NCBI GenBank assembly: GCA_964057225.1
Contig: OZ059895.1
Coordinates: 18,290,001 to 18,354,000 of the forward strand
Direction of reading: 5' to 3'
DNA: 64,000 nt
Source of the DNA: Auanema rhodensis
Lineage: Eukaryota > Animalia > Nematoda
Positions within the stretch are counted from its first letter, which is position 1. The number at the start of each line of letters is the position of its first letter. Below, in pieces: positions 1-64,000 of the stretch. Under the pieces are notes generated by a model. That model saw only the letters and a list, made by a program, of their open reading frames with translations. It was not told where the DNA came from and ran no database searches. A program made the position numbers and the translations under genes.

Positions 1-256
1 TTTCAAATAGATATATCAGAAATGATGTTAGAAGAATGATATTTAGAGATAAATTCGAATTACTAGATTAAATTGAAGTTTTTGTTTTAGATACAAAATT
101 GACTTGAAAGTTTGAAATATTAAATTAAATTAGAATTTTGGATATGAAATCAAGATAAATTTTTAGAGTAGAAATAGATTTCAAAGAAAGAGAAAGTAAT
201 TTAAAGGTGAGAAAAGTAGCGGCAATGGTCCATAGAGATTCGTCCCTTATAGACGA

Positions 257-274
257 ATCTCGGTGGAACCTCCA
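257..274 (-). promoter_or_regulatory. Primer-binding site complementary to the tRNA-Gln 3' end, copy 1
   Basis: Minus strand TGGAGGTTCCACCGAGAT. The + strand ATCTCGGTGGAACCT-CCA matches the metazoan tRNA-Gln 3' end plus CCA as I recall it. Confidence 0.85.
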
Positions 275-613
275 CGTTCCATATTGGTTCCTAGGGTTCC
301 GGCTAGGTAACCATATGGACTTTAATAGTGTGAATGCCATTGTAAAAGTAACAGAGAGTAGAGAAAAAGAAGTTTATTCAGAATATGGAAATACAATTAT
401 AAAAGCAAAATACAATAATCAAATAAATGAAACTACATGTTATGAGAAAGCCAACCTAGTTGCTTTCTCAGGGGTTTATATAGCAAAATATTAATTACAA
501 ATATAATTGAATTTATACCAAAAGTAGTTCAGGTCTAGTTTCTTATTGAATTCTATTAACCAAAAGTCGGTTGACGTTGTCAACCGCCTTCTTTATAAGA
601 CACGTATGGAACA
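275..613 (-). repeat. LTR-A, copy 1 (339 bp)
   Basis: Same as 9060-9398. Minus strand reads TGTTCCAT...ATGGAACG and is directly followed by the PBS. Confidence 0.85.
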
Positions 614-694
614 AGGTAAAACCAAGTGCATTATGACGCTTGAAGCATTTTCCAATGTCGTCATTTTCTACATTTTCAAAACAAAAAAGATTTC

Positions 695-766
695 TGGAGA
701 TATGGGGAATTGAACCCCAGCCCTCTCCCATGCGAAGGGAGCGCTCTACCTTTGAGCTATATCCCC
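695..766 (-). tRNA. tRNA-Ala(CGC), first copy, D-loop variant (CTCAAAGGTAG)
   Basis: GGGGATATAGCTCAAAGGTAGAGCGCTCCCTT-CGC-ATGGGAGAGGGCTGGGGTTCAATTCCCCATATCTCCA. Folds as a cloverleaf with G3:U70 and A73. Confidence 0.9.
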
Positions 767-915
767 ACACATGTACGTGTTTCAAGTTCTTTATTCAAAC
801 CTACAGTACTTCGAGACTATAAATGAAAAATTGGAGGTAAAACCAAGTGCATTATGACGCTTGAAGCATTTTCCAATGTCGTCATTTTCTACATTTTCAA
901 AACAAAAAAGATTTC

Positions 916-987
916 TGGAGATATGGGGAATTGAACCCCAGCCCTCTCCCATGCTAAGGGAGCGCTCTACCACTGAGCTATATCCCC
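916..987 (-). tRNA. tRNA-Ala(AGC), representative of ~176 copies
   Basis: GGGGATATAGCTCAGTGGTAGAGCGCTCCCTT-AGC-ATGGGAGAGGGCTGGGGTTCAATTCCCCATATCTCCA. Acceptor GGGGATA/TATCTCC, anticodon stem CTCCC/GGGAG, T stem TGGGG/CCCCA, A box TAGCTCAGTGG, B box GGTTCAATTCC. CCA is not encoded. Confidence 0.97.
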
Positions 988-1911
988 ACACATGTACGTG
1001 TTTCCAGTTCTTTATTGAAACCTACAGTACTTCGAGACTATAAATGAAATATTGGAGGTAAAACTAAGTGCTGTCTACGTTGTTTCAATTGAAAATCAAT
1101 GGGATACTTTCTGTATTATGACGCTTGAAGCATTTTCCAATGTGGTAGTCTTCTACATTTTCAAAACAAAAAGGATTTCTGGAGATATGGGGAATTGAAC
1201 CCCAGCCCTCTCCCATGCGAAGGGAGCGCTCTACCTTTGAGCTATATCCCCACACATGTACGTGTTTCAAGTTCTTTATTCAAACCTACAGTACTTCGAG
1301 ACTATAAATGAAAAATTGGAGGTAAAACCAAGTGCATTATGACGCTTGAAGCATTTTCCAATGTCGTCATTTTCTACATTTTCAAAACAAAAAAGATTTC
1401 TGGAGATATGGGGAATTGAACCCCAGCCCTCTCCCATGCTAAGGGAGCGCTCTACCACTGAGCTATATCCCCACACATGTACGTGTTTCCAGTTCTTTAT
1501 TGAAACCTACAGTACTTCGAGACTATAAATGAAATATTGGAGGTAAAACTAAGTGCTGTCTACGTTGTTTCAATTGAAAATCAATGGGATACTTTCTGTA
1601 TTATGACGCTTGAAGCATTTTCCAATGTGGTAGTCTTCTACATTTTCAAAACAAAAAAGATTTCTGGAGATATGGGGAATTGAACCCCAGCCCTCTCCCA
1701 TGCTAAGGGAGCGCTCTACCACTGAGCTATATCCCCACACATGTACGTGTTTCCAGTTCTTTATTGAAACCTACAGTACTTCGAGACTATAAATGAAATA
1801 TTGGAGGTAAAACCAAGTGCTGTCTACGTTGTTTCAATTGAAAATCAATGGGATACTTTCTGTATTATGACTCTTGAAGCATTTCTTAATGTCATTATCT
1901 TCTACATTTTC

Positions 1912-1921
1912 AAAACAAAAA
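1912..1921 (-). terminator. RNA polymerase III oligo-dT terminator (present in every unit)
   Basis: Minus strand TTTTTGTTTT begins 7 nt after the discriminator base. Some units have T6 or longer. Confidence 0.85.
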
Positions 1922-1928
1922 GGATTTC

Positions 1929-2000
1929 TGGAGATATGGGGAATTGAACCCCAGCCCTCTCCCATGCGAAGGGAGCGCTCTACCACTGAGCTATATCCCC
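1929..2000 (-). tRNA. tRNA-Ala(CGC), representative of ~51 copies
   Basis: Identical to the AGC gene except position 34 (+ strand catgcgaag versus catgctaag). Confidence 0.93.
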
Positions 2001-5000
2001 ACACATGTACGTGTTTCAAGTTGTTTATTCAAACCTACAGTACCTCGAGACTATAAATGAAATATTGGAGGTAAAACCAAGTGCTGTCTACGTTGTTTCA
2101 ATTGAAAATCAATAGAATACTCTCTGTATTATGACTCTTGAAGCATTTCTTAATGTCATTATCTTCTACATTTTCAAAACAAAAAGGATTTCTGGAGATA
2201 TGGGGAATTGAACCCCAGCCCTCTCCCATGCTAAGGGAGCGCTCTACCACTGAGCTATATCCCCACACATGTACGTGTTTCCAGTTCTTTATTGAAACCT
2301 ACAGTACTTCGAGACTATAAATGAAATATTGGAGGTAAAACTAAGTGCTGTCTACGTTGTTTCAATTGAAAATCAATGGGATACTTTCTGTATTATGACG
2401 CTTGAAGCATTTTCCAATGTGGTAGTCTTCTACATTTTCAAAACAAAAAGGATTTCTGGAGATATGGGGAATTGAACCCCAGACCTCTCCCATGCGAAGG
2501 GAGCGCTCTACCACTGAGCTATATCCCCACACATGTACGTGTTTCAAGTTGTTTATTCAAACCTACAGTACCTCGAGACTATAAATGAAGTATTGGAGGT
2601 GAAACCAAGTGCTGTCTACGTTGTTTCAATTGAAAATCAATAGAATACTCTCTGTATTATGACTCTTGAAGCATTTCTTAATGTCATTATCTTCTACATT
2701 TTCAAAACAAAAAGGATTTCTGGAGATATGGGGAATTGAACCCCAGCCCTCTCCCATGCGAAGGGAGCGCTCTACCACTGAGCTATATCCCCACACATGT
2801 ACGTGTTTCAAGTTCTTTATTCAAACCTACAGTACTTCGAGACTATAAATGAAATATTGGAGGTAAAACCAAGTGCTGTCTACGTTGTTTCAACTGAAAA
2901 TCAATAGAATACTCTCTGTATTATGACTCTTGAAGCATTTCTTAATGTCATTATCTTCTACATTTTCAAAACAAAAAGGATTTCTGGAGATATGGGGAAT
3001 TGAACCCCAGCCCTCTCCCATGCGAAGGGAGCGCTCTACCACTGAGCTATATCCCCACACATGTACGTGTTTCAAGTTCTTTATTCAAACCTACAGTACT
3101 TCGAGACTATAAATGAAATATTGGAGGTGAAACCAAGTGCTGTCTACGTTATTTCAGATAGAAAATAATAGAATAATCTCTGTATTATGACTCTTGAAGC
3201 ATTTCTTAATGTCATTATCTTCTACATTTTCAAAACAAAAAGGATTTCTGGAGATATGGGGAATTGAACCCCAGCCCTCTCCCATGCGAAGGGAGCGCTC
3301 TACCACTGAGCTATATCCCCACACATGTACGTGTTTCAAGTTCTTTATTCAAACCTACAGTACTTCGAGACTATAAATGAAATATTGGAGGTAAAACCAA
3401 GTGCTGTCTACGTTGTTTCAACTGAAAATCAATAGAATACTCTCTGTATTATGACTCTTGAAGCATTTCTTAATGTCATTATCTTCTACATTTTCAAAAC
3501 AAAAAGGATTTCTGGAGATATGGGGAATTGAACCCCAGCCCTCTCCCATGCTAAGGGAGCGCTCTACCACTGAGCTATATCCCCACACATGTACGTGTTT
3601 CAAGTTGTTTATTCAAACCTACAGTACCTCGAGACTATAAATGAAAAATTGGAGGTAAAACCAAGTGCTGTCTACGTTGTTTCAATTGAAAATCAATAGA
3701 ATACTTTCTGTATTATGACTCTTGAAGCATTTCTTAATGTCATTATCTTCTACATATCCAAAACAAAAAGGATTTCTGGAGATATGGGGAATTGAACCCC
3801 AGACCTCTCCCATGCGAAGGGAGCGCTCTACCACTGAGCTATATCCCTACACATGTACGTGTTTCAAGTTCTTTATTCAAACCTACAGTACTTCGAGACT
3901 ATAAATGAAATATTGGAGGTGAAACCAAGTGCTGTCTACGTTATTTCAGATAGAAAATAATAGAATAATCTCTGTATTATGACGCTTGAAGCATATTCCA
4001 ATGTCGTCATTTTCTACATTTTCAAAACAAAAAAGATTTCTGGAGATATGGGGAATTGAACCCCAGCCCTCTCCCATGCTAAGGGAGCGCTCTACCACTG
4101 AGCTATATCCCCACACATGTACGTGTTTCCAGTTCTTTATTGAAACCTACAGTACTTCGAGACTATAAATGAAATATTGGAGGTAAAACTAACTGCTGTC
4201 TACGTTGTTTCAATTGAAAATCAATGGGATACTTTCTGTATTATGACGCTTGAAGCATTTTCCAATGTGGTAGTCTTCTACATTTTCAAAACAAAAAGGA
4301 TTTCTGGAGATATGGGGAATTGAACCCCAGCCCTCTCCCATGCTAAGGGAGCGCTCTACCACTGAGCTATATCCCCACACATGTACGTGTTTCCAGTTCT
4401 TTATTGAAACCTACAGTACTTCGAGACTATAAATGAAATATTGGAGGTAAAACTAACTGCTGTCTACGTTGTTTCAATTGAAAATCAATGGGATACTTTC
4501 TGTATTATGACGCTTGAAGCATTTTCCAATGTGGTAGTCTTCTACATTTTCAAAACAAAAAGGATTTCTGGAGATATGGGGAATTGAACCCCAGCCCTCT
4601 CCCATGCTAAGGGAGCGCTCTACCACTGAGCTATATCCCCACACATGTACGTGTTTCCAGTTCTTTATTGAAACCTACAGTACTTCGAGACTATAAATGA
4701 AATATTGGAGGTGAAACCAAGTGCTGTCTACGTTGTTTCATATAAAAATCAATGTAATACTTTCTGTATTATGACTCTTGAAGCATTTCTTAATGTCATT
4801 ATCTTCTACATTTTTAAAACAAAAAGGATTTCTGGAGATATGGGGAATTGAACCCCAGCCCTCTCCCATGCTAAGGGAGCGCTCTACCACTGAGCTATAT
4901 CCCCACACATGTACGTGTTTCAAGTTCTTTATTCAAACCTTCAGTACTTCGAGACTATAAATGAAATATTGGAGGTGAAACCAAGTGCTGTCTACGTTGT

Positions 5001-5624
5001 TTCATATAAAAATCAATGTAATACTTTCTGTATTATGACTCTTGAAGCATTTCTTAATGTCATTATCTTCTACATTTTCAAAACAAAAAGGATTTCTGGA
5101 GATATGGGGAATTGAACCCCAGACCTCTCCCATGCGAAGGGAGCGCTCTACCACTGAGCTATATCCCCACACATGTACGTGTTTCAATTTCTTTATTCAA
5201 ACCTACAGTACCTCGAGACTATAAATGAAATATTGGAGGTGAAACCAAGTGCTGTCTACGTTGTTTCAATTGAAAATCAATGGGATACTTTCTGTATTAT
5301 GACTCTTGAAGCATTTCTTAATGTCATTATCTTCTACATTTTCAAAACAAAAAGGATTTCTGGAGATATGGGGAATTGAACCCCAGCCCTCTCCCATGCT
5401 AAGGGAGCGCTCTACCACTGAGCTATATCCCCACACATGTACGTGTTTCAAGTTCTTTATTCAAACCTTCAGTACTTCGAGACTATAAATGAAATATTGG
5501 AGGTGAAACCAAGTGCTGTCTACGTTATTTCAGATAGAAAATAATAGAATAATCTCTGTATTATGACGCTTGAAGCATTTTCCAATGTCGTCATTTTCTA
5601 CATTTTCAAAACAAAAAAGATTTC

Positions 5625-5696
5625 TGGAGATATGGGGAATTGAACCCCAGCCCTCTCCCATGCTAAGGGAGCGCTCTACCACTGAGCTATATCCCC
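5625..5696 (-). tRNA. tRNA-Ala(AGC) immediately downstream of the LTR element
   Basis: Canonical copy. Its 5' end (5696) lies 69-72 bp from the TSD at 5765-5768. Confidence 0.95.
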
Positions 5697-5764
5697 ACAC
5701 ATGTACGTGTTTCTAGTTCTTTATTGAAACCTACAGTACTTCGAGACTATAAATGAAAAATTGG

Positions 5765-5768
5765 AGGT
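5765..5768. repeat. 4-bp target-site duplication AGGT (partner at 9399-9402)
   Basis: Removing 5769-9402 restores aaatgaaaaattggAGGTaaaaccaagtgcattatg, which occurs uninterrupted at about 821-856. Confidence 0.85.
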
Positions 5769-6177
5769 CGTTCCATGGTGGTTCCCCAGGGTTCCGGCTG
5801 GGTAACCACATGGAATTATTTTCTTTTCTTCCAAATATAAATGATAAAGAGTATAGAGAGAAAGGTTTATTCATGATAAAGTATACAAATTACAATAATA
5901 AAAGTTACATAATGATTCCTAGTCGCAGCCCAAAGGACTCGTAAGGAAACCTTATATAGTATTCCTTACGAGCATAAAAAGTGGTTATATCAGGTCCGCG
6001 GAACTTGGTTCCGCTTGAATTGGGCTTTCTTTAATTAAACTTAATATGAAAAAGTGTTCGTTCATTGTTGCATTGAATTCCTGTTTCTCAAATGTAGCGT
6101 CAGCTATTTGTTTTTATAATGTTCCGTTTTATAAGCGATTGACGTTGTCAATCGCTCTACTTATAGGACACGTATGG
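5769..6177 (-). repeat. LTR-B: 3' LTR-like segment (409 bp), divergent from LTR-A and missing the first 4 nt (TGTT)
   Basis: Shares with LTR-A the ends (CCATACGTGTC.TATAA... and ...ATGGAACG), CTATATAA (5952-5959), AATAAA (5866-5871) and the terminal hairpins. The interior does not align by eye. Confidence 0.8.
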
Positions 6178-7933
6178 CTCCTCGTTTGCCAATGCAGAGT
6201 TGATAGGTGTTATCTGCCTGGCAAGGTATCATAGATAGGGCGATGACGGATAAGAATAGCGGTATGAACGGAAGTGTCTTCTTTGTTTTGACTGTTCCCT
6301 TTTCTACTTTGTTAACGTGAAAACGGACGCTGGGGCTTCTTGTGCGATCTCTGTGCCTGTTATGTGGTCCATATGAAGTGCTGCGATTTCGTTGTTGAAA
6401 TCCGCGATCAGGACAGTTTCCGCGGTTGTATCGGTCGTTTCCTCTGTGCTCCTGTCGATCGTTCCTTCTGCTATCATATCGATCGTTTCCTCTGCTGTTG
6501 TATCGATCATTGTATCTATCGTACCGTTGGGGGCTACGATAATTGTTGTATCCTCGTTGATATCCATTGTTTCTGTTATCCTGTCTGAAGTTGTGACGGT
6601 TATTTTGTCGATCCTCTTGGTATCTTGGTGAGCGGTATCCTCCTCTTCTTTGATTCCATTGCTCTTGTGGTTGTTGTGGTCTTGATTGATTTCCATAGAA
6701 TGTTATTGATTGGTGTGTTTGTGATCCGTCATAGATTTTCTCCTGTTGTGATGCTCTCATGTGGTTTATGAGACCATTATTAATCTCTAGTTGTTCCACG
6801 TCTTTAATCAAGTTGTTGACCAAGAGCGAAGGATCCTCGTCAGCTTCCACAGTTTCGGCAATAGTCACGGCTGCATCAAAGGTGATAGGGCTGCGGTTAT
6901 TGACATGTGTTCTTAAAGTCTTTCGTAGTCCTCCTAAGAATGAAACTCGTAGTATTCTTTCATCGGCTGTCGAGTCCATGTTGCATGATTCATAGGCAAG
7001 GTTTCTGCAGCGTTGAGCGAAATTTTGTACCGTTTCGTGCTCTCCTTGTTTCAAATGAGTGAGTTTTGTGAATGCTGCATCTCTCTTTTCTGGAGGTTGT
7101 AATTTCTCCGATAGTATGCGTTTGACGTGGTTCCATCCCTGGCGTAAGTCTTCTGCTGGTATAGTTCGAAGAGCTTCAGCGGCTCTATCCGTTCCGAGAA
7201 GTAGATAGAGATGGGAAAGTCTCTCGGCAATAGGGACTTGAAGGGCATCGAAATATCCTTCTAGTCTTTGCATGTAGAGGTTGAATGGAACCGATCCATC
7301 ATAAAGCGTAGGTTTGTGATGGCGAATAGAAACGTTGTGGGCTCTTGCAATAGGAGAGTTGTCTTGCTCCATCTGCTCTGCCATTTGAGGGCGACTTCTC
7401 TGCTCTGTAACATTCGAAGTCAAATTTACGTTATTGTCTGACGAAGAAGAGACAGGAGACAGAGAGTGCCCGTGCAAAGATTGATCAGTGGAAGAGGGAG
7501 AGTTTCTAGGAATAGGAGAGGTGAGGATTTCCGCATTTGCGGTTTGAACAAGGCGTTGAGGAGAAGTGTGATTTGGAGGACAAGTGTTAGTGCCGGTATT
7601 AACAACTGTTTTTGGAGAGTGAGAAGAGCGTTTGGGCGTAGATTTACTGGATGATGTTTTATTCTTATTCAAGCTAATTGCATGCCTAGTAGTTTTAATA
7701 GCAGTAGTATAAAGTTTCTTAGCAGTTAGCGGTGTACCCGGAATAGGGGGTAATTTCTTTGATTTCGCGTTCGTTTTCGGATATTTCGCATCTGGTCGGA
7801 ATGCATCCGGTGGTCCTCTTTTTCTTTGGTTTCTATGCAGTGCTGCTTCCACTGTCTGAGTTTTCTCTGCGCTATTCGTAGCATTTTGGGCAATATTTCC
7901 CGGCGGAGGATTTTGATTCGCTGCGTCAGCCAT
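6161..7933 (-). CDS. gag: Retrotransposon Gag (Ty3/gypsy-type capsid), 590 aa, with a hydrophobic C-terminal segment; stop codon lies inside LTR-B
   Basis: The capsid-like region PTLYDGSVPFNLYMQRLEGYF...LKQGEHETVQNFAQRCRNLA...FLGGL...PITFDAAVTIAETVE contains the major-homology-like QxxxEtVxxFxxR motif. It is followed by an R/N/D/Y-rich basic tail with no CCHC knuckle. The ORF lies downstream of a PBS. Confidence 0.85.
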   Translation of the reverse strand: MADAANQNPPPGNIAQNATNSAEKTQTVEAALHRNQRKRGPPDAFRPDAKYPKTNAKSKKLPPIPGTPLTAKKLYTTAIKTTRHAISLNKNKTSSSKSTPKRSSHSPKTVVNTGTNTCPPNHTSPQRLVQTANAEILTSPIPRNSPSSTDQSLHGHSLSPVSSSSDNNVNLTSNVTEQRSRPQMAEQMEQDNSPIARAHNVSIRHHKPTLYDGSVPFNLYMQRLEGYFDALQVPIAERLSHLYLLLGTDRAAEALRTIPAEDLRQGWNHVKRILSEKLQPPEKRDAAFTKLTHLKQGEHETVQNFAQRCRNLAYESCNMDSTADERILRVSFLGGLRKTLRTHVNNRSPITFDAAVTIAETVEADEDPSLLVNNLIKDVEQLEINNGLINHMRASQQEKIYDGSQTHQSITFYGNQSRPQQPQEQWNQRRGGYRSPRYQEDRQNNRHNFRQDNRNNGYQRGYNNYRSPQRYDRYNDRYNSRGNDRYDSRRNDRQEHRGNDRYNRGNCPDRGFQQRNRSTSYGPHNRHRDRTRSPSVRFHVNKVEKGTVKTKKTLPFIPLFLSVIALSMIPCQADNTYQLCIGKRGAIRVL

Positions 7934-8507
7934 CTTTGTTGGTTTCCTGGAAGGAAATTATTAACCAACAAAGACTGAGCTTATATTATACAAAACGTAA
8001 GAGACAATATGGGGTTGGTATGCGCGACTCCTGTTCCTGTCAGGGGGCCAGCCTGCAGCGGGTCTCTAGTCGGAGAATAGCCTGGTCAGGTTCATACACG
8101 AGTCCGCAACTACGTGTGACCTTTAGTAAAGGACCAAGTTCTTATCTCTCGAAGAGGCATGAGATATGAGACAGTGGTCTGTGTATTGCTCCTTTTCAGT
8201 CATGGACAAGATCAGGTACACAGGCTTCTCATACTCACTTTTCCAGACTTCTCTTACCTAAGCAAACCCCCAAAAGACGTTCCCTTTTAACGTTACTTCT
8301 GTTCCCCTGGGTCTTGCTAGGTGGGACCACTCAACTTCAAAATATTCTTTAATTCTCATATGGGACCAAAAAGGGTTAATTTCAAATGATTGCGCGTCTT
8401 ATATCAAAAAGTGTACGCCTCCGCGCGATGTCCCGAGAATGTCTGGTATTGTTTCTTACGGGGCTTTCTCATAAAAATGCGTTAGATATCAAGAATAGTG
8501 GTTTTGT

Positions 8508-8655
8508 TTATGAATCAATGTTTTCAGAATGATTTATGAATAGATTTTCAAAATTAGCTTGTGATAAGAAGTTTTCAAGATGACTTATGGGTAAGTGTTG
8601 CAATATGAATAAATGTCTTTAAGATATTTCATGAATTGATAGTTTTTAATATTAT
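8508..8655. repeat. Degenerate ~25-bp tandem repeat in the element leader
   Basis: About 6 loose copies of ttatgaat(N4-5)gttttcaagatga, for example ttatgaatcaatgttttcagaatgat, ttatgaatagattttcaaaattagc and ttgtgataagaagttttcaagatgac. Confidence 0.5.
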
Positions 8656-9041
8656 TCGTGGTTAAATATTTTAATATGCTTGTTCCAAAAAGAGTTTTTA
8701 TGCATTATATGCTTTTAACATACAGGAAAGTAGAGGAATAAAGTAGGAATATAGATTGTAATAGATAATATGTATAAGACATTTTTTTCAAATAGATATA
8801 TCAGAAATGATGTTAGAAGAATGATATTTAGAGATAAATTCGAATTACTAGATTAAATTGAAGTTTTTGTTTTAGATACAAAATTGACTTGAAAGTTTGA
8901 AATATTAAATTAAATTAGAATTTTGGATATGAAATCAAGATAAATTTTTAGAGTAGAAATAGATTTCAAAGAAAGAGAAAGTAATTTAAAGGTGAGAAAA
9001 GTAGCGGCAATGGTCCATAGAGATTCGTCCCTTATAGACGA

Positions 9042-9059
9042 ATCTCGGTGGAACCTCCA
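9042..9059 (-). promoter_or_regulatory. Primer-binding site, tRNA-Gln
   Basis: TGGAGGTTCCACCGAGAT(TCG) directly follows the LTR-A end. It has 18-21 nt of complementarity to ...CGAAUCUCGGUGGAACCUCCA. Confidence 0.88.
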
Positions 9060-9398
9060 CGTTCCATATTGGTTCCTAGGGTTCCGGCTAGGTAACCATA
9101 TGGACTTTAATAGTGTGAATGCCATTGTAAAAGTAACAGAGAGTAGAGAAAAAGAAGTTTATTCAGAATATGGAAATACAATTATAAAAGCAAAATACAA
9201 TAATCAAATAAATGAAACTACATGTTATGAGAAAGCCAACCTAGTTGCTTTCTCAGGGGTTTATATAGCAAAATATTAATTACAAATATAATTGAATTTA
9301 TACCAAAAGTAGTTCAGGTCTAGTTTCTTATTGAATTCTATTAACCAAAAGTCGGTTGACGTTGTCAACCGCCTTCTTTATAAGACACGTATGGAACA
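9060..9398 (-). repeat. LTR-A: 5' LTR (339 bp)
   Basis: Starts TGTTCCAT at the TSD and ends ATGGAACG at the PBS. On the minus strand a TATA-like CTATATAA (9261-9268) precedes AATAAA (9158-9163), in U3-R-U5 order. Confidence 0.85.
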
Positions 9399-12300
9399 AG
9401 GTAAAACCAAGTGCATTATGACGCTTGAAGCATTTTCCAATGTCGTCATTTTCTACATTTTCAAAACAAAAAAGATTTCTGGAGATATGGGGAATTGAAC
9501 CCCAGCCCTCTCCCATGCGAAGGGAGCGCTCTACCTTTGAGCTATATCCCCACACATGTACGTGTTTCAAGTTCTTTATTCAAACCTACAGTACTTCGAG
9601 ACTATAAATGAAAAATTGGAGGTAAAACCAAGTGCATTATGACGCTTGAAGCATTTTCCAATGTCGTCATTTTCTACATTTTCAAAACAAAAAAGATTTC
9701 TGGAGATATGGGGAATTGAACCCCAGCCCTCTCCCATGCTAAGGGAGCGCTCTACCACTGAGCTATATCCCCACACATGTACGTGTTTCCAGTTCTTTAT
9801 TGAAACCTACAGTACTTCGAGACTATAAATGAAATATTGGAGGTAAAACTAAGTGCTGTCTACGTTGTTTCAATTGAAAATCAATGGGATACTTTCTGTA
9901 TTATGACGCTTGAAGCATTTTCCAATGTGGTAGTCTTCTACATTTTCAAAACAAAAAGGATTTCTGGAGATATGGGGAATTGAACCCCAGCCCTCTCCCA
10001 TGCGAAGGGAGCGCTCTACCTTTGAGCTATATCCCCACACATGTACGTGTTTCAAGTTCTTTATTCAAACCTACAGTACTTCGAGACTATAAATGAAAAA
10101 TTGGAGGTAAAACCAAGTGCATTATGACGCTTGAAGCATTTTCCAATGTCGTCATTTTCTACATTTTCAAAACAAAAAAGATTTCTGGAGATATGGGGAA
10201 TTGAACCCCAGCCCTCTCCCATGCTAAGGGAGCGCTCTACCACTGAGCTATATCCCCACACATGTACGTGTTTCCAGTTCTTTATTGAAACCTACAGTAC
10301 TTCGAGACTATAAATGAAATATTGGAGGTAAAACTAAGTGCTGTCTACGTTGTTTCAATTGAAAATCAATGGGATACTTTCTGTATTATGACGCTTGAAG
10401 CATTTTCCAATGTGGTAGTCTTCTACATTTTCAAAACAAAAAAGATTTCTGGAGATATGGGGAATTGAACCCCAGCCCTCTCCCATGCTAAGGGAGCGCT
10501 CTACCACTGAGCTATATCCCCACACATGTACGTGTTTCCAGTTCTTTATTGAAACCTACAGTACTTCGAGACTATAAATGAAATATTGGAGGTAAAACCA
10601 AGTGCTGTCTACGTTGTTTCAATTGAAAATCAATGGGATACTTTCTGTATTATGACTCTTGAAGCATTTCTTAATGTCATTATCTTCTACATTTTCAAAA
10701 CAAAAAGGATTTCTGGAGATATGGGGAATTGAACCCCAGCCCTCTCCCATGCGAAGGGAGCGCTCTACCACTGAGCTATATCCCCACACATGTACGTGTT
10801 TCAAGTTGTTTATTCAAACCTACAGTACCTCGAGACTATAAATGAAATATTGGAGGTAAAACCAAGTGCTGTCTACGTTGTTTCAATTGAAAATCAATAG
10901 AATACTCTCTGTATTATGACTCTTGAAGCATTTCTTAATGTCATTATCTTCTACATTTTCAAAACAAAAAGGATTTCTGGAGATATGGGGAATTGAACCC
11001 CAGCCCTCTCCCATGCTAAGGGAGCGCTCTACCACTGAGCTATATCCCCACACATGTACGTGTTTCCAGTTCTTTATTGAAACCTACAGTACTTCGAGAC
11101 TATAAATGAAATATTGGAGGTAAAACTAAGTGCTGTCTACGTTGTTTCAATTGAAAATCAATGGGATACTTTCTGTATTATGACGCTTGAAGCATTTTCC
11201 AATGTGGTAGTCTTCTACATTTTCAAAACAAAAAGGATTTCTGGAGATATGGGGAATTGAACCCCAGACCTCTCCCATGCGAAGGGAGCGCTCTACCACT
11301 GAGCTATATCCCCACACATGTACGTGTTTCAAGTTGTTTATTCAAACCTACAGTACCTCGAGACTATAAATGAAGTATTGGAGGTGAAACCAAGTGCTGT
11401 CTACGTTGTTTCAATTGAAAATCAATAGAATACTCTCTGTATTATGACTCTTGAAGCATTTCTTAATGTCATTATCTTCTACATTTTCAAAACAAAAAGG
11501 ATTTCTGGAGATATGGGGAATTGAACCCCAGCCCTCTCCCATGCGAAGGGAGCGCTCTACCACTGAGCTATATCCCCACACATGTACGTGTTTCAAGTTC
11601 TTTATTCAAACCTACAGTACTTCGAGACTATAAATGAAATATTGGAGGTAAAACCAAGTGCTGTCTACGTTGTTTCAACTGAAAATCAATAGAATACTCT
11701 CTGTATTATGACTCTTGAAGCATTTCTTAATGTCATTATCTTCTACATTTTCAAAACAAAAAGGATTTCTGGAGATATGGGGAATTGAACCCCAGCCCTC
11801 TCCCATGCGAAGGGAGCGCTCTACCACTGAGCTATATCCCCACACATGTACGTGTTTCAAGTTCTTTATTCAAACCTACAGTACTTCGAGACTATAAATG
11901 AAATATTGGAGGTGAAACCAAGTGCTGTCTACGTTATTTCAGATAGAAAATAATAGAATAATCTCTGTATTATGACTCTTGAAGCATTTCTTAATGTCAT
12001 TATCTTCTACATTTTCAAAACAAAAAGGATTTCTGGAGATATGGGGAATTGAACCCCAGCCCTCTCCCATGCGAAGGGAGCGCTCTACCACTGAGCTATA
12101 TCCCCACACATGTACGTGTTTCAAGTTCTTTATTCAAACCTACAGTACTTCGAGACTATAAATGAAATATTGGAGGTAAAACCAAGTGCTGTCTACGTTG
12201 TTTCAACTGAAAATCAATAGAATACTCTCTGTATTATGACTCTTGAAGCATTTCTTAATGTCATTATCTTCTACATTTTCAAAACAAAAAGGATTTCTGG

Positions 12301-13881
12301 AGATATGGGGAATTGAACCCCAGCCCTCTCCCATGCTAAGGGAGCGCTCTACCACTGAGCTATATCCCCACACATGTACGTGTTTCAAGTTGTTTATTCA
12401 AACCTACAGTACCTCGAGACTATAAATGAAAAATTGGAGGTAAAACCAAGTGCTGTCTACGTTGTTTCAATTGAAAATCAATAGAATACTTTCTGTATTA
12501 TGACTCTTGAAGCATTTCTTAATGTCATTATCTTCTACATATCCAAAACAAAAAGGATTTCTGGAGATATGGGGAATTGAACCCCAGACCTCTCCCATGC
12601 GAAGGGAGCGCTCTACCACTGAGCTATATCCCTACACATGTACGTGTTTCAAGTTCTTTATTCAAACCTACAGTACTTCGAGACTATAAATGAAATATTG
12701 GAGGTGAAACCAAGTGCTGTCTACGTTATTTCAGATAGAAAATAATAGAATAATCTCTGTATTATGACGCTTGAAGCATATTCCAATGTCGTCATTTTCT
12801 ACATTTTCAAAACAAAAAAGATTTCTGGAGATATGGGGAATTGAACCCCAGCCCTCTCCCATGCTAAGGGAGCGCTCTACCACTGAGCTATATCCCCACA
12901 CATGTACGTGTTTCCAGTTCTTTATTGAAACCTACAGTACTTCGAGACTATAAATGAAATATTGGAGGTAAAACTAACTGCTGTCTACGTTGTTTCAATT
13001 GAAAATCAATGGGATACTTTCTGTATTATGACGCTTGAAGCATTTTCCAATGTGGTAGTCTTCTACATTTTCAAAACAAAAAGGATTTCTGGAGATATGG
13101 GGAATTGAACCCCAGCCCTCTCCCATGCTAAGGGAGCGCTCTACCACTGAGCTATATCCCCACACATGTACGTGTTTCCAGTTCTTTATTGAAACCTACA
13201 GTACTTCGAGACTATAAATGAAATATTGGAGGTAAAACTAACTGCTGTCTACGTTGTTTCAATTGAAAATCAATGGGATACTTTCTGTATTATGACGCTT
13301 GAAGCATTTTCCAATGTGGTAGTCTTCTACATTTTCAAAACAAAAAGGATTTCTGGAGATATGGGGAATTGAACCCCAGCCCTCTCCCATGCGAAGGGAG
13401 CGCTCTACCTTTGAGCTATATCCCCACACATGTACGTGTTTCAAGTTGTTTATTCAAACCTACAGTACCTCGAGACTATAAATGAAAAATTGGAGGTAAA
13501 ACCAAGTGCTGTCTACGTTGTTTCAATTGAAAATCAATAGAATACTTTCTGTATTATGACTCTTGAAGCATTTCTTAATGTCATCATCTTCTACATTTTT
13601 AAAACAAAAAGAATTTCTGGAGATATGGGGAATTGAACCCCAGACCTCTCCCATGCGAAGGGAGCGCTCTACCACTGAGCTATATCCCCACACATGTACG
13701 TGTTTCAAGTTGTTTATTCAAACCTACAGTACCTCGAGACTATAAATGAAATATTGGAGGTAAAACTAAGTGCTGTCTACGTTGTTTCAATTGAAAATCA
13801 ATGGGATACTTTCTGTATTATGACGCTTGAAGCATTTTCCAATGTGGTAGTCTTCTACATTTTCAAAACAAAAAGGATTTC

Positions 13882-13953
13882 TGGAGATATGGGGAATTGA
13901 ACCCCAGCCCTCGACCATGCGACGGGAGCGCTCTACCACTGAGCTATATCCCC
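13882..13953 (-). pseudogene. Probable defective tRNA-Ala(CGC)
   Basis: Anticodon arm reads CTCCC-GTCGCAT-GGTCG, giving two stem mismatches plus U32>G. Confidence 0.7.
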
Positions 13954-14409
13954 ACACATGTATGTGTTTCAAGTTGTTTATTCAAACCTACAGTACCTCG
14001 AGACTATAAATGAAATATTGGAGGTAAAACTAAGTGCTGTCTACGTTGTTTCAATTGAAAATCAATGGGATACTTTCTGTATTATGACGCTTGAAGCATT
14101 TTCCAATGTCGTCATTTTCTACATTTTCAAAACAAAAAAGATTTCTGGAGATATGGGGAATTGAACCCCAGCCCTCTCCCATGCTAAGGGAGCGCTCTAC
14201 CACTGAGCTATATCCCCACACATGTACGTATTTCCAGTTCTTTATTGAAACCTACAGTACTTCGAGACTATAAATGAAATATTGGAGGTAAAACTAAGTG
14301 CTGTCTACGTTGTTTCAATTGAAAATCAATGGGATACTTTCTGTATTATGACGCTTGAAGCATTTTCCAATGTGGTAGTCTTCTACATTTTCAAAACAAA
14401 AAGGATTTC

Positions 14410-14481
14410 TGGAGATATGGGGAATTGAACCCCAGCCCTCGACCATGCGAAGGGAGCGCTCTACCACTGAGCTATATCCCC
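14410..14481 (-). pseudogene. Probable defective tRNA-Ala(CGC)
   Basis: Same GGGAG>GGTCG anticodon-stem lesion as the copy at 13882. Confidence 0.65.
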
Positions 14482-17400
14482 ACACATGTATGTGTTTCAA
14501 GTTGTTTATTCAAACCTACAGTACCTCGAGACTATAAATGAAATATTGGAGGTAAAACCAAGTGCTGTCTACGTTGTTTCAATTGAAAATCAATGGGATA
14601 CTTTCTGTATTATGACGCTTGAAGCATTTTCCAATGTCGTCATTTTCTACATTTTCAAAACAAAAAAGATTTCTGGAGATATGGGGAATTGAACCCCAGC
14701 CCTCTCCCATGCTAAGGGAGCGCTCTACCACTGAGCTATATCCCCACACATGTACGTGTTTCCAGTTCTTTATTGAAACCTACAGTACTTCGAGACTATA
14801 AATGAAATATTGGAGGTAAAACTAAGTGCTGTCTACGTTGTTTCAATTGAAAATCAACGGGATACTTTCTGTATTATGACGCTTGAAGCATTTTCCAATG
14901 TGGTAGTCTTCTACATTTTCAAAACAAAAAGGATTTCTGGAGATATGGGGAATTGAACCCCAGCCCTCTCCCATGCGAAGGGAGCGCTCTACCACTGAGC
15001 TATATCCCCACACATGTACGTGTTTCAAGTTGTTTATTCAAACCTACAGTACCTCGAGACTATAAATGAAATATTGGAGGTAAAACCAAGTGCTGTCTAC
15101 GTTGTTTCAATTGAAAATCAATGGGATACTTTCTGTATTATGACGCTTGAAGCATTTTCCAATGTGGTAGTCTTCTACATTTCCAAAACAAAAAGGATTT
15201 CTGGAGATATGGGGAATTGAACCCCAGCCCTCTCCCATGCGAAGGGAGCGCTCTACCATTGAGCTATATCCCCACACATGTACGTGTTTCCAGTTCTTTA
15301 TTGAAACCTACAGTACTTCGAGACTATAAATGAAATATTGGAGGTAAAACTAAGTGCTGTCTACGTTGTTTCAATTGAAAATCAACGGGATACTTTCTGT
15401 ATTATGACGCTTGAAGCATTTTCCAATGTGGTAGTCTTCTACATTTTCAAAACAAAAAGGATTTCTGGAGATATGGGGAATTGAACCCCAGCCCTCTCCC
15501 ATGCGAAGGGAGCGCTCTACCATTGAGCTATATCCCCACACATGTACGTGTTTCAAGTTGTTTATTCAAACCTACAGTACCTCGAGACTATAAATGAAAT
15601 ATTGGAGGTAAAACCAAGTGCTGTCTACGTTGTTTCAATTGAAAATCAATGGGATACTTTCTGTATTATGACGCTTGAAGCATTTTCCAATGTCGTCATT
15701 TTCTACATTTTCAAAACAAAAAAGATTTCTGGAGATATGGGGAATTGAACCCCAGCCCTCTCCCATGCTAAGGGAGCGCTCTACCACTGAGCTATATCCC
15801 CACACATGTACGTGTTTCCAGTTCTTTATTGAAACCTACAGTACTTCGAGACTATAAATGAAATATTGGAGGTAAAACTAAGTGCTGTCTACGTTGTTTC
15901 AATTGAAAATCAATGGGATACTTTCTGTATTATGACGCTTGAAGCATTTTCCAATGTGGTAGTCTTCTACATTTTCAAAACAAAAAGGATTTCTGGAGAT
16001 ATGGGGAATTGAACCCCAGCCCTCTCCCATGCGAAGGGAGCGCTCTACCACTGAGCTATATTCCCACACATGTACGTGTTTCAAGTTGTTTATTCAAACC
16101 TACAGTACCTCGAGACTATAAATGAAATATTGGAGGTAAAACCAAGTGCTGTCTACGTTGTTTCAATTGAAAATCAATGGGATACTTTCTGTATTATGAC
16201 GCTTGAAGCATTTCTTAATGTCATTATCTTCTACATTTTCAAAACAAAAAGGATTTCTGGAGATATGGGGAATTGAACCCCAGCCCTCTCCCATGCTAAG
16301 GGAGCGCTCTACCACTGAGCTATATCCCCACACATATCCGTGTCTCAATTTCTTTATTCAATTATTCAGTACTTCGAGACTATAAATGAAATATTGGAGG
16401 TGAAAACAAGTGCTGTCTACGTTATTTCAGATAGAAAATAATAGAATAATCTCTGTATTATGACGCTTGAAGCATTTCTTAATGTCATTATCTTCTACAT
16501 TTTCAAAACAAAAAGGATTTCTGGAGATATGGGGAATTGAACCCCAGCCCTCTCCCATGCTAAGGGAGCGCTCTACCACTGAGCTATATCCCCACACATA
16601 TCCGTGTCTCAATTTCTTTATTCAAATATTCAGTACTTCGAGACTATAAATGAAATATTGGAGGTGAAAACAAGTGCTGTCTACGTTATTTCAGATAGAA
16701 AATAATAGAATAATCTCTGTATTATGACGCTTGAAGCATTTCTTAATGTCATTATCTTCTACATTTTCAAAACAAAAAGGATTTCTGGAGATATGGGGAA
16801 TTGAACCCCAGCCCTCTCCCATGCTAAGGGAGCGCTCTACCACTGAGCTATATCCCCACACATGTACGTGTTTCCAGTTCTTTATTGAAACCTACAGTAC
16901 TTCGAGACTATAAATGAAATATTGGAGGTAAAACTAAGTGCTGTCTACGTTGTTTCAATTGAAAATCAATGGGATACTTTCTGTATTATGACGCTTGAAG
17001 CATTTTCCAATGTGGTAGTCTTCTACATTTTCAAAACAAAAAGGATTTCTGGAGATATGGGGAATTGAACCCCAGCCCTCTCCCATGCGAAGGGAGCGCT
17101 CTACCACTGAGCTATATTCCCACACATGTACGTGTTTCAAGTTGTTTATTCAAACCTACAGTACCTCGAGACTATAAATGAAATATTGGAGGTAAAACCA
17201 AGTGCTGTCTACGTTGTTTCAATTGAAAATCAATGGGATACTTTCTGTATTATGACGCTTGAAGCATTTCTTAATGTCATTATCTTCTACATTTTCAAAA
17301 CAAAAAGGATTTCTGGAGATATGGGGAATTGAACCCCAGCCCTCTCCCATGCGAAGGGAGCGCTCTACCACTGAGCTATATCCCCACACATGTACGTGTT

Positions 17401-20400
17401 TCCAGTTCTTTATTGAAACCTACAGTACTTCGAGACTATAAATGAAATATTGGAGGTAAAACTAAGTGCTGTCTACGTTGTTTCAATTGAAAATCAATGG
17501 AATACTTTCTGTATTATGACGCTTGAAGCATTTTCCAATGTGGTAGTCTTCTACATTTTCAAAACAAAAAGGATTTCTGGAGATATGGGGAATTGAACCC
17601 CAGCCCTCTCCCATGCGAAGGGAGCGCTCTACCACTGAGCTATATCCCCACACATGTACGTGTTTCAAGTTGTTTATTCAAACCTACAGTACCGCGAGAC
17701 TATAAATGAAATATTGGAGGTAAAACCAAGTGCTGTCTACGTTGTTTCAATTGAAAATCAATAGAATACTCTCTGTATTATGACTCTTGAAGCATTTCTT
17801 AATGTCATTATCTTCTACATTTTCAAAACAAAAAGGATTTCTGGAGATATGGGGAATTGAACCCCAGCCCTCTCCCATGCTAAGGGAGCGCTCTACCACT
17901 GAGCTATATCCCCACACATATCCGTGTCTCAATTTCTTTATTCAAATATTCAGTACTTCGAGACTATAAATGAAATATTGGAGGTGAAAACAAGTGCTGT
18001 CTACGTTATTTCAGATAGAAAATAATAGAATAATCTCTGTATTATGACGCTTGAAGCATTTTCCAATGTCGTCATTTTCTACATTTTCAAAACAAAAAAG
18101 ATTTCTGGAGATATGGGGAATTGAACCCCAGCCCTCTCCCATGCGAAGGGAGCGCTCTACCACTGAGCTATATCCCCACACATGTACGTGTCTCAATTTC
18201 TTTATTCAAATATTCAGTACTTCGAGACTATAAATGAAAAATTGGAGGTGAAAACAAGTGCTGTCTACGTTATTTCAAAAAGAAATTAATAGAATACTCT
18301 CTGTATTATGACTCTTGAAGCATTGCTTAATGTCATTATCATCTACATTTTCAAAACAAAAAGGATTTCTGGAGATATGGGGAATTGAACCCCAGCCCTC
18401 TCCCATGCTAAGGGAGCGCTCTACCACTGAGCTATATCCCCACACATGTACGTGTTTCCAGTTCTTTATTCAAACCTACAGTACTTCGAGACTATAAATG
18501 AAATATTGGAGGTAAAACTAAGTGCTGTCTAAGTTGTTTCAATTGAAAATCAATGAGATACTTTCTGTATCTTGACTCTTGAAGCATTTCTTAATGTCAT
18601 TATCTTCTACATTTTCAAAACAAAAAGGATTTCTGGAGATATGGGGAATTGAACCCCAGACCTCTCCCATGCGAAGGGAGCGCTCTACCACTGAGCTATA
18701 TCCCCACACATGTACGTGTTTCCAGTTCTTTATTCAAACCTACAGTACTTCGAGACTATAAATGAAATATTGGAGGTAAAACTAAGTGCTGTCTAAGTTG
18801 TTTCAATTGAAAATCAATGAGATACTTTCTGTATCTTGACTCTTGAAGCATTTCTTAATGTCATTATCTTCTACATTTTCAAAACAAAAAGGATTTCTGG
18901 AGATATGGGGAATTGAACCCCAGACCTCTCCCATGCGAAGGGAGCGCTCTACCACTGAGCTATATCCCCACACATGTACGTGTTTCAAGTTGTTTATTCA
19001 AACCTACAGTACCTCGAGACTATAAATGAAATATTGGAGGTGAAACTAAGTGCTGTCTACGTTATTTCAAAAAGAAATTAATAGAATACTCTCTGTATTA
19101 TGACTCTTGAAGCATTTCTTAATGTCATTATCTTCTACATTTTCAAAACAAAAAGGATTTCTGGAGATATGGGGAATTGAACCCCAGCCCTCTCCCATGC
19201 GAAGGGAGCGCTCTACCACTGAGCTATATCCCCACACATGTACGTGTTTCAAGTTGTTTATTCAAACCTACAGTACCTCGAGACTATAAATGAAATATTG
19301 GAGGTAAAACCAAGTGCTGTCTACGTTGTTTCAATTGAAAATCAATAGAATACTCTCTGTATTATGACTCTTGAAGCATTTCTTAATGTCATTATCTTCT
19401 ACATTTTCAAAACAAAAAGGATTTCTGGAGATATGGGGAATTGAACCCCAGCCCTCTCCCATGCGAAGGGAGCGCTCTACCACTGAGCTATATCCCCACA
19501 CATGTACGTGTTTCAAGTTCTTTATTCAAACCTACAGTACTTCGAGACTATAAATGAAATATTGGAGGTAAAACCAAGTGCTGTCTACGTTGTTTCAACT
19601 GGAAATCAATAGAATACTCTCTGTATTATGACTCTTGAAGCATTTCTTAATGTCATTATCTTCTACATTTTCAAAACAAAAAGGATTTCTGGAGATATGG
19701 GGAATTGAACCCCAGCCCTCTCCCATGCGAAGGGAGCGCTCTACCACTGAGCTATATCCCCACACATGTACGTGTTTCAAGTTGTTTATTCAAACCTACA
19801 GTACCTCGAGACTATAAATGAAATATTGGAGGTAAAACCAAGTGCTGTCTACGTTGTTTCAATTGAAAATCAATAGAATACTCTCTGTATTATGACTCTT
19901 GAAGCATTTCTTAATGTCATTATCTTCTACATTTTCAAAACAAAAAGGATTTCTGGAGATATGGGGAATTGAACCCCAGACCTCTCCCATGCGAAGGGAG
20001 CGCTCTACCACTGAGCTATATCCCCACACATGTACGTGTTTCAAGTTCTTTATTCAAACCTACAGTACCTCGAGACTATAAATGAAATATTGGAGGTGAA
20101 ACCAAGTGCTGTCTACGTTGTTTCATATAAAAATCAATGGAATACTCTCTGTATTATGACTCTTGAAGCATTTCTTAATGTCATTATCTTCTACATTTTC
20201 AAAACAAAAAGGATTTCTGGAGATATGGGGAATTGAACCCCAGCCCTCTCCCATGCGAAGGGAGCGCTCTACCACTGAGCTATATCCCCACACATGTACG
20301 TGTTTCAAGTTCTTCATTGAAACCTACAGTACTTCGAGACTATAAATGAAATATTGGAGGTAAAACCAAGTGCTGTCTACGTTGTTTCAATTGAAAATCA

Positions 20401-23400
20401 ATAGAATACTCTCTGTATTATGACTCTTGAAGCATTTCTTAATGTCATTATCTTCTACATTTTCAAAACAAAAAGGATTTCTGGAGATATGGGGAATTGA
20501 ACCCCAGCCCTCTCCCATGCTAAGGGAGCGCTCTACCACTGAGCTATATCCCCACACATATCCGTGTCTCAATTTCTTTATTCAAATATTCAGTACTTCG
20601 AGACTATAAATGAAATATTGGAGGTGAAAACAAGTGCTGTCTACGTTATTTCAGATAGAAAATAATAGAATAATCTCTGTATTATGACGCTTGAAGCATT
20701 TTCCAATGTCGTCATTTTCTACATTTTCAAAACAAAAAAGATTTCTGGAGATATGGGGAATTGAACCCCAGCCCTCTCCCATGCGAAGGGAGCGCTCTAC
20801 CACTGAGCTATATCCCCACACATGTACGTGTCTCAATTTCTTTATTCAAATATTCAGTACTTCGAGACTATAAATGAAAAATTGGAGGTGAAAACAAGTG
20901 CTGTCTACGTTATTTCAAAAAGAAATTAATAGAATACTCTCTGTATTATGACTCTTGAAGCATTGCTTAATGTCATTATCATCTACATTTTCAAAACAAA
21001 AAGGATTTCTGGAGATATGGGGAATTGAACCCCAGCCCTCTCCCATGCTAAGGGAGCGCTCTACCACTGAGCTATATCCCCACACATGTACGTGTTTCCA
21101 GTTCTTTATTCAAACCTACAGTACTTCGAGACTATAAATGAAATATTGGAGGTAAAACTAAGTGCTGTCTAAGTTGTTTCAATTGAAAATCAATGAGATA
21201 CTTTCTGTATCTTGACTCTTGAAGCATTTCTTAATGTCATTATCTTCTACATTTTCAAAACAAAAAGGATTTCTGGAGATATGGGGAATTGAACCCCAGA
21301 CCTCTCCCATGCGAAGGGAGCGCTCTACCACTGAGCTATATCCCCACACATGTACGTGTTTCAAGTTGTTTATTCAAACCTACAGTACCTCGAGACTATA
21401 AATGAAATATTGGAGGTGAAACTAAGTGCTGTCTACGTTATTTCAAAAAGAAATTAATAGAATACTCTCTGTATTATGACTCTTGAAGCATTTCTTAATG
21501 TCATTATCTTCTACATTTTCAAAACAAAAAGGATTTCTGGAGATATGGGGAATTGAACCCCAGCCCTCTCCCATGCGAAGGGAGCGCTCTACCACTGAGC
21601 TATATCCCCACACATGTACGTGTTTCAAGTTGTTTATTCAAACCTACAGTACCTCGAGACTATAAATGAAATATTGGAGGTAAAACCAAGTGCTGTCTAC
21701 GTTGTTTCAATTGAAAATCAATAGAATACTCTCTGTATTATGACTCTTGAAGCATTTCTTAATGTCATTATCTTCTACATTTTCAAAACAAAAAGGATTT
21801 CTGGAGATATGGGGAATTGAACCCCAGCCCTCTCCCATGCGAAGGGAGCGCTCTACCACTGAGCTATATCCCCACACATGTACGTGTTTCAAGTTCTTTA
21901 TTCAAACCTACAGTACTTCGAGACTATAAATGAAATATTGGAGGTAAAACCAAGTGCTGTCTACGTTGTTTCAACTGGAAATCAATAGAATACTCTCTGT
22001 ATTATGACTCTTGAAGCATTTCTTAATGTCATTATCTTCTACATTTTCAAAACAAAAAGGATTTCTGGAGATATGGGGAATTGAACCCCAGCCCTCTCCC
22101 ATGCGAAGGGAGCGCTCTACCACTGAGCTATATCCCCACACATGTACGTGTTTCAAGTTGTTTATTCAAACCTACAGTACCTCGAGACTATAAATGAAAT
22201 ATTGGAGGTAAAACCAAGTGCTGTCTACGTTGTTTCAATTGAAAATCAATAGAATACTCTCTGTATTATGACTCTTGAAGCATTTCTTAATGTCATTATC
22301 TTCTACATTTTCAAAACAAAAAGGATTTCTGGAGATATGGGGAATTGAACCCCAGACCTCTCCCATGCGAAGGGAGCGCTCTACCACTGAGCTATATCCC
22401 CACACATGTACGTGTTTCAAGTTCTTTATTCAAACCTACAGTACCTCGAGACTATAAATGAAATATTGGAGGTGAAACCAAGTGCTGTCTACGTTGTTTC
22501 ATATAAAAATCAATGGAATACTCTCTGTATTATGACTCTTGAAGCATTTCTTAATGTCATTATCTTCTACATTTTCAAAACAAAAAGGATTTCTGGAGAT
22601 ATGGGGAATTGAACCCCAGCCCTCTCCCATGCGAAGGGAGCGCTCTACCACTGAGCTATATCCCCACACATGTACGTGTTTCAAGTTCTTCATTCAAACC
22701 TACAGTACTTCGAGACTATAAATGAAATATTGGAGGTAAAACCAAGTGCTGTCTACGTTGTTTCAACTGAAAATCAATAGAATACTCTCTGTATTATGAC
22801 TCTTGAAGCATTTCTTAATGTCATTATCTTCTACATTTTCAAAACAAAAAGGATTTCTGGAGATATGGGGAATTGAACCCCAGCCCTCTCCCATGCGAAG
22901 GGAGCGCTCTACCACTGAGCTATATCCCCACACATGTACGTGTTTCAAGTTCTTCATTCAAACCTACAGTACTTCGAGACTATAAATGAAATATTGGAGG
23001 TAAAACCAAGTGCTGTCTACGTTGTTTCAACTGAAAATCAATAGAATACTTTCTGTATTATGACTCTTGAAGCATTTCTTAATGTCATTATCTTCTACAT
23101 TTTCAAAACAAAAAGGATTTCTGGAGATATGGGGAATTGAACCCCAGCCCTCTCCCATGCTAAGGGAGCGCTCTACCACTGAGCTATATCCCCACACATG
23201 TACGTGTTTCAAGTTCTTTATTCAAACCTACAGTACTTCGAGACTATAAATGAAATATTGGAGGTGAAACCAAGTGCTGTCTACGTTATTTCAAAAAGAA
23301 ATTAATAGAATACTTTCTGTATTATGACGCTTGAAGCATTTTCCAATGTCATTATCTTCTACATTTTCAAAACAAAAAGGATTTCTGGAGATATGGGGAA

Positions 23401-26400
23401 TTGAACCCCAGCCCTCTCCCATGCTAAGGGAGCGCTCTACCACTGAGCTATATCCCCACACATGTCCGTGTTTCAAGTTCTTTATTCAAACCTACAGTAC
23501 TTCGAGACTATAAACGAAAGATTGGAGGTGAAACCAAGTGCTGTCTACGTTATTTCAAAAAGAAATTAATAGAATACTTTCTGTATTATGACGCTTGAAG
23601 CATTTTCCAATGTCATTATCTTCTACATTTTCAAAACAAAAAGGATTTCTGGAGATATGGGGAATTGAACCCCAGCCCTCTCCCATGCTAAGGGAGCGCT
23701 CTACCACTGAGCTATATCCCCACACATGTCCGTGTCTCAATTTCTTTATTCAAACCTACAGTACTTCGAGACTATAAACGAAAGATTGGAGGTAAAACTA
23801 AGTGCTGTCTACGTTGTTTCAATTGAAAATCAACGGGATACTTTCTGTATTATGACGCTTGAAGCATTTTCCAATGTGGTAGTCTTCTACATTTTCAAAA
23901 CAAAAAGGATTTCTGGAGATATGGGGAATTGAACCCCAGCCCTCTCCCATGCTAAGGGAGCGCTCTACCACTGAGCTATATCCCCACACATGTACGTGTT
24001 TCAAGTTCTTCATTCAAACCTACAGTACTTCGAGACTATAAATGAAATATTGGAGGTGAAAACAAGTGCTGTCTACGTTATTTCAAAAAGAAATTAATAG
24101 AATACTCTCTGTATTATGACTCTTGAAGCATTGCTTAATGTCATTATCATCTACATTTTCAAAACAAAAAGGATTTCTGGAGATATGGGGAATTGAACCC
24201 CAGCCCTCTCCCATGCTAAGGGAGCGCTCTACCACTGAGCTATATCCCCACACATGTACGTGTTTCGAGTTCTTTATTCAAACCTACAGTACTTCGAGAC
24301 TATAAATGAAATATTGGAGGTGAAACCAAGTGCTGTCTACGTTATTTCAAAAAGAAATTAATAGAATACTTTCTGTATTATGACGCTTGAAGCATTTTCC
24401 AATGTCATTATCTTCTACATTTTCAAAACAAAAAGGATTTCTGGAGATATGGGGAATTGAACCCCAGCCCTCTCCCATGCTAAGGGAGCGCTCTACCACT
24501 GAGCTATATCCCCACACATGTCCGTGTTTCAAGTTCTTTATTCAAACCTACAGTACTTCGAGACTATAAACGAAAGATTGGAGGTGAAACCAAGTGCTGT
24601 CTACGTTATTTCAAAAAGAAATTAATAGAATACTTTCTGTATTATGACGCTTGAAGCATTTTCCAATGTCATTATCTTCTACATTTTCAAAACAAAAAGG
24701 ATTTCTGGAGATATGGGGAATTGAACCCCAGCCCTCTCCCATGCTAAGGGAGCGCTCTACCACTGAGCTATATCCCCACACATGTCCGTGTCTCAATTTC
24801 TTTATTCAAACCTACAGTACTTCGAGACTATAAACGAAAGATTGGAGGTAAAACTAAGTGCTGTCTACGTTGTTTCAATTGAAAATCAACGGGATACTTT
24901 CTGTATTATGACGCTTGAAGCATTTTCCAATGTGGTAGTCTTCTACATTTTCAAAACAAAAAGGATTTCTGGAGATATGGGGAATTGAACCCCAGCCCTC
25001 TCCCATGCGAAGGGAGCGCTCTACCACTGAGCTATATCCCCACACATGTACGTGTTTCAAGTTGTTTATTCAAACCTACAGTACCTCGAGACTATAAATG
25101 AAATATTGGAGGTAAAACCAAGTGCTGTCTACGTTGTTTCAATTGAAAATCAATAGAATACTCTCTGTATTATGACTCTTGAAGCATTTCTTAATGTCAT
25201 TATCTTCTACATTTTCAAAACAAAAAGGATTTCTGGAGATATGGGGAATTGAACCCCAGCCCTCTCCCATGCTAAGGGAGCGCTCTACCACTGAGCTATA
25301 TCCCCACACATGTACGTGTTTCAAGTTCTTTATTCAAACCTACAGTACCTCGAGACTATAAATGAAATATTGGAGGTGAAACCAAGTGCTGTCTACGTTA
25401 TTTCAAAAAGAAATTAATAGAATACTCTCTGTATTATGACGCTTGAAGCATTTTCCAATGTCATTATCTTCTACATTTTCAAAACAAAAAGGATTTCTGG
25501 AGATACGGGGAATTGAACCCCAGCCCTCTCCCATGCTAAGGGAGCGCTCTACCACTGAGCTATATCCCCACACATGTACGTGTTTCAAGTTCTTTATTCA
25601 AACCTACAGTACCTCGAGACTATAAATGAAATATTGGAGGTGAAACCAAGTGCTGTCTACGTTGTTTCAAATAGAAATTAATAGAATACTTCCTGTATTA
25701 TGACGCTTGAAGCATTTCTTAATGTCATTATCTTCTACATTTTCAAAACAAAAAGGATTTCTGGAGATATGGGGAATTGAACCCCAGCCCTCTCCCATGC
25801 TAAGGGAGCGCTCTACTACTGAGCTATATCCCCACACATATACGTGTTTCATGTTCTTTATTCACACCTACAGTACCTCGAGACTATAAATGAAATATTG
25901 GAGGTGAAACCAAGTGCTGTCTACGTTGTTTCAAATAGAAATTAATAGAATACTTTCTGTATATTGACTCTTGAAGCATATCTTAATGTCATTATCTTCT
26001 ACATTTTCAAAACAAAAAGGATTTCTGGAGATATGGGGAATTGAACCCCAGCCCTCTCCCATGCTAAGGGAGCGCTCTACCACTGAGCTATATCCCCACA
26101 CATGTACGTGTTTCAAGTTCTTTATTCAAACCTACAGTACCTCGAGACTATAAATGAAATATTGGAGGTGAAACCAAGTGCTGTCTACGTTGTTTCAGAT
26201 AGAAATTAATAGAATACTTTCTGTATTATGACTCTTGAAGCATTTCTTAATGTCATTATCTTCTACATTTTCAAAACAAAAAGGATTTCTGGAGATATGG
26301 GGAATTGAACCCCAGCCCTCTCCCATGCTAAGGGAGCGCTCTACCACTGAGCTATATCCCCACACATGTACGTGTTTCAAGTTCTTTATTCAAACCTACA

Positions 26401-28929
26401 GTACCTCGAGACTATAAATGAAATATTGGAGGTGAAACCAAGTGCTGTCTACGTTGTTTCAAATAGAAATTAATAGAATACTTTCTGTATTATGACGCTT
26501 GAAGCATTTCTTAACGTCATTATCTTCTACATTTTCAAAACAAAAAGGATTTCTGGAGATATGGGGAATTGAACCCCAGCCCTCTCCCATGCTAAGGGAG
26601 CGCTCTACCACTGAGCTATATCCCCACACATGTACGTGTTTCAAGTTCTTTATTCAAACCTACAGTACCTCGAGACTATAAATGAAATATTGGAGGTGAA
26701 ACCAAGTGCTGTCTACGTTGTTTCAAATAGAAATTAATAGAATACTTTCTGTATTATGACACTTGAAGCATTTCTTAATGTCATTATCTTCTACATTTTC
26801 AAAACAAAAAGGATTTCTGGAGATATGGGGAATTGAACCCCAGCCCTCTCCCATGCTAAGGGAGCGCTCTACCACTGAGCTATATCCCCACACATGTACG
26901 TGTTTCAAGTTCTTTATTCAAACCTACAGCACCTCGAGACTATAAATGAAATATTGGAGGTGAAACCAAGTGCTGTCTAAGTTGTTTCAGATAGAAACTA
27001 ATAGAATACTTTCTGTATTATGACTCTTGAAGCATTTATTAATGTCATCATCTTCTACATTTTCAAAACAAAAAGGATTTCTGGAGATATGGGGAATTGA
27101 ACCCCAGCCCTCTCCCATGCTAAGGGAGCGCTCTACCACTGAGCTATATCCCCACACATGTACGTGTTTCAAGTTCTTTATTCAAACCTACAGTACCTCG
27201 AGACTAGAAATGAAATATTGGAGGTGAAACCAAGTGCTGTCTACGTTGTTTCAAATAGAAATTAATAGAATACTTTCTGTATATTGACTCTTGAAGCATA
27301 TCTTAATGTCATTATCTTCTACATTTTCAAAACAAAAAGGATTTCTGGAGATATGGGGAATTGAACCCCAGCCCTCTCCCATGCTAAGGGAGCGCTCTAC
27401 CACTGAGCTATATCCCCACACATGTACGTGTTTCAAGTTCTTTATTCAAACCTACAGTACCTCGAGACTATAAATGAAATATTGGAGGTGAAACCAAGTG
27501 CTGTCTACGTTGTTTCAAATAGAAATTAATAGAATACTTCCTGTATTATGACGCTTGAAGCATTTTCCAATGTCATTATCTTCTACATTTTCAAAACAAA
27601 AAGGATTTCTGGAGATATGGGGAATTGAACCCCAGACCTCTCCCATGCGAAGGGAGCGCTCTACCACTGAGCTATATCCCCACACATGTACGTGTTTCAA
27701 GTTCTTTATTCAAACCTACAGTACCTCGAGACTATAAATGAAATATTGGAGGTGAAACCAAGTGCTGTCTACGTTGTTTCATATAAAAATCAATGGAATA
27801 CTCTCTGTATTATGACTCTTGAAGCATTTCTTAATGTCATTATCTTCTACATTTTCAAAACAAAAAGGATTTCTGGAGATATGGGGAATTGAACCCCAGC
27901 CCTCTCCCATGCGAAGGGAGCGCTCTACCACTGAGCTATATCCCCACACATGTACGTGTTTCAAGTTCTTCATTCAAACCTACAGTACTTCGAGACTATA
28001 AATGAAATATTGGAGGTAAAACCAAGTGCTGTCTACGTTGTTTCAACTGAAAATCAATAGAATACTCTCTGTATTATGACTCTTGAAGCATTTCTTAATG
28101 TCATTATCTTCTACATTTTCAAAACAAAAAGGATTTCTGGAGATATGGGGAATTGAACCCCAGCCCTCTCCCATGCGAAGGGAGCGCTCTACCACTGAGC
28201 TATATCCCCACACATGTACGTGTTTCAAGTTCTTTATTCAAACCTACAGTACCTCGAGACTATAAATGAAATATTGGAGGTGAAACCAAGTGCTGTCTAC
28301 GTTGTTTCAAATAGAAATTAATAGAATACTTCCTGTATTATGACGCTTGAAGCATTTTCCAATGTCATTATCTTCTACATTTTCAAAACAAAAAGGATTT
28401 CTGGAGATATGGGGAATTGAACCCCAGACCTCTCCCATGCGAAGGGAGCGCTCTACCACTGAGCTATATCCCCACACATGTACGTGTTTCAAGTTCTTTA
28501 TTCAAACCTACAGTACCTCGAGACTATAAATGAAATATTGGAGGTGAAACCAAGTGCTGTCTACGTTGTTTCATATAAAAATCAATGGAATACTCTCTGT
28601 ATTATGACTCTTGAAGCATTTCTTAATGTCATTATCTTCTACATTTTCAAAACAAAAAGGATTTCTGGAGATATGGGGAATTGAACCCCAGCCCTCTCCC
28701 ATGCGAAGGGAGCGCTCTACCACTGAGCTATATCCCCACACATGTACGTGTTTCAAGTTCTTCATTCAAACCTACAGTACTTCGAGACTATAAATGAAAT
28801 ATTGGAGGTAAAACCAAGTGCTGTCTACGTTGTTTCAACTGAAAATCAATAGAATACTCTCTGTATTATGACTCTTGAAGCATTTCTTAATGTCATTATC
28901 TTCTACATTTTCAAAACAAAAAGGATTTC

Positions 28930-29001
28930 TGGAGATATGGGGAATTGAACCCCAGCCCTCTCCCATGCGAAGGGAGCGCTCTACCACTGAGCTATATCCC
29001 C
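28930..29001 (-). tRNA. Last tRNA-Ala(CGC) copy in the window
   Basis: + strand tcccatgcgaaggg. All later units read catgctaagg. Confidence 0.9.
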
Positions 29002-32000
29002 ACACATGTACGTGTTTCAAGTTCTTCATTCAAACCTACAGTACTTCGAGACTATAAATGAAATATTGGAGGTAAAACCAAGTGCTGTCTACGTTGTTTC
29101 AACTGAAAATCAATAGAATACTTTCTGTATTATGACTCTTGAAGCATTTCTTAATGTCATTATCTTCTACATTTTCAAAACAAAAAGGATTTCTGGAGAT
29201 ATGGGGAATTGAACCCCAGCCCTCTCCCATGCTAAGGGAGCGCTCTACCACTGAGCTATATCCCCACACATGTACGTGTTTCAAGTTCTTTATTCAAACC
29301 TACAGTACTTCGAGACTATAAATGAAATATTGGAGGTGAAACCAAGTGCTGTCTACGTTATTTCAAAAAGAAATTAATAGAATACTTTCTGTATTATGAC
29401 GCTTGAAGCATTTTCCAATGTCATTATCTTCTACATTTTCAAAACAAAAAGGATTTCTGGAGATATGGGGAATTGAACCCCAGCCCTCTCCCATGCTAAG
29501 GGAGCGCTCTACCGCTGAGCTATATCCCCACACATGTCCGTGTTTCAAGTTCTTTATTCAAACCTACAGTACTTCGAGACTATAAACGAAAGATTGGAGG
29601 TGAAACCAAGTGCTGTCTACGTTATTTCAAAAAGAAATTAATAGAATACTTTCTGTATTATGACGCTTGAAGCATTTTCCAATGTCATTATCTTCTACAT
29701 TTTCAAAACAAAAAGGATTTCTGGAGATATGGGGAATTGAACCCCAGCCCTCTCCCATGCTAAGGGAGCGCTCTACCACTGAGCTATATCCCCACACATG
29801 TCCGTGTCTCAATTTCTTTATTCAAACCTACAGTACTTCGAGACTATAAACGAAAGATTGGAGGTAAAACTAAGTGCTGTCTACGTTGTTTCAATTGAAA
29901 ATCAACGGGATACTTTCTGTATTATGACGCTTGAAGCATTTTCCAATGTGGTAGTCTTCTACATTTTCAAAACAAAAAGGATTTCTGGAGATACGGGGAA
30001 TTGAACCCCAGCCCTCTCCCATGCTAAGGGAGCGCTCTACCACTGAGCTATATCCCCACACATGTCCGTGTTTCAAGTTCTTTATTCAAACCTACAGTAC
30101 TTCGAGACTATAAACGAAAGATTGGAGGTGAAACCAAGTGCTGTCTACGTTATTTCAAAAAGAAATTAATAGAATACTCTCTGTATTATGACGCTTGAAG
30201 CATTTTCCAATGTCATTATCTTCTACATTTTCAAAACAAAAAGGATTTCTGGAGATATGGGGAATTGAACCCCAGCCCTCTCCCATGCTAAGGGAGCGCT
30301 CTACCACTGAGCTATATCCCCACACATGTCCGTGTTTCAAGTTCTTTATTCAAACCTACAGTACTTCGAGACTATAAACGAAAGATTGGAGGTGAAACCA
30401 ATTGCTGTCTACGTTATTTCAAAAAGAAATTAATAGAATACTTTCTGTATTATGACGCTTGAAGCATTTTCCAATGTCATTATCTTCTACATTTTCAAAA
30501 CAAAAAGGATTTCTGGAGATATGGGGAATTGAACCCCAGCCCTCTCCCATGCTAAGGGAGCGCTCTACCACTGAGCTATATCCCCACACATGTCCGTGTT
30601 TCAAGTTCTTTATTCAAACCTACAGTACTTCGAGACTATAAACGAAAGATTGGAGGTGAAACCAAGTGCTGTCTACGTTATTTCAAAAAGAAAATAATAG
30701 AATACTTTCTGTATTATGACGCTTGAAGCATTTTCCAATGTCATTATCTTCTACATTTTCAAAACAAAAAGGATTTCTGGAGATATGGGGAATTGAACCC
30801 CAGCCCTCTCCCATGCTAAGGGAGCGCTCTACCACTGAGCTATATCCCCACACATGTCCGTGTTTCAAGTTCTTTATTCAAACCTACAGTACTTCGAGAC
30901 TATAAACGAAAGATTGGAGGTGAAACCAAGTGCTGTCTACGTTATTTCAAAAAGAAAATAATAGAATACTTTCTGTATTATGACGCTTGAAGCATTTTCC
31001 AATGTCATTATCTTCTACATTTTCAAAACAAAAAGGATTTCTGGAGATATGGGGAATTGAACCCCAGCCCTCTCCCATGCTAAGGGAGCGCTCTACCACT
31101 GAGCTATATCCCCACACATGTCCGTGTCTCAATTTCTTTATTCAAACCTACAGTACTTCGAGACTATAAACGAAAGATTGGAGGTAAAACTAAGTGCTGT
31201 CTACGTTGTTTCAATTGAAAATCAACGGGATACTTTCTGTATTACGACGCTTGAAGCATTTTCCAATGTGGTAGTCTTCTACATTTTCAAAACAAAAAGG
31301 ATTTCTGGAGATACGGGGAATTGAACCCCAGCCCTCTCCCATGCTAAGGGAGCGCTCTACCACTGAGCTATATCCCCACACATGTCCGTGTTTCAAGTTC
31401 TTTATTCAAACCTACAGTACTTCGAGACTATAAACGAAAGATTGGAGGTGAAACCAAGTGCTGTCTACGTTATTTCAAAAAGAAATTAATAGAATACTCT
31501 CTGTATTATGACGCTTGAAGCATTTTCCAATGTCATTATCTTCTACATTTTCAAAACAAAAAGGATTTCTGGAGATATGGGGAATTGAACCCCAGCCCTC
31601 TCCCATGCTAAGGGAGCGCTCTACCACTGAGCTATATCCCCACACATGTCCGTGTTTCAAGTTCTTTATTCAAACCTACAGTACTTCGAGACTATAAACG
31701 AAAGATTGGAGGTGAAACCAAGTGCTGTCTACGTTATTTCAAAAAGAAATTAATAGAATACTTTCTGTATTATGACGCTTGAAGCATTTTCCAATGTCAT
31801 TATCTTCTACATTTTCAAAACAAAAAGGATTTCTGGAGATATGGGGAATTGAACCCCAGCCCTCTCCCATGCTAAGGGAGCGCTCTACCACTGAGCTATA
31901 TCCCCACACATGTCCGTGTTTCAAGTTCTTTATTCAAACCTACAGTACTTCGAGACTATAAACGAAAGATTGGAGGTGAAACCAAGTGCTGTCTACGTTA

Positions 32001-35000
32001 TTTCAAAAAGAAAATAATAGAATACTTTCTGTATTATGACGCTTGAAGCATTTTCCAATGTCATTATCTTCTACATTTTCAAAACAAAAAGGATTTCTGG
32101 AGATATGGGGAATTGAACCCCAGCCCTCTCCCATGCTAAGGGAGCGCTCTACCACTGAGCTATATCCCCACACATGTCCGTGTCTCAATTTCTTTATTCA
32201 AACCTACAGTACTTCGAGACTATAAACGAAAGATTGGAGGTGAAAACAAGTGCTGTCTACGTTGTTTCAAATAGAAAATAATAGAATAATCTCTGTATTA
32301 TGACGCTTGAGGCATTTTCCAATGTCATTATCTTCTACATTTTCAAAACAAAAAGGATTTCTGGAGATATGGGGAATTGAACCCCAGCCCTCTCCCATGC
32401 TAAGGGAGCGCTCTACCACTGAGCTATATCCCCACACATATCCGTGTCTCAATTTCTTTATTCAAACCTACAGTACTTCGAGACTATAAACGAAAGATTG
32501 GAGGTGAAACCAAGTGCTGTCTACGTTATTTCAAAAAGAAAATAATAGAATACTTTCTGTATTATGACGCTTGAAGCATTTTCCAATGTCATTATCTTCT
32601 ACATTTTCAAAACAAAAAGGATTTCTGGAGATATGGGGAATTGAACCCCAGCCCTCTCCCATGCTAAGGGAGCGCTCTACCACTGAGCTATATCCCCACA
32701 CATGTCCGTGTTTCAAGTTCTTTATTCAAACCTACAGTACTTCGAGACTATAAACGAAAGATTGGAGGTGAAACCAAGTGCTGTCTACGTTATTTCAAAA
32801 AGAAATTAATAGAATACTTTCTGTATTATGACGCTTGAAGCATTTTCCAATGTCATTATCTTCTACATTTTCAAAACAAAAAGGATTTCTGGAGATATGG
32901 GGAATTGAACCCCAGCCCTCTCCCATGCTAAGGGAGCGCTCTACCACTGAGCTATATCCCCACACATGTCCGTGTTTCAAGTTCTTTATTCAAACCTACA
33001 GTACTTCGAGACTATAAACGAAAGATTGGAGGTGAAAACAAGTGCTGTCTACGTTGTTTCAAATAGAAAATAATAGAATAATCTCTGTAATATGACGCTT
33101 GAGGCATTTTCCAATGTCATTATCTTCTACATTTTCAAAACAAAAAGGATTTCTGGAGATATGGGGAATTGAACCCCAGCCCTCTCCCATGCTAAGGGAG
33201 CGCTCTACCACTGAGCTATATCCCCACACATGTCCGTGTTTCAAGTTCTTTATTCAAACCTACAGTACTTCGAGACTATAAACGAAAGATTGGAGGTGAA
33301 AACAAGTGCTGTCTACGTTGTTTCAAATAGAAAATAATAGAATAATCTCTGTAATATGACGCTTGAGGCATTTTCCAATGTCATTATCTTCTACATTTTC
33401 AAAACAAAAAGGATTTCTGGAGATATGGGGAATTGAACCCCAGCCCTCTCCCATGCTAAGGGAGCGCTCTACCACTGAGCTATATCCCCACACATGTCCG
33501 TGTTTCAAGTTCTTTATTCAAACCTACAGTACTTCGAGACTATAAACGAAAGATTGGAGGTGAAAACAAGTGCTGTCTACGTTGTTTCAAATAGAAAATA
33601 ATAGAATAATCTCTGTATTATGACGCTTGAGGCATTTTCCAATGTCATTATCTTCTACATTTTCAAAACAAAAAGGATTTCTGGAGATATGGGGAATTGA
33701 ACCCCAGCCCTCTCCCATGCTAAGGGAGCGCTCTACCACTGAGCTATATCCCCACACATGTCCGTGTTTCAAGTTCTTTATTCAAACCTACAGTACTTCG
33801 AGACTATAAACGAAAGATTGGAGGTGAAAACAAGTGCTGTCTACGTTGTTTCAAATAGAAAATAATAGAATAATCTCTGTAATATGACGCTTGAGGCATT
33901 TTCCAATGTCATTATCTTCTACATTTTCATAACAAAAAGGATTTCTGGAGATATGGGGAATTGAACCCCAGCCCTCTCCCATGCTAAGGGAGCGCTCTAC
34001 CACTGAGGTATATCCCCACACATGTCCGTGTCTCAATTTCTTTATTCAAACCTACAGTACTTCGAGACTATAAACGAAAGATTGGAGGTAAAACTAAGTG
34101 CTGTCTACGTTGTTTCAATTGAAAATCAACGGGATACTTTCTGTATTACGACGCTTGAAGCATTTTCCAATGTGGTAGTCTTCTACATTTTCAAAACAAA
34201 AAGGATTTCTGGAGATATGGGGAATTGAACCGCAGCCCTCTCCCATGCTAAGGGAGCGCTCTACCACTGAGCTATATCCCCACACATATCCGTGTCTCAA
34301 TTTCTTTATTCAAACTTACAGTACTTCGAGACTATAAACGAAAGATTGGAGGTGAAACCAAGTGCTGTCTACGTTATTTCAAAAAGAAATTAATAGAATA
34401 CTCTCTGTATTATGACGCTTGAAGCATTTTCCAATGTCATTATCTTCTACATTTTCAAAACAAAAAGGATTTCTGGAGATATGGGGAATTGAACCCCAGC
34501 CCTCTCCCATGCTAAGGGAGCGCTCTACCACTGAGCTATATCCCCACACATGTCCGTGTCTCAATTTCTTTATTCAAACCTACAGTACTTCGAGACTATA
34601 AACGAAAGATTGGAGGTGAAAACAAGTGCTGTCTACGTTGTTTCAAATAGAAAATAATAGAATAATCTCTGTATTATGACGCTTGAGGCATTTTCCAATG
34701 TCATTATCTTCTACATTTTCAAAACAAAAAGGATTTCTGGAGATATGGGGAATTGAACCCCAGCCCTCTCCCATGCTAAGGGAGCGCTCTACCACTGAGC
34801 TATATCCCCACACATGTCCGTGTTTCAAGTTCTTTATTCAAACCTACAGTACTTCGAGACTATAAACGAAAGATTGGAGGTGAAAACAAGTGCTGTCTAC
34901 GTTGTTTCAAATAGAAAATAATAGAATAATCTCTGTATTATGACGCTTGAGGCATTTTCCAATGTCATTATCTTCTACATTTTCAAAACAAAAAGGATTT

Positions 35001-38000
35001 CTGGAGATATGGGGAATTGAACCCCAGCCCTCTCCCATGCTAAGGGAGCGCTCTACCACTGAGCTATATCCCCACACATGTCCGTGTTTCAAGTTCTTTA
35101 TTCAAACCTACAGTACTTCGAGACTATAAACGAAAGATTGGAGGTGAAACCAAGTGCTGTCTACGTTATTTCAAAAAGAAATTAATAGAATACTTTCTGT
35201 ATTATGACGCTTGAAGCATTTTCCAATGTCATTATCTTCTACATTTTCAAAACAAAAAGGATTTCTGGAGATATGGGGAATTGAACCCCAGCCCTCTCCC
35301 ATGCTAAGGGAGCGCTCTACCACTGAGCTATATCCCCACACATGTCCGTGTCTCAATTTCTTTATTCAAACCTACAGTACTTCGAGACTATAAACGAAAG
35401 ATTGGAGGTGAAACCAAGTGCTGTCTACGTTATTTCAGATAGAAAATAATAGAATACTTTCTGTATTATGACGCTTGAAGCATTTTCCAATGTCATTATC
35501 TTCTACATTTTCAAAACAAAAAGGATTTCTGGAGATATGGGGAATTGAACCCCAGCCCTCTCCCATGCTAAGGGAGCGCTCTACCACTGAGCTATATCCC
35601 CACACATATCCGTGTCTCAATTTCTTTATTCAAACCTACAGTACTTCGAGACTATAAACGAAAGATTGGAGGTGAAACCAAGTGCTGTCTACGTTATTTC
35701 AAAAAGAAATTAATAGAATACTCTCTGTATTATGACGCTTGAAGCATTTTCCAATGTCATTATCTTCTACATTTTCAAAACAAAAAGGATTTCTGGAGAT
35801 ATGGGGAATTGAACCCCAGCCCTCTCCCATGCTAAGGGAGCGCTCTACCACTGAGCTATATCCCCACACATATCCGTGTCTCAATTTCTTTATTCAAACC
35901 TACAGTACTTCGAGACTATAAACGAAAGATTGGAGGTGAAACCAAGTGCTGTCTACGTTATTTCAAAAAGAAACTAATAGAATACTCTCTGTATTATGAC
36001 GCTTGAAGCATTTTCCAATGTCATTATCTTCTACATTTTCAAAACAAAAAGGATTTCTGGAGATATGGGGAATTGAACCCCAGCCCTCTCCCATGCTAAG
36101 GGAGCGCTCTACCACTGAGCTATATCCCCACACATATCCGTGTCTCAATTTCTTTATTCAAACCTACAGTACTTCGAGACTATAAACGAAAGATTGGAGG
36201 TGAAACCAAGTGCTGTCTACGTTATTTCGGATAGAAATTAATAGAATACTCTCAGTATTATGACGCTTGAAGCATTTCCCATTGTCATTATCTTCTACAT
36301 TTTCAAAACAAAAAGGATTTCTGGAGATATGGGGAATTGAACCCCAGCCCTCTCCCATGCTAAGGGAGCGCTCTACCACTGAGCTATATCCCCACACATG
36401 TCCGTGTTTCAAGTTCTTTATTCAAACCTACAGTACTTCGAGACTATAAACGAAAGATTGGACGTGAAAACAAGTGCTGTCTACGTTGTTTCAGATAGAA
36501 ATTAATAGAATACTCTCTGTATTATGACGCTTGAAGCATTTTCCAATGTCATTATCTTCTACATTTTCAAAACAAAAAGGATTTCTGGAGATATGGGGAA
36601 TTGAACCCCAGCCCTCTCCCATGCTAAGGGAGCGCTCTACCACTGAGCTATATCCCCACACATGTCCGTGTCTCAATTTCTTTATTCAAACCTACAGTAC
36701 TTCGAGACTATAAACGAAAGATTGAAGGTGAAACCAAGTGCTGTCTACGTTATTTCAGATAGAAATTAATAGAATACTCTCTGTATTATGACGCTTGAAG
36801 CATTTTCCAATGTCATTATCTTCTACATTTTCAAAACAAAAAGGATTTCTGGAGATATGGGGAATTGAACCCCAGCCCTCTCCCATGCTAAGGGAGCGCT
36901 CTACCACTGAGCTATATCCCCACACATGTCCGTCTTTCAAGTTCTTTATTCAAACCTACAGTACTTCGAGACTATAAACGAAAGATTGGACGTGAAAACA
37001 AGTGCTGTCTACGTTGTTTCAGATAGAAATTAATAGAATACTCTCTGTATTATGACGCTTGAAGCATTTTCCAATGTCATTATCTTCTACATTTTCAAAA
37101 CAAAAAGGATTTCTGGAGATATGGGGAATTGAACCCCAGCCCTCTCCCATGCTAAGGGAGCGCTCTACCACTGAGCTATATCCCCACACATGTCCGTGTC
37201 TCAATTTCTTTATTCAAACCTACAGTACTTCGAGACTATAAACGAAAGATTGGAGGTGAAACCAAGTGCTGTCTACGTTGTTTCAATTGAAAATCAATGG
37301 GATACTCTCTGTATTATGACTCTTAAAGCATTTCTTAATGTCATTATCTTCTACATTTTCAAAACAAAAAGGATTTCTGGAGATATGGGGAATTGAACCC
37401 CAGCCCTCTCCCATGCTAAGGGAGCGCTCTACCACTGAGCTATATCCCCACACATGTCCGTGTTTCAAGTTCTTTATTCAAACCTACAGTACTTCGAGAC
37501 TATAAACGAAAGATTGGACGTGAAAACAAGTGCTGTCTACGTTGTTTCAAATAGAAATTAATAGAATACTCTCTGTATTATGACGCTTGAAGCATTTTCC
37601 AATGTCATTATCTTCTACATTTTCAAAACAAAAAGGATTTCAGGAGATATGGGGAATTGAACCCCAGCCCTCTCCCATGCTAAGGGAGCGCTGTACCACT
37701 GAGCTATATCCCCACACATGTCCGTGTTTCAAGTTCTTTATTCAAACCTACAGTACTTCGAGACTATAAACGAAAGATTGGAGGTGAAACCAAGTGCTGT
37801 CTACGTTATTTCAGATAGAAATTAATAGAATACTCTCTGTATTATGACGCTTGAAGCATTTCTTAATCTCATTATCTTCTACATTTTCAAAACAAAAAGG
37901 ATTTCTGGAGATATGGGGAATTGAACCCCAGCCCTCTCCCATGCTAAGGGAGCGCTCTACCACTGAGCTATATCCCCACACATGTCCGTGTTTCAAGTTC

Positions 38001-39489
38001 TTTATTCAAACCTACAGTACTTCGAGACTATAAACGAAAGATTGGAGGTGAAACCAAGTGCTGTCTACGTTATTTCAAAAAGAAATTAATAGAATACTCT
38101 CTGTATTATGACGCTTGAAGCATTTTCCAATGTCATTATCTTCTACATTTTCAAAAAAAAAAGGATTTCTGGAGATATGGGGAATTGAACCCCAGCCCTC
38201 TCCCATGCTAAGGGAGCGCTCTACCACTGAGCTATATCCCCACACATGTCCGTGTTTCAAGTTCTTTATTCAAACCTACAGTACTTCGAGACTATAAACG
38301 AAAGATTGGAGGTGAAACCAAGTGCTGTCTACGTTATTTCAAAAAGAAATTAATAGAATACTCTCTGTATTATGACGCTTGAAGCATTTTCCAATGTCAT
38401 TATCTTCTACATTTTCAAAAAAAAAAGGATTTCTGGAGATATGGGGAATTGAACCCCAGCCCTCTCCCATGCTAAGGGAGCGCTCTACCACTGAGCTATA
38501 TCCCCACACATGTCCGTGTTTCAAGTTCTTTATTCAAACCTACAGTACTTCGAGACTATGAACGAAAGATTGGACGTGACAACAAGTGCTGTCTACGTTG
38601 TTTCAAAAAGAAATTAATAGAATACTCTCTGTATTATGACGCTTGAAGCATTTTCCAATGTCATTATCTTCTACATTTTCAAAACAAAAAGGATTTCTGG
38701 AGATATGGGGAATTGAACCCCAGCCCTCTCCCATGCTAAGGGAGCGCTCTACCACTGAGCTATATCCCCACACATATCCGTGTCTCAATTTCTTTATTCA
38801 AATCTACAGTACTTCGAGACTATAAACGAAAGATTGGAGGTGAAACCAAGTGCTGTCTACGTTATTTCAAAAAGAAAATAATAGAATAATCTCTGTATTA
38901 TGACGCTTGAGGCATTTTCCAATGTCATTATCTTCTACATTTTCAAAACAAAAAGGATTTCTGGAGATATGGGGAATTGAACCCCAGCCCTCTCCCATGC
39001 TAAGGGAGCGCTCTACCACTGAGCTATATCCCCACACATGTCCGTGTTTCAAGTTCTTTATTCAAACCTACAGTACTTCGAGACTATAAACGAAAGATTG
39101 GAGGTGAAACCAAGTGCTGTCTACGTTATTTCAGATAGAAAATAATAGAATACTTTTTGTATTATGACGCTTGAAGCATTTTCCAATGTCATTATCTTCT
39201 ACATTTTCAAAACAAAAAGGATTTCTGGAGATATGGGGAATTGAACCCCAGCCCTCTCCCATGCTAAGGGAGCGCTCTACCACTGAGCTATATCCCCACA
39301 CATGTCCGTGTTTCAAGTTCTTTATTCAAACCTACAGTACTTCGAGACTATAAACGAAAGATTGGAGGTGAAACCAAGTGCTGTCTACGTTATTTCAAAA
39401 AGAAATTAATAGAATACTCTCTGTATTATGACGCTTGAAGCATTTTCCAATGTCATTATCTTCTACATTTTCAAAACAAAAAGGATTTC

Positions 39490-39561
39490 TGGTGATATGG
39501 GGAATTGAACCCCAGCCCTCTCCCATGCTAAGGGAGCGCTCTACCACTGAGCTATATCCCC
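39490..39561 (-). pseudogene. tRNA-Ala(AGC) copy lacking G3:U70 (U70>A)
   Basis: + strand tggtgatat instead of tggagatat. Confidence 0.65.
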
Positions 39562-42500
39562 ACACATATCCGTGTCTCAATTTCTTTATTCAAATCTACA
39601 GTACTTCGAGACTATAAACGAAAGATTGGAGGTGAAACCAAGTGCTGTCTACGTTATTTCAAAAAGAAAATAATAGAATAATCTCTGTATTATGACGCTT
39701 GAGGCATTTTCCAATGTCATTATCTTCTACATTTTCAAAACAAAAAGGATTTCTGGAGATATGGGGAATTGAACCCCAGCCCTCTCCCATGCTAAGGGAG
39801 CGCTCTACCACTGAGCTATATCCCCACACATGTCCGTGTTTCAAGTTCTTTATTCAAACCTACAGTACTTCGAGACTATAAACGAAAGATTGGAGGTGAA
39901 ACCAAGTGCTGTCTACGTTATTTCAGATAGAAAATAATAGAATACTTTCTGTATTATGACGCTTGAAGCATTTTCCAATGTCATTATCTTCTACATTTTC
40001 AAAACAAAAAGGATTTCTGGAGATATGGGGAATTGAACCCCAGCCCTCTCCCATGCTAAGGGAGCGCTCTACCACTGAGCTATATCCTCACACATGTCCG
40101 TGTTTCAAGTTCTTTATTCAAACCTACAGTACTTCGAGACTATAAACGAAAGATTGGAGGTGAAACCAAGTGCTGTCTACGTTATTTCAAAAAGAAATTA
40201 ATAGAATACTCTCTGTATTATGACGCTTGAAGCATTTTCCAATGTCATTATCTTCTACATTTTCAAAACAAAAAGGATTTCTGGAGATATGGGGAATTGA
40301 ACCCCAGCCCTCTCCCATGCTAAGGGAGCGCTCTACCACTGAGCTATATCCCCACACATGTCCGTGTTTCAAGTTCTTTATTCAAACCTACAGTACTTTG
40401 AGACTATAAACGAAAGATTGGAGGTGAAACCAAGTGCTGTCTACGTTATTTCAGATAGAAAATAATAGAATACTTTCTGTATTATGACGCTTGAAGCATT
40501 TTCCAATGTCATTATCTTCTACATTTTCAAAACAAAAAGGATTTCTGGAGATATGGGGAATTGAACCCCAGCCCTCTCCCATGCTAAGGGAGCGCTCTAC
40601 CACTGAGCTATATCCCCACACATGTCCGTGTTTCAAGTTCTTTATTCAAACCTACAGTACTTCGAGACTATAAACGAAAGATTGGAGGTGAAACCAAGTG
40701 CTGTCTACGTTATTTCAAAAAGAAATTAATAGAATACTCTCTGTATTATGACGCTTGAAGCATTTTCCAATGTCATTATCTTCTACATTTTCAAAACAAA
40801 AAGGATTTCTGGAGATATGGGGAATTGAACCCCAGCCCTCTCCCATGCTAAGGGAGCGCTCTACCACTGAGCTATATCCCCACACATGTCCGTGTTTCAA
40901 GTTCTTTATTCAAACCTACAGTACTTCGAGACTATAAACGAAAGATTGGAGGTGAAACCAAGTGCTGTCTACGTTATTTCAAGAAGAAATTAATAGAATA
41001 CTCTCTGTATTATGACGCTTGAAGCATTTTCCAATGTCATTATCTTCTACATTTTCAAAACAAAAAGGATTTCTGGAGATATGGGGAATTGAACCCCAGC
41101 CCTCTCCCATGCTAAGGGAGCGCTCTACCACTGAGCTATATCCCCACACATGTCCGTGTTTCAAGTTCTTTATTCAAACCTACAGTACTTCGAGACTATG
41201 AACGAAAGATTGGACGTGAGAACAAGTGCTGTCTACGTTGTTTCAAAAAGAAATTAATAGAATACTCTCTGTATTATGACGCTTGAAGCATTTTCCAATG
41301 TCATTATCTTCTACATTTTCAAAACAAAAAGGATTTCTGGAGATATGGGGAATTGAACCCCAGCCCTCTCCCATGCTAAGGGAGCGCTCTACCACTGAGC
41401 TATATCCCCACACATATCCGTGTCTCAATTTCTTTATTCAAACCTACAGTACTTCGAGACTATAAACGAAAGATTGGAGGTGAAACCAAGTGCTGTCTAC
41501 GTTATTTCAGATAGAAAATAATAGAATACTTTCTGTATTATGACGCTTGAAGCATTTTCCAATGTCATTATCTTCTACATTTTCAAAACAAAAAGGATTT
41601 CTGGAGATATGGGGAATTGAACCCCAGCCCTCTCCCATGCTAAGGGAGCGCTCTACCACTGAGCTATATCCCCACACATATCCGTGTCTCAATTTCTTTA
41701 TTCAAACCTACAGTACTTCGAGACTATAAACGAAAGATTGGAGGTGAAACCAAGTGCTGTCTACGTTATTTCAGATAGAAAATAATAGAATACTTTCTGT
41801 ATTATGACGCTTGAAGCATTTTCCAATGTCATTATCTTCTACATTTTCAAAACAAAAAGGATTTCTGGAGATATGGGGAATTGAACCCAAGCCCTCTCCC
41901 ATGCTAAGGGAGCGCTCTACCACTGAGCTATATCCCCACACATGTCCGTGTTTCAAGTTCTTTATTCAAACCTACAGTACTTCGAGACTATAAACGAAAG
42001 ATTGGAGGTGAAACCAAGTGCTGTCTACGTTATTTCAAGAAGAAATTAATAGAATACTCTCTGTATTATGACGCTTGAAGCATTTTCCAATGTCATTATC
42101 TTCTACATTTTCAAAACAAAAAGGATTTCTGGAGATATGGGGAATTGAACCCCAGCCCTCTCCCATGCTAAGGGAGCGCTCTACCACTGAGCTATATCCC
42201 CACACATGTCCGTGTTTCAAGTTCTTTATTCAAACCTACAGTACTTCGAGACTATGAACGAAAGATTGGACGTGAGAACAAGTGCTGTCTACGTTGTTTC
42301 AAAAAGAAATTAATAGAATACTCTCTGTATTATGACGCTTGAAGCATTTTCCAATGTCATTATCTTCTACATTTTCAAAACAAAAAGGATTTCTGGAGAT
42401 ATGGGGAATTGAACCCCAGCCCTCTCCCATGCTAAGGGAGCGCTCTACCACTGAGCTATATCCCCACACATGTCCGTGTTTCAAGTTCTTTATTCAAACC

Positions 42501-45500
42501 TACAGTACTTCGAGACTATAAACGAAAGATTGGAGGTGAAACCAAGTGCTGTCTACGTTGTTTCAAATAGAAATTAATAGAATACTCTCTGTATTATGAC
42601 GCTTGAAGCATTTTCCAATGTCATTATCTTCTACATTTTCAAAACAAAAAGGATTTCTGGAGATATGGGGAATTGAACCCCAGCCCTCTCCCATGCTAAG
42701 GGAGCGCTCTACCACTGAGCTATATCCCCACACATGTCCGTGTTTCAAGTTCTTTATTCAAACCTACAGTACTTCGAGACTATAAACGAAAGATTGGAGG
42801 TGAAACCAAGTGCTGTCTACGTTATTTCAAGAAGAAATTAATAGAATACTCTCTGTATTATGACGCTTGAAGCATTTTCCAATGTCATTATCTTCTACAT
42901 TTTCAAAACAAAAAGGATTTCTGGAGATATGGGGAATTGAACCCCAGCCCTCTCCCATGCTAAGGGAGCGCTCTACCACTGAGCTATATCCCCACACATG
43001 TCCGTGTTTCAAGTTCTTTATTCAAACCTACAGTACTTCGAGACTATGAACGAAAGATTGGACGTGAGAACAAGTGCTGTCTACGTTGTTTCAAAAAGAA
43101 ATTAATAGAATACTCTCTGTATTATGACGCTTGAAGCATTTTCCAATGTCATTATCTTCTACATTTTCAAAACAAAAAGGATTTCTGGAGATATGGGGAA
43201 TTGAACCCCAGCCCTCTCCCATGCTAAGGGAGCGCTCTACCACTGAGCTATATCCCCACACATGTCCGTGTTTCAAGTTCTTTATTCAAACCTACAGTAC
43301 TTCGAGACTATAAACGAAAGATTGGAGGTGAAACCAAGTGCTGTCTACGTTGTTTCAAATAGAAATTAATAGAATACTCTCTGTATTATGACGCTTGAAG
43401 CATTTTCCAATGTCATTATCTTCTACATTTTCAAAACAAAAAGGATTTCTGGAGATATGGGGAATTGAACCCCAGCCCTCTCCCATGCTAAGGGAGCGCT
43501 CTACCACTGAGCTATATCCCCACACATGTCCGTGTGGCAATTTCTTTATTCAAACCTACAGTACTTCGAGACTATAAACGAAAGATTGGAGGTGAGAACA
43601 AGTGCTGTCTACGTTGTTTCAAAAAGAAATTAATAGAATACTCTCTGTATTATGACGCTTGAAGCATTTTCCAATGTCATTATCTTCTACATTTTCAAAA
43701 CAAAAAGGATTTCTGGAGATATGGGGAATTGAACCCCAGCCCTCTCCCATGCTAAGGGAGCGCTCTACCACTGAGCTATATCCCCACACATATCCGTGTC
43801 TCAATTTCTTTATTCAAACCTACAGTACTTCGAGACTATAAACGAAAGATTGGAGGTGAAACCAAGTGCTGTCTACGTTATTTCAAAAAGAAATTAATAG
43901 AATACTCTCTGTATTATGACGCTTGAAGCATTTTCCAATGTCATTATCTTCTACATTTTCAAAACAAAAAGGATTTCTGGAGATATGGGGAATTGAACCC
44001 CAGCCCTCTCCCATGCTAAGGGAGCGCTCTACCACTGAGCTATATCCCCACACATGTCCGTGTTTCAAGTTCTTTATTCAAACCTACAGTACTTCGAGAC
44101 TATAAACGAAAGATTGGAGGTGAAACCAAGTGCTGTCTACGTTATTTCAAAAAGAAATTAATAGAATACTCTCTGTATTATGACGCTTGAAGCATTTTCC
44201 AATGTCATTATCTTCTACATTTTCAAAACAAAAAGGATTTCTGGAGATATGGGGAATTGAACCCCAGCCCTCTCCCATGCTAAGGGAGCGCTCTACCACT
44301 GAGCTATATCCCCACACATGTCCGTGTTTCAAGTTCTTTATTCAAACCTACAGTACTTCGAGACTATAAACGAAAGATTGGAGGTGAAACCAAGTGCTGT
44401 CTACGTTGTTTCAAATAGAAATTAATAGAATACTCTCTGTATTATGACGCTTGAAGCATTTTCCAATGTCATTATCTTCTACATTTTCAAAACAAAAAGG
44501 ATTTCTGGAGATATGGGGAATTGAACCCCAGCCCTCTCCCATGCTAAGGGAGCGCTCTACCACTGAGCTATATCCCCACACATGTCCGTGTCTCAATTTC
44601 TTTATTCAAACCTACAGTACTTCGAGACTATAAACGAAAGATTGGAGGTGAGAACAAGTGCTGTCTACGTTGTTTCAAAAAGAAATTAATAGAATACTCT
44701 CTGTATTATGACGCTTGAAGCATTTTCCAATGTCATTATCTTCTACATTTTCAAAACAAAAAGGATTTCTGGAGATATGGGGAATTGAACCCCAGCCCTC
44801 TCCCATGCTAAGGGAGCGCTCTACCACTGAGCTATATCCCCACACATATCCGTGTCTCAATTTCTTTATTCAAACCTACAGTACTTCGAGACTATAAACG
44901 AAAGATTGGAGGTGAAACCAAGTGCTGTCTACGTTATTTCAAAAAGAAATTAATAGAATACTCTCTGTATTATGACGCTTGAAGCATTTTCCAATGTCAT
45001 TATCTTCTACATTTTCAAAACAAAAAGGATTTCTGGAGATATGGGGAATTGAACCCCAGCCCTCTCCCATGCTAAGGGAGCGCTCTACCACTGAGCTATA
45101 TCCCCACACATGTCCGTGTTTCAAGTTCTTTATTCAAACCTACAGTACTTCGAGACTATAAACGAAAGATTGGAGGTGAAACCAAGTGCTGTCTACGTTA
45201 TTTCAAAAAGAAATTAATAGAATACTCTCTGTATTATGACGCTTGAAGCATTTTCCAATGTCATTATCTTCTACATTTTCAAAACAAAAAGGATTTCTGG
45301 AGATATGGGGAATTGAACCCCAGCCCTCTCCCATGCTAAGGGAGCGCTCTACCACTGAGCTATATCCCCACACATGTCCGTGTTTCAAGTTCTTTATTCA
45401 AACCTACAGTACTTCGAGACTATAAACGAAAGATTGGAGGTGAAACCAAGTGCTGTCTACGTTGTTTCAAATAGAAATTAATAGAATACTCTCTGTATTA

Positions 45501-48500
45501 TGACGCTTGAAGCATTTTCCAATGTCATTATCTTCTACATTTTCAAAACAAAAAGGATTTCTGGAGATATGGGGAATTGAACCCCAGCCCTCTCCCATGC
45601 TAAGGGAGCGCTCTACCACTGAGCTATATCCCCACACATGTCCGTGTTTCAAGTTCTTTATTCAAACCTACAGTACTTCGAGACTATAAACGAAAGATTG
45701 GAGGTGAAACCAAGTGCTGTCTACGTTGTTTCAAATAGAAATTAATAGAATACTCTCTGTATTATGACGCTTGAAGCATTTTCCAATGTCATTATCTTCT
45801 ACATTTTCAAAACAAAAAGGATTTCTGGAGATATGGGGAATTGAACCCCAGCCCTCTCCCATGCTAAGGGAGCGCTCTACCACTGAGCTATATCCCCACA
45901 CATATCCGTGTCTCAATTTCTTTATTCAAACCTACAGTACTTCGAGACTATAAACGAAAGATTGGAGGTGAAACCAAGTGCTGTCTACGTTGTTTCAAAT
46001 AGAAATTAATAGAATACTCTCTGTATTATGACGCTTGAGGCATTTTCCAACGTCATTATCTTCTACATTTTCAAAACAAAAAGGATTTCTGGAGATATGG
46101 GGAATTGAACCCCAGCCCTCTTCCATGCTAAGGGAGCGCTCTACCACTGAGCTATATCCCCACACATGTCCGTGTTTCAAGTTCTTTATTCAAACCTACA
46201 GTACTTCGAGACTATAAACGAAAGATTGGAGGTGAAACCAAGTGCTGTCTACGTTATTTCAAAAAGAAATTAATAGAATACTCTCTGTATTATGACGCTT
46301 GAAGCATTTTCCAATGTCATTATCTTCTACATTTTCAAAACAAAAAGGATTTCTGGAGATATCGGGAATTGAACCCCAGCCCTCTCCCATGCTAAGGGAG
46401 CGCTCTACCACTGAGCTATATCCCCACACATATCCGTGTCTCAATTTCTTTATTCAAACCTACAGTACTTCGAGACTATAAACGAAAGATTGGAGGTGAA
46501 ACCAAGTGCTGTCTACGTTATTTCAAAAAGAAATTAATAGAATACTCTCTGTATTATGACGCTTGAAGCATTTTCCAATGTCATTATCTTCTACATTTTC
46601 AAAACAAAAAGGATTTCTGGAGATATGGGGAATTGAACCCCAGCCCTCTCCCATGCTAAGGGAGCGCTCTACCACTGAGCTATATCCCCACACATGTCCG
46701 TGTTTCAAGTTCTTTATTCAAACCTACAGTACTTCGAGACTATAAACGAAAGATTGGATTTGAAACCAAGTGCTGTCTACGTTATTTCAGATAGAAAATA
46801 ATAGAATACTTTCTGTATTATGACGCTTGAAGCATTTTCCAATGTCATTATCTTCTACATTTTCAAAACAAAAAGGATTTCTGGAGATATGGGGAATTGA
46901 ACCCCAGCCCTCTCCCATGCTAAGGGAGCGCTCTACCACTGAGCTATATCCCCACACATGTCCGTGTTTCAAGTTCTTTATTCAAACCTACAGTACTTCG
47001 AGACTATAAACGAAAGATTGGAGGTGAAACCAAGTGCTGTCTACGTTGTTTCAAATAGAAATTAATAGAATACTCTCTGTATTATGACGCTTGAAGCATT
47101 TTCCAATGTCATTATCTTCTACATTTTCAAAACAAAAAGGATTTCTGGAGATATGGGGAATTGAACCCCAGCCCTCTCCCATGCTAAGGGAGCGCTCTAC
47201 CACTGAGCTATATCCCCACACATATCCGTGTCTCAATTTCTTTATTCAAACCTACAGTACTTCGAGACTATAAACGAAAGATTGGAGGTGAAACCAAGTG
47301 CTGTCTACGTTATTTCAAAAAGAAATTAATAGAATACTCTCTGTATTATGACGCTTGAAGCATTTTCCAATGTCATTATCTTCTACATTTTCAAAACAAA
47401 AAGGATTTCTGGAGATATGGGGAATTGAACCCCAGCCCTCTCCCATGCTAAGGGAGCGCTCTACCACTGAGCTATATCCCCACACATATCCGTGTCTCAA
47501 TTTCTTTATTCAAACCTACAGTACTTCGAGACTATAAACGAAAGATTGGAGGTGAAACCAAGTGCTGTCTACGTTATTTCAAAAAGAAATTAATAGAATA
47601 CTCTCTGTATTATGACGCTTGAAGCATTTTCCAATGTCATTATCTTCTACATTTTCAAAACAAAAAGGATTTCTGGAGATATGGGGAATTGAACCCCAGC
47701 CCTCTCCCATGCTAAGGGAGCGCTCTACCACTGAGCTATATCCCCACACATGTCCGTGTTTCAAGTTCTTTATTCAAACCTACAGTACTTCGAGACTATA
47801 AACGAAAGATTGGAGGTGAAACCAAGTGCTGTCTACGTTATTTCAGATAGAAAATAATAGAATACTTTCTGTATTATGACGCTTGAAGCATTTTCCAATG
47901 TCATTATCTTCTACATTTTCAAAACAAAAAGGATTTCTGGAGATATGGGGAATTGAACCCCAGCCCTCTCCCATGCTAAGGGAGCGCTCTACCACTGAGC
48001 TATATCCCCACACATGTCCGTGTTTCAAGTTCTTTATTCAAACCTACAGTACTTCGAGACTATAAACGAAAGATTGGAGGTGAAACCAAGTGCTGTCTAC
48101 GTTATTTCAGATAGAAAATAATAGAATACTCTCTGTATTATGACGCTTGAAGCATTTTCCAATGTCATTATCTTCTACATTTTCAAAACAAAAAGGATTT
48201 CTGGAGATATGGGGAATTGAACCCCAGCCCTCTCCCATGCTAAGGGAGCGCTCTACCACTGAGCTATATCCCCACACATGTCCGTGTTTCAAGTTCTTTA
48301 TTCAAACCTACAGTACTTCGAGACTATAAACGAAAGATTGGAGGTGAAACCAAGTGCTGTCTACGTTATTTCAAAAAGAAATTAATAGAATACTCTCTGT
48401 ATTATGACGCTTGAAGCATTTTCCAATGTCATTATCTTCTACATTTTCAAAACAAAAAGGATTTCTGGAGATATGGGGAATTGAACCCCAGCCCTCTCCC

Positions 48501-51500
48501 ATGCTAAGGGAGCGCTCTACCACTGAGCTATATCCCCACACATGTCCGTGTTTCAAGTTCTTTATTCAAACCTACAGTACTTCGAGACTATAAACGAAAG
48601 ATTGGAGGTGAAACCAAGTGCTGTCTACGTTATTTCAGATAGAAAATAATAGAATACTTTCTGTATTATGACGCTTGAAGCATTTTCCAATGTCATTATC
48701 TTCTACATTTTCAAAACAAAAAGGATTTCTGGAGATATGGGGAATTGAACCCCAGCCCTCTCCCATGCTAAGGGAGCGCTCTACCACTGAGCTATATCCC
48801 CACACATGTCCGTGTTTCAAGTTCTTTATTCAAACCTACAGTACTTCGAGACTATAAACGAAAGATTGGAGGTGAAACCAAGTGCTGTCTACGTTGTTTC
48901 AAATAGAAATTAATAGAATACTCTCTGTATTATGACGCTTGAAGCATTTTCCAATGTCATTATCTTCTACATTTTCAAAACAAAAAGGATTTCTGGAGAT
49001 ATGGGGAATTGAACCCCAGCCCTCTCCCATGCTAAGGGAGCGCTCTACCACTGAGCTATATCCCCACACATATCCGTGTCTCAATTTCTTTATTCAAACC
49101 TACAGCACTTCGAGACTATAAACGAAAGATTGGAGGTGAAACCAAGTGCTGTCTACGTTATTTCAAAAAGAAATTAATAGAATACTCTCTGTATTATGAC
49201 GCTTGAAGCATTTTCCAATGTCATTATCTTCTACATTTTCAAAACAAAAAGGATTTCTGGAGATATGGGGAATTGAACCCCAGCCCTCTCCCATGCTAAG
49301 GGAGCGCTCTACCACTGAGCTATATCCCCACACATATCCGTGTCTCAATTTCTTTATTCAAACCTACAGTACTTCGAGACTATAAACGAAAGATTGGAGG
49401 TGAAACCAAGTGCTGTCTACGTTATTTCAGATAGAAAATAATAGAATACTTTCTGTATTATGACGCTTGAAGCATTTTCCAATGTCATTATCTTCTACAT
49501 TTTCAAAACAAAAAGGATTTCTGGAGATATGGGGAATTGAACCCCAGCCCTCTCCCATGCTAAGGGAGCGCTCTACCACTGAGCTATATCCCCACACATG
49601 TCCGTGTTTCAAGTTCTTTATTCAAACCTACAGTACTTCGAGACTATAAACGAAAGATTGGAGGTGAAACCAAGTGCTGTCTACGTTGTTTCAAATAGAA
49701 ATTAATAGAATACTCTCTGTATTATGACGCTTGAAGCATTTTCCAATGTCATTATCTTCTACATTTTCAAAACAAAAAGGATTTCTGGAGATATGGGGAA
49801 TTGAACCCCAGCCCTCTCCCATGCTAAGGGAGCGCTCTACCACTGAGCTATATCCCCACACATATCCGTGTCTCAATTTCTTTATTCAAACCTACAGTAC
49901 TTCGAGACTATAAACGAAAGATTGGAGGTGAAACCAAGTGCTGTCTACGTTATTTCAAAAAGAAATTAATAGAATACTCTCTGTATTATGACGCTTGAAG
50001 CATTTTCCAATGTCATTATCTTCTACATTTTCAAAACAAAAAGGATTTCTGGAGATATGGGGAATTGAACCCCAGCCCTCTCCCATGCTAAGGGAGCGCT
50101 CTACCACTGAGCTATATCCCCACACATGTACGTGTTTCAATTTCTTTATTCAAACCTACAGTACTTCGAGACTATAAACGAAAGATTGGAGGTGAAACCA
50201 AGTGCTGTCTACGTTATTTCAAAAAGAAATTAATAGAATACTCTCTGTATTATGACGCTTGAAGCATTTTCCAATGTCATTATCTTCTACATTTTCAAAA
50301 CAAAAAGGATTTCTGGAGATATGGGGAATTGAACCCCAGCCCTCTCCCATGCTAAGGGAGCGCTCTACCACTGAGCTATATCCCCACACATATCCGTGTC
50401 TCAATTTCTTTATTCAAACCTACAGTACTTCGAGACTATAAACGAAAGATTGGAGGTGAAACCAAGTGCTGTCTACGTTATTTCAAAAAGAAATTAATAG
50501 AATACTCTCTGTATTATGACGCTTGAAGCATTTTCCAATGTCATTATCTTCTACATTTTCAAAACAAAAAGGATTTCTGGAGATATGGGGAATTGAACCC
50601 CAGCCCTCTCCCATGCTAAGGGAGCGCTCTACCACTGAGCTATATCCCCACACATGTCCGTGTTTCAAGTTCTTTATTCAAACCTACAGTACTTCGAGAC
50701 TATAAACGAAAGATTGGACGTGAAAACAAGTGCTGTCTACGTTGTTTCAAATAGAAATTAATAGAATACTCTCTGTATTATGACGCTTGAAGCATTTTCC
50801 AATGTCATTATCTTCTACATTTTCAAAACAAAAAGGATTTCTGGAGATATGGGGAATTGAACCCCAGCCCTCTCCCATGCTAAGGGAGCGCTCTACCACT
50901 GAGCTATATCCCCACACATGTCCGTGTTTCAATTTCTTTATTCAAACCTACAGTACTTCGAGACTATAAACGAAAGATTGGAGGTGAAACCAAGTGCTGT
51001 CTACGTTGTTTCAATTGAAAATCAATGGGATACTCTCTGTATTATGACTCTTAAAGCATTTCTTAATGTCATTATCTTCTACATTTTCAAAACAAAAAGG
51101 ATTTCTGGAGATATGGGGAATTGAACCCCAGCCCTCTCCCATGCTAAGGGAGCGCTCTACCACTGAGCTATATCCCCACACATGTCCGTGTTTCAAGTTC
51201 TTTATTCAAACCTACAGTACTTCGAGACTATAAACGAAAGATTGGACGTGAAAACAAGTGCTGTCTACGTTGTTTCAAATAGAAATTAATAGAATACTCT
51301 CTGTATTATGACGCTTGAAGCATTTTCCAATGTCATTATCTTCTACATTTTCAAAACAAAAAGGATTTCTGGAGATATGGGGAATTGAACCCCAGCCCTC
51401 TCCCATGCTAAGGGAGCGCTCTACCACTGAGCTATATCCCCACACATGTCCGTGTTTCAAGTTCTTTATTCAAACCTACAGTACTTCGAGACTATAAACG

Positions 51501-54500
51501 AAAGATTGGAGGTGAAACCAAGTGCTGTCTACGTTATTTCAGATAGAAAATAATAGAATACTTTCTGTATTATGACGCTTGAAGCATTTTCCAATGTCAT
51601 TATCTTCTACATTTTCAAAACAAAAAGGATTTCTGGAGATATGGGGAATTGAACCCCAGCCCTCTCCCATGCTAAGGGAGCGCTCTACCACTGAGCTATA
51701 TCCCCACACATGTCCGTGTTTCAAGTTCTTTATTCAAACCTACAGTACTTCGAGACTATAAACGAAAGATTGGAGGTGAAACCAAGTGCTGTCTACGTTG
51801 TTTCAAATAGAAATTAATAGAATACTCTCTGTATTATGACGCTTGAAGCATTTTCCAATGTCATTATCTTCTACATTTTCAAAACAAAAAGGATTTCTGG
51901 AGATATGGGGAATTGAACCCCAGCCCTCTCCCATGCTAAGGGAGCGCTCTACCACTGAGCTATATCCCCACACATATCCGTGTCTCAATTTCTTTATTCA
52001 AACCTACAGTACTTCGAGACTATAAACGAAAGATTGGAGGTGAAACCAAGTGCTGTCTACGTTATTTCAAAAAGAAATTAATAGAATACTCTCTGTATTA
52101 TGACGCTTGAAGCATTTTCCAATGTCATTATCTTCTACATTTTCAAAACAAAAAGGATTTCTGGAGATATGGGGAATTGAACCCCAGCCCTCTCCCATGC
52201 TAAGGGAGCGCTCTACCACTGAGCTATATCCCCACACATATCCGTGTCTCAATTTCTTTATTCAAACCTACAGTACTTCGAGACTATAAACGAAAGATTG
52301 GAGGTGAAACCAAGTGCTGTCTACGTTATTTCAAAAAGAAATTAATAGAATACTCTCTGTATTATGACGCTTGAAGCATTTTCCAATGTCATTATCTTCT
52401 ACATTTTCAAAACAAAAAGGATTTCTGGAGATATGGGGAATTGAACCCCAGCCCTCTCCCATGCTAAGGGAGCGCTCTACCACTGAGCTATATCCCCACA
52501 CATGTCCGTGTTTCAAGTTCTTTATTCAAACCTACAGTACTTCGAGACTATAAACGAAAGATTGGAGGTGAAACCAAGTGCTGTCTACGTTATTTCAGAT
52601 AGAAAATAATAGAATACTTTCTGTATTATGACGCTTGAAGCATTTTCCAATGTCATTATCTTCTACATTTTCAAAACAAAAAGGATTTCTGGAGATATGG
52701 GGAATTGAACCCCAGCCCTCTCCCATGCTAAGGGAGCGCTCTACCACTGAGCTATATCCCCACACATGTCCGTGTTTCAAGTTCTTTATTCAAACCTACA
52801 GTACTTCGAGACTATAAACGAAAGATTGGAGGTGAAACCAAGTGCTGTCTACGTTGTTTCAAATAGAAATTAATAGAATACTCTCTGTATTATGACGCTT
52901 GAAGCATTTTCCAATGTCATTATCTTCTACATTTTCAAAACAAAAAGGATTTCTGGAGATATGGGGAATTGAACCCCAGCCCTCTCCCATGCTAAGGGAG
53001 CGCTCTACCACTGAGCTATATCCCCACACATATCCGTGTCTCAATTTCTTTATTCAAACCTACAGTACTTCGAGACTATAAACGAAAGATTGGAGGTGAA
53101 ACCAAGTGCTGTCTACGTTATTTCAAAAAGAAATTAATAGAATACTCTCTGTATTATGACGCTTGAAGCATTTTCCAATGTCATTATCTTCTACATTTTC
53201 AAAACAAAAAGGATTTCTGGAGATATGGGGAATTGAACCCCAGCCCTCTCCCATGCTAAGGGAGCGCTCTACCACTGAGCTATATCCCCACACATATCCG
53301 TGTCTCAATTTCTTTATTCAAACCTACAGTACTTCGAGACTATAAACGAAAGATTGGAGGTGAAACCAAGTGCTGTCTACGTTGTTTCAAATAGAAAATA
53401 ATAGAATAATCTCTGTATTATGACGCTTGAGGCATTTTCCAATGTCATTATCTTCTACATTTTCAAAACAAAAAGGATTTCTGGAGATATGGGGAATTGA
53501 ACCCCAGCCCTCTCCCATGCTAAGGGAGCGCTCTACCACTGAGCTATATCCCCACACATATCCGTGTCTCAATTTCTTTATTCAAACCTACAGTACTTCG
53601 AGACTATAAACGAAAGATTGGAGGTGAAACCAAGTGCTGTCTACGTTGTTTCAAATAGAAATTAATAGAATACTCTCTGTATTATGACGCTTGAAGCATT
53701 TTCCAATGTCATTATCTTCTACATTTTCAAAACAAAAAGGATTTCTGGAGATATGGGGAATTGAACCCCAGCCCTCTCCCATGCTAAGGGAGCGCTCTAC
53801 CACTGAGCTATATCCCCACACATATCCGTGTCTCAATTTCTTTATTCAAACCTACAGTACTTCGAGACTATAAACGAAAGATTGGAGGTGAAACCAAGTG
53901 CTGTCTACGTTATTTCAAAAAGAAATTAATAGAATACTCTCTGTATTATGACGCTTGAAGCATTTTCCAATGTCATTATCTTCTACATTTTCAAAACAAA
54001 AAGGATTTCTGGAGATATGGGGAATTGAACCCCAGCCCTCTCCCATGCTAAGGGAGCGCTCTACCACTGAGCTATATCCCCACACATATCCGTGTCTCAA
54101 TTTCTTTATTCAAACCTACAGTACTTCGAGACTATAAACGAAAGATTGGAGGTGAAACCAAGTGCTGTCTACGTTGTTTCAAATAGAAAATAATAGAATA
54201 ATCTCTGTATTATGACGCTTGAGGCATTTTCCAATGTCATTATCTTCTACATTTTCAAAACAAAAAGGATTTCTGGAGATATGGGGAATTGAACCCCAGC
54301 CCTCTCCCATGCTAAGGGAGCGCTCTACCACTGAGCTATATCCCCACACATATCCGTGTCTCAATTTCTTTATTCAAACCTACAGTACTTCGAGACTATA
54401 AACGAAAGATTGGAGGTGAAACCAAGTGCTGTCTACGTTGTTTCAATTGAAAATCAATGGGATACTCTCTGTATTATGACTCTTAAAGCATTTCTTAATG

Positions 54501-57441
54501 TCATTATCTTCTACATTTTCAAAACAAAAAGGATTTCTGGAGATATGGGGAATTGAACCCCAGCCCTCTCCCATGCTAAGGGAGCGTTCTACCACTGAGC
54601 TATATCCCCACACATGTCCGTGTTTCAAGTTCTTTATTCAAACCTACAGTACTTCGAGACTATAAACGAAAGATTGGACGTGAAAACAAGTGCTGTCTAC
54701 GTTGTTTCAAATAGAAATTAATAGAATACTCTCTGTATTATGACGCTTGAAGCATTTTCCAATGTCATTATCTTCTACATTTTCAAAACAAAAAGGATTT
54801 CTGGAGATATGGGGAATTGAACCCCAGCCCTCTCCCATGCTAAGGGAGCGCTCTACCACTGAGCTATATCCCCACACATATCCGTGTCTCAAGTTCTTTA
54901 TTCAAACCTACAGTACTTCGAGACTATAAACGAAAGATTGGACGTGAAAACAAGTGCTGTCTACGTTGTTTCAAATAGAAATTAATAGAATACTCTCTGT
55001 ATTATGACGCTTGAAGCATTTTCCAATGTCATTATCTTCTACATTTTCAAAACAAAAAGGATTTCTGGAGATATGGGGAATTGAACCCCAGCCCTCTCCC
55101 ATGCTAAGGGAGCGCTCTACCACTGAGCTATATCCCCACACATATCCGTGTCTCAAGTTCTTTATTCAAACCTACAGTACTTCGAGACTATAAACGAAAG
55201 ATTGGACGTGAAACCAAGTGCTGTCTACGTTATTTCAGATAGAAATTAATAGAATACTCTCTGTATTATGACGCTTGAAGCATTTTCCAATGTCATTATC
55301 TTCTACATTTTCAAAACAAAAAGGATTTCTGGAGATATGGGGAATTGAACCCCAGCCCTCTCCCATGCTAAGGGAGCGCTCTACCACTGAGCTATATCCC
55401 CACACATATCCGTGTCTCAAGTTCTTTATTCAAACCTACAGTACTTCGAGACTATAAACGAAAGATTGGACGTGAAACCAAGTGCTGTCTACGTTATTTC
55501 AGATAGAAATTAATAGAATACTCTCTGTATTATGACGCTTGAAGCATTTTCCAATGTCATTATCTTCTACATTTTCAAAACAAAAAGGATTTCTGGAGAT
55601 ATGGGGAATTGAACCCCAGCCCTCTCCCATGCTAAGGGAGCGCTCTACCACTGAGCTATATCCCCACACATATCCGTGTCTCAAGTTCTTTATTCAAACC
55701 TACAGTACTTCGAGACTATAAACGAAAGATTGGACGTGAAACCAAGTGCTGTCTACGTTATTTAAGATAGAAATTAATAGAATACTCTCTGTATTATGAC
55801 GCTTGAAGCATTTTCCAATGTCATTATCTTCTACATTTTCAAAACAAAAAGGATTTCTGGAGATATGGGGAATTGAACCCCAGCCCTCTCCCATGCTAAG
55901 GGAGCGCTCTACCACTGAGCTATATCCCCACACATATCCGTGTCTCAATTTCTTTATTCAAACCTACAGTACTTCGAGACTATAAACGAAAGATTGGAGG
56001 TGAAACCAAGTGCTGTCTACGTTGTTTCAAATAGAAAATAATAGAATAATCTCTGTATTATGACGCTTGAGGCATTTTCCAATGTCATTATCTTCTACAT
56101 TTTCAAAACAAAAAGGATTTCTGGAGATATGGGGAATTGAACCCCAGCCCTCTCCCATGCTAAGGGAGCGCTCTACCACTGAGCTATATCCCCACACATA
56201 TCCGTGTCTCAATTTCTTTATTCAAACCTACAGTACTTCGAGACTATAAACGAAAGATTGGAGGTGAAACCAAGTGCTGTCTACGTTGTTTCAATTGAAA
56301 ATCAATGGGATACTCTCTGTATTATGACTCTTAAAGCATTTCTTAATGTCATTATCTTCTACATTTTCAAAACAAAAAGGATTTCTGGAGATATGGGGAA
56401 TTGAACCCCAGCCCTCTCCCATGCTAAGGGAGCGCTCTACCACTGAGCTATATCCCCACACATATCCGTGTCTCAATTTCTTTATTCAAACCTACAGTAC
56501 TTCGAGACTATAAACGAAAGATTGGAGGTGAAACCAAGTGCTGTCTACGTTGTTTCAAATAGAAAATAATAGAATAATCTCTGTATTATGACGCTTGAGG
56601 CATTTTCCAATGTCATTATCTTCTACATTTTCAAAACAAAAAGGATTTCTGGAGATATGGGGAATTGAACCCCAGCCCTCTCCCATGCTAAGGGAGCGCT
56701 CTACCACTGAGCTATATCCCCACACATATCCGTGTCTCAATTTCTTTATTCAAACCTACAGTACTTCGAGACTATAAACGAAAGATTGGAGGTGAAACCA
56801 AGTGCTGTCTACGTTGTTTCAATTGAAAATCAATGGGATACTCTCTGTATTATGACTCTTAAAGCATTTCTTAATGTCATTATCTTCTACATTTTCAAAA
56901 CAAAAAGGATTTCTGGAGATATGGGGAATTGAACCCCAGCCCTCTCCCATGCTAAGGGAGCGCTCTACCACTGAGCTATATCCCCACACATGTCCGTGTT
57001 TCAAGTTCTTTATTCAAACCTACAGTACTTCGAGACTATAAACGAAAGATTGGACGTGAAAACAAGTGCTGTCTACGTTGTTTCAAATAGAAAATAATAG
57101 AATAATCTCTGTATTATGACGCTTGAGGCATTTTCCAATGTCATTATCTTCTACATTTTCAAAACAAAAAGGATTTCTGGAGATATGGGGAATTGAACCC
57201 CAGCCCTCTCCCATGCTAAGGGAGCGCTCTACCACTGAGCTATATCCCCACACATATCCGTGTCTCAATTTCTTTATTCAAACCTACAGTACTTCGAGAC
57301 TATAAACGAAAGATTGGAGGTGAAACCAAGTGCTGTCTACGTTGTTTCAAATAGAAAATAATAGAATACTCTCTGTATTATGACGCTTGAGGCATTTTCC
57401 AATGTCATTATCTTCTACATTTTCAAAACAAAAAGGATTTC

Positions 57442-57512
57442 TGGAGATATGGGGAATTGAACCCCAGCCCTCTCCCATGCTAAGGGAGCGCTCTACCACT
57501 AGCTATATCCCC
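57442..57512 (-). pseudogene. tRNA-Ala(AGC) copy with a 1-nt D-stem/A-box deletion
   Basis: ccactagcta versus ccactgagcta; shifts the array register by 1 bp. Could be a sequencing error. Confidence 0.55.
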
Positions 57513-60500
57513 ACACATATCCGTGTCTCAATTTCTTTATTCAAACCTACAGTACTTCGAGACTATAAACGAAAGATTGGAGGTGAAACTAAGTGCTGTC
57601 TACGTTGTTTCAATTGAAAATCAATGGGATACTCTCTGTATTATGACTCTTAAAGCATTGCTTAATGTCATTATCTTCTACATTTTCAAAACAAAAAGGA
57701 TTTCTGGAGATATGGGGAATTGAACCCCAGCCCTCTCCCATGCTAAGGGAGCGCTCTACCACTGAGCTATATCCCCACACATGTCCGTGTTTCAAGTTCT
57801 TTATTCAAACCTACAGTACTTCGAGACTATAAACGAAAGATTGGACGTGAAAACAAGTGCTGTCTACGTTGTTTCAAATAGAAATTAATAGAATACTCTC
57901 TGTATTATGACGCTTGAAGCATTTTCCAATGTCATTATCTTCTACATTTTCAAAACAAAAAGGATTTCTGGAGATATGGGGAATTGAACCCCAGCCCTCT
58001 CCCATGCTAAGGGAGCGCTCTACCACTGAGCTATATCCCCACACATATCCGTGTCTCAATTTCTTTATTCAAACCTACAGTACTTCGAGACTATAAACGA
58101 AAGATTGGAGGTGAAAACAAGTGCTGTCTACGTTATTTCGGATAGAAAATAATAGAATAATCTCTGTATTATGACGCTTGAGGCATTTTCCAATGTCATT
58201 ATCTTCTACATTTTCAAAACAAAAAGGATTTCTGGAGATATGGGGAATTGAACCCCAGCCCTCTCCCATGCTAAGGGAGCGCTCTACCACTGAGCTATAT
58301 CCCCACACATATCCGTGTCTCAATTTCTTTATTCAAACCTACAGTACTTCGAGACTATAAACGAAAGATTGGAGGTGAAACCAAGTGCTGTCTACGTTGT
58401 TTCAATTGAAAATCAATGGGATAATCTCTGTATTATGACTCTTAAAGCATTTCTTAATGTCATTATCTTCTACATTTTCAAAACAAAAAGGATTTCTGGA
58501 GATATGGGGAATTGAACCCCAGCCCTCTCCCATGCTAAGGGAGCGCTCTACCACTGAGCTATATCCCCACACATGTCCGTGTTTCAAGTTCTTTATTCAA
58601 ACCTACAGTACTTCGAGACTATAAACGAAAGATTGGACGTGAAAACAAGTGCTGTCTACGTTGTTTCAAATAGAAATTAATAGAATACTCTCTGTATTAT
58701 GACGCTTGAAGCATTTTCCAATGTCATTATCTTCTACATTTTCAAAACAAAAAGGATTTCTGGAGATATGGGGAATTGAACCCCAGCCCTCTCCCATGCT
58801 AAGGGAGCGCTCTACCACTGAGCTATATCCCCACACATATCCGTGTCTCAAGTTCTTTATTCAAACCTACAGTACTTCGAGACTATAAACGAAAGATTGG
58901 ACGTGAAAACAAGTGCTGTCTACGTTGTTTCAAATAGAAATTAATAGAATACTCTCTGTATTATGACGCTTGAAGCATTTTCCAATGTCATTATCTTCTA
59001 CATTTTCAAAACAAAAAGGATTTCTGGAGATATGGGGAATTGAACCCCAGCCCTCTCCCATGCTAAGGGAGCGCTCTACCACTGAGCTATATCCCCACAC
59101 ATATCCGTGTCTCAAGTTCTTTATTCAAACCTACAGTACTTCGAGACTATAAACGAAAGATTGGAGGTGAAACCAAGTGCTGTCTACGTTATTTCAGATA
59201 GAAATTAATAGAATACTCTTTGTATTATGACGCTTGAAGCATTTTCCAATGTCATTATCTTCTACATTTTCAAAACAAAAAGGATTTCTGGAGATATGGG
59301 GAATTGAACCCCAGCCCTCTCCCATGCTAAGGGAGCGCTCTACCACTGAGCTATATCCCCACACATATCCGTGTCTCAATTTCTTTATTCAAACCTACAG
59401 TACTTCGAGACTATAAACGAAAGATTGGAGGTGAAACCAAGTGCTGTCTACGTTGTTTCAAATAGAAAATAATAGAATAATCTCTGTATTATGACGCTTG
59501 AGGCATTTTCCAATGTCATTATCTTCTACATTTTCAAAACAAAAAGGATTTCTGGAGATATGGGGAATTGAACCCCAGCCCTCTCCCATGCTAAGGGAGC
59601 GCTCTACCACTGAGCTATATCCCCACACATATCCGTGTCTCAATTTCTTTATTCAAACCTACAGTACTTCGAGACTATAAACGAAAGATTGGAGGTGAAA
59701 CCAAGTGCTGTCTACGTTGTTTCAAATAGAAAATAATAGAATAATCTCTGTATTATGACGCTTGAGGCATTTTCCAATGTCATTATCTTCTACATTTTCA
59801 AAACAAAAAGGATTTCTGGAGATATGGGGAATTGAACCCCAGCCCTCTCCCATGCTAAGGGAGCGCTCTACCACTGAGCTATATCCCCACACATATCCGT
59901 GTCTCAATTTCTTTATTCAAACCTACAGTACTTCGAGACTATAAACGAAAGATTGGAGGTGAAACCAAGTGCTGTCTACGTTGTTTCAATTGAAAATCAA
60001 TGGGATACTCTCTGTATTATGACTCTTAAAGCATTTCTTAATGTCATTATCTTCTACATTTTCAAAACAAAAAGGATTTCTGGAGATATCGGGAATTGAA
60101 CCCCAGCCCTCTCCCATGCTAAGGGAGCGCTCTACCACTGAGCTATATCCCCACACATATCCGTGTCTCAATTTCTTTATTCAAACCTACAGTACTTCGA
60201 GACTATAAACGAAAGATTGGAGGTGAAACCAAGTGCTGTCTACGTTGTTTCAATTGAAAATCAATGGGATACTCTCTGTATTATGACTCTTAAAGCATTT
60301 CTTAATGTCATTATCTTCTACATTTTCAAAACAAAAAGGATTTCTGGAGATATGGGGAATTGAACCCCAGCCCTCTCCCATGCTAAGGGAGCGCTCTACC
60401 ACTGAGCTATATCCCCACACATGTCCGTGTTTCAAGTTCTTTATTCAAACCTACAGTACTTCGAGACTATAAACGAAAGATTGGACGTGAAAACAAGTGC

Positions 60501-63500
60501 TGTCTACGTTATTTCAGATAGAAATTAATAGAATACTCTCTGTATTATGACGCTTGAAGCATTTTCCAATGTCATTATCTTCTACATTTTCAAAACAAAA
60601 AGGATTTCTGGAGATATGGGGAATTGAACCCCAGCCCTCTCCCATGCTAAGGGAGCGCTCTACCACTGAGCTATATCCCCACACATGTCCGTGTTTCAAG
60701 TTCTTTATTCAAACCTACAGTACTTCGAGACTATAAACGAAAGATTGGAGGTGAAACCAAGTGCTGTCTACGTTGTTTCAAATAGAAATTAATAGAATAC
60801 TCTCTGTATTATGACGCTTGAAGCATTTTCCAATGTCATTATCTTCTACATTTTCAAAACAAAAAGGATTTCTGGAGATATGGGGAATTGAACCCCAGCC
60901 CTCTCCCATGCTAAGGGAGCGCTCTACCACTGAGCTATATCCCCACACATGTCCGTGTTTCAAGTTCTTTATTCAAATCTACAGTACTTCGAGACTATAA
61001 ACGAAAGATTGGAGGTGAAACCAAGTGCTGTCTACGTTGTTTCAAATAGAAATTAATAGAATACTCTCTGTATTATGACGCTTGAAGCATTTTCCAATGT
61101 CATTATCTTCTACATTTTCAAAACAAAAAGGATTTCTGGAGATATGGGGAATTGAACCCCAGCCCTCTCCCATGCTAAGGGAGCGCTCTACCACTGAGCT
61201 ATATCCCCACACATATCCGTGTCTCAATTTCTTTATTCAAACCTACAGTACTTCGAGACTATAAACGAAAGATTGGAGGTGAAACCAAGTGCTGTCTACG
61301 TTATTTCAAAAAGAAATTAATAGAATACTCTCTGTATTATGACGCTTGAAGCATTTTCCAATGTCATCATCTTCTACATTTTCAAAACAAAAAGGATTTC
61401 TGGAGATATGGGGAATTGAACCCCAGCCCTCTCCCATGCTAAGGGAGCGCTCTACCACTGAGCTATATCCCCACACATATCCGTGTCTCAATTTCTTTAT
61501 TCAAACCTACAGTACTTCGAGACTATAAACGAAAGATTGGAGGTGAAACCAAGTGCTGTCTACGTTATTTCAAAAAGAAATTAATAGAATACTCTCTGTA
61601 TTATGACGCTTGAAGCATTTTCCAATGTCATTATCTTCTACATTTTCAAAACAAAAAGGATTTCTGGAGATATGGGGAATTGAACCCCAGCCCTCTCCCA
61701 TGCTAAGGGAGCGCTCTACCACTGAGCTATATCCCCACACATGTCCGTGTTTCAAGTTCTTTATTCAAACCTACAGTACTTCGAGACTATAAACGAAAGA
61801 TTGGAGGTGAAACCAAGTGCTGTCTACGTTATTTCAAAAAGAAATTAATAGAATACTCTCTGTATTATGACGCTTGAAGCATTTTCCAATGTCATTATCT
61901 TCTACATTTTCAAAACAAAAAGGATTTCTGGAGATATGGGGAATTGAACCCCAGCCCTCTCCCATGCTAAGGGAGCGCTCTACCACTGAGCTATATCCCC
62001 ACACATATCCGTGTCTCAATTTCTTTATTCAAACCTACAGTACTTCGAGACTATAAACGAAAGATTGGAGGTGAAACCAAGTGCTGTCTACGTTGTTTCA
62101 AATAGAAAATAATAGAATAATCTCTGTATTATGACGCTTGAGGCATTTTCCAATGTCATTATCTTCTACATTTTCAAAACAAAAAGGATTTCTGGAGATA
62201 TGGGGAATTGAACCCCAGCCCTCTCCCATGCTAAGGGAGCGCTCTACCACTGAGCTATATCCCCACACATATCCGTGTCTCAATTTCTTTATTCAAACCT
62301 ACAGTACTTCGAGACTATAAACGAAAGATTGGAGGTGAAACCAAGTGCTGTCTACGTTGTTTCAATTGAAAATCAATGGGATACTCTCTGTATTATGACT
62401 CTTAAAGCATTTCTTAATGTCATTATCTTCTACATTTTCAAAACAAAAAGGATTTCTGGAGATATGGGGAATTGAACCCCAGCCCTCTCCCATGCTAAGG
62501 GAGCGTTCTACCACTGAGCTATATCCCCACACATGTCCGTGTTTCAAGTTCTTTATTCAAACCTACAGTACTTCGAGACTATAAACGAAAGATTGGACGT
62601 GAAAACAAGTGCTGTCTACGTTGTTTCAAATAGAAATTAATAGAATACTCTCTGTATTATGACGCTTGAAGCATTTTCCAATGTCATTATCTTCTACATT
62701 TTCAAAACAAAAAGGATTTCTGGAGATATGGGGAATTGAACCCCAGCCCTCTCCCATGCTAAGGGAGCGCTCTACCACTGAGCTATATCCCCACATATAT
62801 CCGTGTCTCAAGTTCTTTATTCAAACCTACAGTACTTCGAGACTATAAACGAAAGATTGGACGTGAAAACAAGTGCTGTCTACGTTGTTTCAAATAGAAA
62901 TTAATAGAATACTCTCTGTATTATGACGCTTGAAGCATTTTCCAATGTCATTATCTTCTACATTTTCAAAACAAAAAGGATTTCTGGAGATATGGGGAAT
63001 TGAACCCCAGCCCTCTCCCATGCTAAGGGAGCGCTCTACCACTGAGCTATATCCCCACACATATCCGTATCTCAAGTTCTTTATTCAAACCTACAGTACT
63101 TCGAGACTATAAACGAAAGATTGGACGTGAAACCAAGTACTGTCTACGTTGTTTCAAATAGAAAATAATAGAATAATCTCTGTATTATGACGCTTGAGGC
63201 ATTTTCCAATGTCATTATCTTCTACATTTTCAAAACAAAAAGGATTTCTGGAGATATGGGGAATTGAACCCCAGCCCTCTCCCATGCTAAGGGAGCGCTC
63301 TACCACTGAGCTATATCCCCACACATATCCGTGTTTCAAGTTCTTTATTCAAACCTACAGTACTTCGAGACTATAAACGAAAGATTGGAGGTGAAACCAA
63401 GTGCTGTCTACGTTGTTTCAAATAGAAATTAATAGAATACTCTCAGTATTATGACGCTTGAAGCATTTTCCAATGTCATTATCTTCTACATTTTCAAAAC

Positions 63501-63776
63501 AAAAAGGATTTCTGGAGATATGGGGAATTGAACCCCAGCACTCTCCCATGCTAAGGGATCGCTCTACCACTGAGCTATATCCCCACACATATCCGTGTTT
63601 CAAGTTCTTTATTCAAACCTACAGTACTTCGAGACTATAAACGAAAGATTGGAGGTGAAACCAAGTGCTGTCTACGTTGTTTCAAATAGAAATTAATAGA
63701 ATACTCTCAGTATTATGACGCTTGAAGCATTTTCCAATGTCATTATCTTCTACATTTTCAAAACAAAAAGGATTTC

Positions 63777-63848
63777 TGGAGATATGGGGAATTGAACCCC
63801 AGCCCTCTCCCATGCTAAGGGAGCGCTCTACCACTGAGCTATATCCCC
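63777..63848 (-). tRNA. tRNA-Ala(AGC), last complete copy in the window
   Basis: Canonical sequence. Confidence 0.95.
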
Positions 63849-64000
63849 ACACATGTCCGTGTTTCAAGTTCTTTATTCAAATCTACAGTACTTCGAGACT
63901 ATAAACGAAAGATTGGAGGTGAAACCAAGTGCTGTCTACGTTGTTTCAAATAGAAATTAATAGAATACTCTCTGTATTATGACGCTTGAAGCATTTTCCA

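Follow-up and report, generated by a model that had tools for sequence, protein, structure and literature searches.

A dead chimera of two Ty3/gypsy families in a nematode tRNA-Ala array, and the placement of both families upstream of tRNA and 5S rRNA genes

The element at positions 5769-9398 of the window (the whole 64,000-nt stretch of Auanema rhodensis DNA analysed here) is a dead, one-off chimera of two related Ty3/gypsy families, which we call fam339 and fam413. The fixed copies of these families give good support to the conclusion that both integrate, either way round, about 50-90 bp upstream of tRNA and 5S rRNA genes. Taken together with an origin of the chimera from hybrid cDNA, these observations make up an overall explanation that we consider probable. 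The features of the chimeric element and its surroundings are listed in Table 1.

Table 1. The chimeric element, its parts and its neighbours, in window positions.
Feature	Position	Strand	Remarks
End of second chimera copy	1-617	-	5' LTR 275-613, AGGT 614-617; duplication begins before the window
tRNA-Ala(AGC)	5624-5697	-	ARAGORN; 5' end faces the 3' end of the element
Left AGGT copy of the 4-bp target-site duplication	5765-5768		ACCT in element sense
LTR element, whole	5769-9398	-	Two unlike LTRs, 339 and 409 bp
3' LTR, fam413 type	5769-6177	-	409 bp, nt 5-413 of the canonical 413-bp LTR
Cut polyprotein frame	6161-7933	-	590 codons: 585 of fam339 gag and 5 read from the LTR
Chimera junction	6177/6178	-	fam339 position 3221 to fam413 LTR nt 5, zero common bases
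fam339 leader / 5' untranslated region	7934-9040	-	Includes an AT-rich stretch
Primer-binding site, 19 nt	9041-9059	-	Complementary to the 3' end (+CCA) of host tRNA-Gln(CTG)
5' LTR, fam339 type	9060-9398	-	339 bp, TGTTCC...GGAACG
Right AGGT copy of the target-site duplication	9399-9402		
tRNA-Ala(CGC)	9479-9552	-	3' end 80 nt from the 5' end of the element

BLAST against full copies resolved the element into fam339 nt 1-3221 (99.35% identity to a full-length copy, with private variants relative to other copies) and nt 5-413 of the fam413 LTR, which matches another genomic copy at 100% identity. It lies upstream of tRNA-Ala(AGC), with 71 nt between the 5' end of the gene and the 3' end of the element (67 without the duplication). 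An earlier note on this DNA, made from the sequence alone, had described two different LTRs sharing one target duplication. Indeed, both ends abut AGGT, which is present twice here and once in intact array units, and the LTRs align mainly over about 45 nt at each end (83-85% identity), with patchy 70-76% similarity elsewhere. The 409 bp that the note gave for the second LTR is the right length, but not that of a complete LTR, since the first 4 nt (TGTT) of the 413-bp form are missing. The gag frame, which the note had called intact, is in fact severed at the junction: its 585 fam339 codons are the start of a gag-env-pol frame of about 2950 codons, with a Retrotrans_gag domain (Pfam) at residues 248-337 of the chimera frame. 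With unequal LTRs and no polypurine tract, this is not a complete element. The primer-binding site was matched to a host tRNA-Gln gene that was located by a short sequence-pattern search of the genome.

That the two LTRs represent separate but related families, as the note had proposed, was borne out by the recovery of each family as its own copies elsewhere in the genome, with LTR pairs at a spacing of about 11.4 kb for fam339 and about 3.75 kb for fam413. The 11.7-kb fam339 has a single frame of about 2950 codons encoding gag, a gB-like class III fusogen, protease, reverse transcriptase, RNase H and integrase. Pfam placed the aspartyl protease at residues 1301-1396 of a full copy, RVT_1 at 1645-1804, RNase H at 1867-1997 and the integrase at 2111-2277, and this order is that of Ty3/gypsy elements (Metaviridae). 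Between gag and protease, the gB-like fusogen scored 61 bits against PF24664 (cut-off 27) and 28-31 bits against PF00606, under the cut-off of 43 for that family; relatives have both. The nearest polyprotein relatives are nematode, with best-hit identities of 42% in C. auriculariae, 37% in C. nigoni and 68% over a short stretch in Auanema.

Long copies of fam413 (LTR 413 bp) measure about 12 kb, and at least some carry the C-terminus of pol. A 4.15-kb deletion derivative is frequent; it keeps the LTRs, primer-binding site and polypurine region but no pol, the make-up of a non-autonomous LTR element. Only three frames are open in it, none with a Pfam domain: one of 145 aa corresponds to the gag N-terminus, one of 129 aa to the pol C-terminus, and the third, of 200 aa, is unrelated. 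The two families have in common the LTR termini TGTTCC...GGAACG, a 19-nt tRNA-Gln primer-binding site, the polypurine-tract region, 4-bp target duplications and a conserved polyprotein C-terminus. Complete copies of both have identical LTRs, primer-binding site, polypurine region and a short target duplication. Rearranged elements are also frequent in the arrays: some are tandems with an LTR in common, others have lost internal sequence. A pair of fam413 LTRs stands end to end at C1:8615261-8616079, with 2 nt lost where they meet and a single ATGA duplication around the pair.

In genome pattern searches, the combination of a 339-type with a 413-type LTR was found only in the chimera and in a second copy 8785 bp upstream, within a tandem duplication; identity is 100% between the two copies and also over the 8.5 kb that surrounds them. 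The note had asked whether this arrangement recurs at independent loci, and it does not, which rules it out as a normal architecture. We slightly favour an origin by a single integration of end-joined hybrid cDNA over two stacked insertions followed by a deletion, and we hold it tentatively, as somewhat short of probable. In such a scenario, a linear fam413 cDNA whose U3 end had been nibbled by 4 nt would have been end-joined to a broken fam339 cDNA, and the hybrid, having retained one valid U3 end and one valid U5 end, would have integrated once. Had the fam413 cDNA been full-length rather than an LTR-length fragment, recombination between its LTRs would later have left one. The chimera was afterwards copied by the 8785-bp tandem duplication. 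We base this route on the single target duplication with no other insertion at the chimera's AGGT, on the location of the junction at an LTR terminus, and on the precedent of the abutting fam413 LTRs described above. Joining to a physical cDNA end accounts for a junction 4 nt inside the terminus no less well than a later random deletion does.

The order of events that the note had preferred, successive insertions at the same base and then a deletion, leads to the same final sequence, and we judge it possible but unlikely. Here fam339 would have arrived first and fam413 second, hitting the identical nucleotide in that unit or the equivalent one in a neighbouring unit. A non-homologous deletion would then have taken everything in fam339 from nt 3222 onwards, along with the internal AGGT and four nucleotides from the start of the fam413 LTR. 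In a variant, the second integration would have been aberrant: targeting would have positioned its U5 end, and end-joining would have linked its U3 end into the resident copy. One part of the proposal stands, namely that the gag of one family is joined non-homologously to the LTR of the other; genome-wide pattern searches found no element with two fam339 LTRs or two fam413 LTRs, and no solo LTR, at the chimera's AGGT. The flanks lend it some support. The note had fitted both to one rare empty-site haplotype, and the right 76 nt are indeed identical to the four intact 147-nt spacers, whereas the left 71 nt have two differences from them (one private) and the tRNA order is agc|cgc instead of cgc|agc. 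As a single-unit haplotype the flanks are thus imperfect, which counts against a single integration, and they can be read as a mosaic of unit types. Stacking is also favoured by the existence of nucleotide-level hot spots in tRNA-Gly(GCC), tRNA-Leu and 5S arrays, by the frequency of rearranged elements in these arrays, and by the position of fam413 next to the targeted tRNA gene, as expected of the later arrival. Against this, it requires two insertions on one nucleotide and a deletion ending 4 nt inside an LTR terminus, while other deletions in both families end at arbitrary internal points and not at termini. No complete element of either family occupies the chimera's AGGT. There is no internal AGGT copy at the junction either, although a deletion would erase such a trace.

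It is very improbable that the chimera, its duplicate or both are misassemblies of a highly repetitive array. The perfect identity of the two copies and their surroundings would suit such an artefact, as would the Logan contigs of four other public runs (searched with 5698-9478, leaving out the tRNA genes), which never cross 6177|6178: their agreement with the chimera ends there, and they go on with each family's canonical sequence. However, contigs may drop rare variants, so that their silence is no evidence of absence; mis-joins form inside shared repeats, and this junction joins unrelated sequence; moreover, the fam339 portion has variants of its own.

Several other origins were considered and rejected. 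A homologous or microhomology-mediated crossover is ruled out by the zero common bases at the junction, and descent from a 3.8-kb fam339 deletion derivative by the breakpoints of the latter, at about 2961 and about 10884 instead of 3221. Reverse transcription of co-packaged RNAs cannot yield unequal LTRs by the known mechanism, in which a single U3-R-U5 template serves for both LTRs regardless of the strand transfers involved. The recombinant-cDNA alternative named in the note accordingly keeps its standing only as an end-joined hybrid cDNA, since reverse transcription itself gives equal LTRs.

Having assigned the parts of the chimera to their families, we turn to where those families sit. The event table comprised 60 LTR loci, with 20 further ones left out, including a fam413 copy at C3:18265719 in the same tRNA-Ala array. 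All 60 lie in tRNA or 5S arrays, so that insertions are not random with respect to Pol III genes (random placement would have told against the note); tRNA arrays make up about 5% of the 181-Mb genome. The note's suggestion of a gypsy lineage inserting upstream of Pol III genes in an animal was upheld by 26 insertions of both families in 12 array types, which comprise 5S rRNA genes and no fewer than 10 kinds of tRNA gene. They lie a median of 69 bp upstream of the gene 5' end (range 29-105 bp), with 23 of the 26 within 50-90 bp. Distances are 50-105 bp in most arrays, falling to about 25-36 bp only where spacers measure 77-87 bp; one or two insertions, in a tRNA-Lys array and (fam339) in a 667-bp tRNA-Ile array, are unplaced. 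Orientation is divided between head-to-head (divergent, 14) and same-direction (12). Target duplications differ (among them ACCT, GTAG, AGAA, TTGT, GTTA, TAAC, ATGT, TTAC, TTAA, CTAA, GTCT, TGGA, ATGA), and the target sequence has no consensus. Under uniform placement within array units, the probability of these distances is about 10^-20 (log10 P = -20.6), a value to be read with the proviso that some copies came from array duplication and hence not all events are independent. Nearly identical sites have also been reused, with independent insertions 0-4 nt apart in a tRNA-Gly(GCC) array (62/62, in opposite orientations) and a tRNA-Leu array (29/25), and with several sites reused in 5S arrays.

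There is only a slight chance that insertions are random, persist only in harmless arrays and were multiplied there by unequal crossing-over: the genome does hold about 28,000 tRNA gene candidates in arrays and several copies are plainly array duplicates, but every spacer position in a thousand-copy array should be equally harmless, and this leaves unexplained a 40-80 bp window within spacers of 150-800 bp in 12 unrelated array types, the same despite both orientations and differing target duplications.

Integration upstream of Pol III genes, as recorded in the fixed copies, suggests that the integrase is tethered to the Pol III transcription complex, which we regard as the likely mechanism. 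A candidate for the contact is the tail of about 210 residues after the integrase core, whose role here is purely conjectural. Pfam found nothing significant in this tail, nor in a downstream ORF of 211 aa. Its last 100 residues are 63% identical between fam339 and fam413 without gaps, and it is conserved in sister families of the same genome (74%, 52-62% and 37%). The C. auriculariae relative, the nearest in Caenorhabditis, does not have it, and at the two Caenorhabditis relatives' loci checked, neither element adjoins tRNA or 5S genes. We think it likely that the habit of integrating upstream of Pol III genes, both tRNA and 5S, arose independently in a nematode clade of env-bearing Ty3/gypsy endogenous retroviruses, probably by means of a lineage-specific C-terminal integrase module, and with enough precision that different families reuse the same nucleotides. 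It would be the first animal example and, after yeasts and dictyostelids, the third independent origin; our literature search, which was incomplete in coverage, found no published animal case.

Pol III-gene targeting is a textbook "safe-haven" strategy, usually explained by compact genomes. To our knowledge, its workings have been established only for yeasts and Dictyostelium (social amoebae). If confirmed, an animal lineage with this habit would provide an independent test of the safe-haven idea, in a retrovirus-like, fusogen-carrying lineage whose host genome spans 181 Mb and holds arrayed tRNA genes by the tens of thousands. A new point of contact between integrase and host would become available for mapping, and there is the further question of whether elements of this sort mould the very large tRNA and 5S arrays or are moulded by them. 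The chimera is of lesser weight, a by-product which shows that related families come together at shared sites and have their DNA ends joined.

Among known systems, the yeast elements Ty3 (Metaviridae) and Ty1 (Pseudoviridae) likewise use targets that vary in sequence and insert in both orientations (PMC5911963, PMC8632968, PMC7459421). Unlike fam339 and fam413, Ty3 integrates only a few bp from where transcription starts, and Ty1 insertions are spread over about 1 kb with a period of about 80 bp, in contrast to the single window about 50-90 bp upstream. The A. rhodensis families further differ from both in their animal host, in the gB-like fusogen inside a single gag-pol frame, in LTRs that end in ...AACG and in an integrase tail without a known domain. 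In Dictyostelium, the LTR elements DGLT-A and Skipper-2 and the non-LTR element TRE5-A are convergent cases of tRNA-gene targeting at defined upstream distances, and TRE5-A inserts about 48 bp upstream, near the window described here (PMC5006619, PMC6101501). These elements occupy compact amoebozoan genomes with dispersed tRNA genes, whereas the targets of fam339 and fam413 are very large tandem arrays, and the genome measures 181 Mb. DGLT-A inserts nearer the gene, at 13-33 bp.

The closest likeness in structure is to nematode gag-env(gB)-pol "errantivirus-like" Ty3/gypsy elements, which match fam339 in ORF order and in the herpesvirus-gB/class III fusogen; the gag-env-pol order has been described for nematode elements, with no integration-site preference reported in that paper (PMC13524379). 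The sequence-specific non-LTR elements of multicopy RNA genes in animals, namely R2, Mutsu in 5S arrays, Dewa in tRNA arrays and Keno in U2, also reside in tandem arrays of small-RNA genes. Each of these encodes an endonuclease that cleaves the gene at one fixed sequence; fam339 and fam413, in contrast, have an integrase and lie upstream of many unrelated Pol III genes with no target consensus.

The window, C3:18290001-18354000 of a 181-Mb assembly, is occupied almost wholly by a minus-strand tandem array of tRNA-Ala genes (227 genes in 64 kb). The array has a period of 264 bp, and in a few units 43 bp of spacer are missing, leaving 221 bp. Its sole interruption within the window is a chimeric LTR element at 5769-9398. 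As the earlier note had described, this element lies inside one AGGT duplication (a motif that is single in intact array units), and its LTRs of 339 and 409 bp are alike only terminally: about 45 nt can be aligned at either end with 83-85% identity, and patches of 70-76% identity occur towards U5. BLAST against complete copies resolved the insert into exactly two pieces. Element nucleotides 1-3221 belong to fam339, an 11.7-kb Ty3/gypsy family with a 339-bp LTR (99.35% identity), and the base that follows is LTR nucleotide 5 of a related family, fam413, with 100% identity from there to the LTR end. The suggested fusion of the gag of one family to the LTR of another is thus borne out. The second LTR is indeed distinct, but its 409 bp represent a truncated form of a 413-bp canonical LTR, and the gag ORF is not intact as had been supposed, since its 590 codons comprise the first 585 of a polyprotein and 5 from the LTR. 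At the joint, canonical fam339 runs on as GTATTT..., the canonical fam413 LTR is preceded by ...aggcaTGTT, and the two share no bases.

Features of the chimeric LTR element, in window coordinates
Feature	Position	Strand
Target duplication, ACCT in element sense (AGGT on plus strand)	both element ends	
5' LTR, 339 bp, TGTTCC...GGAACG	9398->9060	minus
Primer-binding site	9059->9041	minus
Leader, ~1.1 kb	between primer-binding site and ATG	minus
Open frame	ATG at 7933, open to 6161	minus
3' LTR, 409 bp	6177->5769	minus

A pattern search found such mixed junctions only at C3:18286975/18290606 and C3:18295760/18299391, both within one tandemly duplicated locus, so the unequal pair is not the normal architecture at many loci; no other mixed LTR pair was present among the best 40 matches of each LTR. 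The two tandem copies of this block (8785 bp each; the chimera and about 19.5 array units) lie in the region from window position -4000 to 13300 (C3:18286000-18303300), and window bases 1-613 are the tail of the second insert copy. The two chimera-bearing blocks are 100% identical over about 8.5 kb; their duplication reflects unequal crossing-over in the very recent past or, alternatively, was introduced by the assembly. AGC and CGC isoacceptors are intermixed in the first 30 kb of the window, with AGC only thereafter. Beside the chimera (9479-10258 and 694-1473), the array forms a 485-bp higher-order repeat of tRNA-CGC, a 147-nt spacer, tRNA-AGC and a 190-nt spacer, and the 43-bp spacer deletion is bounded there by two TGT triplets.

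The two LTR types are two separate families, as proposed previously, and both are young: BLAST with each LTR (for fam413, without TGTT and the final G) returned at least 40 copies at 98-100% identity. LTRs of fam339 mostly form pairs about 11.4 kb apart; for fam413 the usual separation is about 3.75 kb, with occasional pairs at about 11.4-11.8 kb. In their complete copies, the two families have in common the terminal motif, the primer-binding site, 4-bp target duplications and a near-identical region ahead of the 3' LTR (...agctgaggtcagctacttttc.atat.aggca). The primer-binding site is a 19-nt match to tRNA-Gln plus CCA, as the host tRNA-Gln(CTG) gene (L069:1442-1513, an extracted genome segment) ends in ...AATCTCGGTGGAACCT. 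The last 12 nt of the fam413 U5 (CACCATGGAAC-G; window 5769-5781, L062) are also complementary to nt 2-12 of this tRNA, adjoining the 19-nt site, and only 7 nt of the stretch are kept in fam339; judged from sequence, a second primer contact or a U5-PBS stem is possible.

A complete fam339 copy carries a single frame of about 2950 codons, which several copies retain uninterrupted, with the domain order Retrotrans_gag, viral class III fusion glycoprotein, protease, reverse transcriptase, RNase H and integrase. The gB-like glycoprotein domain (PF24664, 61 bits; L061:6000-7500, minus strand) lies between gag and protease within this gag-pol frame, and the herpesvirus gB model scored under its cut-off. 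Nematode elements described in PMC13524379 have this gag-env-pol order, and the nearest database relatives, polyproteins with the same domains, come from Caenorhabditis auriculariae (42%), C. nigoni (37%) and, over a short stretch, Auanema (68%). The host is accordingly a probable nematode. The common 4.15-kb form of fam413 is a deletion derivative with three open frames: a gag N-terminus (145 codons, 50% identical to that of fam339), the final 104 pol codons (63% identical, gapless) and a 200-codon frame unrelated to the fam339 polyprotein and free of Pfam domains (L062:1118-1717, minus strand), which might be cargo or have arisen by chance. Some longer copies combine fam413 LTRs with a pol C-terminus, e.g., at C6:10053647-10065890. 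Frames of 2930-3100 codons were also present in four or more additional related gypsy families, with 37-76% identity in the integrase C-terminus (mid-chromosome on C8, C5, C6 and C7); many of these share chromosome regions with the tRNA and 5S arrays.

When ARAGORN, Rfam and 5S BLAST were applied to the 1.5 kb flanking 60 LTR loci on each side, all 60 loci proved to lie in tandem tRNA-gene or 5S rRNA-gene arrays. The tRNA arrays hosting insertions were Ala, Asp, Arg-TCG, Arg-ACG, Pro-CGG, Pro-AGG, Gly-GCC, Gly-TCC, Leu-TAG, Ile-AAT and Lys-CTT, and some of the 5S arrays were linked to U2 or U4 snRNA genes. In one such array 5S and U4 genes alternate in a 471-bp unit, and in another 5S is linked to U2 (L049 and L050, C4:16.28-16.31 Mb; L044 and L055, C1:10.96-11.09 Mb). 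A first look across the 181-Mb assembly gave about 28,000 tRNA gene candidates, which puts tRNA arrays at about 5% of the genome; confinement to arrays is therefore itself non-random. Measured from the element to the 5' end of the faced gene, duplication counted, the distance had a median of 69 bp in the 26 measurable insertions (quartiles at 60 and 75 bp, extremes of 29 and 105 bp), and 23 fell at 50-90 bp. In the 5S arrays, where spacers measure about 410 bp, all 14 insertions lay at 50-89 bp. The short distances of 29 and 36 bp come from arrays with spacers of just 77-87 bp, in which the element faces a truncated copy of a tRNA-Leu or tRNA-Ile gene. Fourteen insertions were head-to-head and 12 in the same direction, and the target duplications had no consensus.

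Under uniform placement in array units, the probability that all insertions fall in the observed distance range is about 10^-20 (about 10^-16 for 5S arrays alone, which comprise at least 11 distinct sites or orientations), although both values overstate independence because some copies are array duplicates. Insertion is hence not random relative to Pol III genes, and the position specificity proposed in the earlier note is well supported. Independent insertions often reused nearly the same nucleotide: two lie at 62 bp in opposite orientations in the Gly-GCC array, fam413 and fam339 insertions are 4 nt apart in the Leu array, and several 5S sites received two or three insertions each. So narrow a distance range within the spacers of thousand-copy arrays cannot be explained by selection for harmless sites, and targeting of Pol III genes is therefore the best reading of the pattern.

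Ty1, Ty3 and the Dictyostelium elements rely on tethering of their integrase or ORF1 protein to Pol III or TFIIIB (PMC5911963, PMC7459421, PMC8632968, PMC6101501). We propose that a comparable tether may reside in a tail of about 210 residues that follows the integrase core and GPY/F-like region of fam339; the insertion window, just upstream of the region that TFIIIB would occupy, fits such a model. No Pfam domain was found in this tail, and the tailless C. auriculariae protein ends at that point. The tail is conserved in sister families of this genome (74%, 52-62% and 37%), and between fam339 and fam413 its final 100 residues align gaplessly at 63% identity, compared with only 50% for the gag N-termini of these two families. 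No tRNA or 5S genes were found near two Caenorhabditis relatives, and the habit therefore seems specific to this lineage. Two reviews describe Pol III targeting in yeasts and dictyostelids without mentioning animals (PMC5911963, PMC5006619), and neither tRNA genes nor integration sites come up in a study of animal gypsy elements that carry env (PMC13524379). Our literature searches found no animal case, the retrieved papers on Pol III targeting concerning yeasts or Dictyostelium. The strategy is thus familiar, while host kingdom, element type and insertion window differ.

Reverse transcription cannot yield unequal LTRs and was ruled out as their source, so the joint in the chimera must have been made at the DNA level. 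Our tentative preference is for a single integration of an end-joined hybrid cDNA, in which the fam413 U3 end would have been a physical DNA end, nibbled and then joined to fam339 DNA; one integration would leave one duplication. This explains without coincidence the single duplication, the lack of any other insertion at this AGGT in a genome pattern search, and a joint 4 nt from the U3 terminus. A precedent exists in a tRNA-Pro(CGG) array (C1:8615261-8616079; L014:1497-2320 / L006), where two fam413 LTRs abut head to tail, the second without its first 2 nt (...GGAACG|TTCCATACG), within a single ATGA duplication. From its sequence this pair looks like an integrated cDNA end-to-end junction, and stacking cannot produce it. 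The model of the earlier note, with its aberrant-integration variants, instead has two targeted insertions striking one nucleotide, either within one unit or in two neighbouring ones, with a non-homologous deletion thereafter. The nucleotide-level hot spots in the Gly-GCC, Leu and 5S arrays speak for it, as does the order of parts, with fam413 adjoining the targeted tRNA; however, the deletion must by chance have ended at an LTR terminus, and we give this route somewhat less credence than the first. The flanks are compatible with both routes. They had been assigned to a single empty-site haplotype, which holds for the right 76 nt (the 147-nt spacer variant) but only approximately for the left 71 nt, a mosaic that combines a private T with a G characteristic of 190-nt spacers and an A characteristic of the 147-nt variant, with the flanking isoacceptors swapped relative to intact variant units. 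An assembly artefact is very improbable, as the joint connects unrelated sequences. Every part of the insert is represented, at 95% identity or more, in contigs from four public runs. None of these crosses 6177|6178: each leaves the insert there and continues with its own family's canonical sequence. Because contigs of this kind reduce multi-copy families to the majority path, this behaviour is compatible with a genuine joint as well as with an artefact.

Other copies are rearranged as well. Some LTRs in three segments (L021, L027 and L056) have a polypurine region before and a primer-binding site after them, forming tandem elements that share one LTR, as expected from inter-element recombination within an array or from multimeric cDNA. 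No matching duplication flanks the fam339 LTR at C3:13225238 (L053), and the 5S array to one side of it is inverted; this is probably an inversion breakpoint from LTR-LTR recombination. Internal deletions were seen in both families: a 3.8-kb fam339 derivative joins about nt 2961 to about nt 10884 (L049/L058, C4:16308083-16311873), and a fam413 copy joins LTR nt 341 to internal nt 3232 (L019, C7:9560740).
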